Below are positions 1 through 64,000 of a stretch of DNA of 64,000 nucleotides, piece after piece (within the stretch, counting starts at the first letter, position 1; each line of letters starts with the position of its first letter). The notes beneath the pieces were generated by a model, which was not told the origin of the DNA, did no database searches, and saw only the letters and a list, made by a program, of their open reading frames with translations. Position numbers and translations under genes: made by a program. The DNA comes from Octopus vulgaris (Eukaryota). The DNA lies in assembly GCA_951406725.2 (NCBI GenBank), contig OX597828.1, positions 14,198,001-14,262,000 of the forward strand, written 5' to 3'.

Positions 1-137
1 TTACAATCACGAGTGCAACACCCTAACTACTAAGCCACACACTTCCACTAACACATATATAGTGTCTTGCTTGGAATTGAACTCAGAACCTCTAGTTAAC
101 TATATTGCATTAACCACTGCCTTCCTCCACAAAAATT
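1..137 (-). repeat. Inverted copy of 4909-5051 (composite of two SINE heads)
   Basis: Reverse complement matches 4909-5051 with few differences, including the junction between the two SINE pieces. Confidence 0.85.
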
Positions 138-373
138 ATATACATGGAAATTGGATGAAGCTCCAGCTGTACAAGTCCTAGGGCTTGAAGTCTATCCCCC
201 TTAGCCCTAAATTTTGTACTGTACTGTGCTGTACATCAGTCCATGTCTAGCATCAGATTTGTCAGGTTTTATATTATTCTTTTATATATCTTTGTCTTCT
301 CAGCAGTTGTTTTCTATAAGGTTTCCAACCAGCAATCCTTTCAATATCTTTCCATTATTTATTCTCAATGGGT

Positions 374-679
374 GTGGAGGCGCAATGGCCCAGTGGTTAG
401 GGTAGCAGATTCACAGTCGTAGGATCACGGTTTTGATTCCCAGACAGGGCGTTGTGAGTGTTTATTGAGCAAAAACACCTAATTCTCCACGAGGCTCCGG
501 CAGGGGGTGGTGGCGATCCCTGCTGTACTCTTTCGCCACAACTTTCTCTCACTCTTTCTTCTGTTGGCCTGCTCGCTTAGCCAGCGAGGTGGCGTCATTT
601 GAAGGCTAAAACAATGCGAAACGCATTGTGACCAGCGATGTGTAACAACATCTGATAGCCTGGTCGGTCATGGTGATAT
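374..679 (+). mobile_element. tRNA-derived SINE, near full length
   Basis: A-box TGGCCCAGTGG, B-box-like GGTTTTGATTCC, 7-bp target duplication AATGGGT (367-373/680-686). Confidence 0.8.
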
Positions 680-944
680 AATGGGTACAAGCATGATTGT
701 GTAGTTCAAGAGTTTTTAGTCCCACTGCATCTAATCCAAAAGATTGGAAAAAGCCACTCAGAAGGCCTCCATGATGGGAAGACAATTTAATAAAACAATT
801 TGGGCCAAGGTGGAAAAGAATGGTGTAAACAAGACAGAATTGGAAGCACATTGTGACCATTAGTATATAACATTTGATAATCTGGTCAATATAGACAGAT
901 TAGTGGGAATATACACTCTTTATCTTCGCTTTTTAATTCAGAAA

Positions 945-1006
945 AAAAAATAAAATAAAATGAACAACAAAACACATTTGTATATATATTAGCAAAAAAA
1001 TTTATT
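945..1006 (-). terminator. Polyadenylation signal AATAAA (1001-1006) with downstream GU/U-rich element
   Basis: Minus-strand AATAAA followed ~25 nt later by TGTGTTTTGTTGTTCATTTTATTTT; proximal AATAAA also near 1200, 1375 and 1505. Confidence 0.7.
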
Positions 1007-2060
1007 TTAATAGCATATCAAATTTGCATGCTTCTTAAAAAAAATTAAATTAAAAAATTTGATGGGTAATTTTTTTCCTCTCCCCCTCCTCTCTCTCCCT
1101 TCCTAGTGGCATTACCAGAAGATAGGCGTAATTAATTAGGGTCACGTTGTAAGACAGGGAGGTTAGGAGGTATTCCAGTCTGAACTTTGATTGTGCTTTT
1201 ATTGAAGAACTTTTAACGGAAAGAGATAGCATCAACTATAGATAGAAACACTAATAATAATAATAATTATTATTATATCAAAAATGAAAATAGCAACAAT
1301 GCAGGGAAAATAACTACACTAATAACATCTCCCCCAACCTACCCTTCTGCCCAGCCCTGCATATCTTTCATTTTATTTTATTTTTATACATTTTCCTGCT
1401 ATCCTTGAAAATTTGTACAAATATAACTAACAAAAATAGTTTGATTTTCTTTATGTTTCCAATACATGTAAGAAAAAAAAAGGTAAAAATTATAAATTTC
1501 CTTTTATTAATCTCAATATTTCTTCAGCATTATAGAATATATATATATATATATATAGATAAAAAAAAATTGCAAAAAAAGTTTCAATTTTAAGACTAGA
1601 ATATAAAGCTCAGTAACAGTAATTGCTTGTAAGGAAAGCTTAATCCAATAAATATAATTTGTCAAGGTGGACAAGCGAAACTGCGAGGAAATCAACAGAA
1701 GTATTATATATTTATAAAAAAAAAAAAAAGCACCATTTTCAAAAAAAAAATAAAAGGAAAAAATATAGCAAATTGAATATATTTTGTAACAAATTATTTT
1801 GTTTTCATCTGTTGGATGAGGAAGCTTCAAAATATAATCGAATTGATGGGTAGCATCATTGGCTGAAACTGGTTTCTTGAGATTCAGATATTAATCCGAC
1901 AGTGATGTTGGTGTGTCATGGTTCACTCCGCGTGCACTCAAAAAAAAGTTACAAAGGTTACTCTCGGAAGTTGACAGGGGAAGTCATGAAAAGGAAGTGG
2001 CGAGGGTGGGGGTCATTTAACAAAATTGGGAAAAATAAGAGGATGGGAGGTAAGATTGGT
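985..2060 (-). other. FLNA: Filamin 3'UTR (approximate 3' end)
   Basis: Transposon-free, U-rich sequence between the stop codon and the distal AATAAA. Confidence 0.7.
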
Positions 2061-2248
2061 TCACTGAACTTTTACACAGAATGGACTGCCAGGGATATGA
2101 TCATCGCCCCATTTCACCATCAGCATATATTCTCCGACTTCCTGCACGAGATAAGACACATTGTACTGGTTATTTCCAAGATGCTTCACCACTAATTCCT
2201 CACAAGGTCCTTTGGGTCCTCGCATACCAACGAACATTATATTGACAC
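2061..2248 (-). CDS. FLNA: Filamin last coding exon (Ig24 dimerisation domain) with TGA stop
   Basis: Hand-translated [62 protein letters not shown]; matches the FLNA C-terminus VKWGDEHIPGSP. Confidence 0.96.
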
Positions 2249-3362
2249 CTGCAACAACAGAAGAGAGAAAACAAGTTTAATAGTGTTGAAACCAACTATG
2301 CTGGAGAGTACCCTACACATACAAGCTTCATACCATTCTGAATATTTCCTGGAAAGAACATCCTATCACACACACGCACAAGGGAGAGAGTGTTAATCCA
2401 TTAAATCTACTCCAGTGCTCGTCTAGTACTTCACCAACCTTGGATGAAAAGCAAAGTTGACCTCAACAAGATTCGAGGTCAGAAGATCTATTTATTTAGA
2501 CAAATGATAGAAAAATGAAATTAATGACATTCATTACTTAACCCTTTCGTTACTGTATTTATTTTGAGATGCTCTGTGTTTCTTTCAATTACTTTAAATA
2601 TAACAAAGAATTTAGTAAAATAACTTCATTATCATTAAGCTAGTGTTAGAAACATAAATTGTGACTAAGGTATGGTGGAAGATTTTCATTCAAAACTCAT
2701 GAAAACAAGACCTTTGTACTACAGAGCCAGAGCTGGTTTCAGCTGGGTTGGTAACAAAAGGGTTAAAAACCACTACAATTGATCTGATGCATTCTTGCAC
2801 CTGTAGTTCAAAAGTGCACAGTTATTTATCTTACATCCCACATGTAGAATGCACTTCCTTAGGTGATTGCTTAAATAAGTTCTTCATTAGATACTCTTGC
2901 ACATCTAGATACTCATTCAGCATTCTACAAGGTTTTCACAAGGATCTCTCTTAAATTTACATATCTCTGAATCATCATTTCAGGCCATTTTTCCATGCTG
3001 GCTTGCTCAATTCAACAGGATCCTCCAGTGAGTCAGATATAAATCCAATATTGGTGCACAGTGCAGTTTTCAATGTATAAATGTGCAAGGGTCCATATAA
3101 TATACACACATTACACATGCATATTTATGCTTGTGCATTAATTACAGACATATGTCGTGTTTTCCTGTCATTACCGCCCCTCTCCAACATTTTCCTAAAT
3201 CTCTTTGTCATTCCTTCAATTCCTCACTCTGGCCCTTTTTATTGACACTGGTTACTTCCCCATTTCCCGTCTTTCTCACTAATCCCAATATATTAATCAG
3301 TTAACTTTCTTCTTCCAGTTCTCTCTGATGAAAAAACCGACTTCATTCCTTCCTCACAGTAC

Positions 3363-3421
<59 letters not shown>

Positions 3422-6400
3422 CAGTGTTCTCATTTGTTTTACTAGTCACTGGTTTCTTTGGATTCTATTGTTTTACTATCCAAAAGATGGAGCATCTTTT
3501 ACACACTTATGGAAACCAGAAATAAGAACTATTTCTTAAGAGAGACATAAGCCAAAGAGCAAGCTTAAAAATCGTCCACAAAATCTGTGGCCCTCAGCTA
3601 ATGTTAAAAATCATATAAAGTGAAAAGTGACAAAGTACTTACCAGCATTGGTAGTATCAATGGTGAAAGTGTTAGCCTTGCCACGAACTGCACTGTTTAA
3701 TCCATTACCACGAGCAACAACTTTACTGGGATCAGACTGGTATTGCTGTACACCACTGAAGCGAGTAGTTGTGCTGGTTTTAGTGACAGTCTCTACAACA
3801 ACTGAAGCTTGCTCATGGAATCCAGAAGCATGGCCATCACCTAAAAACAGAAACAAAATGAAAATTTTAAAACATTTGCGATTTAAGTTTACTACATTGC
3901 ATATAACACCTACATTGTTAACAGTTTTGGGATTTTTATATATGAAGGAAACAACAAAATTGAAAGCTTGGATGAGCTCTAACGATTTAGCATTCAGTCT
4001 GCTGAGTCAAATGGAATTCTTAATTTATTCACCATTTTGAATAAATCCCACATTATCATGTAGCTTCAAGGTTTTAATGATGTCATTATTATTTTCAGAA
4101 TGACATTGTCAGGTAGGTGAGAGATGCCAGATCTGGCCAATTTGAACATAAGACAAGTAGTCCTTTAGCATTTAAGCTAGTCATATCTGGCCTAAATATT
4201 CTAAGGATTCTTCACATCATTACATTATAGCATTGGTGGTTGTTTCTCAATTCACATTTCAATAACTTACTTGTAGCCAAACTCAGTAAACTGAATATTT
4301 AATATCTGAATTTCAAATTATCCAGGGTCTCAATGTTTAGTATAGCTTCTTTTAAGATCAAATCACATATCTAAACAATCAGTTATTCAATCAAAATGTG
4401 CTGCCTGTTTCATTCAGATAATCAATGTTCAATTGTATAATTTAAAAGGTTTTTATCTTTTTTTTTTTTTTTAATACATCACATACACTCCTTATACTTG
4501 TTTAATCATCACTCATTCATGAGAATAGACCCGATAGCTTATGCCATACTTTTAGTAGCTGTTTCGGTTACCTGTTTAGTTGCAAGAAGACACAAACACT
4601 CTTGGCCTTCCCATCCTTCATTCAATGGAAAATGAAAGATATAACAACTGGAAAGGGAGAGAGTGACACCAGCAATGTGAAATGAAGTGCTTTTACTCAA
4701 AGACATATTGACCAATCCAGGAGCAAAAAGAAAAAAAAAAGGGTCCTTCTCAAGTTGTACCAACTCATAAGGGCTGGTTTCCTGGTGCATGCATCAGAAT
4801 TTTTTATTTGGAACATAACCCTTTATTTGATGCAAAGGCATACACTTTTCTCATTCCACTCTGTTTTTCATGGCATTTTTCACTTCAGTTGATTTTTTTT
4901 TTTTTACCAATTTTTGTGGAAGAAGGCAGTGGTTAATGCAATATTGTTAACTAGAGGTTCTGAGTTCAATTCCAAGCAAGACACTATATATGTGTATGTG
5001 TTAGTGGAAGTGTGTGGCTTAGTAGTTAGGGTGTTGTACTCATGATTGTAAGATTGTGGTTTCAATTCCTGGACTGGGCAACACATTGTGTTCTTGAGCA
5101 AAGCATTTCATTTCACATTGCTCCAGTCCATTCAGTTTGTAAAAATGAGTTATGATCATAAGCCCAACACACAAGCTACTGGGCCACACACCTTTACATA
5201 GCACATGGCAAAAAAAGATTTTCCTTTTTGCAGATATTTTAGTGCAGAGCAGAACTCAATACCTAGAGAAATGCTTTCAGGAAGTAATTTAAAAAAAAAT
5301 TTTTTTATAATGCTTCAAATTCTTCTTGACATGATATTTAGAAGATGTTAATATACGACAGTTTGAAATACAAAGTTGACCTCTTAAATTTGGCATTCTT
5401 TGGTCTAGCAGATTTTGAATCTGAAACTGGTAATATCTATATATATATATATAAAAAAAAAAAAAAAAAAAAAAAAACTTCTCCAAAACTTTGCATGGCA
5501 GCATTAATATTTGTTTTGGGTTTTGTTTAAGCTTCATTCTAGCTTTGGTAAGACACATGCACTATATCATATATAGTGTATGCCTGTATAAATATAGTCA
5601 TCCCATTTCTCTCTTTCAGAGTCATCCCATTTCTCTCTTTCAGATATATATATATATATATATCTCTGAAAGAGAGAAATGGGATGACTATATTTATACA
5701 CAGGCATCCCTTAAGGGGGCTATCTGTTTTTTGGCATTTTTTCATTGATTGGCAACAGCCAGGATGCAAGGTTGATAGATTTGAGAGAGAAAGAGAAGAA
5801 AAAGAGAGATAGAGAAAAGAGAGATAGAGATAGAGAAAAGAGAGATAGAGAGAGAGAAAAGAGAGAGAGAGCAAGAGAGAGAGAGAGAGCGAGAGAGCGA
5901 GAGAGCGAGAGAGCGAGAGAGAGCGAGAGAGAGCGAGAGAGCGAGAGAGCGAGTGAGAGAGAGAGCGAGAGAGAGAGAGAGCGAGAAAAAGAGAGCCTAC
6001 CTGTAATCTTTGCTTTGAATGGAGAACCAGCAATACCAACGCCACCATAGCGGATATTAATAAGATAGTCTCCGGGTGCTGTTGGTGTGTAGCTGAATTC
6101 ATATCCTTCTTCAACTTCTCGGCAATCTAATTTCACCTTAGATGGGCCTTCAACAGTAACGGCTAATGCACCAGAGCCGGCATTAACTGTGCTAATTATG
6201 AATTTGGCTACTTGACCTACAAAAACGAAATTCAAACCACATTAAGCCTTTCATTTACACTGTAGGTATTTAGCAACAGCTTAATACCTTTGCAACCATA
6301 CATCAAGAAATATATTACCTAGAGGGTTTTAAATTAACTTTTTTATTTTTTGAATGCAAAATTATTAAAAGATGAGTAATTTAAAATGAGCTTTTGCCTT

Positions 6401-8924
6401 ATAAAATTAGGTATGGTCTTAGGTGAATTGCTGTCAAAGAGTTTATTAGAAAGTTAACTGCCATCTCTGAAAATGGACTCCAATGGCATAAAAGTAAAAT
6501 CTACTAAAATATTTTTTTACATTTAAAATGCTATATCCCTGCCCAACACAAACATATCTTAATTTTAGATACATTTATACAAGGTAATATAGAAATTATA
6601 TATTTCATTAAAATATGAAATTCAATTTTGTTTTGGGATTTGGTTTGCCAGATTCTTTATACGAGTTGTATGTTGATGCATATTCTGTTGTGTCTGGGGA
6701 GAGTCATTTTCTTTTTGTGCCTTACAATTTAACACACACACACACAGGTAAAATTTCCAATTATTTCTTATTTCTATTTTCCTAAAATTTTCGTTGTGTC
6801 TTTCAACCTTTTCAATAAGGTGAGTGTGTTAAATTATAAAGCACAAAAAGAAAATGACTCTCCACAAACACAACAGAATATGAAATTTAAATTTTCTGTT
6901 TATTATCCTGAAATTAAATTTTTAAATAATCTGCAAAAATCCTTTAAAATAATCCATATTTAAAAAATTTTTTCATTTAGAATACAAAGTTCCATCAAAA
7001 TTGACCATAACAAATAATATGTTCTTAAATGGATTTAGAGAGAAAAAATTTGGAGGAAACTAAACTGGAAACTTGTTTGAACGAATCAAGAAGTTTAATA
7101 TAGGGACAGGTGTGGCTGAGTGGTTAAGAAGCTTGCTTCCCAACCACATGGTTCCAGGTACAGTTGCAAATACTATAGCCTCACATCGACTGTCTTGCAA
7201 GTAGATTTGGTAGAGGAAAACTGAAAGGAAGCTCATTGTGAGTGGTACTCCACAACTGCTTAGTTTATTTACATCCCCATAACTTAGAGGTTCAACAAAA
7301 AGACCAATAAAATAAGTACCATGCTTTAAAATACAAAAAAAGGTATTGGGTTTGATTTATTCAACTAGAAACACTTGAAGGTGGTGCCCCAGCATGGCTG
7401 CATTGTAATGACTGAGAGAAAAGATTTAACAATTTCCTTCAAATTTCTAGCAAACAGAACTAGCTTCCAAGTCAGAGCCATCTTAGCATCACTATAGGAC
7501 TTCAGGGACTGCTGGGAAACAGCCTAGTGTACCCATGCCTTAAGACAATATTGCTCCAAGTCAAAGACTAATTAGTTACTTACGTGTGCGTCCTTGATAT
7601 AAGCCTTCTCCGTAAGCAGTGACCCTTCCTGGATCAGCATCAACTTTACCAACAAGTACTCTGAAAGGACTGCCTGGGATATGACAACCATCGAAAGTAA
7701 CATGGACAAGGTGAGTTCCATTTTCTTTAGGGATGAAACTGACAGCATATTCACCTTAAAAAGAGAAAAAACAAATTAATAAGTAGCAGAGGTATTTGTA
7801 GTTTGCCTAATTATATAAATATTTTTATAAGCAAAAGGGTGAACCAATATTTTGATTGTCTTAATTCAAAAAACTAAAGATATTCTGAAACGGAAAAAGA
7901 ATAATGAAAAACTTAAACTATAAAAACTAAAGTAATAAATGAGAAACTCTGCAAGTTTATATATAATATAGCACAAGGTTTTAAAATATCTTTAAAGCCA
8001 AAGCTACATGATGTTAAATAGACGAAAAAAGAAAATATTCATTAAGTGCTGGTGTGCATTAAGCAATTTTTCTTTTTGTTTTTACTCGTTGCATAAAAAC
8101 TGTTCACATGTGGAATCATTTACAGGATTAAACAAATATTTTTTTTTTTTAAGTAACAACAAAAAGTAAAACAATATCAAAAGCTTCATTATGATGAAAA
8201 ATATAGCCATGCTGCATAAGATATTACACATTAAAGACAACAAAAACAAGAAAAAAAAAAGAGAAATGATTAATTACTAGCTGTATAACTAAAGTGTCTA
8301 GACCAAAATGCCATTGTATTAACTTTAAATTTTCCTTTTTTTAAAATGCCAAACTATGTATATGTGTGTGAGTGTGTGTGTGAGTGTGTGTATGGGTGTG
8401 TGTGTGTATGTACACACATACATAAAATGAAGGTATACTGAAATATAATTAGGTTAAACTAGATCATCGTTTATATATCTGAATCAAAAGATCCCCAGGT
8501 TCACAGATAATCTCCTGTGTTTAACTGCCACCCCACTCCGCGTGTTGAATCTCCCAATGGCCTAAGATTTTGCTCAAAATAAACTTCCCACAGGAGCAAT
8601 AGAACTTAGTACTGTAGGTTAACAGAGTCTCATTGCAGTGCTGGTGCCTACAGCAGTGAATTATACCACCCAACAAGAGTCTCGAGATGGTTGGTTGATC
8701 TGCTAGAAATATCAGCTAAATCTTACTCAAAAATCACACCAAACCATTTTTGAAAAGAAAGTTGCATTGCATTTTATAATACACTATGCTTAAAAATGAG
8801 CTACTCACCTCCAGGGCTAAACTGATATCAATCAGCCATAAAAGATCTCAATATATAAAGACAAATGGTGCTCTTAGTACAATCTTTGTGAAAGTCAGAC
8901 TTAACCAATGCTACATAAATATTA

Positions 8925-8963
<39 letters not shown>

Positions 8964-11900
8964 AAAGACAAGTCCAGCTTTCTGTCAGACCAATACTTTG
9001 AATTAAAGCTAAAAACTCACTAAAATTTTCTCTCACAAGCCACATTAAATGGTTTTAATTTCTACAAAGTTTTCAAATATCTTGAGAGAGAAAGAATTGG
9101 CAGAGAGAGCGAACAAATACTAATTTATTACCACCATAGAGTATCTAGTGGGGGTACATGGCTTTGTGGTTAGGTGTTGGACTTATGGCTGTAAGATTGT
9201 AGTTTCAATTTCTGGACTGGGCAATGAGTTGTGTTCTTGAGCAAGGCACTTCATGTTGTTCCAGTCCACTCAGTTGGTAAAAATGAGTAATCCTGCAATG
9301 GGCTAGCATCCTATCCAGGAAGGAATATATACGCCCGAGAAACCAGGAAATCAAGCCCTTGCTTTTAGCAGAGTAATGTGGACCTACCCACTAACACGGA
9401 TTTTGTTTTTCATTTGTAAGTCAAAGGTAAAAAAAATATTATCTGAGCTGTTGTATATCTAACAATGGCAGATAGACATATTTAAATTAGTTTTACTTAA
9501 AAAACAAAATTGTAGATAAAATTAATAAACAAAATGTTAATGGTTTAAAATGAACTACAGTTTACTCTAAAGATTGAAACACAGCAGAATGTAAATTTAA
9601 ACAAAAATAAGTGATTATATGTGACACATAAGCAATGTATAAGAAGGCCAAATAAAAATGTACACCAGTATCATGTCAGAGAGAAATAACCCTAATTTGT
9701 GATACATCTTAATGGCGAAAATGAAGTTTTATATATGTGTATATATAGGAAAATAAAATACAAGTTATCTGTATTGAGATAAACAAGAAGTTTCACAATG
9801 TCTGTTTATACACCATGAAGTTATCAGTATGTCTACATACAGTTAAATGTTATGTATCTTTTCCTATATATATATATATATCTTGGTGCATAATTATTGT
9901 GGCTTTTTTCAACAAATTTTATTCAACAAAAATAACATGTAACAAAAACATCTTTAAATGATTATTCTGGAGCATATTCACCATCTACTTCAATTACTGC
10001 TTTCTATTTGCTTGGCAGACAGTCAGACCGTCATTTAAAGAGGTTTTTGTTAAATATTGTTATTGTTTTTTTGAATAAAATTTGAAAAAAAGCTGCAATA
10101 ATTATGCACCAACCCAACAGATTCCATACTTTCAATCATATCAAATCCCGCTTATGCAAAAGAACAAATTAAAATAGCCATCTGTGTATCATACCTAATG
10201 TAAATACATAATGAAACGGTAAATTAACTGTGGTATTTGTCCAGAGATAACATCTCTGATGGATGGGCATGCTTGCCTTTCAACTATTTATATTAAGTAT
10301 GATACAGATATGGCTGTTCATACTAATGACAGGATGTGTTTGTATGCATGCATGTGCATTAATGGTAACAAATGGCAGAAACTATCATCTTTAATTTTCA
10401 ATTAACTATATACATGTTAGGAAACTATGTATAGTTGAATGGTTAAGAAATTCACTTGGTGATTACAAGGTTCTGAGTTCAATTCCACTGCAAGATATCG
10501 TGGGCAGGTGTCATTTTCTATATGCTCAGATTACCTTGTGTCTAGCAAGTGTAACTGGAGAGACAGGAACTGCATGGAGGCCTGTCAGATGGAATGTATC
10601 TGACAGTCAAAAGGTTCAGCTTTGTCATGCCGATTCCATATCAGAATTACTTATATAAGAAAATACTTATGTGTATGAGATACTCAGCCACTTATATGAC
10701 AATTCAATGTACTTGGTAGTTCAGTTAATGGAAAAACTGAAAACATATTGTTAGAAATTCTGGCCAACATCATAGTTTTAAGACCTGTCTTGCGGATGCT
10801 CTGGGATGCATAGTCAGTGAAGTTTCTGGGGTCTCAGAGTTTTGGGTTTTGCCCAGTTGACCCAGCTAGGATTGATCAAGTTCCAGCCAGTATACCAATA
10901 GCAGTAGACAGCCAGCCAGCTCTCTTTATCCCAAAAAGTCACCTAGTGGCCTTCTCTACAGATTCAGCGATAGAATTCATAGTTTCACTCTTTGATGCAC
11001 CAGTAACTCCAAGCCCAATCGGGACACCAATAGATCACGCTATGAGACCTAGGAAGTTGTAAGAAATTGAGCCACAGTATTAACTGGATGAATTAAGCGT
11101 GACACTAGTGGAGAGTATATTAATATTTTTAATAATTAGGTACCTGTACACTATCACCTGGGCCTGCTGTAATCATTTAAATGTGGTATAAAATGTAATA
11201 TAAGTGTGTGTGTGTGTGTGCGTGAGTGTATCTCAAATCTAAAGCAGCAGGTTTAAGGTAGTGAAGGAAGAGGAAATGACTAAGTTGCTGAGGTTTAAGA
11301 ATTTATGACAGATTTGATGATAAGCAGGTGTACAATAGCCAAAATTAATTAACATGATGCAAATTAATGATGGTTGCTAACAAAAATGTTTATATGAAAA
11401 ACAATGCAAAAGTAAAAAAAAAATGAAATACAAATTATGTGCATATACACACGCATGCATGCACATACACACAAAATATAATTTGTGAAAATGTGTCCTG
11501 TAAAGTGATTAAGGTAATTATGTTAATATTCAGTATGTGTAAGTGTGTATATATATATATACATATATATACATATATATATACACACAGACACACACAA
11601 ACATACATACACTTATGTCTGAGGAAGACCAGCATTGCCCATTAAAACTGCTTATAACAGACTCTTTTAAAGTCTACTAAGCTCTTATGCGTCTTTTGGG
11701 CAGACTTTATACAGAAAGAAGCAAATGTGAATATCAGTATGAAAGATGAATGCCTCTAATCTGATATTAAATTTGCAAATCTTCAAGTGCTGCATGTCAT
11801 ACAATCTTTTGTCAGGAACAGACAGAATTCAGCAATTTTTTTCTAACCTGACAGTTGTTGGTAACTAGTGAGCCTAGTCTTAGACATGTACACACACACA

Positions 11901-12060
11901 CACAAATATTATTTATATATATATATATATATATATCTTCAAGTGCTGCATGTCATACAATCTTTTGTCAGGAACAGACAGAATTCAGCAATTTTTTTCT
12001 AACCTGACAGTTGTTGGTAACTAGTGAGCCTAGTCTTAGACATGTACACACACACACACA

Positions 12061-12143
<83 letters not shown>

Positions 12144-12225
12144 TAAATAAAAATATATATATAAATAAATAAATATATATATATAAATAAATAAATAAAT
12201 AAATATATATATATATATAAATAAA

Positions 12226-12268
<43 letters not shown>

Positions 12269-12465
12269 TCGAACTGACAGGACAAATAAAACTCGATGAG
12301 TATACATGCATATTTTTTTTTAATTGGTAGATGTTATAAAAGTGACATAAGGGCCAGTAGTTTCAGACAAAGCACTTAAGTTTGGTCAGTGTTTTTGCAT
12401 GAAACTTTCCACTCTTATGTTACTTTGTAACTTCCACCGATTAATAATAAGTGTGTGTGTGTGTG

Positions 12466-12534
<69 letters not shown>

Positions 12535-12543
12535 CACATACAT

Positions 12544-12574
<31 letters not shown>

Positions 12575-15500
12575 TACTACTATTGAACAGTGAGAATGAG
12601 TGATCAATACTGCACTGGTGAATAAATATTCTTTATTTGTGGGTTACCAAGTTTGCCTCATGGGGGAACATTGGTGCTCTTCTCCAAAATGGAAACAGTC
12701 TTGTTAACCCAAAAATAAAGTGTGGGTGTGTGTATATATATATAATTGTGCTTCATAATAGATCTTACAAAGAGATTATAGAATCTTTAGTTATAAAGCT
12801 CTTCAATTTATTTTCAAGATTATAGATTCCAAGATTATTCTTGGAATCTATAATCTTGAAAATAAATTGAAGAGCTTTATAACTAAAGATTCTATAATCT
12901 CTTTGTAAGATCTATTATGAAGCACAATTATATATATATATACAAAACTAATACCTGAAATTTTCAAGTCTAGGTCTGAGAGATAATGGAAAGCTACAGG
13001 CTTTTTCTCCCTTAGCTAACAGAATTTGATGACACTTGCAGAAAACACCAATAACAATCAAGAAACAAGATTACTGCTCAACTAAAATGATATATACTAC
13101 TGATTATTATTATTATTATTATTATTATTATTTACTGCAATAAAATCAACTTTTGGTTTTTGTCTATCTTGTATGAGATCATATTCAGTAGTAAACATGA
13201 ACTAGATTGAATTCAATAGATTACGTCCTGCCTCTTCAAATTTAGAGTATCATGCTGATGATATGAGAAAACTATTGTTTTTTTTAAGTGTGAATAAAAT
13301 CTAATCAAAATATGTGCCAAAGGCAGAATGAAGTGCATTGTTGCAATGTAAATGGTATTGCAGATCTAATGGAACTGATGCCAGCATGGAAAAAATGTTA
13401 AGAAGCATAACTATGATGAAAATTAAGATATGGTTCCTGCTATAAAATCTTCATTTTCTACTGGAAAATGTATAAATGAGACAATCGTTAAAATATTAAT
13501 GATATATATGTAAGGAATGAAATATTAACCGATTCCTTTTTTAATGAGAAATGGTTAGATAAAAGACAGTAGTAAAACGCTTATTCAAATAAAAATAAAA
13601 ATTAAGAGTTGCTTTATAGGGGAATAAGAATTTTGTGCAAAAATAAAGAATCTGTTTTAATATTTAATTAAAAAAAAAAAATTAAAATTTGCAAAAACAG
13701 ATGAGTGATTGGTAAAATAAAATGAATAAAGAGGTAGGAGGAGGAGGAGGTGACTGCATTCAACCAACTATTCCTGACTAAAAACAGTCAGAAATATGTC
13801 AGAATGGGCCGAAATGTGAGTCTTGTGTCAGCAGTGACAAGGCACTCTTACCTACTCTGGAAGGTAGTGTTTTCTGGGCTGAAGGAGAAAAGTAAGGTCT
13901 TTCTTGTCTAAACATTATAAACAATTTGTAATTTGTTATATTTTCCTTTTAGAGAGCATGACTATTATTGAAATATATTTACAAAACGTTTTTAAGCTAA
14001 AAATAAAACTCATTTGATGTTAGAAATAAAAGTTATTGAAATACATTAAAGTCAACATTTGCTGAAATACAATTTTAGATAATCTTTTTTTTTTTTAGCT
14101 ATTTTTTTTTGTTGCTACTTTCCTATGGCTACAAATACAGTTTTAACCCTTTGAACCAGAGTATGCTTTAGGAGGTACAATTTCATTTAACTATCCCCTG
14201 AAAGATCTAAAAAAACAAGCAGCCGCATAGCTTTAATTGGCAGAAACCATTTTAGTTTCAGCTGTAAACAGTCAGCCATAAACACCAAAGACATATGGTT
14301 TAACCCTTTCATTACTGTATTTATTTTGAGACACTGTGTTTCTTTCAATTATTTTAAATATAACAAAGAATTTAATAAAATAACTTAGTCACAATTTATG
14401 TTCCTAACACCAGCTTAATGATGACTAAGGTTTGGTGGAAGATTTTAATTCAGAACTTTTGAAAACAAGATATTTGTACAACAGAGCCAGAGCCGGTTTT
14501 GGCCGGGTTGGTAACGAAAGACAGACATTTAGCTCATGTTCAGAAAGTTTTGAGTTCTATTCTCAGCCATGTATTGTGTCCTTGAGAACGACTATTTCTT
14601 GTTACTCCAGTCCACTCAGCTGGCAAAAATGACTTGTACCTGTAGTTCAAAGGGCCAGCCTCGTCATATTCTGCATCAAGCTGTGTCTCCCAAAGAACTA
14701 CATTAAGTGTATGCATATTCGTTAAGTGCTTAGCCAATTGCACATTAAATTTCACGAGCAGATTGTTCTGTTGATTGGATTGACTGGGACACTCGTCGCC
14801 TATAACCAACAGAGGGCCAGCCAAACACAAAACCAAGTGACCACCCACTTTTTACATTCTCTGAGGGTATAGTCACATGAAGTCATGCCCACTAAAATGT
14901 ACGCATAAGTTCAAAGGGTTAAATAAGTTGTTAACAAACAAAAAATGGGTGGGGAAAAAAAAAAAAGGGCGGGAAACAACTTACAAAGACCAATACAATA
15001 AAAATAATTACCTTCATTAATTTCATTGACTAAAGCATCATCCTCTACTCCAGAGGGTGAAACAACCTTTGCAAGCAGTTTACCATGAGCACCATTGAAA
15101 GACACTTTGAAGACGGCAGGCTTGTTTACCTAGAAGAGAACAACAAAAACTAATGAATAAAGGTTTTAAATTTTTACAAACTCTTTGACATTAACCCTTT
15201 AGTATTCAGATTATTCTGTTGAATGTAATGCTTGTTTATTCACATTGTTTTGAATTTATAATCTATTATCTTGTAGCTTCGATATTTTGATGATATGTTT
15301 GTTTATTTTAAGAACAACATTATAGGATACATGTGAGAGGCTGGATCTGGCCAGTTTATATATTAAAGGGTTAAAATTAAGGGATGACATCTGGAAAAGA
15401 TCCTTAAACTCAATTTAGTTATTTTCATGAACCTATGCAACACTATGTTCAAAACTAAAATTCATACAAACACATATCCATCCATACATGTATGTATGTA

Positions 15501-18500
15501 TATGATGATAAACCAGATGAAACTTCAAAGAATCAATCATTCCCTTGTAAAAATTAATGTGCTCTACTAAAAAGTATTCAGTAACCCTTCGTTAATATTA
15601 AATTGTTTTTCTGCACAAGCTGATATATAAGCTAACATGAATAACCATGCAAGCAATGACATAAACAATGTGCTTTGTACAGTTTCCATTAATCTTTTAC
15701 TTGTTTCAGTTATTTGACTGCGGCCATTCCTAATGCCAACCAATCCAAGAGTGTAATGGTTGCTTTTACATGCCACCAGCACAGGTGCCATTTGCGTGAC
15801 ACCAGTATCTACCACAGCTGCAATATTGCTTGGCTTGATGAGTCTTCTCAAGCATGGCATACTGTCAAGGATCTCGGTCATTGCCTCCATGAGGCCTAAC
15901 AAATGTTATTTTAATTTTGAGATTAAGAAATTAAAAAGAACAAAGAAAAAACCTGACTGGAATGATTAATATTTTAAATCATAATGCAAATATCAAGTTA
16001 AAATATTTGGGTTCAAATAGGCACAAGCAAAGCTCAAAATTATATCAAACTTCCTCTTTTAGAAGAAGATTGTACAAACACACAAGTTCTAAATATAATA
16101 TTCCATAAACTATTTCAAGACATCTCACAAATATACTACAGACAGAGTCTATACATTGTTGTTTGACATACTAGAAGTAGTAACCAAATTTGCCTCAAAT
16201 CATATGCTTCCATCTTAAAAACAGATGGATATACTGGACAATGTTGTTCAAGACCTATTAAAGAGGAGATGGTCATGGTTGGAACCTCCGTTTACAACTG
16301 AGAAGATGTGGTTATATATATATAAAACCCCTTATTCTGTCAAAGAGAACACAATGTTAGCAATATTACCTGCAATCCTTTCTCTTGAAGAGAATGAACT
16401 GAGAGTTTTTGAGCATCTCCAACACTTGGCGAAATAGCCACTCTGAAAGGTGACTCTGGGATGTGTTCATCGTTAAACTTAACAGATACCAGGTACTCTC
16501 CTGCAAATTATATAAATAAAAATGTCATAACTTGTATCTATAACAGTCAAATTCCAATTGCAACACAACCAAATTATAATTTTACAGTAAGAGATAATTA
16601 CAGAGCAAAAAGAATGAAAAATTTATAAATAAGTAGGATACTGACCAGGCTCAGTGCACACATAGTTCACACCACAAGAACCATCTTTTCTATCTTCAAA
16701 ATCTATTTCAGCTTTAGATGGCCCCTCAACAGCAATAGACAAACCACCAGCACCAGCTTCCCGAGTATAAATGTTGAATTCACCTTTAGAAATAGAGAAA
16801 CAGTTGTTGTATGAGAAGTGTATGAACAGGAGTAAAGAAAGGCTGCTGCAATAATACTGAGTTATTTATGATTGAAGCAGAGCTAAAAGATTTATGTGAA
16901 CTATTTTGGAAGTTAATATTAGATTTTAGATTTTAAGATTTTACATGTCAAGTGGGGAAAAAGAAACCAAGAATTTACAAATATGTAATATTTTGGTCTC
17001 AAAATTATGATTAAATTACTTACAAGGTGAGTGTACTTCTCCTTTCTCTAAGCCAGGACCAGCTGCATGCACTTTGTGGGCTCCGCCTCCAGTAATAGGC
17101 CCAACTGTGAATTCAAAGGGGCTGCCTAAAGACGAAAAATACAAAGAAAAATGTATATATACATAGATCTGGAAATCAAATCTTAAATTTCAAAATGAAT
17201 TAAAAAAATTTTTATTTATTTTTTTAATATCTGAGAAAAATCTAAAATGCTCAAAGAACCTTAAAATATGCTCACCTGGAATATGCATATCTTTGTGCTT
17301 TACACTAACTGTATGGACTCCCATTTCTTTGGGAACGAATTTGATACTATAGTGACAGTCATTTAAGCTAATTACATCACAAACTTCAGTTACACCTGAT
17401 GGGCTGGTTACAGAAGCAGTCATATCGAAAGGACTTGTGCCTATAATGAAACAGGAGAGATATTAATTACATATCTTTATTAAATTATAACACTGAAATT
17501 AACATTAGTAAAATGATAATTTCCTAAATTGAGCATTACATAAATATTTGTTTAAATATATTTTGTCTAAATGTTTTAGAAACAAGAATTAGACAAACTA
17601 GACAATAAATACAGACATTTCAAAGTTTTTTTTTTCTTTGTTTTTCTTACAGCAGGACAATTGCTATACTGCAGTTAAACTATGCTGAAGTTTCTAATTT
17701 TAATTTAAAATAAATACAATTAAGAGACAAAAAAGTCAATGTTGTTAACACACAAGTTTATAAACAATGATGCTTCCATTTATGGTATTGGTTGCCCAAT
17801 AACAAAGAGCAAATGATATTTAATAATGGAGCAGTATAATTTTATCAACTAAGAAAGATTAAATTCTTAAATATAAAAAAGTTCATACAATGAAATGATC
17901 TGGTTTAATTAAGATAATCTGAAATTTGTAACAGGAGGTTGCACAAATAAATAAAAAAATTCTTTGAAAGAAAAATTGCATTTTTCTGTAACTGACAAAA
18001 GATGCTAGTCAGGTGGGAAAAAAAAAACACAAATAACTGTGAAAGCACCATAAAGCTATGGCAAATCTAGGTGATAAGTTAATTCTATTTTCTGCATGGC
18101 GCTAATATAAAAATAAATAAATCAACTTCAGTTTTTTTTCTCTTTCAGCTGCTGTAGATGCGCGAAAATAACTGTGAATGAACGTGTGTGTGTGTGTGTG
18201 TGTGTGTGTGCATTATATACATACACACACACACAAGATAAAATATAAAGAATCCAAATTTTTAGTGTCCAAGTGAAAGGAGGACACTTTTATAGCAAAT
18301 TTATACAGGATGGAAGGATAGAGACAACTGTGTGAACTCAGTTTGAATGGTTGGAGGGAAAAAAATGAAGAGAAGCAGTTCATGATTATGTAAGGATTAG
18401 AAAAGGTGTTTAGTACAGAGTTTAGTGACAATGTGAACGAGTTGAGATACTGAAGGCAAAGAGAAGAAGCTGAAAGTGGTAGACAGAAAGTAAAGCGAAA

Positions 18501-21500
18501 GAACACGAGTTCATTATAGCAGTACAGAAGCAGACAGACAACATTTGAATGGTGGGCCAGAAGTTTTAAAGTTTCAGTAAATCGATAGCATGTGAGAATT
18601 TTCTTATTAGGGTGCAGTTGAAATTTCATGTGTGAATTAAGTCAAAGTGCAACGGGCCACAATCATGGCCATTAGGCACAGGTTGGCAGGCCACAATCAT
18701 GGCCCAGATAGATGCATTTAATTTATGGGCGTTTGTTGGGGTTTAATGTCACTCAAACGCTCCGATACCCACCAGAATGCAAGAGGGCTAATAATTCAAC
18801 TAATGATTTTTCAGATGATGTAAAACTTGCCACCATTATATACTAAGATAGTCTAACTATTTTTAGCTTTTTATGTGTGCATGGAAGTCTCATTTTCATA
18901 AAATGTGCTCAGCAATCCATGCTGCGTAAGTGCAAGTCCCAGCACTTTATGGGTTAAGTAAACCCACAGTGGCCCCTAGTGTTCTAGTGCAGTGCGTATT
19001 TCAGTTTTGTAAAAAAGTAGCAAATCAAAGCTGAAATAGTATGTTCATGACCCTAAAAAGGGAGCACAATTTTGTGAAGCAAACTTAACTTAGAAAATTG
19101 TGAGGTGGGAAGCCGTGTCATAGGATTTGAGATCTACTTAAACATAGTATATTTAGGTTTTGCGGTGGTTTGAAATGTATGTTGTTCTGAGAGTACAGAG
19201 GAAGCAGAGTTGCAAATTTGTTCCTTAAAATGTCAAGTGTTTCAAATCTCCATTTCAGAAATTTCAGCTGTTCAAGGATAGGCAGAACTAACAGAAAGTG
19301 TTGACATTTCATATGAACAAAGTCATTGTGATAAAATAAGGGAGATAAGTAAATAGGCCATTGATGGAATTGAAGGTCAGAAAGGAATCTGATATAGAAT
19401 CAATAGAGTGACAATAAAAGAAAAAACTTGTTTACACAAGGAGAACTTCTCAGGAACTTCTCAACTCGGTTGTAATGGAGCTTTATGAACAGGCAGTTGC
19501 ATCCGGTTTTCATACCAGACAGAACAGAAGACTTTCAATGAGGTCAAGAGCAGTAACATTGCTTTTATTGAAGTTAAGGGCAAGAAGCCACTGATGTGAT
19601 ACATGAAAGTGGTCAAAGGGAATTTAGTTTTCTAGAATCAGTACAGATTGGGAAGAAATTAAATGATGCAGTAAGGATTGTTTATAATTTTATAATTATC
19701 CCATCAATTTCGAGTTGTTGGATGGATATAATAGATCAGTAGTAATCAGGATTGGAGAAATTGCCATAAAATGATAAAAATTTGGTCAAGATATGGGCAA
19801 AAATGAGCAAGTGTCACCAATTCCTGACACTGTTTCAAATGAACAAATGACAGTTAATCAAATGATGTTGCATGTATTTCATAACTGTATAATAGTGACA
19901 CACCAGATCACATCAGTTGAATCCATTTGTTGGATGCATCACAATAGCTGTTGTCTGCAATTTCTATTTTAACCGTTTACTGCCTATATTTAAATTAATT
20001 AATTTAGAAATTAATCAAAAATCTGGGAGAGTGGAAATTTAGAAAATAAGTTGATTTTCATTTATGTCCAAAACAGCAGCTGAATAAGGAAATAATTTAA
20101 CAATAGCATCTTACATTAAACTATGATGACAGATTTTAATATGAAACCTTGAAAACAGGCAATCTTTTATAACTGAATCAAAGATGAATTCAGTGGTGGT
20201 GATATTGAAGGATTAAGCTTTCTTTGGCCAAGAGTAAATTCCTTAATATGTAGTCAATATAAAATTGACAAAATATTTTATCAATTAGCTGATTTTGAAC
20301 AAAGATGATGTGTTTGTTAACTAAGTGGAAAAGATTTAAATATAGACAAACTTCATTTTATTTATCTTTATAGACTTAATATTTATATTTTGGGATTATT
20401 TTAAAACATGGTGATCATTCAGAATGATTTCCAACCAGTTTTCTTCAAAATTTTCCAATTGTTTTTGACTAAATTAGACTTCTATAAAACTGACTTTTAA
20501 AGGTAAAAAAAAAAAAAAAATAGTAGCCTTTAATTTGAAACTTTTAGTAAAATTAAAGCATCTAAATTGTTAGCAATTGAAAGCTTAAAATATACAAGGA
20601 ATAAAAGTGAGCATTTGTATAAATTTACTCACAATATTAACACAGTACAGTAATAAGCAATTTTATATGAGCAACAACGCAAGATTCATAGAAAACAATA
20701 CAATAATATTTAAACATTGTGACACTTTAGTACAGAAACAAAAAGACAAAACAAAAAAAAATGACAAAAAACAAAAACAAAACTAAGTTTGGTTATTTAT
20801 AGTCAATATTATTCAACATTTTCACATTGACAAAAACAGACAAACAATTAAAACAAAAGCTAAACAATGAAAGTTCCAATGCTGTGCAGATCAGAACAGT
20901 AAACACTAACATGACAATCACATAGCTGGATTCCTCAATACAAAATGGCCAATATGGTCCAGATACTGATATTACACACCACCAAAAGGTAAAAAGAGAA
21001 AATAATTTATTGTAGATTTTTCTACAAAGGTATTAATATTGAGGAACCCAAAACAATTTTCTGAACTCGTGCATAAAAGGATACATGCAGCCTAATAACG
21101 TTATTAGAGATGTATTCTTTTACACATATAGAACACCATGCATCTATTGTTTCTGACAATGCAAAATAAAAAATAAAACAATTCTTAACCAGGACTAATT
21201 TAAATCATCTTGGGTGGTCCCTGCACTTATCAAGGGAGTGCTGTTCTTGCTCAGATCTTCCTGAGTCAGAGGAAAAGCAAGTCCCAGTATGTCAGAGGGA
21301 CAAGTGGGTGCAGAGAAAGCCAAGAGAGTCAGCAATGCAAGATTCAAAAGCCTTAATGGATGGATGAGAGCTTGCTCAATTTGTGAGTTTGATGGATGAT
21401 CAGTGACTCCTTGTTCAGTTCATCCACCCTAGTAAGGGTGTTCATTGATTCTATACAGGCCAGGACGAGAACCTGGAGTGGCATCATGAACATGAAATTG

Positions 21501-24500
21501 ATAATAAAGATTACATGAGCTAATACAGAAATGGATTAAGATAAGCCAGGGATAAGACCAACCGAAGAACATAAATATAGACCAACTAATAGTACAATAT
21601 TAAGACAATATGAATATAGACCAGTGCTCCACAACCTTTTTTTCACTTGCAGTACACTTAAATTCTTTTCAAATTCGGTAGCACACCTGAACTAAAAATA
21701 TAAAAGTATACGGGAAAAAATATTTAGGTTACACTATGGCACACCTAGCAATGTCTCACAGCACAGTGTGCCGCAGCATACCAGTTGCAGAGCACTGATA
21801 TAGACCAACAAAATATATATACATGTACGTATACACTACAATGTTAAGACATAAAGGGACAAAGCTAGTTGCGACATGCAGACAGAATATACTTCTTGCG
21901 TTACAAAGTATAACTACATTACTTACATAGCCACATCCTGTAGAAAGCTTTTAGTAATTAGATATAGACAATCAACTAGAAATGTAATTAGACAAGATTT
22001 TGCAACCACTAATACATGAAGCATTTCCCAAACCACTATACTTCATATCTAAGAATTTAAGAATTAGTAAAAACACAGATAAAAATCAGAAAAAAAAAAT
22101 GCTATAAAAATGATTGATATAAAAGATCAGTGTCTGTGGAAATGGTAAAGTAAGAACATCAATGACTCATGTATTTCTATATTTCTTTCCCACAGGTGTT
22201 TTGTGTAAAAATATATTTCCTATATTCAGTGAGTTATTTTAAAACGCAACAGATAATAAAAGTATGAAAGATAGGTTTAAAGTAGAAGCTGCAAATGAAT
22301 TAAGTGTCCAAGATTAAACTATACTGCTGAATAAATTTTTTCTTATATTCATCAAATATTAGATTTTATAATAAATGTTTATTTAATATTTCTTTTGGTG
22401 GTAAATAACTTCCCTTTCTGAAGCGAGAATATATATATATATATATATATATAAAAAAAAAATTAAAAAAAGTAGCTAAATGGATTTTACATCTGGGAAG
22501 GTATTTTATTTCTCATGCTCTGCTAGAATGATACATTGGAGTATTTTGAAAGAATTTCTAGAATATTTATCTAAAATGTAAATACATAAAGAAAATGCAG
22601 TGTCATTGTTGTAAACAAACTAAAACAATATAAAATGTGATAGAATCAAGTTTGCTTACAAATATATTTTTGAACCTCCTTAAACTTTATTTGGAAGAAA
22701 TTTATAGCAAACATGGTTTTTAATCTATAAGAAATAGCAGATATAAGGAAAATGTGGTATAGCTGCAAAGTGTGTATGTGTGTGTGTGTGTAGTTTCAAA
22801 ATACACACATGTTAGCATGGTCACAAAGTACAAGTGTGTGAGTTTGCTGTCACAAAATATGAATGCGGTGCTCCAGCATGGCTGCAGTCAAATGATTGAA
22901 ACAAGTAAAAGAGTCACATGTGATAACAGTGTTTGTGTATATGCAGTGACAGTACTTGTATGTGTGTGCATGTGTGACAGTACATGTGTGTGTGTGTGTG
23001 ATGACAAATCCATCTTACACACACCCATGATGAAATGCTCAATCATTAAAATTGACGTAAAATTTTTAACGATTTCTTCCCGAGTTCAATCCCAATGTTA
23101 TCCGAGACAATAACATTGTCATTATATGGTTATTTTATGTTTATTATATCTTCATAAATTTATTTTCATCTCCTACTCCTAACATATAATTATAATAACT
23201 GCACTATAATTCTAAATTATAATAGAAAAGAATAGTTGGAAAATGCAGTTAAAAAAGTAAAAACAAACCTAATTATTATTAATCCAAAATAAATTTTAGA
23301 ACTGGTCAAATGTGAACATAAATACTTCACTAAAATCTTGCAAACATCAGAGTGTTTGCAAAATAAAATGTCATTTTATTTTTTATGGATAAAATGAAAC
23401 CCCTTAAGACTTAAGGATAATAAAGAATAATTATACTACTACTATTACTACTACTACTACAAGTAGTGATACAGAATGTCTTACCAACTGATTTCTTTAC
23501 ATCCTGATTGTTAGTAATGGTAATAATATTGTGTGTGTCCCATTTTACATAGGGTATATAATCTGTAACAACTTTGACAGGAGACGAATAAGACTTTACA
23601 AGAGTAATTGGTACTGTACGCATTTTGAAAGATTTTGTTTCTTTGTGGGTTTCTTATTTGTTTTTCCTTTGTTATTTGTTTTTTAAAATCACAGAAACAA
23701 AACAGTTCTTTTGGGGTGAAAAAGAAAGAACCGATATAAATATATACAGTACTTCTAACTGTCAACAAGTCACAGGCAAGGAAAATGTAATAAAAAACTA
23801 GTTTTTGTTGTTGAAGAAGCTAAACGAAACTGAAATAGATTCTCTTTCTGGAGAGAGAAGTGAAGAATGAGCAATATAAGCAGTAGCTGAAAGCTTAAAA
23901 AGAAGCTGTGCTGGCTGAGAGAAGTTACATTATTGCCCTCCAGCAAGGTGAGTAAAAATATCATTTCAGCAGCAGCAGACAAGTATCTCTACCTTACTCC
24001 CCCTCCCACCCACTCTTGGCACTGATAACAAAAATCTTAAATGCCAGATTTCACAATAGCTGGAAGTTGTCTTCAGAAATAGAGCCAAAACTCTTTTCTA
24101 TGTACTGACAACATTTTTTTGGTATGTTTTATTAACTAACAGCAACTGGACTGTTAACATGGAAAAAAAAAATCTACAAGAATGAGGAAAACTTGATTGC
24201 AATAGAAATGGCATGGAACTAATTAAATTCTTGGTATTGTGTGATCACAATTATTTTTTCTTAATAGTAAAAGTTAAAAAAAAAAAAAAAACTGAACAAA
24301 CTTAATGCACCAAGTTAGTTTGACAAAGTACTTTTTTTAAAACTAACAGCAACTGGACAAAGTTTGACAAAGTACTTTTTTTAACTAACTTTTTTAACTA
24401 ACTTGACAAAGTACCTTTTTTTAATTAACAGCAACTGGACTGTTAACATGGAAAAAAACTCTACAAGAACGAGGAAAACTTGATTGCAATAGAAATGGCA

Positions 24501-27500
24501 TGGAACTAATTAAATTCTTGGTATTACGTGATCACAATTATTTTTCTTAATAGTAAAAGTATAAAAAAAAAAAAGAACTGAACAAACTTAATGCACCAAG
24601 TTAGTTTGAAAAAGTATTTTTTTTTAAGTGACTTGCAGTTTATGAAGAGAATGTGCATGGGTTAATCTGCAGTCCAAAAGTAATGCTGTTAACTATAGTA
24701 TCAAATATGAGACTTCATGTAGGTACATTATGATGTGGAGGTGAGGATCACACAGTAGAAGACATTAGAACCATAGGGAATTTAATTCAATAAGGTGGAT
24801 TTTTGATTCTTCAAAATATGTGTATTTATATATAAAACAGAGCCAATGTACTAAACACTTAGGATCATCATAGAGTTTTTATATATCTGAAATACGATAC
24901 CAAAGAGTTTCAAAACATTTTGTTCAGTAAATCTGAATCTTGAAGTAGAGTTTCATGATTTCAGAAATGGAACAAAACTTAAAAGGAACCCAGAGACAAA
25001 GAAAGAGAGAGAAAGGGATATAGATAAATATAATTTCTGTTTAAAACACAGAAATGATCATTTTAACATTAGATAAATGGGTAAAAAGGCAATTCAGATA
25101 TATAAAACAGACAATATGAAGATCCAGAGAAAACCGTGTATTGGAGGGTAATAACTGGCTTTAAACATTTTTAAATTTAGTATCAAAAGTTACCTCTGAT
25201 AGCCAAATAATTTTCTGTAGGAAAAACAATGCACAAACATAGCTTTATTGTAAACAGAAAAAAAAAATACATACATACACACATGGAAATACATAACGAG
25301 GAAGAATGGAAACTATCTGAAGTGAAATAACTTTTAAAGAACTTCCAGGGGTGAAAAAATTGTACAAATAACTATTTATCATGAAAAGATGGAGAATAAA
25401 AAAAGTGTAAGGTTTATGTTTGGATGTTCAAAGAACAATAATTTACTGAAATAAATCTTCAGACTTAACATTTTTTTTTTCTTCTTCCTTTCCTATTCTA
25501 TCATTACTAAATATTATTCAAATAAGCCTGCTGGCTATTTGTGACATCAGGACCTGTAAAGATACTGAAAGGCATTCCAGTGATGGCCATCCTTATCTTT
25601 GTAGAAGCATCTAAGATATTCTTTTCTATGCAGCTGGAGATATCACTCGAAAGACTTTTGTAGGATTCTTTTTCTTCTTGAAGGTTTGGGAAAGAATTGA
25701 TTCGATACATTACAAGGAAACTTTCCTTTCATACCATTTGCTTCAGCTTAATCCAGTTTCCTGGCCACCTCTAATTAAGGTGTCCAATATACGAAAAAAC
25801 AGATGAGGCTTAAGTAGTAAGTTCACTTGACTAATAGTAAAGTTCAACTCCATTGCTTAATCCAGATATCATTCAATCTTCTATATAGACTACATGATAA
25901 ACAATGTTATTGGCTGGAGCTGTCATTCAAAAGATTGTTCATAGTGCAAGAGTAATCAGATTGTTTACATTGCAAAAGTAAATGTAATGAAAGTGAGTTC
26001 AATTCCACCTTAAGCTCAAACATACTTAAAGACAACAGAACATCGAGAAGATGAAATTGCTTAAAACAGTAGAAAGAAAGAAAAAAAGATGCTAAGAATC
26101 TATAAGACTTATTTCAGTATTAGTAACACATTAAAAAGGTGTAATATAATTAAGAAATTTTCTATCTAATTTTTCACTTGATAAAAATTTTTAGATTTAA
26201 AAGAGTACTTGATGCTAAAGAGAGTATTACAATTACTGAAGCTGACATTTCACATTTTATAAAGTTTCATGTCTGAAGATCAGAGACATGAAACTAAATG
26301 TGAAGTGTCAAAAGTATTCGTATGAAGCTATTACAGAAGAAAACATAATGGAGCAGGGGTGTGGGGAATCAAGGCACGGTTGGTTTCGCTTTTTAACACA
26401 AAGAATTATAATACAGACACATAGGGATTAGCTAAATCCATACTACTGAGTTGTTTTTTTATATATATTTTTATGAACATCTTTCAAGAACACATGAACA
26501 CACTAGATTATAAATCAGCAAAACATGAAAAGAATAAGTTACCTGGAATTTTTAAACTGAGTTCACATTGGCTTCCTATGTGTGTGATATCAGCAGCTTC
26601 CCGATGTCTAGTAATACGTTCAGTAATACGAGAGGATGGTTCACCACCAATTTTCACACTGAATGGACTGCCTGTTAACAGAACAAGTGAACAACAGGGT
26701 TTTAACAATGAACACAAAGTAATATTAGAACACTAATTTAAAATACTAATTGATAATATGGCACAGATGTGATAGTGTTTGAGAAATTTGCTTTCCAACC
26801 ACGTAGTTTTGGGTTCAGTCCCACTGCATGGCCCCTTGGGCAAGTATCTTCTACTATAGCCCCAAGCCAGCTAGAAGCTTCTTAATGAATTTTGTAGATG
26901 GAGACTCTAAAAAGCCCATTGTGCATGTATGTGCATATTTTTGCATCTCCTACACTTGACGTCATGTGATTGTTGCAAATAAATGTTCATTTCCAATATT
27001 TTATGAAAACATGTTTAGTCAAGAGGAAATATCACTGTTTAGAAACCAGTGACAAATGGCAACAGGAAGGGTGTCCAATCATAGAAAGTCTGCTTCAATA
27101 AATTCCACCTGAAGCATGCAAACATGGAAACTAAGAAACGATATAGATATTTTGTGAGGACTTAATTTTATGTGGTACAAAGCAACTTCACTAGTGTTGG
27201 TGCCATCACAAAATGCATCGCCATAAACTATGTGAAGCAGTTGACTAATGACAAAATAAGTGTTAAGACACTTATTTTGAGAAAATGACAACTCTTAGTG
27301 CAGGTACCATAAAAAAATGCATCTGGTACTCTTAAGAGAGCAGTCGGGGATAGAAAGGCTGTCCAAATTAATTAAATTTCCATCTTCTTACTGCCAATAT
27401 TCTGGTGGTTCTTGACTTTATCAATCACCTCAAAAGGACCAAAAGGCAACTCTGATATAATGGATATAACAAAACGCCATAAGGTATTTTTTGATGCTAT

Positions 27501-28152
27501 GTTAATTCTGCTAAATGCCATTACAAAGAATAAAGAAAAATTTAATGCAATGTGGAATAACATTTTAGTAACAAAAACAAAAAAATTTTAATTATCAAAA
27601 CTAATTACCTGGAACATGGACATCAGCAAATTTGATGTTAATGATGTAGGTACCAGGTTCTGTGGGTTTGTAAGTAACACCACATGTACCATCATCGTTG
27701 TCTTTACACTCAATATCTGCCTTGCTGGGACCTTCAATGGACAAGCTAAGTCCACCATAGCCTGAAAGAATACAATGATCCTTTATGTAAAATCCCTGTG
27801 GCATATTGCAAGAAAAATAAATTTAAAAAAAAAACAAAAAAAACTTTCACTGTTCCTTTTAGCTTGAGATTTGAAAATATATTTAGAACAAAATTAACAC
27901 AGAAGTTAATGATCTATGAAACAGAAAGTAGAGGTATGGCTGTGAGGCAAGAAGTTTGCTTCCCAACTACATGGTTTTGGGTTCAATACCACTGCATGGC
28001 ACCTTGAGCAGGTGTCTTCTACTATAGCTCCAGGCTAACTAAAACCTCATATTGTGATTGGATTTGGTAGACAGAAGCTGAAAGAAGCCCTTTATATATA
28101 TATCTTTCGGAGAGGGACTGAGCAGCTATACGCACACATACATACATGGCAG

Positions 28153-28188
<36 letters not shown>

Positions 28189-31100
28189 TCATACACACAG
28201 ACACACACATGTATGCATGCATGCCTGCATACATACATAGAAGCTTCATCAAGCCAATGCCAGTGTCACATAACTTGCACTTATTCCAGTGGTACATAAA
28301 AGCACCTGTGTCAGCAGCACATCAAATCACATCACCCACAAAAGAGAAACTTTACAATCTGAGATGATAAAAAGGTCTTATAGTTTTTAGCTTTAGACAT
28401 GCGAGGACCTCTGAAATGCAAAAATTATACTTTACTTATAAAGGATCAACTGTACTACAACAACTTCTGACATTCTGAACAAGCAATTTGCATACCATTT
28501 CCATTAATCAGGTACTTCCTTATCCAGATGTCACACTAAACACTTCAACCAATTCCCACCAACCCAGAACTATAACAATCAGGATCTACAATATTACTTA
28601 TGATTTTCCTATAGATAACTAAAAGGCCTCCAAAGTTCAGAGGGGACAGATACCTCCTTGTCTATCTTAGGAACAATAAAACACAAATTGTACACACCAG
28701 CTTCTTTGGTATTGACAGTAAATTCATTGACTTGATTTGCCATTCCTTCAACAATTCCACGGCCAGTCACCTTCACCTTTCCAGCATTGCCCAACTCTCC
28801 TTCACCAACATAAATCCTAAATGGACTGCTTGCAATGTGTTGTCCGTTGCGGTAGACATTGACGAGATGCTCTCCAACTTCATGTGGAGTGAATGAAATA
28901 CCTGAAAAATAAGGACAGTACAATATGGATGAAATACACGTAGAATATAACAATCAGGATTATATAAATAGGCAGGATTAGTTACATGGACAAATATAGA
29001 TATAAAATGAATATAATTCTTTATACACACACCCTACTGAATCTAGAATACATAAGTGTGTGTGTGCATCATATATAATATAAAAAAGCGAAATTAATCA
29101 TCTTCAAATTTAAAAATACTTCAATTTTATTAAGTTTGACAAAGCTAGTATAGCTTTCTTCCATAGGTTGTACCTAGCTTTAAATGGGTTCTCTGTTGTA
29201 GAGTTTTTAGTTTATGCTGTAACAAAATGATTTCAAATCAAAGGTGAGCAAATATGCTGCCTATCTTATGATATATGCTGGGGAAGATGGTTTGTGATGC
29301 GCAGGCAGGCAGACAGACAGTCAATGCAAACAGTTATAGTTACCTAAGTGACCATTGGACAGCTTTTTCAAAATGCAAGGTTCCTCTTTGCCAGATGGAG
29401 TCTTGATCATTGCAGTTAGATTAGTTATGTCAGTTTCAGTGACCTTCAGAGATACTTCACTGCTGCTACCAACAGATATTTGGGCTCTCCTCCTTGGTTC
29501 ACTTGCTGTAAATAAACAAACAAACAATTTGTTAGATTAAAAGGATTTAAGGCTGAATACTTTCTTCTCTAAAATAATTTAGAAGTATTTTCATTTAATT
29601 TATTAAAACTGAAAGGAGTTATGAAATTTACTTATCTTAGATTTTTTTTTTAATGACATGCATCTGAAAATGGCCCAGTGGATAAATAGTGAATGGATAA
29701 GTTATTTCAACTATTAAATTACAAGACAAAAGTTCACATCTCCAGCAAGCAGTTTGTATTTTATTTCTGAACTGAACACAATTCTACATGGTTTCAGGTC
29801 AGCTAGCTCTAAGAAATAAGTAACTGGCATTTTTTTTTTTGCAAGGTGGGGAAAGTAACTTGCTATCAATGTTCTGTCCAAGAGAAGTTCTATCTGCACC
29901 TGAAGCAGGATTTGGATATTTTATGTATTCTGGCAATTCATGAAAGCATAAAGCTTAACTTTCACAACAGACTCAAATATTTGACTGAAACAAAATTAAT
30001 TGACAAAGTCCAGTATGGATTGGAAACTAAAATATATTTTTCAACTCAACTAAAAGGACTATCTTCTAAGTTTTTGTTTTAAAATTTTAATTCAATTAAG
30101 CTTATTAAAATATATAACAATAATTAGTTTAAGGTTTCTGAAATAAACCCCTGCCAATGTTTCACAAACTGGAAGATATTATCAAATGTATAAATAACAA
30201 TATTGACAGTAATATATATGTATTTATACAAAGTTTCAACTTACGTGTGATCTTTGGTTTGAATGGTGATCCAGAGATGTTGCTATCAGCAAACTTGACA
30301 GTGATACAATACTCTCCAGGAGCTGTAGGCATGTAGCTTACTGTACATGTACCGTCTTTGTTGTCCACACAGTTAATAGTGGCCTTAGAAGGACCTTCAA
30401 TGGACAAAGACAAACCGCCTGAAATGAAAAAAAAAAATCTTTGTCGTTAGTCCTCTTCCAAGCAACAAATAGGTAATCATTGTAGAAACAAGGGTAAAAA
30501 TAATTTAAACAGTTGTGCTTTATTCTTCATATTGTTGAGACTTATGTAATTGACACAGATCTATTGTAAAACATGTATCTAATACACACTTTTCTTTTCT
30601 TTAATAATCCCAATCCACAACAAAGTATTAAAGGTTCATTATTTAGATTATTGTGAAGGTGCATGGCTTAGTGGTTAGGGTGTCAGCATCATGATCGTAA
30701 GATTGTGGTTTCAATTCCTGGACCGGGCGACGCATTGTGTTCTTCAGCAAAACACTTCATTTCACGTTGCTCCAGTCCACTCAGCTGGCAAAAATGAGTA
30801 ACGCTGTGATGGACTGACGTCCCGTCCAGCTGGGGAACACATGCGCCATAGAAACTGGGCCCATGAGCCTGGCTAGGCTTTAAAAGGGCGCATTTATATT
30901 TTATTTAGATTATTATTTTATTATACATCTATTTTATAGAATGAAATATAAACTATTATATTGGTTTATAGTATACTATAGTATTGTAGCAGTAGCGCTC
31001 TACTGTAGGTTATGCTACGTTGTTGTTGTTATTATTATTATTATTAGGTTTTAAAGTCAATTTTGGTTCAACAATTGAGAAGTATTTTATACATGATGTA

Positions 31101-34100
31101 TGGTAGTTTTCTATATATGGAATTTTATAGTATCTGCTTTCAAAATCCCTTGATACACAAGGATTTTTTAAAAATGACTTTCCAATTACATGGTCTTGGA
31201 TTCAGTACCACTGCATGGCAACTTGGACAAATGTCTATTACAGCCCTGGAGAGATCAAAGCCTTAAGTGAATTTGGTAGATAAAAACTAAAAGAAGCCAA
31301 TCGTATGTATGAATGTTTGATCTCTAGTCTTGTCTTTGCATGATGATTGTGAAACAAGTGTCACATCATACACACAGTGCCATTCGTTCCCACTCTTCCA
31401 TAAAAACACTTGGTCAGGTGAAAATATTAACTTTCTTCAAAGCAACTGAGGGTTGGTGACAGGAAGAACACCTGATCACAGTAAAATCTGGTTCAATGAA
31501 TTCTATCTGACCTATGCAAATTTGGGTGAGTAGACATGGAGAAATGTTATGTATAGAATTTAGATTACATGATTCTAAATTCCAACATTGTGTTTTATTC
31601 ATGAATTAAAACTAAAAGTTTTGTTGAAGACAAAAATGTACAATAAAATTGAAAGAAAAGAAAAAGAATCAAACTGACCTGCGCCAGCGTCTTTGGTTAC
31701 AATGGTGAAGACAGCAGATTCGTTGACGACACCATGTGTAAGACCAGGTCCATGTGCAGTGACTTGACCACTGTTAATTGCGTCCACGTGGAAATGGAAG
31801 GGACTTCCTGTTAACAAAGAAAACAAAAAAAAAAACATTATACATGTGAAAATGGCTAAGTAGATAAATTTCCAGACGAATTTCTATTTTTGGTAAGAGA
31901 AAGAATTAGTTAACATGGGCCTAAAATAATTTGTAATAAAGGCATAAGGCTGTAAATAGTCAGCATTGTTGAGCCCAGTTCACAGCATATTTTATTTTAA
32001 CCCTGGAAGGATGAAAAGCAAAGTTGACTCCAGCAGGATTCTATTCAGAATCTAAAGAGACTGTGTCTAATGCTCAAACAATTCTTCCAAATCATAATAA
32101 TCCTTTCTGCTATAGGCACAAGGCCTGAAATCTTGTGAGAGGAGGCTAGTCGATGGATGACATGGACCCAAGTTCTTAACTGGTACTATTTCCTCGACCC
32201 CGAAAGGATGACAGACAAAATTGACCATGGCAGAATTTGAACTCAGAATGTTAAAACAGATGAAATGCTTCTAAGCATTTTGTCTGGCATGCTAATAATT
32301 CTGCCTGCTATCTACCTTAAAAAGAAAAATATGGAAGCAAAGAAGGTGTACAAAGAAAAAGAAAAAAAATGGTAATCTCACCATAGACAGGTTCATTATT
32401 GTATTGGATGTGAAGCTCATGCAAACCAGCTTCAGTTGGTTGGTAACGAACACCAACGGTACCATTCTTGTTGTCTTCAATTTTGGGATAAACCTTCTTA
32501 CCGGAAGGAGTGATAATGTGACCTAAGAGAATAAAAAACAAAATGTGAGAAAATACGAAATTTTTAACCACACAGCCATATGTTATGAGAAATATATATA
32601 TATATAAGACCAAGACCTCTGGAGATATGCTGTGACTTCAAAGACCCGACAAATAACGTGAGTTCAAGGCCGTTTCCTGCACCAGCTTCACATAGCAGCC
32701 CCAGCCGATCCAAAGAACCTTGGATCGCAGGACGACCTGCTGTGCTTATCTGGATCATAGGGCGACCTGCTGTGCTTGAGGAAACCTATTGAGTCAAGTA
32801 TATCAACATCAAAATAAAAATCAAATGATACCCGTGCCGGTGGCACATAGAAAAGCACCATCTGAATGTGGCTGATGCCAACCAATCGTTGCTGTTGCCA
32901 GCCTTCCCTGGCACCTGCACTGGTGGCACGTAAAAAGCACCCACTACATTCACAGAGTGGTTGGCATTAGGAAGAACATCCAGCTGTAGAAACACTACTA
33001 GATCAGACTGGAGCCTGGTGCAGCCTCCTGGCTTCCCAGACCCCGGTCGAACCGTCCAACCCATGCTAGCATGGAAAATGGATGTTAAACGATGATGATA
33101 CTAACCTGAGACAAAGTTGAAAACTGGGCCAACAGGGATGCAGAAATCTAATGGATGGTATGGTGCAGGAGCACTCTGTACTTCATCAACCTTAACTGGT
33201 TTGATAATATCATCAACCTAAAATGAAAAATAGAGAAAGGAGGGTGTGATCAGAATTGAATATCTGAATGAATAACAGCAGATACCCACAGCGCCCACAG
33301 CAGGTAAATTAAAGCATTGGTTAAAACATTAGTTAAAGTATTGGTAGTTTTAGAAGTGATTATTATTAGTGAAAGTAGCTGACTTCAAAGCCAGTGAAAA
33401 CACAATGGTTATGAATTAAAAGTGTATGATAGTATATACTCTAGTTTGGATGTGTAGTAATTTAATAAAGACACCAAATATGACAATATCCACACAAAAC
33501 CAGCATCAAGTATTCAATTTATTATTCCAGTATATTTCTAAATAAGTCTACTGTCCCAATATCAGTTTTAAATTTTTGCACAAGGCCAGCGATTTCTGGG
33601 AGGGAAGGAGTTGATTGCACTGGCTCCAGTGCTTGACTGATACTTATTTTAATCGACTCCGAAAGTATGAAAGGCAAAGTTGACTTTGACGGAATTTGAA
33701 CTTAGAACAAAGACAGATGAAATTCTGTTAAGTATTTTACCCAGTAAGCCAAGGATTCAGCCAGCTTACTGCCTTGTTCTGTACTAGTGTCGGTAAATGG
33801 AAGTGTGGTGTATATATAGGAACCCTAGAGCAGTAAAGAAAATACTTTTAACAGTCTTTTGTTTTGTTTATCTACACTCTAGAGTTAATGTTTTTCTTGG
33901 GTTATATTTCTTTCGTCCTTTTGTGAGAAGGGGGATTTGGTTAAATACCACTAAAACTCTGGGGTTGATTTAATGAGCTATTGCCCTTCCCTATATATTA
34001 AAAAAAAAAAAAGAAACTCAAAAGATAACTTTAATAATTGATAAATCCAAAGTTATATTCATCACTATGAGGAAACAAAAATTTTCAGAAACAGATTTCA

Positions 34101-37100
34101 ACTTAACTTAAAATTTCTTCCAAGACAAAATCCCTCCACAAAAAAATTTTTTTTTAAATGTATTAGAATAAGTTATAAATCTATTGCTTCTTTGAAGAAA
34201 CATTCCACCTGCCAGCCTAGTTTGATAGCATGTTTCTTACTGGTCTGTACTTCTTTCCCTCCCAGCTTTTGGGAAAGGAAAATATACAATTAACTTAAGA
34301 CACATGTCAAGTAAGAAAACTAAGCCAATCAGCTAGATTTAGAAAGCTATTATACACACAAAGAAAGATCATCAAAACTGTCTGAAACTACTCCTGGTTT
34401 TATGATAAAAATTTTCTGTTTTGAAGCAACTGAAACCTAAGATTTCAAACACCAACTTAATAAGGATAGTCATTTCACAAAATTACTTGTAGTTTTTCAA
34501 AAACTTAATGGAAACAAATACTGTATTTTTTAATGGAAATCAGGTAACAGAAAGGTTTGCTCCAAATCTGGCATGAAAATCCTTACTCCAACAGTAATTA
34601 AAATATTTTTTAGTTTTCCTTTTAAGACTCCTATGCCAGCAACCCTTAATAGGTGCATTCTTATACACTAATGCACTGAACTTGCAACAGTAAAAAATAA
34701 ATTGTATATGAATTCAAAAGGAAAACTGAAACAAGCTTCTAACATTACTTATCAAGTTAATTAGCTAATGCGAACTCAAAAAGGTTCATTAAAATGTAAT
34801 AACATCTACTTGCTTCACCTAATTAACACTAATGACTAATAAAACATGAATACAAATAGATTCATTGCAAACAATCAGATGACTGAACACATGGTTGATG
34901 ATTCCAGAAAGGTCTTACAAAAGAAAAAAAAAAGGGGTATTAAATTTATGCTACAAGTGAAAGGTTTTATGAAGTTTATAACTGCATGGAAAATTCTCAC
35001 TCACCAACACACTCCTAAAATATATTCCATATTAATTTGTAATTGAATAACTGGTGCTTTAAAGCCAAAATAAATTTGTGTTCTAGCATTAATTACAAGT
35101 TAGTAATAAACATGATTTGTGGTGGAAATTATTTTTTAAAAAATTAAGTTAATCACTCACAAGACAATTACATTGTGTTTTTACACACAGTGGAAAGCTA
35201 ATGTCCATAGAATTGTAATATTAAAGAGAAAATAGGTTTAATAATTTAAAATTTTTGTTAAGTTAAAAAAAATTGCAGTTGACTGACCACAGGTTGGGGA
35301 CAAAGAACCTGAAAGATAAATCGATTTTAGCTATAAATTCGAAATTAATAAACAATAGTCACAAGGGTAAGATTTAGGAGATAGGACGCAGGAAAATTAA
35401 TAAAAATATGAAGGTAGGATGACCAGTGATATTTGATATGGCCATTTGAAAGAAATGAGATGGTACGTTAAGAATAGGAAAGAAGGAAGAGAGCCGGGAG
35501 ATTGATTATAACATGAGAATCAGAAAAGCTAAAATGAAAGAGTTCATGTGGAAAATGAATAATCAACTGTTCAACCGTCTCTCACTTTTGAAATATCAAA
35601 AGATATGGACAGACAAGGATTGAGAGTGGAGTGGAGATAAAATGTATAGGTTTCAAGGCTGACTAAGCACTGTAAATGTTTCAAATAAAAACATTTGCCT
35701 CCAGTACTAAGGATTGGCAAAAAAACGAGGACTTTAACCATTTATTGGAGGAAACTATCATGCAGAGATTTGGTCAGAATTGAGATGAAATAGGAAGGTA
35801 AATGGTGTAGCATCCACGAACAGAAATAGAAAGGGAGCTAAAAGACTTTTGCTAACACTAAACTATTGAGAAATTCTAGGATCATCTATAAAGAGAGGCT
35901 GAAATCTGAGAGGTAACTAATTCATAGAGCTACAGTATAAAATACCAATTAATGTTGTACTTACCTTCTCTTTAGTTTCAAGGTAAACCTCATAGTCTGC
36001 AGAGTCAACTGCCTATAGGGGAACACGCAAAATAGGAAAATTGTCAAGAAACGAGCTTTCATGCAAGACATGCAATATATAGGGGCCCGTTGTGATAAAG
36101 GACCCCAATGAGATTTCTACACCAGCAGGATGTGCCTCAGTGTACAAGTGACAATATGTATATATTACACACATATATATTACATTATAAACATTTACAA
36201 CATAGAACACAGTAGTCAACAAAAATAATTATATACAAAGAGACAATGTGAATTGTATTATTATTTAAATATATACACTCTATACATAATTTTAAAGCAA
36301 ACTATTAAAAAGAAAATCGTGCATGCTTCTCAGGCAAGTTTTTAAATTTAGTGAAGTGAGAAGTTTGGTTGGTCGTCTTAGAAACAATACTTTAAGTATC
36401 AGTAGAATTAATATTTTACAAATATATATAAATATTTACATTTTCAGGAAATTAGGTAAAAAGTCATTTGTTTGGCTAATCGTGAGCATCTTAGAAGCAA
36501 CAGAATGTTAAGTAACCATCTCTCGCTTAGCACATCTAATATGAATGCAAAATTAAGTTGATAACTATGCAGCTTGAATAAAGAATTTGGAATAACAGTT
36601 AAAATTTTATGAATTGCATAAACATTAGACTGATGTAACATTTAGATAGTTTTAACAGCCGATACTACATGCTTGGTTAGATGATTTCTCTACCAGACTG
36701 CTTAAAAGGGCCATGCATGTTTTATACCATACAGCATAACAAAGAAAGGGAAAAAAGATTTCTCTTCAAGGCCAATAAATACTTTGGTTGTAAACAGCTG
36801 GTCACACTCTTATCAAAACACGATAACTACGTTCTAAACTAGAGTACTACACAGCACATAAATTAGATACCCTAACTCCATCCATACTGAAGACAAAATT
36901 CAATAAAATATATTTTTTAAAAAATTCTCAATGTGAAGTAGGTCCTTTATTTTACACAAATTTGTCATTTCAGAATTTAGGAACTGTTAGTTTTCTAAAC
37001 AATCTTTTAGGTGTTATCTTAGCATTGCCATAACAGAACCCACTAATTTAACATAGAATTCTTCAACAAAAGAAATAATTGCAGGACTTTACTACACATA

Positions 37101-37976
37101 CATACACACATTTGCATGCTGCTAACATTAACTGATTTCATACAAGAAATGCAACTGGCTCAGTTAACAAAAGAAAGAGGCAAACAAATAGCCAACAGCA
37201 TTAACAGAGTGCGTTCAATGAGCATGTAACTGCTTGGCTTAGTCAAGCTAACAGTAAATAAGTACCATATTTAGGTATAGTTCAAGGTCCAGCTAATACT
37301 TGAAGCAGGAGGAGCACTGCATGATTAACAAGTGTTTTTAGTTTAGAGCAACACCCTAATATCAAGCTATTTAGTAGATAGATCATCATATAAGCAATCT
37401 TGATGCAATCTTGCTTCAACTTATTTAACCACAAGAAGACTCAAGTTGACAATGAGGATATTTACATGAACACGTTTGATATAAATAGCAGTCAAATCTT
37501 CCTCAAATCAACTGTCTTATAAGGAAGGTCACATTAGATAACGAAGTCCAAGATGCCTCTATAAAGATGAGATGGTCACAGCTGGAATGCTTTTTGGTCA
37601 TAGCTTTGTTCAAATTTGACCCAAGGCTAAGTGAATTTGATATAAAATTAATGCTAGTAAAAATCAAATGACTAAATTTTTTAAATTTTAACTGAAAGGA
37701 GAAAAAAAAAAATAATGCAAGTCTAACAACACTAATTCTAGAGTGGGCGGAATGGAGAAAGTTTGCATGTTTTAATGGTAACAAAAAAGAAAATCTAAAA
37801 TAGCCTGAGAAGAGATAATGTATGGCTACTGCCCTTCATAAAGGCCATGCCATTCTAAGGTATTTTGGATAGATTCCAAAAGTAAATCTATGTGGGTGAA
37901 ACCAGTGTTGTAGTTTGCAATACATGTACAGCAGGTAACAGTTACAAAAACATAACATAACATAACATTTTTTTTA

Positions 37977-38012
<36 letters not shown>

Positions 38013-40232
38013 GAGAGAGAAAGAGGAAGAGAGAGTCTGTCATGCTGAAGAATGAGCAAAAGCATTGAGAATCTGCAGATGATATGTAAAACCAGGAATA
38101 AAAATTCCAAAATGGTTAAGTCATATTTATAGCAGAGCTTAACTATCAAGCAGTATGCAGTCATTGTGTAATGATAACTTTAAAACGCATTTCTTGGGAA
38201 CGATAAATATGTATGCAATGCATGTGGGCATAGAGGATGTGGCCACACCATCGAATGTTTGACTTAATTGGAAGAATAGAATTTGTTTTTAATTAATAAA
38301 TTATTCTTAATTAGATAAAATAGAAACACAGATTATTTTCAAGCATGCTGCAAACTCTGTGTCCACCCCCAAACACACACAAAAAGATTGGGGAGAAAAT
38401 GAAAATATGGTGTTATTGGGATTTATTTCATTCACACAATTTAGGAAAATTGGTAGAATTAGTACAAAACTAAAAACCAAATGAGAAACCACACTTTTTT
38501 TTTTTAAACCACCAAATTAAAATGTTTAAGAAATATTCTAAACTAAAGGAAGAGAAGATTGTTACTCTGCATTTATCATGCAAATCATATAACCATTAAA
38601 AAATTTATTAGTTTGGTATTCTTAGAATATGGTAAACTTGATAACATAGTAATTTGGCATTTCTAAATTTTAAATATCATGATATTTTCATCGAATATCA
38701 AATAAAACAAAAGATAGTTCAACTGAAAGCTATCTCTTGCAACATCCCGTTTCTAAAATAAAATTAAAATTTTTTTTTGTTTAAACCATGATTAAAAAAC
38801 TTGTCCAACATTAGCTGATTTGATTGTCAGCAGTGTGGTACAATGGAATACGAACAAACCCAGTCTCTGACATTTTAACAAACTGGCTTAAGTAGTACTT
38901 TAAAAATCATTAATGAAAGAATAGCAGAAAATTTCCATCTCATAAGATTGTTAATTTTACACACCTGGCTGGGGGATCCATATGTGTACTTCATAGAATA
39001 TTTGTTAGAGTCCATGAAGAGAAAAGAAAGCAGCACCAAAAATAAAGAAGCTTTCTTGAACTGTGTTAGCCAACTAATGAGATGGAGAAGAGAATTCAAT
39101 CTCTCTAAGATAGTTCTTTATCATTGTTACAGTTTCCAAAAATAAAGAATAAATCTTTTATCAGGATTATATAAATAAATACCAATCTATTATTGGGAAA
39201 ACTGAGTAACTGATAATTTGATGGGTCCGTTACAAAAGTTTATTTTTAGGTTTTCTCTTTTTAAATTTAGAAACCTTTTTTTGGATAGCTTATCTGTTTT
39301 AGAGAATTCCTACCAATGAATCCCATTGTTTTACTTTTCTTAGATGAAATACAAAATTAAAAATGGGAAAAATTTTCTTTGCAGCAATAATTAAGGTGTG
39401 TATAGTGAAGACATTAGCTTCCAACCACATAGCTTCAGGTTCAGTCCCAGACTGTGACACCTTGGGCAAGTATAGTCTTCTTCCACAACCCTGGGCTGAC
39501 CAAAGCCTTTTTGAGTGGATGTGGAAGTCAGAAACTGAAAGAAGTTCGTCTATATATGAGTCACTGCCACACAAGCAGTATGGTTCTGTGAAAAATATCT
39601 GGCCAAGGGGAAATATCACCTTACTTGGAAACAGGTAAGGGTTAGTGACTGGAAAAGCATCTGACCAAAGAAAATCTGTCTCAATGAATTGTTTCAACTA
39701 TGCAAGCATGGAAAAGTGGACATTAAAACCATACTGACTAAAAACTTTGAAGAATTTCTTTCAGAAACAACTGGGGTACTTCTTGTTTTAAAGATGAAAA
39801 AGATCCATCACCACTAACACCAGCCACCCAAATAAAATACCTCTAATTTGTTTACCACATGGAACAATAGACAAAATAAGGAGACTTACTTCAACTTGGT
39901 ATTTTCCATCTGGAATACTTTGTCCACCAAATTGAATGCTGATGGAGTAGGTTCCAGGAAACTGTGGAGTGAATTGAATACTGAAGGTTTCATCGGGATT
40001 CTCAATGATGTCAATATCAATATCATGACCATTAGAATCACGAATACGGCAGGTAACTTTACCGGTACCGGCCTGTGAAGCATCAACAGTAATGACAGTT
40101 TCCTTTTTGACCATAACAGTTTTCTCTGTACCCTCTGTAAACAAACAGCATAAAACAATTGGGTTATTACTGATCAATAATTATAATAATAGTAATGACT
40201 TATAACAGAAGTACAAGACAGAAGTACATTTT

Positions 40233-40267
<35 letters not shown>

Positions 40268-43200
40268 AGTGGATTTAGTGAACTAATTAACTAATTTAAT
40301 AATTATAATTACTAGTATTACCTGCTGTGCTTGAGGAGACCTATTGAGTCAAGTACATCAACATCAAAATAAATATCAAATGGAAATTGTAGTTTGTGCC
40401 GGTGGCACGTAAAAAGCACCATCCGAACGTGACCGATGCCAGCGCTGCCTTGACTGGCTTCTGTGCCGGTGGCACGTAAAAAGCACCAACCAATTGTGGC
40501 CACTGCCAGTTTCCCCTGGCACCTGTGCCGGTGGTTGGCGTTAGGAAGGGCATCCAGCAGTAGAAACACTGCCGGATCAGACTGGAGCCTGGTACAGCCT
40601 CTTGGCTTCCCAGACCCCGGTCGAACCATCCAACCCGTGCTAGCATGGAAAATGGACATTAAACGATGATGACTAGTATAAATACAATGTAGAGGAGCAT
40701 GGCTTAGTAGTTAGGGTGTAAGACTGGTTTTGATTCCTGGACCAGGTGATGTGTTGTGTTCTTGAGCAAAACTTCATTTTATGCTGTTCCAGCCTACTCA
40801 TCTGGTAAACATAAGTAATCCTACAATGGACTGGAATCCCATCCAGGGAGGAATATATACACCAGAGGAACTGGAAAACCAACCCTATGCTCCTTATGAA
40901 GTAGTGTGGACTAACCAGTATAAATACAAGACCAAACAATTTTAGAGAGAGAGAGAGATGTAGTGGCTTTAACAGACCTCATAATTAACATAGGACATAA
41001 TATATTTAATATAGACTAGCAGTATCGCCCGGCGTTGCTCAGGTTTGTAAGGGAAATAACTATAAAGCATTTTTAGAGAGTTATAGCCAAAAAATAGCAA
41101 AAAAATGGAAAAAAAATTATGGTAAATTTTTTTTTTAAAAAGGTGGAGTTGCGTCCACAAACTGCCGTTTATATAGAGAGAGATACCAGGCAATACATTA
41201 AATGTGCCATCACGATTGTCATGGATGATCGGTTTAACGAACGTGCCGTCTGGTCTCTATTTAAAATAAAGTAAACTCGTTAAATGCACATGGTCATGCT
41301 TTTATTTATTTTTTAAAGATAGTGGTGTTGTGAGATGTAATGGATAATAAATTTTTTTAATCAGAAATTTGCAACACACTAATTTCTTAATAAAAAAAAA
41401 AAATTACTTTAAATTTAAAAAAAAAAGGTGATTATTGGAATGAAAATTTGAAACCCCTGTGAAAGTAACTAACCAATAAATTTTGTTAGAAGAAGCTGTA
41501 TACTCACTTGTAATTTTACATTTGCTGGCATCACCTGTGGGTTTAGAACAAGCCTTGATGGGGCTGGTTGGAATCTCAACGCCACCGAATTTGATTTTGA
41601 TTGTGTAGACACCAAGATCTTCAGGAGTGTAAGTAACATTAAATGTGCCATCACGATTGTCATGGATGATCGGTTTAACGAACGTGCCGTCTGGTCTCTA
41701 TTTAAAATAAAGTAAACTCGTTAAGTATCACAAATTGTGTGTGTGCATGTGTTATGTAAATGAGAAATGTTTTATTTATTTTTATTTTAAGAATTAGTAT
41801 TTATTTCATTTTGTATAAACAAAGAAATTTGATAAATTTAAATTATTGTATTATTGGAATGAAAATTTGAAACCCCTGTGAAAGTAACTCCAATACAATA
41901 ATAGCATAAATGTTGGCTGGTTGATTGATTTCTCCAGCTACACTTTACATCATGTAGAGGATGGGGAGAGGATAAAAGACAGATACAGAGAGTTAAGAGA
42001 TGTGGGATGAGTGCAAATACTAAGCTTGGTGGCAGATAATGAGTGAAGGAATGTTTTACACACAATGAAAGGAAGAAAAGGAGAGGATATAAATGATAGA
42101 AATAATGGGAGGTGTTATGTAAATGAGAAATGTTTTATTTATTTTTATTTTAAGAATTAGTATTTATTTCATTTTGTATAAACAAAGAAATTTGATAAAT
42201 TTAAATTATTGTATGTATGTTATATTTCCTGAAATTATCCCTAGTGGAAAAATACTTACAAAATTACCTGTCACGTGACTAATAACACTAATTAAAATAT
42301 ATTTACCTGAATTGACACTTCTAAGTCTGCAATTCCTGCCTCAGTGGTATCGATGCAGAATGACACAGGAAGACTAGCAGGGACATCATTCACCCCAGGA
42401 CCATAAACACGAACTTTAGTTGGATCAAAACCTGGTTTAACAGGCATATTAAATGGACTGGAAAATAACAACAACAATTGAAAGTGGAAATAGTGAAAAC
42501 ATACATTTGTTTTATGGAGATTAATCTTAATCATAAGCACAAAAAAAAAAGGCGATAATTATTGATTTTGAATATGGGCAAAAGGTCATTTTTTAAAAAA
42601 ATTTTTAACAGGGGCATAGTCAGTTATAATTGACTTGGTACTTTCCTTAATGTGAGGATGATAATGACAATGGTTAGGAGCTGGATTTGCAGTTATAAGG
42701 CTGTAGGTTCAATTCCAGGACTGGGCGGTACTTTGGGTTCATGAGCAGGGCATTTCATGTTACTCCAGCCCATGGCTGCATCATTATCATTCTCCAGTGT
42801 TTTCTTAGGAATGGTTTCTATGGCTAAATGCCATCCCTAACACCAACAAAGTTACTGGGTGCTATTTTCAATGATACCAGCACTACTGAGGTCTCCCTGC
42901 AGCTTGCGGGACTACAAGCTTCAAGAGAGGTGACTGTGTAATTAGCCTTGAAAACACCTTCTTCAATAGGATGAGAATGACAGGGTGGACCTGGAAAGAA
43001 GAATATTTAATAAACTATATGTTTATTGTTACTAATTAGTAATAAAAGAAATTGCTCTTTTACACACACGTACACAACTTTACAATCACATTTCATGGAC
43101 CTTCTTCAGGTACTGTGTAATTAGCCTTGAAAACACCTTCTTCAATAGGATGAACATCAGCTGGCCTCTTACCTAGATATAGAGAATTTACACTTTGATA

Positions 43201-46200
43201 AAAAAACCTGTATTGCTCTTTTACACACACGTACACAACTTTACAATCACATTTCTATGCTAGGGTTGGATGAGTACTTGATACCCTTCCTGATGCCAAC
43301 CCATAGCTGGTTTTCATGTAAGCTACTTAATTTCATTGGTCTTTGCACATCAAACCAATGAGCGCTAGACATATTGCTTATGTGAAAAACCTCATCACTG
43401 CTTCCAATGGTACCAGTGCAAAGACATTTGCAGACAAACACTTGCACATACAACACTTCTATATAAGTGCTGTCAACCAATTTTCACTCACAAGGAATTG
43501 GTCAACCAGAAGTTATAGAAGATACATGCTCATTATGCATGAACCTGTGTATATAAGGTTGACTCAAGAGAATATTAGCTATTCAAGTTGATAGCTGAAA
43601 TATTTTTTTAGCATTGAACTATGGTACTGGCAAACGCCTCTCTCAAAGTTTCCAATATAACAAATTAAGAACCATGTAGAGACAAAGCCTGCCACCAAAT
43701 AACAGATTTAATTTATTTTTTCCCCTTCTTCCTGCCAGCAGAATTGAACTTGCCACTGTTAGCTACACCTCTGCTAAGTGGGAGAAAGATCAATCTCCCT
43801 CTGATCCAACATTATGGTAACAGGGGGTAGGCATTGGTTGTACAATACATTGAGATTCAGAGAAGGGTTCTCTTGTCATTCTTTAATAGGACAGAATGAA
43901 AGATGAAATTTTTTAAAAATGAAAGAAAGGAAAACGAAAGAGCAAGGGAGGGAGGGAGAGAGACAGAGAAGGAAAGAGACAGAGAGGCTAAAACAAGAGT
44001 AGGAGTGAAGGAAAAAATTGAAAAAGAAAGAGCAGAAAAGGTATGAAAAGGAAGTTTTACCAAATTTGTCAGTGACAGTAACTTCAAGTGGAGCATCTCC
44101 GGCTTCTTTAGTATCAATGGTGAAGGATGTTGGTTCCTTGGGTTTGACTCCTTTAGCAGTATCAACACCAGGACCTTGGCATTTAACTTTGCTAGGATCA
44201 ACTGGAGTCTCAACTGGGACATGGAATGGACTTCCTGAAAGACAAAAATGTTGGAAAAAAAAGTTGAGAAATGATCCAAGGATTCTTTAGTACAAGGGAA
44301 TTATTTATTGCATATGGTTTAAGATGAGGAATAGAACTTTATCACCACTAACTCCTGATGAAGGAACCTCTATATCAGTAGTTTTCAGCCATCTTTTGCC
44401 TAAAGACTGATTTCTATTTTATTCTACTGGATCTTCCTATAACCATTCAATGTTTAAAAAAGTTCCATTATATTTTTATATCATCATCATCATTTAGTGT
44501 GTGCTTTCCATGTTGGCATGGGTTAGATAGTTTGACTGGAACTAGTAAGTTGGAGAGCTGCACTAAGTTCCAGTTTAATTTAGCATGGTTTCTATGGCTG
44601 GATGCCCTTCCTAATGCCAACCACTCCAAGAGTGTAATGGATACCTTTTACATGCCAGTTTCATGACACAGGCCATGCCAACTTGATGTGAAATAATTGC
44701 ACTACAAAATGTTTGAAATATTTTGTCTATCGTAGACCAGGTTGTGTGTTGTGTTCTTGAGCAAGACACTTTATTTCTCATTGCCCCAGTTCACTCAGCT
44801 GTAGAAATGAGTCAAGACGTTACTGGTGCCAAGCTGTATTGGCCTTTGCCATTCCTTTGGATAATATTGGTGGCATGAAGAGGGGAGGCTAGTATGCATG
44901 GATGACTGCAGGTCTTCCATAAAACAACTTTGCCAGGACTTGTGCCTTGGAGGGGAACTTTCTAAGTGCAATTCCATGGTCATTCATGACCAAAGGGAGT
45001 CTTTATGTCTAGTAATATAAATATAGTAATTTTAAAATACTATTTACTTGGCTTTCATAATCAGCCTTAAAAAAAAAAAAATGGAAAAAAACCCCAACAA
45101 AACTTAAAGCCATGGTTTAATTGTAGAATTTCAATCAAACTTACCAGGAATATGTTTATCACCATATTTCACACCAATATCATAAGGTCCAGATTTAAGA
45201 GGCATGTATTCGACTTGGCATGTTCCATCATTATTGTCCTTGCAGGTCATCTTAGCTTCGACAGGTCCATCAATGGAGAGACCAAGGTTACCGTGGCCAG
45301 CTCCACGACTGTCCACAGTGAACACATTGGGTTTATTAGTAATACCACGTTCAAGACCTGGAAACAAAATGCATTCGATAAGTTTGTATGTCAAGCAATT
45401 TTTGTGTGATTTATGATCCTATAAACCAGGCATGTCACACTGAAAAGTCTCTAAGGGCCACATTGCTTACATGTTGCCATGTGGGCCGCATATTTTTGAA
45501 CAAGTGTTTACAAAGATTTCCATCGTATCAATTCATCATTATGTAAAATCATTTAAAATCTTTTATTTGCTCATCAATATTCCTATATTCATTAACTAAA
45601 TTATTAATTATTTTTATTATCAAAAATTGGTGGGGATTTCTCATTTTTAAACCTCTAGCAACACCGTTCACAGGCTGCACTTGTGTTTGAAAAGGTCACA
45701 TGCAGCCCATGGGGTCACATGTTTGATATGCCTGCTATAAATGACAATGCTCAAATTTTTGCTTATTTAAAGCATTATAACAGCAGAGGTAGACAAGAAG
45801 AGCAGGTATGGTTGTGTGGTAACATGGTTCCAGGTTCATTCCCACTGTGTGGCACCTTGGGCAAGTGTCTACTATAACCTCGGGCTGACCAAAGCCTTGT
45901 GAGTGGATCTGGTTGACAGAAACTGACAGAAGCCCATCATGTATATACAGGTGTGTGTGTGTGTGTCCCATCACTGCTTGATAACTGGTGTTAGTTTGTT
46001 TACATCCCCATAAGTACTAGGCTTTAAAAAAATAAGTCGATTCGTTCATGCTCCAGCATGGCCACAGTCAAATGAAAAACGAGTAAAAGAATAAAAGAAA
46101 AAGAATAAAAATTGCAAGCATGGTTGAGTGGGTAAGAAGTTCACTTTTCAACCACATAATTTGGGGTTCAGTCCCATTGTGCAGCACCTTGGCAAGTGCT

Positions 46201-49200
46201 TTCTATGACATTGGGCTTACCAATGAATTTATTTCCCAGTCATTTAGCCCTTCAGCAAAAGAGACTGACAGATGGTAATGTTTGTCGACATTCCCTGTCA
46301 AAAAGGTATTTGTTCTTTAGCTCTGTTCTCTCAAAGTGGAATAAAAAATTTTTTTAATTACTATTTTGTAAAACATGTCTTGGTTAGTGACACAAGGAGC
46401 ATCAGGCAGTAAAACAATACTGCTTCAATATGTATTCATCTAACTCTTGCTAGGATGGAAAATCAGATGTAAAAATGGAAGAATGAACAGACACACAATC
46501 ATTGAATAAATCTTACCTGGGCCGTAAGCTTTGACTTTAGAAGGATCACAACCAGGAACAGCAGTTGTTTTGAAAGGACTGCCAGGAATTGGCATATTTT
46601 CATAAGAAATGTCAACAGCATAAGGACCTAAAATAATAGTAAAAGAAAAAACAAAAATTGTAGATTTAACAACATTCCAGATAAGAAATACTATTAAAGT
46701 GTTCATACTTCTGAGAATTATTATAATTATGATATTAATGGTTCTCAGAGTGATTGGCATTAGGAAAGGCATCCAGCTGTAGAAACTGCCATATCAGATT
46801 GGAGCCTGGTGCAGCCATCTGATTCGCCAGACCTCAGTCAAATCATCCAACCCATGCTAGCATGGAAAGCGGACGTTAAACAATGATGATGATGGCATTC
46901 TCTATCTTCAGATGCTATCCCTTTCTAAGGGGCGTATGTGTGTGTGTGTATGCACATACACAACCTAGTAGTTAGGGTGCTGTACACAAAATCAATAGAG
47001 TGGGGTTTCAATTTCCAAAACTGGGGAGTGCAATCTGTTCTTGAGCAAAACACTTTATTTTACATTACTCTGTGATCACTGACACCTGGTGTGTGGCACC
47101 TGTACATGTAATGCTGATTTGATGGAGGGAGTGAACTAATGTAAAGCATAAACATTTGATCACTATAAGCATATCACCTGTGTAGGTTGTTCAACAAGAA
47201 GTTGCAGAACTGTCATTTGACAGGAGAATCCACCCTAAGTGTACGTCGTCATTTAATGCCTGTTCACAGACTTGGCATATGTTGGATAGTATGACTGGAG
47301 CTGATAAGGCTGGGTGCCATACTAGGCACAATTGTCTGTTCTGGCATGGTTTCCTATTTCTTTATTGCCCACAAGGGGCTAAACAGAGGGGACAAACAAG
47401 GACAGTTACAGTGTGTAACTGGTACTTCATTTTAGTGATGCCAAAAGGATGAAAGGCAAAGTCGACCTCGGCGTAATTTGAACTCAGAACATAACAGCAG
47501 ACAAACTACCACTAAGCATTTCGCCCAGCGTGCTAACGTTTCTGCCAGCTCGACGCCTTTTCCTTGGTTGGATGCCCTTCCTAATGCCAATGACTCCACA
47601 AGTGTACTGGGTGTTTTTTATGTGGTATCAGCATGCGTAGGTACATATTCATACTTAGTGTATAAATGAACTGGTACGTCTTAATTTTTAAGAACAGTTG
47701 AAACGATTATCTACTTCCCCACAGGCCTGAAATTTGGGGAAGAAATAGTTGATTACATTGACTCCAGTACTCAACAAGTACTTATTTTAATGACCCTGAA
47801 TGGATGAAAGGCCAAGTCAACTTCAGCAGAATTTGAACTCAGAATGTAAAGATGTAAAGAGTACGTAAATAACAAACATCGTACAAACAATTGCTGACTT
47901 AAGGGAAGTCAGAACAAGCTGATGTTAAAGCATTCACTTATAGAAACAATCAAATTTTAGGATTGATATTGTAAAATCAACAATTTCAAAATTTTTGTTC
48001 AGAATATTTTGGTAGAGTTGATCAAACAAAATGCAATTTACCTTGTTCAATTGGCATGTAAGAGCCAGTGTAAATACCATTCTTCTTGTTGTCAATTGGC
48101 AGCTCAGCTTTGGCTCCAGATGGACTTGTGACAACAGCACGTACTTTACCATCACCATTCGTTGTAACAGGAGTAGCGTCAACAGTGAAGTTGGCTGGGG
48201 CATCCAAAAAGACACCTGCACAAAAAAAAAAAAAAGATTACATGAGAATATTGAAGAATAAATTCTGATAGTGATTAGTATTGTCATGGAAAAAAAATGG
48301 CAGCAGTTTGAGGAAGTGGGAAAAATTGGTTTTAAATAACCATAACATTTAGGAAGGTCTTTTAATAAATATAAAGATGTAAGATTATTAGCTACGTAAT
48401 TTTATACATTGGCCATTATTTCTCATGAGAAAATACAATTAGAGATCTAAACAGGAAAATGAAATATGATAGTACAAATGAACCCAAATTCTTTTGCAAT
48501 TTAATAGAACCAATTAACGAAAAAAATTTAAATCAAATCTAAATTTCAAAATTAAGAGTTCCTGGAAATTATTTAGGGAGTTAAAAAAAAATTAAAAAGC
48601 AATCAAAACAAGAAACAATATTGAAAAGTAAAATATAAAATTCTAGAACTTCAATAGAAATAAAGTTAAAAACTGAACGCCAAAAGTTGTAGTGCAAGCA
48701 TCAGTCAAAAACTAAAAGACCATAGCTACAAAATATGGTCAAGTGAGAAACTATATCTCCAAGCTGTTTTACTTCAGGTAATTAAGACTGCATGCTCATT
48801 TGAAACCAATACAGTGATTCTCAACTTTCATTATTTATTCCACCCAATGGCTTGAGGTAGTCCACCATCTACCATGTAATCTCACAGTAAAAATATACAC
48901 TAAATAATAGCATGTGCATATGTGTATATATACATATCTCTCTCCTTGTTTTTTCTGTGTACCTTTCTGTAGAAGAGCGTAGGCTCAAAACGCAAAAGAC
49001 TTTTTCTATTCCTGAGCGTTATACTAATATATCTGTTTGTTTTGTACACCACCTGTCTTCATCTTTTGTTTTTTTTCGTAAACTTTCCATATATATATAT
49101 ATATATATATATATGAGATTCAGATGAATTAGGTACTTAAGTTGAAGCACCAGATCAGTGCAGTATGATCTGTACAACTCAAAGAAGGTAAATAAAATCA

Positions 49201-49806
49201 AAATAAGCAACAGGATATCAAGGTGATGCAGCATGACCGTTTCAAGCAACTCCATTTAATTGAACAATACAATCATTACATCAATTTAAATGCAGGTTTA
49301 TCCTCAGCTGCATAAAGACTAATAAATTAAAAATGAACCCCAACAAACTTCATACAATTCTTAGAAGTGTAGTATATTCTTAGCTACATTAGAGGCAATA
49401 TGGACTCTTTCCATCTTCTTCCTCTATTAGAGCACTTGAGTAAAATTATATTAATGTGTTCAACTGATTAAAAATTCTATTTATTTATTTATGCAGTTGA
49501 GGATAGTTCTGCATTTATATTGATATAATGATTGCATTGTTCAATTAAATGGAACCACTCGAAACAGTTGTGGTGCATCACCTCTTGATATCTCGTTGCT
49601 TATTTTGATTATATATAAAATGTATATGTATGTATGTCACAGTTTTACAGGTTTTTGTTACACACCCTGAACCATTATGCAATATATGTACAGCCCCTTT
49701 CATTAGTGCTGTTACAGAATATATATATATATATATATAACATCTCTTTATACCTATCATTTTATTTTATTTATATATATAAAACATCTCTTTATACCTA
49801 TCATTT

Positions 49807-49859
<53 letters not shown>

Positions 49860-49873
49860 CTCTTTATACCTAT

Positions 49874-49904
<31 letters not shown>

Positions 49905-52900
49905 AATGGTATCATAGTTTCATCTGCTGTTATGTAATGTTTATAGATATACATATGCCCATTCTCAGGAGAAAGGTAATATTTAAAATATTTTTGAGTA
50001 ATCTCTATATTAGAAAACAATTTATGATCAACTATGATAGTTATTCCTTGCCATATAAATTTTTACTGCTGAGGAGTAAATTCACCCCTAGTTGAGAATC
50101 ACTGCTCTAATAAATCTGAAACAAGTTTATAATAACTGTGTGAGTATAGATTTAAAAACGTGTGTGTGTGTGTGTGTGAAAGATTATAAATTTGTCTTTT
50201 ACATCACAACTGGATAATATGTTGATAGTATTCTCGGTCCTTATTAACAAGTGTCTTTATCAATTTCAAACGTTAACTAAAAATGTTCTTTTCATTTTAA
50301 CTCATTTCACAATAATATATCCAAACAACAAGTTTCAATAACTCCATTAGTTGTAATTGCATCCCCTTATATAAATTATTTTCATTAAACCTTTGTCCGT
50401 TCTGTATATTATTACACAGTGATGCACAGGACATATTCCCCTGGTGTCCTCACAACATATGATACACCATCCCAATTTTTCAATTGTTAGAGTAACTTAG
50501 GACTTATGAAAGTAAAGCATTATGTTACTCAGAAAATACGAAACAAGGGCTTGGCTTAACTAAAAATTTGAAAACGAGCATGGTCATTTTGAGGGCCATA
50601 TTTAATTAATTATAACTTCTGCTTTATTTCATTCAAAATATATCCATTGTGACAATGTTGCCATCTTTAAGATGTAGAAAGAATATTTGTTTTCTTTTTT
50701 GGGGATTTAAGGATCTAAAATGTCCACCTAATGCTTTCCTTTCTAAAAAGGACTATATATCAGTTTTATTCTCTTAAGTTTCTCAACCTGTCCTGATGTT
50801 TCCTTTTCTAAGCAGTTTTTATGGGTCATTTCAATATATTTTGCACAGTAATGTAATTAAAACAAATGATGAAATGAGCGTTGCTGTGAGCCTTATGGTA
50901 ACTTTACCAACTCAACTATAACACCTGTATCCAAATCTTAGTATACTAACAGTATTGTTTCTGACCAAACCGTAACAACTGGACAAAGTCTGCTCAACTA
51001 ATGAAAGTACCAGATAAGTGATTAGCATTAAAAAGAAAACTGGAAAATAAGCCAAAATTAAATTAAAACAAAAAATTAGAACATCTTTCCAACTGAGTCA
51101 AAGTCAAATTATGAAGGAAAAAAAAAAGAAAAAAAAAAACCTCAGCCATGCTAGAATAGACAAAAATGTCAAAAATAATGTTAAATAAATGAATAAATGG
51201 AGTGAATATGTTCTGCAGCAGCAAAGATATGAATTAAATGAAACCTAGGAACATTGAGCTTTAATCACTAAGAGATTTCGAGTCTTTGGTTATATGATGA
51301 AGAACATTCAGCTGTTTGATCAACTGAGCTACCAACTCATTAAGATAATGTGCAAGTGGTTGAGTATTCCACAGACATATACACTTATACTGATTTAGCC
51401 TGAAAATTTTATTGAGAGATAGGCAAAGCTGAATCTGGATTTTACAGCTACATCTTATTCAGTGGGTTTCTAAACGGTTCCTTTCCACGCAATTTAATTC
51501 ACAAGACTTTGGGTGACTCGAGGCTATCTTCTAGGATATCGCACAATAGAATCAGTCCCTGAAGTTCACGAGCACAAAGCAAACCTTTTTAACCAAGTGT
51601 GCAATGCTGTGTCCTTTGGTCCGGTATTTACCAATCTAAAAGCACAACAGTCAAATCAAGGACATTTCTGTAAATCTTTATCATAATGTCAGCCTATACT
51701 TTACCCATACTGGAGTACAACCAATTACAATTTGAAAATTGTGGAGATCAGTTCAAACAACTGTGTTACAAGTCTAAGTATACAAAAAACATACACTACG
51801 AATTACAAAACTGAAGTGCATGTCTATATTATTAATCAACAAGCTCATGTAGCATTCAATGCACAGTATTGATGTCCATATCTAATTCAGAAATGGTGTA
51901 GGATGTACAGTGGTAATGAATCAAGTAAGTGGAATCAAGACCAAATACTTCTGACAATCCTAAAGTTTGGGACATGGCTGAGCTATCAGCCCACAATTTT
52001 ATGATAGAAAAAAAAAAAAAAAAAAAAAAAGGGTCAATTGGTTCAAAATTAAAATTTTGCCTGTTGAGAATTAGATTTTTTTTACTTCTGTTAATACAGA
52101 ACTTCATATAATATGCTAATCTTTTTCTAACCTCATAAAACAAAAAGACATCATCAGAACAGAAGACAAAATAGATTTCATGTCCAAAGAGGTTAACTTT
52201 TATCTTGGTCCTTTCAAATGGAGGTCCTTCGATTCTATGTATGTATGCATAAAATTTATACCCAGAAAACTTTAGGAGCAAGACCAGGTTTAAGACTGAG
52301 TGTCAGACTATTCCAGAGTATATAAATTCTGGCACTGTAACAGCTTACAATTTAGGCAGTTAACTGCTCAATATTACTACCAAAAAAACACTTTTTTTTA
52401 AATTTGTGCAAAGAATTAAAAAAAAAATGAAAATTATCCTTCCAGAAGAGCCAGAGAGAAGAAAGAGAAGTTGAAAAGTTCACATATCAAAATATAAACA
52501 TAGAACTGCTGTAATGACACTGATGATGCTGCATCAAAGAGGCTGAAACCAATAAAAGAAATTCATTAAGATTTGCAACACAAAGCAGACTTTACATGCA
52601 AAATGCTGAAACTATCTTTGTTAATATGCCAACATAAGCATCAGTATTGTCTTTTCATTTTGAATACTGCTGAGAAAATGGATTATTTTGGGTTTTTTTT
52701 GAATGAATTTAAGCCACACATCGGCTAGATCACACCATGCAGTTTGCATCAGTTTACCGGTCTTCTCAACTCCTGGTCCATAAGCCTTGATGCCTCCGAC
52801 ATCGAGAGTTGCGGGTTGAATCTTAGCCTTAAATGGTGATCCAGGAATTGGAGCGTTATCATAGATGACATTCACTTTGTAGTCTCCTGGCACAGTTGGG

Positions 52901-55900
52901 AAGTATTCAGCGTTGACAGTACCGTCTTTGTTATCAGTACAGTTAACTTTAGCCTCAGATGGACCTTCAACAGATACTCCAAGAGCGCCTGGTGGAGCAG
53001 CACGCCTGTCGACTGTAAATGTGGCTGGTTTCTTTGCAGTTCCTTCTTTCAAGCCAGGGCCGTAAGCATGAACATTGTTAGCGGAGACCGGAACAACGGC
53101 ATCGACTTTAAATGGAGAACCCTTTGCTGGCATTCCACCATAGCTGACCTCGACCTTATGAGGACCAGGTTCTTTGAAGAGAATAGGTGCACTATGTCCG
53201 TTAGCCATTGGCTTAGTAGGAACAGTTGTCTTGACACCTTTAGGATTGGTTATCTGGACAGTGGCTTCAGCCTTTCCAGCACCAACCGTAATGATATCAA
53301 TCATTTTCTCTTTGCCAACCTCTTGAGCTAAACAACGGAAAAAAGAATAGGGACCAGAATGTATTGGCAGAACTAAGATTTAACTCAAGATAAAAGGGTT
53401 TCTTTTTTTAAGTTACGGAAAAAATGTACAAATATGAAAATAATGCTTAAATATTGCAAAAATTTATATTCTTTTCAAAATGAAGCGATACCCAAGTATC
53501 TAAGGTAAATTTATTTCAATAGATATTTTGAAGCACAATAACGAATAAAATAAAATGCATTTATAATACAATAAAATTCAATATGTCTGAATTAATTTGT
53601 GAATTGTATCAAGTTTAGATAGAAATAAATTTGTTAAAACTCCATGTAAAATCCTCATTTGGCAATAATTAAATGACGGGGTAAAGTAAAATATTTAATG
53701 AAGTGAGCAAAAAATTCTCAAAATTATACCCATGATAAAATTTAGCGTTAATGACAATACTTATCAAAAAAGGTAAGGGAGATAATTTTCCCAAATCAGT
53801 ATGATTGTTTTACATGAGATAATGGTCATGGTAGTATGTGCCAAAGCGGATTTCACTGGATTGTATAATTCATACAATGCAAAAAGAAAAGAGTATAACT
53901 GAAACTTACTTTTCTCCAAACCTTCAACGCGCACTTTGCCGATATCAATACTGGATTCAACTTTCACCTTGATGGGTGATGCTGGAATCTCTTTATCGGC
54001 AAAGTACACATTTATGGTGTACATGCCAGGGATCTTGGCTTCATAATTGACAGTGAAGGTACCATCTTGGTTGTCAACAGTATTAACAGGCACATCCATT
54101 CCACGCTCATCAGTCAATGAAATAGCCACATCACCTAAATTCAAACAAATTATTTATATTCAATGTCAGTTCTTGGGCAGTAGAAAAAAAAAATGTTTGG
54201 AAATTTTAAAAGCTGTGATTTAGATTTATGACAGAGAGAAAAATTAACAAAAAAAAAAAAAAAGAAAAAAAAGAAAAAGAAAATTAAATTCATAATTAGA
54301 AATTGCAGAAAAATCCATGTATATATTCAGCATTCAATTTCATTTTACAAGTTTCAATGATTGGACTGTGGTCATACTGGGGTGTATATATAGCAATTTA
54401 TTCAAGAATGCTTGAGAGTATGTAGTGTGTGTAAGTGTTATACAACCCAGTATCTTATGGCATAAATAGACACATTCATAAACATGGAAACACATGTGTG
54501 AGAGTGCTTATGTCGTGCTGTTCTGGATCATACAGAGAACCACATGAATATCTCCCCATCATGTAATTTATCAAACTTTAAGTTAGCTTAATATGGTTTA
54601 TCCTAAATTGTCTTGAACTTTTATGTAAGTGTATAAGGCCTGTGTGAAGACACATGGCTCATTGGTTAGAGTGTTGGACTCCCATTCATGAGGTAGTGAG
54701 CTCAATTCACAGACCAGGCTATGTGTTGGGTTCTTGAGCAAGAGTTTATTTTACGTTGCTCCAGTTCACCGAGGGGAACTTTCTAGGTGCAGTCCTATGG
54801 TCATTCATGACTGAAGGGGGTTATTACCATTTTACCCTAGTGATCAGAATGTTGAGCTCACAAATGTTAGGTCGTGGGTTCAATTCTTGAACTAAGTAGT
54901 GCTTATGTACTTGAAGAAAGCACTTTATATTAAGCTGTTTCAGTACACTTTGCTGAAAAATAGTAGTACCAGTAGCATCTAGGATTTCACCCTGCAACCT
55001 ATTGCAAGATTAAACTTCCAAGTGCTAATGTCACTTCCTTTTTCAGATTAACCCACTACAGATTTTATTCTAGGGGTTATCCCATTCAACAGAGTTTTGT
55101 ACTAAGCCTAAATGCTTTCAAAATCCACATAAGCTCTGGCCTCATGAGACTGTAGGTTCAATGCAGAAGTTTTTGTGGTAAGTACATTAATATGTATAAT
55201 TAATAAGACAAAAGTTTGATCACACCAGCTCTCAGCCAACAAAACTTTGATCAAATTAGCTAACAAGCTGTTACATTTTCTAAATAGATTTTTATTTTAA
55301 ACTCAAGTTGTTTAGTCCCCAAATCAGCATTGAATAAGTAAATATATGATCCAAAGATATTCCAGTTATAATCATCCTGTCTTTTTTTTTTTTTAAAGAA
55401 GTGTATACCTTGTACTACATTAGCTAATGTATCATATTCTTTACAAATTGCAAGGAACATGGTTTGAAGGAGATTTGTCTATTTCTAGCAGGTGAAGCAA
55501 CCACACAAAAAAAAGAGTGCTCTCAAGTTTAAAATGTATGTGAATGTGTATAAACCATGACACAAAATGGTTGGAAATATATAATAACAACTATGTTCTC
55601 TTACCAGGTCCAGCTTCTTTGCAGTCAACCACGAAGTGAGTTGGTTGGTTAGTTTTCACACCTGGTTTCACACCTGGTCCATAAACCTTCACACTGGAAG
55701 GAGATTGGACAAAAACCTGTAAGAAGAAAATTAAAATAATTAGTCTAAAAAGAACTATGAACTTCCTTAGTAAAATATTGTTTTTACTTTATATCCAGAG
55801 GTACAATGCCACAAATACAAGAAGTGGGCATAATCAGTTGATTAAACTGACTGATATTAATTAGAATGGTATTTAAGGCAGCAAGCTGGCAGAATCGTTA

Positions 55901-58900
55901 GCATGCCAGGCAAAATGCTTAGTGACATATCTATCTTTACATACTGAGTTCAAATTCCACCAAGGTCGGTTTTGCCTTTCATCCTTTCAGGGTTGATAAA
56001 ATGAGTAGCTGTTGAACATTGGGGTTGATATAATTGATTTACAACTTCCCTTGAAATTGCTGGCCTTGTGCCAGGTTTTGAAACCAATATTAGTGTGGTA
56101 CTCAATTTTATTAAAGTGAGAAGTGTGTGCTGATGTTCTGAGTAAAGTTCTTAATCAACAGTAACCAACATGTGGGAGCCTAGTTTAAATGTTAATTTAA
56201 TGTCTGGGAAAAAAAAAAAATTTAAGTCACCAGAAGAAGATGGTGAAGTCACAGACCTAGCTGTGAAGTTGAGAATTTCAGATGACAACCACATGGTATG
56301 CAGTTGGATAGCCCACTTGCATGGTAGCTTCGACAAATGTCTAACTGAAGTCTAGAGTTGACCTATACCTTGTGTGTGAAATTTGGCTGACAGGAACTGT
56401 ACACAATCTTCTGTGTGTGTGTGTGGGGGGGGGATAAGCACTGCAATTTTTGCATGCATTGTGCTACAATGATGTGTTTATATGCCACATAGTCAGGCAG
56501 CTTAGTGGCTCTATGTACAGAGATATGGAAATTAAATACCTAACTTGAAAACAAGGCTTGGAGTTAGAGAGCATCTGGCCATAGAATAATACAGCCTCTA
56601 GAAGTTTTATTCATATGGAAAATGTACACATAAAACAGACAAATGATGATGACTGTAGCAGATGCAACATCAAATGAATATTCAAAAGGAATTCATCTGG
56701 ATTTCTGACTTTGGCATGGAGCCAAATAACTCTTATTTACAAGTTAATCAGAGGATGATGGGGTAGTGTATGAGCTTTACAGACCCCTTCCTTTCAGACA
56801 GGTGAGATTGATATTATATAGCTGATGTCTAGGTTTAATATCCTTAGGTCAGTGCAAAGAAGAGAAAAATGTGAGAAGGGAGGGAACTTTGCAGTCAATT
56901 GACTCAAACTTGCAGTAGCAGTGATCTCTGCTTTAAAAGTTGGCCAGGATCTAGGATGGTGCTGTTTAAACTGAGCAATGCAGTAAGTCACAAGAAAAAT
57001 GACCAGTCAATTGAATTACCCTGGTAAATTACTGGTATTCGTTTTATCAGCACAAGCGAAATTAAAGACATAGCTTAGGACACAATGTAAGAAAGAATGC
57101 AATTCAGTATGGATTTCTAACAAGGTTTCGAATTTAAGGCAAGGGAACAGTTGATCATATATCCCAATACATGACTGGTACTGAATTTTATAATTCCTGG
57201 AAGAATGGAATGCGAAGTTGCTCAAGACAGAATTTGAACTGAGCATACAACACTAGAATAAATACTGCAAAGTATTTTTCTCCAACACTTAGTTCTGCAA
57301 ATCCAGACAATTATAGCAACTTGCCCTCACCATGTTTGACCAATATTTTATTGACAATGGAAGGACAAAAAAAAGGCAACATCAGCCTCCTACCATGACA
57401 ACCATTAGTAGGATTTGAACACAGAATCAGAGGAATTACAAGACATTTAGTCCAAAACTACCATTTCTGACACATCAACACCATATTGAAAGTATTTCTC
57501 ATCGAAACATTTTACTACACGTTCACAGTTATACGTACGCATACACACAGACACACACACAGTCGTGAATTAGTGCTCAACATTGCATTGGTGAATAAAT
57601 ATTCTCTATTTGTGAGTTGGCAAGGATACCATTGGTTTCATGCAGAAATTCTCAGCAGTTACCAAGCCAGCCACATTGAATGTTGGTACTAGTCTCCATC
57701 TTGGATGAGAATACACACACACACACACACTATAAAATCAACTAAAACTATAAAACTATGAGGTACTTACTCTGAAAGGACTTTTTGGTATGTTTACACC
57801 ACCATATGAAATCAACACAACATGCTTGACATTCTTCAAAGGCTTGTATTTACAAGTGTAAGTACCATCCTTGTTGTCTTTGATATCAACTTTAACGGGA
57901 TTACCATCGGCGTCATGGCAAATAATGTCCAGTTGAGCCTTCCCAGCTTTCTTGGCATCAACAGTAAATTCAGTCATCTGCTGAACTTGGACCCCAGTTT
58001 CCTGTAAGCCAGGCCCAAATGCAACCACCTAAAAAATAAAATCATTTAGTTTTTAATTTATTTTACAAAATGTGTGTTAATTGGAAAATTTATTCAGTGT
58101 TAGACAATCAGGAAGGGTGGCATCTGATTTTTACTAAAGCTTCCGAGATTAGTTTCCTTACAATAGGACCCTAGTCTGAATGCTACAACAGAGTGAACAC
58201 TGCCAAAAGGTCCCTAATAATCAATCACCACCATTGAATGTGACTATACTGAAACCTATTGGATGGATTGTACCCAAATTTGTATTTCTGAATTTATTAC
58301 ATACACTGTCTACATTAAACTAGTGTCTTCATCTTGATTGTTGCTTTCTTTACATTTTGGCTCTGTACACACCACTTTTCTTCAGGTGTCTTGTGATTCA
58401 CTAAGGTGAAGTTTCAGTACAGTTTTCATCTACCTAATTTCAATCACAAGCTTCAGGTTAATCCAAAATTATGGTAGAAAACACTTGGCTAAGGTATTAT
58501 GCAGTGGACTCCAACCTATTATTGCAAAGGGAACTTATTAACCAGTAATTAACCAAAGTATATCAGAAAATTGTAAACTTCAGTTCCTCATAGAACCTTC
58601 TCAGAAGGGAATACACTATCCACAAAGTTATGGATTCTTCTATAGTTGAATGTTACTTATCCCTAGATTAGTCCAAACTGAGCAAACCTAGAACCAGAAG
58701 CATTCGCACCCTGGCCTCTTGTTTAATCCACACTAAAGTGTGATTCGAGGCAGACTTGACTGCTGTTCTTAGTAGGTTGAGTAACCATCTAGAACTGTAG
58801 TTTCCATCCTTTTTAATATCCAGACCAGATCCAAAATTTGGATTTTATTTAGAGGTCTGCACCAAAAACAGGTCAAAAAAAAAATTTGTATAGAGAAGAC

Positions 58901-61900
58901 CTTCAAGGGTCACATGTGGCCCTGAGAGGCATGGTCGAGAACCGCTGATCCAAAGGGTCCCTCTTTGGCTCATTTCCCTAATACACAGCTAGTAACCAGC
59001 ATAACGTACGAACAGTAAAGCTGATTGAGAACAATAAGGAACTGCTATGAAGAGAAATTTTTGAGCCATTTCCAACATTTCAAAGCATTTAACAACTGTA
59101 TGTATTGAATTAGTGTTGGGTTAAGGATCTTAGCTAGATATCATTGCATCAAAATAAGAACCAGATGTGACTTACTACACTTGATAAGACCTGTCAAGCT
59201 AAGTAAGATCGCTGCCTCCCACACAGGCTTGTCCCTTCAGGTGGTGGTGCCACTTAGAAAGCACCTGTGCTGGTGTTGCATAAACACACCCATGACTGTG
59301 ACACATAAAAAGCACCCAGCATACTTAAGTGGTCGACATTAGGAAGGGAATCAAGCTATAGAAACCATGCCAAAACAGACATGGAACCTGAACAGCCCTT
59401 CAGCTGGTCACCCCACTGTCAAACCGTCCAACCCATGCCAGCATGGAAAAAAAGATGTTAAATGAGGATAATGTCTCACCTTGAGAGGATCAAAGTCCTT
59501 AGTAGCTGGTTGAATCTGGGCCATATATGGAGATTTAGGAATATCTTCTTCATTACAATGAATGTGGACTGCATATTCTCCTGGGGCTGTTGGCCAATAA
59601 GTGATATCAGCTGTTCCATCACCATTATCTTTGCAGTCAATTTTGGCCTGGGAAGGACCTTCAATTGAAAAACCTGTCCAAAACAAATATAAAAGGCTTC
59701 AGTACTTGGGTTTAATTGAACAGAGTACATTATATGAACCCTTATCTGAGAAATAAATGCATACGCGTCTTCGTTAATTGCAATGTTAATGAGCTAATTA
59801 TATATGCATATAGTGTTAGGAGTTAACATTGAGCTTGATTACCAACTTCAAAATGACAAAATTATTTTTTTTTTTAAATCTTTCAATTCTAACAAATAAG
59901 AAAATGAAATATGTCAAAATGCAAGAAGTTAAAGTGAAACCATCAAGAAATCAATTATGATTGGATTAACAGTTCCAAAATATGTTGTAAGCAACAGAAG
60001 AAAGACAATGTAATATAGCAAAAGAGGAAATCTAAGAGAATGACCAAAATATAGTAGCTCTAAAGGTTATATTTATTACAATATACCATCTGAAGAGGTC
60101 TAGCTGTACTCGAGACATTGTGACCTCAATTCAGCTAATAGACAGAATGGTCAATAACTTCACAATCCTAATAGTTATGATGCTGTGTAACACAAGTGAC
60201 TCATTTGTCTATATTGTGGGGCCTACTTGTCTCTTTGAAATCCAATACTATCACCAAACCTCCAAGATCTGACCCTCCTGGAAATCCCACCTACCCACTT
60301 ACAACCCAATTTTTGCAGGTCTGTACAACCCCTTACTGCAGATCAACCAATTAAAAAGTTAGATCATTACTTGCTCTATCTAGTTCGTTAATCAAAACTA
60401 TTCTATTTACCATTTAATCAGTTTTAAAATGACATCAGTATTTGAGGGTCATCATCATCATCGTTTAACGTCTGCTTTCCATGCTAGCATGGGTTGGACA
60501 ATTTGACTGAGGACTGGCAAACCAGATGGCTGCACCAGGCTCCAGTCTTGATCTGGCAGAGATTCTACAGCTGGATGCCCTTCCTAATGCCAACCACTCC
60601 GAGAGTGTAGTGGGTGCTTTTACGTGCCACCAGCATGAGGGCCAGTCAGGTGGTACTGGCAACGGCCATGCTCAAATGGTGTTTTTTACGTGCCACCTGC
60701 ACAGAAGCGAGTCCAGTGGCACTGGCAACGACCTCGAAAAAATTTATAGATCTATGGTAAGCTATAGTATTTGGTAAAAAAAACTGAACATGCTAGGATT
60801 TCTTTCCCTCATCTATCAAAATGTATTTTTTCTTGAGTAAAAATATAGTTGAGAGATATAATATTCTTATGAGCATTAATAAAAGCCACAAGTTAGAGTA
60901 TTCAAGAGAGACAACTGTGCAAGTATGGACATGGGATGAAAATTGGAAAAGGGACAGGTGAGAAAGGATTGTAAAGGAACCAGGTTAGGAGACAACTTTG
61001 GAGACACAGAAATTGTGGTCAAAGTTCCAGATTTTTAGGGCTTTCGAAAAAGAAAAAAAAATGGTGTCATACAAGTCATGACCCAATATATATTACAGAA
61101 ATTTTTTGCAATATTACCAACCAATCCTACATAGAAAAGAAAAAATAAAAGGGCAAAAAAGAAAAGGGTAAGAAAAAAAAATGAGAATCATGCCAGAATA
61201 AAAAATTATAAAGAAATAAAAATTTCATGTACCTAATGCTCCTGTTTCGCCATGGGTTTCCACAACAAATGTTGCTGGTTTGCCGACCATTCCGCCGTGC
61301 AAGCCAGGACCATATGCTATAATCTTAGACAACTTGAATGGACCGACTTCAACCTTGAATGGACTCTTGGGGATGTGTTGGCCACCAAAAGTGACATTGA
61401 TAGTGTAAGTACCAGGCTGTTTTGGGGTGTAAACACACTCGTAAGTTGTTGGATCAAGTTTCTTAATACTAACCGGTTCATTTGCATTGCCTGGTAAAAG
61501 AAAAATGAATCTAATATTTAGCTGACATTTTTAAATTAAAATAATGTTAAAAAGAATTAGCATGTAATAAAGATAAGTGTTTAAAATAAAACAGATTCTA
61601 AAAAAGTTGCAATAGAAATTTTAAACATTACCAAAAACAAAATTGGCACAGTGCTTTGTGTTCTTGGGCAAAACACTTTATTTTACATTGTTCCAGTTTA
61701 TTATGGAAATGAGTAACTTTGCAATGGACTGGCATCCTCTTCAGGCAAAACATGAAGATCTCAGTCAGCCAGTCATATAACATGGAAACAATAACTGGCC
61801 CTACGAGTCCTAGGACTTTAGTTACTCATGCTATAAAAATGAAATAACTAGCCCTACAGATCTTGGGGCTCTAGAGTAATTTTCAGAGGTTATTGATGAG

Positions 61901-63370
61901 GACCATCATCAGGATACCAAGACAAGTTATTGCCAATTCACAATTTTCCAAATACTAATTTGTTAGAGACTAGCCACAGGTCAACCTTACTGGAGCAGTC
62001 AAGAATCCCAGTCATGAAGACATGATCATCTTGTCCTTTTCTCAGGCACAGCATATCTTGGACTACATATAATGTAGCCCTTTCAAGACATTAGGTTATA
62101 AGAGATTTGGTTGTTATTTCTAGCAGATTAAAGGACCAATTTTTTTAAATCTTCCAATTCATTAGTACATTTAAAAGATTACAGAAGTTTGATAATTAGG
62201 GTGTGAGGACTAGTGGTTAGGATGTAGGTTCAATTTCTGTATCAAGTAGCACTGTCTTTGAGCAAGGAACTTCATTTAACATTGGTCCAGTATCCTCAGC
62301 TGATAATGAAGACCAGACAGGTCTTGGTCAAGCCCTCTCTCCCCTTGAGAATCTGTCCTAGCCATTCTGGCTTCCTGAAAACTTAAAATGATTTAAAAAA
62401 AACGAAAAGAAAAGAAAAAAAATTACCTGGTCCAGTGATAGTAACTTTCATATCTCCATCACCAGCTCCTTTAGTATATACCTTGAAATCAGCATTGTCT
62501 TTCACTCTAATACCTTTAGGTTGGATTCCACGACCAGTTGCATAACATTTCTTTGCATTTGATGCTATTAAATTTAAGAAAGAAAAAATAACAGTTAAAA
62601 TATATATTTCTTTTAATCATTTCTTCAATGTATCTTCAAAGGCAAAATTATTTTAGTTGCTGTTGGCATTGTTACAAAAAGAAGGAAAAAAAAAATAACT
62701 CACCAGTAGAAATAGTAACCGAAATAGGGGATCGTGGAATAGGTTGTCCACAAAAGACAATGCTAATTGTATGGACTCCAGGCACTTTAGGTGTATATTC
62801 TACATGGTAAGTACCATCAGGCTGACGTGTCATCTTGGGCTTGATAGCATTTTGATTACCAGAGGGATCTGTGATGACAACACCCACTGGACCTTCTCCA
62901 GCATCTATCAAAGAGGACAAAAGTTATTGAGATATAAGTACAATATTTTGTGATTGGATATATCTAAAATTCTTTTATTTCTAAAATATTTAAGAAAATT
63001 TCCAGTAAAATTTTTGAAGGAATATTTCCAAACAAAATTTAAAGAGGAAATTTCAATGAAAATGTTTGAAGTAAAATGTTTTGCAAAGATAGAAAAACAA
63101 TTTGAAGGTGGCAAGGAAGAAAAAAAACTTACCTTTCAGAGAAATGGTAAAGTGAGTCACTACGCTCACAACATTTCCTGGTTCCAGACCAGGACCAGCT
63201 GCTTTGACCTTTGAGGGATCTCCAGCAGGAGCAGAAACTGCAACCGGAAACGGACTCTTAGGAATTTCCTTGCCTGAGTATTTGATGATTACCTTGTAAC
63301 TCCCTTCAACTTTAGGAGTGTACGTACAAGTGTACGTGAGGTGTTTGTCTTGGTTGAAAACAACCTCACA
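2061..63370 (-). CDS. FLNA: Filamin (filamin-A-like/cheerio orthologue), multi-exon CDS, 5'-partial: end of Ig1 through Ig24 and stop
   Basis: 35 exons with GT-AG ends encode tandem filamin repeats (GPGL...F.VD...AG.G...EGP...DN.DGT..V.Y.P..PG.Y.V.VK....IPGSPF) collinear with human FLNA. Phases match at all junctions except at the damaged 43.1-kb exon. The symbol denotes the family; invertebrates are co-orthologous to FLNA/B/C. Confidence 0.97.
2542..2762. mobile_element. piggyBac-type MITE
   Basis: TTAA|CCCTTTCGTTAC...GTAACAAAAGGG|TTAA; second copy at 14304-14520. Confidence 0.85.
3366..3419. repeat. (TA)n microsatellite
   Basis: Direct observation. Confidence 0.95.
3643..3840 (-). CDS. 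FLNA: Filamin exon (hinge 2/Ig24 start), phase 1-1
   Basis: [22 protein letters not shown]...[31 protein letters not shown]|gtaagt. Confidence 0.95.
5580..5707. repeat. Short inverted repeat around a (TA)n core, with an internal 24-bp tandem duplication
   Basis: TGTATAAATATAGTCATCCCATTTCTCTCTTTCAGAG ... CTCTGAAAGAGAGAAATGGGATGACTATATTTATACA. Confidence 0.85.
5783..5996. repeat. Compound (GA)n/GAGAGC microsatellite abutting a splice donor
   Basis: Direct observation; the source of the SLSL/RERE pseudo-ORFs. Confidence 0.95.
6001..6216 (-). CDS. FLNA: Filamin exon (Ig23), phase 1-1
   Basis: [71 protein letters not shown]|gtaggc. Confidence 0.96.
6679..6882. mobile_element. Foldback/MITE-like element with ~58-bp imperfect inverted arms
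   Basis: CATATTCTGTTGTGTCTGGGGAGAGTCATTTTCTTTTTGTGC ... GCACAAAAAGAAAATGACTCTCCACAAACACAACAGAATATG. Confidence 0.75.
7584..7754 (-). CDS. FLNA: Filamin exon (Ig22 end/Ig23 start), phase 1-1
   Basis: Hand-translated [57 protein letters not shown]; AAG acceptor, gtaagt donor. Confidence 0.95.
9883..10117 (-). mobile_element. mariner-derived non-autonomous element
   Basis: TIRs TTGGTGCATAATTATTG / CAATAATTATGCACCAA (mariner-like); minus-strand remnant [17 protein letters not shown] resembles a mariner transposase C-terminus. Confidence 0.8.
10790..11065 (-). mobile_element. Decayed 3' end of an RLE-type (HERO-like) non-LTR retrotransposon
   Basis: Minus-strand [28 protein letters not shown] resembles the ORF end LGITG...AEKASRWLWIKR, followed by a TGATCAA.C..GCTGGGTC 3'UTR motif (recalled similarity). 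Confidence 0.65.
11779..12069. repeat. Tandem duplication, ~156-bp period, ending in (CA)n/(TA)n
   Basis: ATCTTCAAGTGCTGCATG...GACATGTACACAC at 11779 and 11935. Confidence 0.9.
12066..12266. repeat. Long (TA)n/(TAAA)n microsatellite
   Basis: Direct observation; a further (TG)/(TA)/(CA)/(TACA) run lies at 12450-12575. Confidence 0.95.
12733..12940. repeat. Perfect palindrome: 102-bp arms, 4-nt loop
   Basis: 12733-12834 is the exact reverse complement of 12839-12940. Confidence 0.95.
14304..14520. mobile_element. piggyBac-type MITE, second copy, with 30-bp internal inversion and clipped right end
   Basis: Aligns to 2542-2762; 14392-14421 is inverted relative to 2632-2661. Confidence 0.85.
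15012..15129 (-). CDS. FLNA: Filamin exon (Ig22), phase 0-1
   Basis: [39 protein letters not shown]|gtaatt. Confidence 0.95.
15195..15370. mobile_element. piggyBac-type MITE, different family
   Basis: TTAA|CCCTTTAGTA...TATTAAAGGG|TTAA; decayed relative at ~3985-4160. Confidence 0.8.
16370..16500 (-). CDS. FLNA: Filamin exon (Ig21 end/Ig22 start), phase 1-0
   Basis: Hand-translated [44 protein letters not shown]|gtaata. Confidence 0.96.
16646..16783 (-). CDS. FLNA: Filamin exon (Ig21), phase 1-1
   Basis: Hand-translated [46 protein letters not shown]; AAG acceptor, gtcagt donor. Confidence 0.96.
17024..17125 (-). CDS. FLNA: Filamin exon (Ig20 end/Ig21 start), phase 1-1
   Basis: Hand-translated [34 protein letters not shown]|gtaagt. 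Confidence 0.96.
17276..17440 (-). CDS. FLNA: Filamin exon (Ig20 remainder), phase 1-1
   Basis: [55 protein letters not shown]|gtgagc. Confidence 0.96.
21622..21797. mobile_element. hAT (Charlie-like) MITE
   Basis: CAGTGCTC...GAGCACTG ends with a perfect 8-bp TSD ATATAGAC. Confidence 0.9.
21927..21937 (-). CDS. Candidate 11-nt microexon
   Basis: ctaattactaaaagctttctacag|GATGTGGCTAT|gtaagt; strong splice sites; its internal ATG is in frame with exon 17276-17440 (MWLC-TSPFD). Confidence 0.4.
23485..23623 (-). CDS. Candidate alternative first coding exon ([46 protein letters not shown]), ends phase 1
   Basis: CAAA-ATG start context, 46 open codons, TTG|gtaaga donor in the phase required by the 17440 acceptor, ~300 nt ATG-free leader, no pyrimidine tract near the ATG. 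Confidence 0.7.
23624..24030 (-). promoter_or_regulatory. Putative internal promoter and 5'UTR of a short filamin isoform
   Basis: Repeat-free island upstream of the candidate first exon; initiator-like TCAGTT at 23828-23833; A/C-rich leader. The start site itself is not established. Confidence 0.4.
24133..24622. repeat. ~200-bp diverged direct duplication with a mosaic junction
   Basis: ~24133-24335 repeats at ~24423-24622; the spacer is built from fragments of both ends. Confidence 0.85.
25194..25214 (-). CDS. Candidate 21-nt cassette microexon in Ig20 (ENYLAIR), phase 1-1
   Basis: tttgtgcattgtttttcctacag|AAAATTATTTGGCTATCAGAG|gtaact; length divisible by 3, open in the host frame. Confidence 0.7.
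26543..26671 (-). CDS. FLNA: Filamin exon (Ig19 end/Ig20 N-terminal strands incl. autoinhibitory A strand), phase 1-1
   Basis: [43 protein letters not shown]|gtaact. Confidence 0.96.
27609..27761 (-). CDS. FLNA: Filamin exon (Ig19), phase 1-1
   Basis: [51 protein letters not shown]|gtaatt. Confidence 0.96.
28698..28901 (-). CDS. FLNA: Filamin exon (Ig18 end/Ig19 start), phase 1-1
   Basis: [28 protein letters not shown]...[10 protein letters not shown]|gtgtgt. Confidence 0.95.
29344..29505 (-). CDS. FLNA: Filamin exon (Ig18), phase 1-1
   Basis: [54 protein letters not shown]|gtaact. Confidence 0.95.
30245..30418 (-). CDS. FLNA: Filamin exon (Ig17), phase 1-1
   Basis: [37 protein letters not shown]...GSPFKPKIT|gtaagt. 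Confidence 0.95.
30653..30900 (+). mobile_element. tRNA-derived SINE, full length
   Basis: TGGCTTAGTGG A-box, GGTTTCAATTCC B-box, 14-bp TSD TTATTTAGATTATT (30639-30652/30901-30914); relatives at ~5005, 9150, 40695, 54645. Confidence 0.85.
31679..31807 (-). CDS. FLNA: Filamin exon (Ig16 end/Ig17 start), phase 1-1
   Basis: [43 protein letters not shown]|gtcagt. Confidence 0.95.
32382..32522 (-). CDS. FLNA: Filamin exon (Ig16), phase 1-1
   Basis: [47 protein letters not shown]|gtgaga. Confidence 0.95.
32608..33099 (+). mobile_element. 5'-truncated RTE-type LINE 3' end with (GAT)n tail
   Basis: Starts with ORF-end remnant DQDLWRYAV, ends ...CATGGAAAATGGATGTTAAACGATGATGAT; same family at 40319, 46745, 59190, 60449. 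Confidence 0.75.
33106..33217 (-). CDS. FLNA: Filamin exon (hinge 1/Ig16 start), phase 0-1
   Basis: Hand-translated [37 protein letters not shown]; ttttag acceptor, gttagt donor; aligns with FLNA LRPFDLVIP. Confidence 0.9.
34241..34265 (-). CDS. Candidate hinge-1 25-nt microexon (xWEGKKYRP, ends phase 0)
   Basis: tattttcctttcccaaaag|CTGGGAGGGAAAGAAGTACAGACCA|gtaaga; purine-rich body, pyrimidine tract, strong donor. Confidence 0.5.
35001..35014 (-). CDS. Candidate hinge-1 microexon (10 nt 35005-35014 or 14 nt 35001-35014)
   Basis: atattttag|GAGTGTGTTG|gtgagtgaga with two tandem donors; frame is only restored together with the 25-nt candidate. Confidence 0.4.
35965..36012 (-). CDS. FLNA: Filamin hinge-1 48-nt exon, phase 0-0 ([16 protein letters not shown])
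   Basis: ttcccctatag acceptor, AAG|gtaagt donor, open and symmetric; supplies the Ala that follows Ig15 in FLNA (FQVTA). Confidence 0.85.
39890..40134 (-). CDS. FLNA: Filamin exon (Ig15), phase 1-0
   Basis: [31 protein letters not shown]...[14 protein letters not shown]|gtaagt. Confidence 0.95.
40319..40671 (+). mobile_element. RTE-type LINE/SINE 3' end
   Basis: Same family as 32608-33099; 8-bp TSD ACTAGTAT (40311-40318/40672-40679). Confidence 0.8.
41016..41183 (-). mobile_element. Non-autonomous Helitron
   Basis: Minus strand begins TC, ends with a GC-rich hairpin (CCTGAGCAACGCCGGG) then CTAG; inserted between A and T, no TSD. Confidence 0.8.
41508..41697 (-). CDS. FLNA: Filamin exon (Ig14 C-half/Ig15 start), phase 0-1
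   Basis: Hand-translated [63 protein letters not shown]|gtgagt. Confidence 0.95.
42307..42457 (-). CDS. FLNA: Filamin exon (Ig13 end/Ig14 N-half), phase 2-0
   Basis: cag|(S)[50 protein letters not shown]|gtaaat. Confidence 0.93.
43093..43172 (-). CDS. FLNA: Filamin exon (Ig13 C-half), 3' part and donor missing in this sequence; in-frame TGA at 43093-43095
   Basis: tag|[26 protein letters not shown]. About 14 codons and the phase-2 donor needed to join the next exon are replaced by a 44-bp copy of 43212-43255. Confidence 0.85.
44061..44234 (-). CDS. FLNA: Filamin exon (Ig12 end/Ig13 N-half), phase 1-1
   Basis: Hand-translated [58 protein letters not shown]|gtaaaa. Confidence 0.95.
45145..45357 (-). 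CDS. FLNA: Filamin exon (Ig12), phase 1-1
   Basis: [47 protein letters not shown]...YGDKHIP|gtaagt. Confidence 0.95.
45427..45734. mobile_element. hAT-type MITE
   Basis: CAGGCAT...ATGCCTG ends; near-perfect 8-bp TSD CTATAAAC/CTATAAAT. Confidence 0.8.
46517..46627 (-). CDS. FLNA: Filamin exon (Ig11 end/Ig12 start), phase 1-1
   Basis: [37 protein letters not shown]|gtaaga. Confidence 0.95.
48042..48215 (-). CDS. FLNA: Filamin exon (Ig11), phase 1-1
   Basis: [34 protein letters not shown]...YMPIEQ|gtaaat. Confidence 0.95.
48812..50104. mobile_element. hAT-type non-autonomous element with nested repeats
   Basis: Perfect 14-bp TIR CAGTGATTCTCAAC/GTTGAGAATCACTG; TSD only partly matching; three copies of AACATCTCTTTATACCTATCATTTTA at ~49738-49880. 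Confidence 0.6.
52758..53327 (-). CDS. FLNA: Filamin exon (Ig8, Ig9, start of Ig11-like), phase 1-1; largest coding exon (570 nt)
   Basis: [19 protein letters not shown]...GSPFKVDAV...AYGPGLKEG...[30 protein letters not shown]|gtaaac. Confidence 0.95.
53910..54134 (-). CDS. FLNA: Filamin exon (Ig6 C-half joined directly to Ig8-like start), phase 1-1
   Basis: [12 protein letters not shown]...[31 protein letters not shown]|gtaagt. Confidence 0.95.
55605..55716 (-). CDS. FLNA: Filamin exon (Ig6 start), phase 0-1
   Basis: Hand-translated [37 protein letters not shown]; cag acceptor, gtaaga donor. Confidence 0.95.
55875..56090 (+). mobile_element. SINE, second tRNA-like family
   Basis: AAGGCAGCAAGCTGGCAGAATCGTTAG...GAGTTCAAATTCC...GCCTTTCATCCTTT; reverse-strand relatives at ~32100-32310, 33570-33775, 47420-47555. 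Confidence 0.7.
57771..58028 (-). CDS. FLNA: Filamin exon (Ig5), phase 0-0
   Basis: [13 protein letters not shown]...[19 protein letters not shown]|gtaagt. Confidence 0.95.
59480..59673 (-). CDS. FLNA: Filamin exon (Ig4/Ig5 start), phase 1-0
   Basis: [54 protein letters not shown]...DFDPLK|gtgaga. Confidence 0.95.
60449..60735 (-). mobile_element. RTE-type LINE/SINE 3' end, reverse orientation
   Basis: (CAT)n tail then GTTTAACGTCTGCTTTCCATGCTAGCATGGGTTGGAC, the reverse complement of the family tail. Confidence 0.8.
61233..61490 (-). CDS. FLNA: Filamin exon (Ig3 C-half/Ig4 start), phase 1-1
   Basis: Hand-translated [51 protein letters not shown]...[28 protein letters not shown]; cag acceptor, gtacat donor. 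Confidence 0.95.
62427..62564 (-). CDS. FLNA: Filamin exon (Ig3 N-half), phase 1-1
   Basis: Hand-translated [46 protein letters not shown]; matches [29 protein letters not shown]. Confidence 0.95.
62704..62904 (-). CDS. FLNA: Filamin exon (Ig2), phase 1-1
   Basis: tag|[16 protein letters not shown]...[13 protein letters not shown]|gtgagt. Confidence 0.95.
63133..63370 (-). CDS. FLNA: Filamin exon (end Ig1/start Ig2), phase 0-1
   Basis: cag|[19 protein letters not shown]...[19 protein letters not shown]...ISLK|gtaagt. Confidence 0.95.
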
Positions 63371-64000
63371 CTGAAAAGAGGAAAAGAGGAGCAACAATAA
63401 AACCATTAATCAGAACAAAAAAAATGCATAGTAAAAGGAAAAAAAAAAAACTTAATTTTAATCTTATGAAATTAAATAACATTTTTAACTATTACTACTG
63501 ATTTTCAATAATGTCCTTTTGATTTAAAAAATATAAGCATACAGACATGGCTGTGTGGTTAAGAGCTTTGCATCCCAATCCTGTAGCATCAGGTTCAATC
63601 ACTCAGTGCATCCCTTGACCAAGTGTCATTTATAGTGTCAAGTTAACCAAGTGAATGGATTTATGAATGGATTTGATAAACAGAAACCGAAAGAAGCTCA
63701 TGTGTTTTCTTCATTATCACAATAGTTGTAAATGAGTTACTGTCATATGAGTGGTGTTTGTTTCCAATCTTTCATGTCCAGCCATGGGGAAAATAATACT
63801 CTACATGGAAACTGGTAGGGAGCAGTGATAGGAAGAATATTCAACCATAGAAAATTTGCCTCAATGGACATCACCTACACCATGCAAGCACAGAAAAGTT
63901 AGAATGTAGAGTTTGATTTTGTATGTATAAAAAAACAAATAATAATAATAATGGTTTCGAATTTTGGCACAAGCCCAGCAGTTTTTGGGGGAAGGGCTAA

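Follow-up and report, generated by a model that had tools for sequence, protein, structure and literature searches.

Does the long intron that splits repeat Ig20 of an octopus filamin gene contain a second start of that gene, and what might a filamin beginning inside this repeat do? The question arises in a 64,000-nucleotide stretch of Octopus vulgaris DNA (the window) from a 2.8-Gb genome, with the 3' portion of a filamin gene lying on its minus strand. The C-terminal 475 residues match those of a filamin from the limpet Patella (P0001) at 356 of 475 positions, and the Ig repeats present include the Ig20-21 mechanosensor pair and the C-terminal Ig24, as in FLNA and cheerio. A close homologue of the window filamin aligns to PDB 2J3S, and an actin-binding domain at the N terminus of the full-length gene would lie past the upstream end of the window. 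The host intron extends over 9102 nt (17441-26542, minus strand). High-copy SINE-like repeats, located at about 22860-22915 and 26780-26990 in or beside this intron, have very high depth in all runs. In addition, a tandem duplication with a 287-nt period (24122-24627, 87-93% identical) lies directly upstream of the transcribed exon described below; the idea that it is a dispersed element was ruled out because the duplication is local, with no copies elsewhere in the genome.

Both internal-promoter short filamins and the splicing-out of the masking strand are already known. The open state of the Ig20-21 pair has been studied mostly by means of engineered mutants (fly open-MSR alleles, FLNA I2144E, and strand-A deletions) or in the weakly expressed var-1. 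A preliminary description of this DNA had proposed that an alternative first exon in the intron yields a short filamin in which the masking strand is missing from the outset.

An alternative exon in the Ig20 intron

All or part of the exon stretch is contained in 20 of the 24 listed runs, and 14 of these are small assemblies (43-135 million letters) with 95-100% of its words. We mapped four runs to the window, three of RNA type from three studies (X1, X8, and X10) and one of DNA type (X19). No listed run is recorded as RNA, and X1, X8, and X10 are identified as spliced RNA by their canonical exon-exon joints at depths of 500-1240. The junction 23485->17440, which the preliminary description had named as a check, is found in all three RNA-type runs (depths 5.9, 15.6, and 21.9) and has a depth of 0 in X19. 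This spliced junction is the decisive evidence, and it confirms the exon. Because the three runs were picked for containing the exon, and its words are almost wholly missing from four further runs listed for related studies, the frequency of the junction among runs is not a prevalence. The junction's share of the joints that enter 17440 is about 0.9, 1.2, and 4.2% in the three runs, a level that is rough because contig depth measures expression poorly. An attempt to infer selection from the runs was rejected, since the alternative exon hardly differs between the window and organisms B and E, which are hence uninformative.

Table 1. Features of the Ig20 intron and of the exons joined across it, in window coordinates.
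Feature	Position	Strand	Basis and remarks
Canonical exon, end of Ig19 and Ig20 strands A and B	26543..26671	-	Counterpart of human exon 40; missing from the short isoform; RNA joints, FLNA alignment, and PMC2199218 as far as available
Microexon, 21 nt, in frame, 7 extra residues in the Ig20 B-C loop	25194..25214	-	RNA joints and frame
Longer 5' extension	23900..24100	-	X1 contig; upstream ATGs 23964 and 23930
Possible 5'-UTR intron, 150 nt, GT-AG	23848..23997	-	Donor GTAAGG, pyrimidine tract and CAG; sequence only
ATG-free leader, 276 nt	23624..23899	-	Bounded by the X10 contig's 5' end; likely 5' UTR, with a probable main start near 23900
Coding part of the alternative exon	23485..23623	-	46 codons from the ATG, then 1 nt (phase 1); one genomic copy; joined to 17440 in X1, X8, and X10
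Splice donor GTAAGA, used	23479..23484	-	Joint 17439/23484, CT..AC on the plus strand; RNA-type runs X1, X8, and X10
Shared acceptor exon, remainder of Ig20	17276..17440	-	RNA joints and 521-aa model
Two exons (17125-17024, 16783-16646), most of Ig21	16646..17125	-	Junctions present in RNA contigs
Six exons (16500-16370, 15129-15012, 7754-7584, 6216-6001, 3840-3643, 2248-2061), end of Ig21 to Ig24 and stop	2061..16500	-	Placed by homology and GT-AG sites

Among the joints listed, 17440 is joined only to 26543, 25194, or 23485, and no joint enters the alternative exon from upstream in the X1 and X10 contigs. The contigs reach unbroken to 23899 in X10, to 24100 in X1, and to 24235 in X8, the last against an intron-wide background. 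In X10 a single contig accounts for all of the depth in both exon bins, the flanking bins being zero, and in X1 the contig accounts for the depth of the upstream bin, the next bin upstream being zero. With contigs that stop within the intron, the alternative exon is likely a first exon, though contigs fix neither the start site nor the strand; that the transcript has its own start is, in our judgment, highly probable. The position proposed earlier for this start (23828-23833, with 5' ends near 23830) does not agree with these data, as all three contigs extend past it, while the initiator-like TCAGT motif is indeed present, starting at 23833. A pyrimidine run at 23897-23903 on the minus strand, 3 nt upstream of the X10 contig end, has what we take to be a resemblance to a TCT-type start motif. 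A bacterial promoter scan returned a chance-level score, from a model that is irrelevant for this host.

The preliminary description was mistaken in reporting no pyrimidine tract nearby, since a 94%-pyrimidine tract with CAG ends at 23848. If the possible 150-nt UTR intron (23997-23848) were spliced, both upstream ATGs would be removed, namely 23964, which opens a 64-codon out-of-frame uORF ending at 23770, and 23930, which is followed directly by a stop codon; splicing of this intron is not seen in X1, X8, or X10, whose contigs cross it unbroken. An acceptor at 23847 would also permit an internal poison cassette, a 363-nt exon with a stop after 16 codons that leads to decay or to a filamin truncated in Ig20, with the contigs as partly spliced precursors. 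The strong acceptor-like site and the symmetric exon length are consistent with such a cassette, and so is the description of stop-bearing insertions in the Ig20 region of the human heart FLNB variants var-2 and var-3 (PMC2199218, in the text available). We nevertheless consider it very improbable, because no 26543->23847 joint is present among the joints listed, all three contigs cross 23847 unbroken, and X10 depth is nil both upstream of 23899 and downstream of the donor.

The other sequence features proposed for the exon were borne out. ATG 23623 on the minus strand, in the context TTCAAA-ATG, opens 46 codons plus 1 nt that end at 23485 with the phase-1 donor GTAAGA and join in frame to the exon at 17440; an in-frame stop lies 11 codons upstream of this ATG, and farther upstream no other ATG occurs before 23930. 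When the intron is shuffled, however, 87 of 1000 shuffles contain a phase-1 ORF that opens with ATG, runs for 46 codons or more, and is followed by a GTRAG donor, and as a result sequence alone is only modest evidence for the exon. For the transcribed 415-nt exon (23899-23485), a first ATG that is in frame and open to the donor is seen in 53 of 20000 shuffles and in 0.2-0.6% of intronic windows, the ATG-free leader alone being unremarkable (552 of 5000 shuffles). These figures bear on the proposal that the minor RNA is real but without function, the product of a lineage-specific cryptic promoter, that any protein made from this RNA is unstable because its Ig20 lacks two strands, and that the rotifer and slug cases described below are coincidences of a long phase-1 intron. 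Such an explanation, which we regard as unlikely, is favored by the level of 1-4% of junction depth, by the heterogeneous 5' ends, and by the 87 shuffled introns that carry an ORF and donor of this kind, but it sits poorly with a junction that is reproducible across three studies and with the rarity of an open, in-frame first ATG, here with A at -3.

The predicted short filamin and its known relatives

A ten-exon model has an open frame to the normal stop and encodes 521 aa (55.8 kDa), made up of a new head, the remainder of Ig20, and Ig21-24, or about 4.6 repeats; the first three joints of the model are RNA-supported and the others are placed by homology. The modelled protein corresponds closely to the mini-filamin of ~500 aa and ~55 kDa, lacking the actin-binding domain and Ig20 strands A and B, that had been predicted. 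It has no actin-binding domain and keeps the dimerization repeat Ig24, and the product would be 469 aa long if translation began at the following in-frame Met. Translation as modelled is probable.

When aligned to human FLNA Ig19-21, counting from Ile2144, the junction falls at Glu2168, directly after LKIP. In the available text of the human studies, FLNA and FLNB var-1 are described as skipping exon 40 and losing Ig20 strands A and B (PMC2199218, PMC1948075), the single skipped exon being likely to encode Ig19 strand G together with Ig20 strands A and B (PMC2199218), and FLNA var-1, with boundaries 2125/2168, is reported to have increased integrin-tail binding (PMC1948075). The octopus isoform is therefore like human var-1 in that the same two Ig20 strands are gone and the chain resumes at the same residue, FLNA E2168, after LKIP. 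It differs in that var-1 results from exon skipping in a full-length actin-binding protein, whereas here a new 46-aa start replaces everything upstream. Because the remainder of Ig20 in the short isoform equals that of var-1, the expectation of an unmasked Ig21 is well grounded. Moreover, removal of strand A is reported to give a flexible open pair that binds migfilin (PMC4554727, in the part available). The constitutively open Ig21 of the preliminary description thereby gains a precedent in FLNA/B var-1, which resumes at the identical residue, and by this analogy Ig21 would probably be open if the protein is translated.

The 46-aa head has no homologue detectable by HMMER among 1.84 billion representatives, nor by word search, and an orphan peptide of this kind is also what a functionless RNA might encode. 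A likeness by eye to the head of a Plakobranchus filamin was rejected (E=8), the heads of Rotaria filamins gave no match, and the head has no sequence match to filamin strands. It does contain alternating hydrophobic stretches, at residues 3-9 and 31-37. Prediction of a complex between the head and a homologue's Ig20 remainder plus Ig21 gave 0.02 (mark 0.34) and is not counted as evidence. The hydrophobic stretches lend some support to the alternative that a short protein exists without being constitutively open, with head strands that re-cover the CD face of Ig21, or replace Ig20 strand B, in a re-tuned module. In the legend to Fig. 2 of PMC1948075, the ligands of the CD face are described as having little sequence in common, a point in favor of such a head, although the missing sequence match to filamin strands argues against it; overall, we find this alternative improbable.

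Fly FLN90, with 8-9 repeats (PMC5173320, PMC5521747, PMC11221683), and C. elegans FLN-1C, with 9 repeats (PMC3143143), are described in the accessible text as filamins made from internal promoters. In common with Drosophila Cheerio FLN90/CherA-B and with FLN-1C, the octopus isoform lacks the actin-binding domain and keeps the dimerization repeat (PMC5173320, PMC5521747, PMC5011733, PMC3143143). FLN90 and FLN-1C, in contrast, are abundant and comprise 8-9 complete Ig repeats, neither masked pair being disrupted, whereas the isoform described here, of about 4.6 repeats, has its start within Ig20 and makes up a minor share in bulk samples. Because its start lies inside Ig20 and the whole second rod is absent, the short isoform may work like FLN90 but is not its orthologue. 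A four-Ig fly isoform was considered as a precedent and rejected, the smallest fly isoform described in the available text of PMC5521747 having 8 Ig. In the numbering of PMC5011733, Cher Ig19-22 is the counterpart of Ig21-24, and this fragment is reported to bind the titin homologue Sls (PMC5521747), so that titin-like proteins are a plausible partner class for the short isoform.

A dominant-negative action had also been suggested, and as the main role it would consist in Ig24 pairing with full-length filamin to give one-headed dimers unable to cross-link actin. The composition of the protein suits this role, Ig24 being kept and the actin-binding domain absent, but the role is doubtful, since the isoform accounts in bulk samples for about 1-4% of junction depth, a level that could poison few dimers unless the isoform is confined to one cell type. 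In addition, fly FLN90, likewise devoid of the actin-binding domain, is described as a positive scaffold (PMC5173320, in the text available). We therefore regard a mainly dominant-negative role as quite improbable. A filamin isoform starting inside Ig20 was not found in the full-text literature searched, which covers few subscription journals and excludes supplements, and no octopus-named filamin occurs among the matches listed (120 of 1894) or in two cluster look-ups.

Other putative starts and cassettes at the same point of Ig20

The 57 matches to the acceptor exon include short, C-terminally complete filamins from Rotaria (P0014), Elysia (P0015), and Plakobranchus (P0016), in which a Met-start head is joined at the same residue to the remainder of Ig20 and on through Ig24; many other short matches are gene-caller intron read-through and were disregarded. 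These heads, taken from automatic gene models, are Ser/Thr-rich, 137-310 aa long, and unrelated in sequence to the 46-aa octopus head. Those of Elysia and Plakobranchus are homologous to each other (E=7e-9), and the rotifer head is present in three more Rotaria models (P0178-P0180). We found no paper on the Rotaria or sea-slug models. With no head sequence shared across the lineages, the layout may reflect either convergence or an old origin with turnover.

A metagenome scan gave 49 loci, 44 of which were examined, L046-L050 (weak or partial matches) being left out; loci are called rotifer-like by similarity only. In six of the 44 (L031, L044, L045, L032, L043, and L011) a single exon immediately upstream of the acceptor encodes the rotifer head. 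A match to the strand A/B exon as well was obtained in three of them (L031, plus L044 and L045, which are near-identical), and in all three the head exon lies inside the same Ig20 intron. It occupies 822-1302 in L031 and 1522-2035 in L044, has about 160-172 codons, and ends in a phase-1 donor that is weak (CCAG followed by GTTT or GTTC). In L032 a stop codon directly precedes its ATG. Met1, the open frame, and an aromatic tail are conserved in four lineages with 51-73% identity to L031, a pattern suggesting that the layout can be under selection. This conservation at the protein level also weighs against the functionless-RNA explanation. The slug-type head was absent from the 44 loci examined. 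A screen for an ATG-ORF with a donor in 16 two-exon loci returned nothing convincing and had low power, since the non-consensus donors of the two known rotifer exons caused these to be missed as well. Three rotifer-like loci (L009, L013, and L014) have no intron at the junction, while others have one of 65 nt or 1.1-1.2 kb, and this suggests paralogues that differ in their ability to make the short form.

The most conserved part of the rotifer exon is the tail adjoining the junction, which ends like native strand B, a feature in keeping with a head that re-masks Ig21. Folding of P0179 from its single sequence gave a pLDDT of 38, too low to be usable. With a 20-row alignment the Ig domains are folded, but head residues 1-140 have pLDDT <50 and form no strand, which speaks against re-masking, although the alignment is only 5-7 rows deep there.

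The microexon in the octopus intron is a further alternative at this point of Ig20. Its joints have a depth of 674 in X1, for which no skip joint is shown, whereas only skipping is seen in X8 and X10. About 18 nt upstream of the microexon acceptor is a TGC, an arrangement that we assume to be as in neural microexons of the Srrm3/4 type. At the microexon point, 283 proteins were screened, 140 of which have a short linker and 63 an insert (55 in bivalves, of 10-23 aa, and 8 in vertebrate FLNC, of about 81 aa); further gastropod and nemertean isoforms examined have no insert there. By eye the microexon resembles the start of a scallop cassette, its 7 residues being too few for a statistic. The FLNC insert in Ig20 is described as an extra exon that targets the protein to Z-discs (PMC2192634, in the part available). 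Like this insertion and the bivalve cassettes, the microexon enters in frame at the same Ig20 point, the strand B/C junction. The FLNC and bivalve cassettes are internal, leaving the full-length protein and its strands A and B in place, unlike the short isoform with its new start.

A candidate pre-opened adaptor

The alternative exon, the use of its donor, its frame, the contig ends within the intron, the minor level of the RNA, and the open frame to the stop are direct observations, and from them we propose the following course of events. An internal promoter, probably near 23900-24100, would give a minor transcript that has exon 23485-23623 first. Splicing 23485->17440, in frame onto the second Ig20 exon, would yield the 521-aa filamin, presumably translated from ATG 23623, and this protein would dimerize through Ig24. 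With a head that is probably floppy and a destabilized remainder of Ig20, the binding face of Ig21 would be unmasked without force, by analogy with FLNA/B var-1. Fly FLN90 and Cher Ig19-22 suggest, by analogy, that the product could then serve CD-face ligands or titin-like partners as an adaptor independent of actin. The core of this reading, that the short isoform is a pre-opened, actin-independent adaptor dimer in a restricted cell type, is somewhat better than an even proposition in our estimation. That it has a selected function falls a little short of even.

What is new here is a probable filamin start inside Ig20 that is joined at the var-1 residue, together with the conserved Met-start exon that rotifer-like loci carry in this intron and the two sea-slug gene models that begin at the corresponding junction. 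A wider and tentative view, which we put at well below even chances, is that the filamin mechanosensor has an old regulatory socket in the intron that splits Ig20. Promoters within it in several spiralian lineages (this mollusc, bdelloid rotifers, and sacoglossan slugs) would make Ig21-24 dimers, pre-opened and actin-free, that need no force to signal and form an unrecognized class, and cassettes at the same point (the microexon, the bivalve exons, and the FLNC insert) would tune the full-length sensor by tissue. The present locus offers concrete targets in the form of one junction, one promoter region, and one conserved rotifer exon. If the reading is true, a natural isoform consisting only of the unmasked module and the dimerization repeat would be a built-in force-independent form of filamin, and its recurrence in rotifer-like DNA suggests that animals may switch the Ig21 site on by transcription, and not by tension alone.

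Follow-up and report, generated by a model that had tools for sequence, protein, structure and literature searches.

The window analyzed here, a stretch of 64,000 nucleotides of Octopus vulgaris DNA, contains the 3' part of a filamin gene, which is encoded on the minus strand in about 40 exons running from 63.4 kb to a stop near 2.06 kb. The filamin-A of Octopus sinensis matched the exons of the window nearly letter for letter, and the region for Ig19-21 matched the FLNA Ig19-21 structure 2J3S by sequence (E 1.7e-39), 2J3S being also the top Foldseek hit. Within this region, an exon of 129 nt (26543..26671, minus strand), which was spliced in all 8 runs examined, encodes the end of Ig19, the auto-inhibitory first strand of Ig20 (ERITRHRE) and strand B (CELSLKIP). 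It corresponds to FLNA/FLNB exon 40, the exon that var-1 leaves out and whose length in FLNB is 123 bp (PMC2199218). The next stretch of Ig20, strands C to G, is encoded by an exon at 17276..17440 (minus strand), identified from the sequence and from contig joints; its acceptor is shared by the direct joint from the 129-nt exon, the joint from the microexon and that from the probable alternative first exon, both exons being described below.

Optional exons in the intron between strands B and C

In the 9,102-nt intron between these exons lies a cassette microexon of 21 nt (25194..25214, minus strand, phase 1-1), supported by contig joints, protein models and loop prediction, which would put the residues ENYLAIR into the B-C loop of Ig20. 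The minus-strand letters at this position read ...tttgtgcattgtttttcctacag / AAAATTATTTGGCTATCAGAG / gtaact, the middle part being positions 25214-25194. The acceptor region (25215..25242, minus strand) has a pyrimidine tract, a TGC 19 nt before the exon and an AG-free zone of 26 nt, and the donor GTAACT (25188..25193, minus strand), which follows GAG, was recognized from the sequence and from the joint 17439/25193. The acceptor, the length and position of the exon, the GAG/GTAACT donor and the 1-1 phase all agree with a preliminary description of this DNA. The exon falls within the class of alternatively spliced microexons (3-27 nt, GT-AG, frame-preserving), and it was the sole 3-30-nt candidate in the intron that passed our filter; the reverse strand gave 0. 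At least one exon-like candidate also arose in 12% of 200 local shuffles (mean 0.13), so that the sequence alone did not decide the matter, which was settled by RNA-derived contigs.

We examined 8 of 24 candidate runs, none of which is labelled as RNA or by tissue; they were accepted because their contigs join at GT-AG sites. Such contigs show the dominant path only, and at the microexon joints the shorter flank spans 22 letters. Inclusion was observed as the joints 26543/25214 and 25193/17439, with GT-AG ends, in contigs of X4, X11 and X12 (3/8 runs, from 2 studies, P3 and P6), and skipping as the direct joint 26542/17439 in contigs of the 5 others (X1, X3, X6, X8 and X9). X4, which includes the exon, and X6, which skips it, have a common study and species label, and this contrast suggests regulation between samples, with variation between individuals as a further possibility, and not a species difference. 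We are nearly certain that the 21-nt exon is real, as the preliminary description had held in calling it a frame-preserving microexon. That description had regarded a lack of inclusion reads, combined with loss of the splice sites in close relatives, as what would speak against the exon; the contigs include it, and cephalopod relatives keep it (see below).

A second optional exon lies in the same intron (23485..23929, minus strand, the 5' end being approximate) and was identified from the joint 17439/23484, from its translation and from homology to P0189. The joint was present in X12, X4 and X9, that is, in microexon-including and microexon-skipping runs alike, and the contigs were colinear with the genome up to 23873-23929. 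From an ATG at 23623 the exon reads on for 46 codons and one further nucleotide to the donor GTAAGA at 23484, keeping the frame of GTSPF, and an in-frame stop lies 11 codons upstream of this ATG. The N-terminus of P0189 is homologous to the exon, with a score of 79.5 against 7.7 +/- 7.3 for shuffles, 0/2000 of which reached it. We regard 23485..23929 as probably a conserved alternative first exon. The O. bimaculoides model P0181 joins it internally, which would make it an internal exon; a first exon fits the contigs better.

Initiation at this exon would produce a short filamin of ~520 aa (Ig20 strands C-G to Ig24), without the actin-binding domain and the auto-inhibitory strand, and by analogy with FLNA var-1 the short protein is predicted to be open: in var-1, skipping of exon 40 takes away the auto-inhibitory strand, and integrin binding rises (PMC1948075). 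The octopus forms resemble FLNA/FLNB var-1 and FLNB 40B/C in that the same exon pair is spliced alternatively, and the octopus first exon would also remove the auto-inhibitory strand. However, var-1 is a full-length protein without the upstream exon, and FLNB 40B/C truncates the protein, whereas the octopus forms are an in-frame insert of 7 aa and a probable protein of ~520 aa.

Three further observations concern this intron. The contig depth of X11 at the 17439 branch (1327 downstream, 793 upstream) had suggested ~60% inclusion of the microexon, an estimate that we dropped because the exon at 23484 explains the branch; a depth step at 17439 was present also in the skipping run X9 (448 vs 209), and an inclusion level is therefore not claimed. 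Two sea-slug models (P0015 and P0016) have an N-terminus of their own joined at the acceptor of exon 17276..17440. By eye, we also noted a direct repeat of ~170 nt (~24560-24440 and 24290-24140, minus strand) just upstream of the alternative first exon.

The Ig20 insert in cephalopods and other animals

In the FLNA structure 2J3S, the ligand groove of Ig21 is covered by the first strand of Ig20, and integrin binding rises when this strand is deleted (PMC1948075). An alignment-based AlphaFold model of P0179, built from 54 sequences (mean pLDDT 77.6), placed residues 594-600, the insert, in a coil between strands 586-591 and 607-612. These probably correspond to strands B and C, and ENYLAIR is thus predicted in the Ig20 B-C loop. 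Confidence was low (pLDDT below 50) for residues 598-600 as well as for the first strand (562-583; ERITRHRE from 568), and the closed Ig20-Ig21 pair was not reproduced (rmsd 13.4 A to 2J3S), so that the model says nothing on gating. A single-sequence model (mean pLDDT 44.9) was set aside. The preliminary description had proposed remodelling of the mechanosensor loop; its loop insert in Ig20 stands as a prediction, but the microexon would lengthen a surface loop ~20 residues after the auto-inhibitory strand, beside the mechanosensing element and not in it.

ENYLAIR is already present, as annotation only, in the automatic gene models XP_036366036.1 (O. sinensis filamin-A X1), CAI9733697.1 (O. 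vulgaris) and GAB1605000.1 (Argonauta hians); in our search set the proteins with ENYLAIR are P0178, P0179 and P0180. Isoform X2 of O. sinensis skips the microexon, and P0178 and P0062 are a pair of isoforms with and without it. Argonauta hians keeps 7/7 ENYLAIR residues at 92% overall identity, and ENYLAVR (6/7 residues) occurs in the transcript-type filamins P0061 and P0191 (85% identical overall) and in the fragment P0192 (89%), a cluster which probably represents a more distant cephalopod. A mate of this cluster, P0193, skips the exon, as do 4/4 anchored proteins of the P0059 cluster.

Beyond automatic annotation, we found no description of the mollusc exons. The literature searched, in which few subscription papers were covered, gave none of mollusc Ig20 inserts or their parallel with FLNC, and none of the regulation, conservation or FLNC parallel of the ENYLAIR gene models; no paper was found that brings together filamin, octopus and microexon. 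The accessible part of PMC5963113 has nothing on filamin isoforms, and the word 'filamin' is absent from the main text of 10.64898/2026.09.05.749416, the supplement of which may list the exon.

Other small exons of this gene were noted on the minus strand of the window. A second small optional exon, of 27 nt (AQKTLPSRV, 13878-13852), occurs in X1 of O. sinensis, whereas X2 and Argonauta lack it; it is kept as AEKTMPSNI or AEKTLPSSI in the distant cluster, and its inclusion is independent of that of the 21-nt exon. Two small exons lie in a hinge-like region (~35308-35287 and 36012-35964), the shorter of which (VLCPQPV) is missing from the Argonauta model. There is also a partial tandem exon duplicate (41256-41194 and 41697-41509), with an identical acceptor and a copy that diverges after ~21 codons, and a short match to residues 1287-1300 of P0178 at ~42973-42932, beside the exon at 43172, which may represent an exon duplicate or one of a mutually exclusive pair.

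For comparison across animals, inserts were scored between the anchors LKIP and GTSPF in a protein set that is enriched for isoforms sought on purpose. Of 641 proteins, 387 had both anchors, 108 of them with an insert of at least 5 residues and 279 without, and 32 more had the left anchor only. Among the 120 proteins listed in one homologue search, 21 carry an insert between the anchors; the first search, of 57 proteins, gave no ENYLAIR-type insert and missed the full-length isoforms. Inserts like ENYLAIR in mollusc filamins, for which the preliminary description had suggested looking, were thus found in cephalopods, and bivalves have longer ones: inserts of 10-23 aa, from exons of 30-69 nt, occupy the octopus position in oysters, mussels, scallops, Sinanodonta, Dreissena, Mactra, Mercenaria, Ruditapes and Mya. 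Most of these species have a skip isoform as well (oysters, Mytilus, Mizuhopecten, Sinanodonta, Dreissena, Mercenaria and Mya). We infer that the cephalopod and bivalve inserts have one mollusc origin. The insert was present in 0/46 named gastropod proteins, counted by eye, and a shared mollusc origin therefore needs loss or non-annotation in gastropods.

Outside the molluscs, no insert was found in nemertean isoforms, in a few annelid-type proteins, in FLNA, or in the single proteins (one isoform per animal) of amphioxus, a crinoid and Ciona. The named arthropod proteins were without it, and one further arthropod model was artefact-like. Filamins of bdelloid rotifers (P0130, P0163, P0292, P0293, P0298 and P0307) carry low-complexity inserts of 134-168 aa at the same position with a different start, and a second rotifer filamin paralogue has none. 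Four inserts, with heads GERG, AVRC, GTLR and GGSR, appeared to be gene-model artefacts from retained introns and were used only as a control.

A site that tolerates loop inserts of such different lengths, in an intron where exon-like signals arise in the above fraction of shuffles, could hold a microexon without function, one that arises from splicing noise or varies between individuals and does no harm because the loop is permissive. We consider this very improbable: in 3 runs, from 2 studies, the dominant contig path includes the microexon, and the reading is already largely refuted by conservation, since the length and 6-7 of the 7 residues are kept out to proteins that are 85% identical overall.

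Relation to the vertebrate FLNC insert

Database proteins of vertebrate FLNC read LKIP-GNWFQMV, as the preliminary description had stated, and the octopus and FLNC inserts, both of which follow LKIP, are therefore at the same protein position. PMC7216277 presents the insert as a feature of FLNC, the vertebrate muscle isoform, and of no other filamin; according to the paper, the insert binds myotilin and governs targeting to the Z-disc, while what it does to the Ig20-21 force sensor is not known. The tryptophan at insert position 3, W2164, is the site of a cardiomyopathy variant that shifts Ig20 melting by 7 degrees (10.1101/2023.08.05.552086). The octopus insert resembles the FLNC insert (residues 2162-2243) in its place right after LKIP (I2160 precedes), in the aromatic residue at position 3 (W2164 in FLNC, Y in octopus) and in the existence of insert-free models: some FLNC models are without the insert, and one killifish has both forms (P0639 and P0490). 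It differs in that the FLNC insert is ~82 aa long, of low complexity, with a myotilin partner and phosphorylation sites, whereas the octopus insert has 7 aa. From the skip-form models and the FLNB exon map of PMC2199218, the mollusc insert may lie in the same gene intron as the FLNC insert.

Beyond the head, ENYLAIR and the FLNC insert have no alignable sequence, and only the pattern at positions 3-4 agrees. This pattern, x-x-[WFY]-[FL], is common to octopus ENYL, FLNC GNWF and 8/8 distinct bivalve heads (VAFF, VSFF, VQYF, VSFL, VAFL, ASFL, ASFF and ASYL), and it was found by chance in 38 of 1152 random acceptor-like starts in the window (0.033) and in 0/4 of the artefact-like inserts; it was selected post hoc, and the sequences that share it may amount to two independent lineages. 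The pattern thus hints at a shared constraint and is not proof of descent. The rotifer inserts end in a conserved VPYFHGFKFQ, of which VPYFHGF would fit the pattern if it were an exon of its own; these were left out of the count.

The preliminary description had left the choice between convergence and distant homology with the FLNC insert. The same position holds for either, and homology rests on that position and on the two-residue pattern. We consider parallel gain in molluscs and vertebrates likely, on account of the gaps in the distribution and of the reported frequency of recurrent exon gain; 10.64898/2026.09.05.749416 describes tissue-specific exons as commonly gained more than once by the same genes. 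It is correspondingly unlikely that the mollusc exon and the FLNC insert derive from one optional exon of the bilaterian ancestor, which would have stayed short in molluscs, been extended in vertebrates and been lost in arthropods and gastropods. Such a common origin would account for the same protein position with phase-1-compatible first residues, for the shared head at its chance rate of 0.033, and for the killifish models with and without the insert. It would also account for the sturgeon model P0486, flagged by its source as unverified, which has flanks that are not FLNC-like and a head, VTWF, close to the bivalve heads. Yet only two residues agree, in a pattern picked after looking; amphioxus, the crinoid and Ciona (one protein each), the nemertean isoforms and the named arthropod proteins are without the insert; and the commonness of recurrent exon gain, with a tolerant loop at an old intron, favors parallel gain. 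Common origin is compatible with either of the tissue readings discussed below. As a separate observation, the insert head of P0486 (VTWFQL) is FLNC-like, and the vertebrate insert may predate the filamin gene duplications.

Possible regulation and function

The UGC near the 3' splice site, taken in the preliminary description as a mark of neural microexons dependent on SRRM3/4 (eMIC), is present as the TGC at -19. A TGC was uncommon at the other acceptors of the gene (3/37 within 22 nt and 4/37 within 30 nt, the positions being picked by script), and UGC occurs in 74-79% of SRRM3/4 microexons (10.1101/2024.09.17.613571). The genome also encodes an eMIC domain: a profile search gave PF15230 above cut-off on contig C25, in an Srrm234-like gene in which the domain is split over two exons ~24 kb apart (L002 1491-1637 and L007 from ~4781, G000:C25), the second of which reads SARKRPVPYHRP. 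In length, frame preservation, UGC near the acceptor, switch-like use between samples and presence of the regulator domain in the genome, the octopus exon therefore resembles SRRM3/4 microexons, and short exons are the predominant class in the conserved neural splicing of bilaterians (10.64898/2026.09.05.749416). By this evidence the exon could be a neural microexon, switched on by the Srrm234 eMIC domain, that gives neurons a changed Ig20 loop for a purpose unrelated to the muscle FLNC insert.

Other features argue against neural use. The eMIC-dependent microexons have a long AG-exclusion zone and a UCUC-rich tract (PMC8797185), whereas the AG-free zone here, at 26 nt against a median of 43 for the 37 other acceptors (10/37 as short), is not a long one, and there is no CTCT or TCTT within 90 nt upstream, the nearest being at -91. 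Also, the bivalve counterparts are longer (30-69 nt), and in vertebrates this position is occupied by exons of muscle or heart, namely the FLNC insert (PMC7216277) and the heart-specific FLNB exon 40B/C, which sits between exons 40 and 41 (PMC2199218). Consensus motifs for other regulators (TGCATG, GCATG and ACTAAY) were absent within 300 nt on either side; we draw no conclusion from a UG/UA-rich run at -79 to -57 and an ACTAA at +13. Weighing these points by analogy, we hold muscle-type tissue to be a plausible, tentative assignment for the microexon, and neural use under eMIC control to be a real possibility on the doubtful side.

With muscle-type use as the preferred reading, we propose that ENYLAIR, in its predicted place in the Ig20 B-C loop, is likely a small version of the FLNC insert. 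It would form a surface patch led by Tyr-Leu, likely tissue-regulated, that adds or changes a docking site for partners; alternatively, it may tune the opening of the Ig20-Ig21 mechanosensor. The tissue, from the analogy with FLNC, is probably contractile. Against an FLNC-like function we counted that seven residues are far too few for the known FLNC partner and phosphorylation sites, and the full functional reading, with an FLNC-like patch in muscle-type tissue, is one that we put forward tentatively, as conceivable by analogy and somewhat short of probable.

A further-reaching reading would make the FLNC insert the extended descendant of an optional exon for the Ig20 B-C loop in the bilaterian ancestor and the octopus 7-mer a minimal muscle module, with the intron setting three states of the force sensor. 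We consider this improbable; if it were true, the aromatic head of the supposedly unique FLNC insert (W2164) would survive in cephalopods and bivalves. Molluscs provide a natural length series at the position of the FLNC insert (0, 7 and 10-23 residues), with an aromatic head that matches W2164. Their short, foldable inserts make the effect of the B-C loop on domain pairing and partner choice testable, and they also bear on whether the FLNC insert is old or recurrent.
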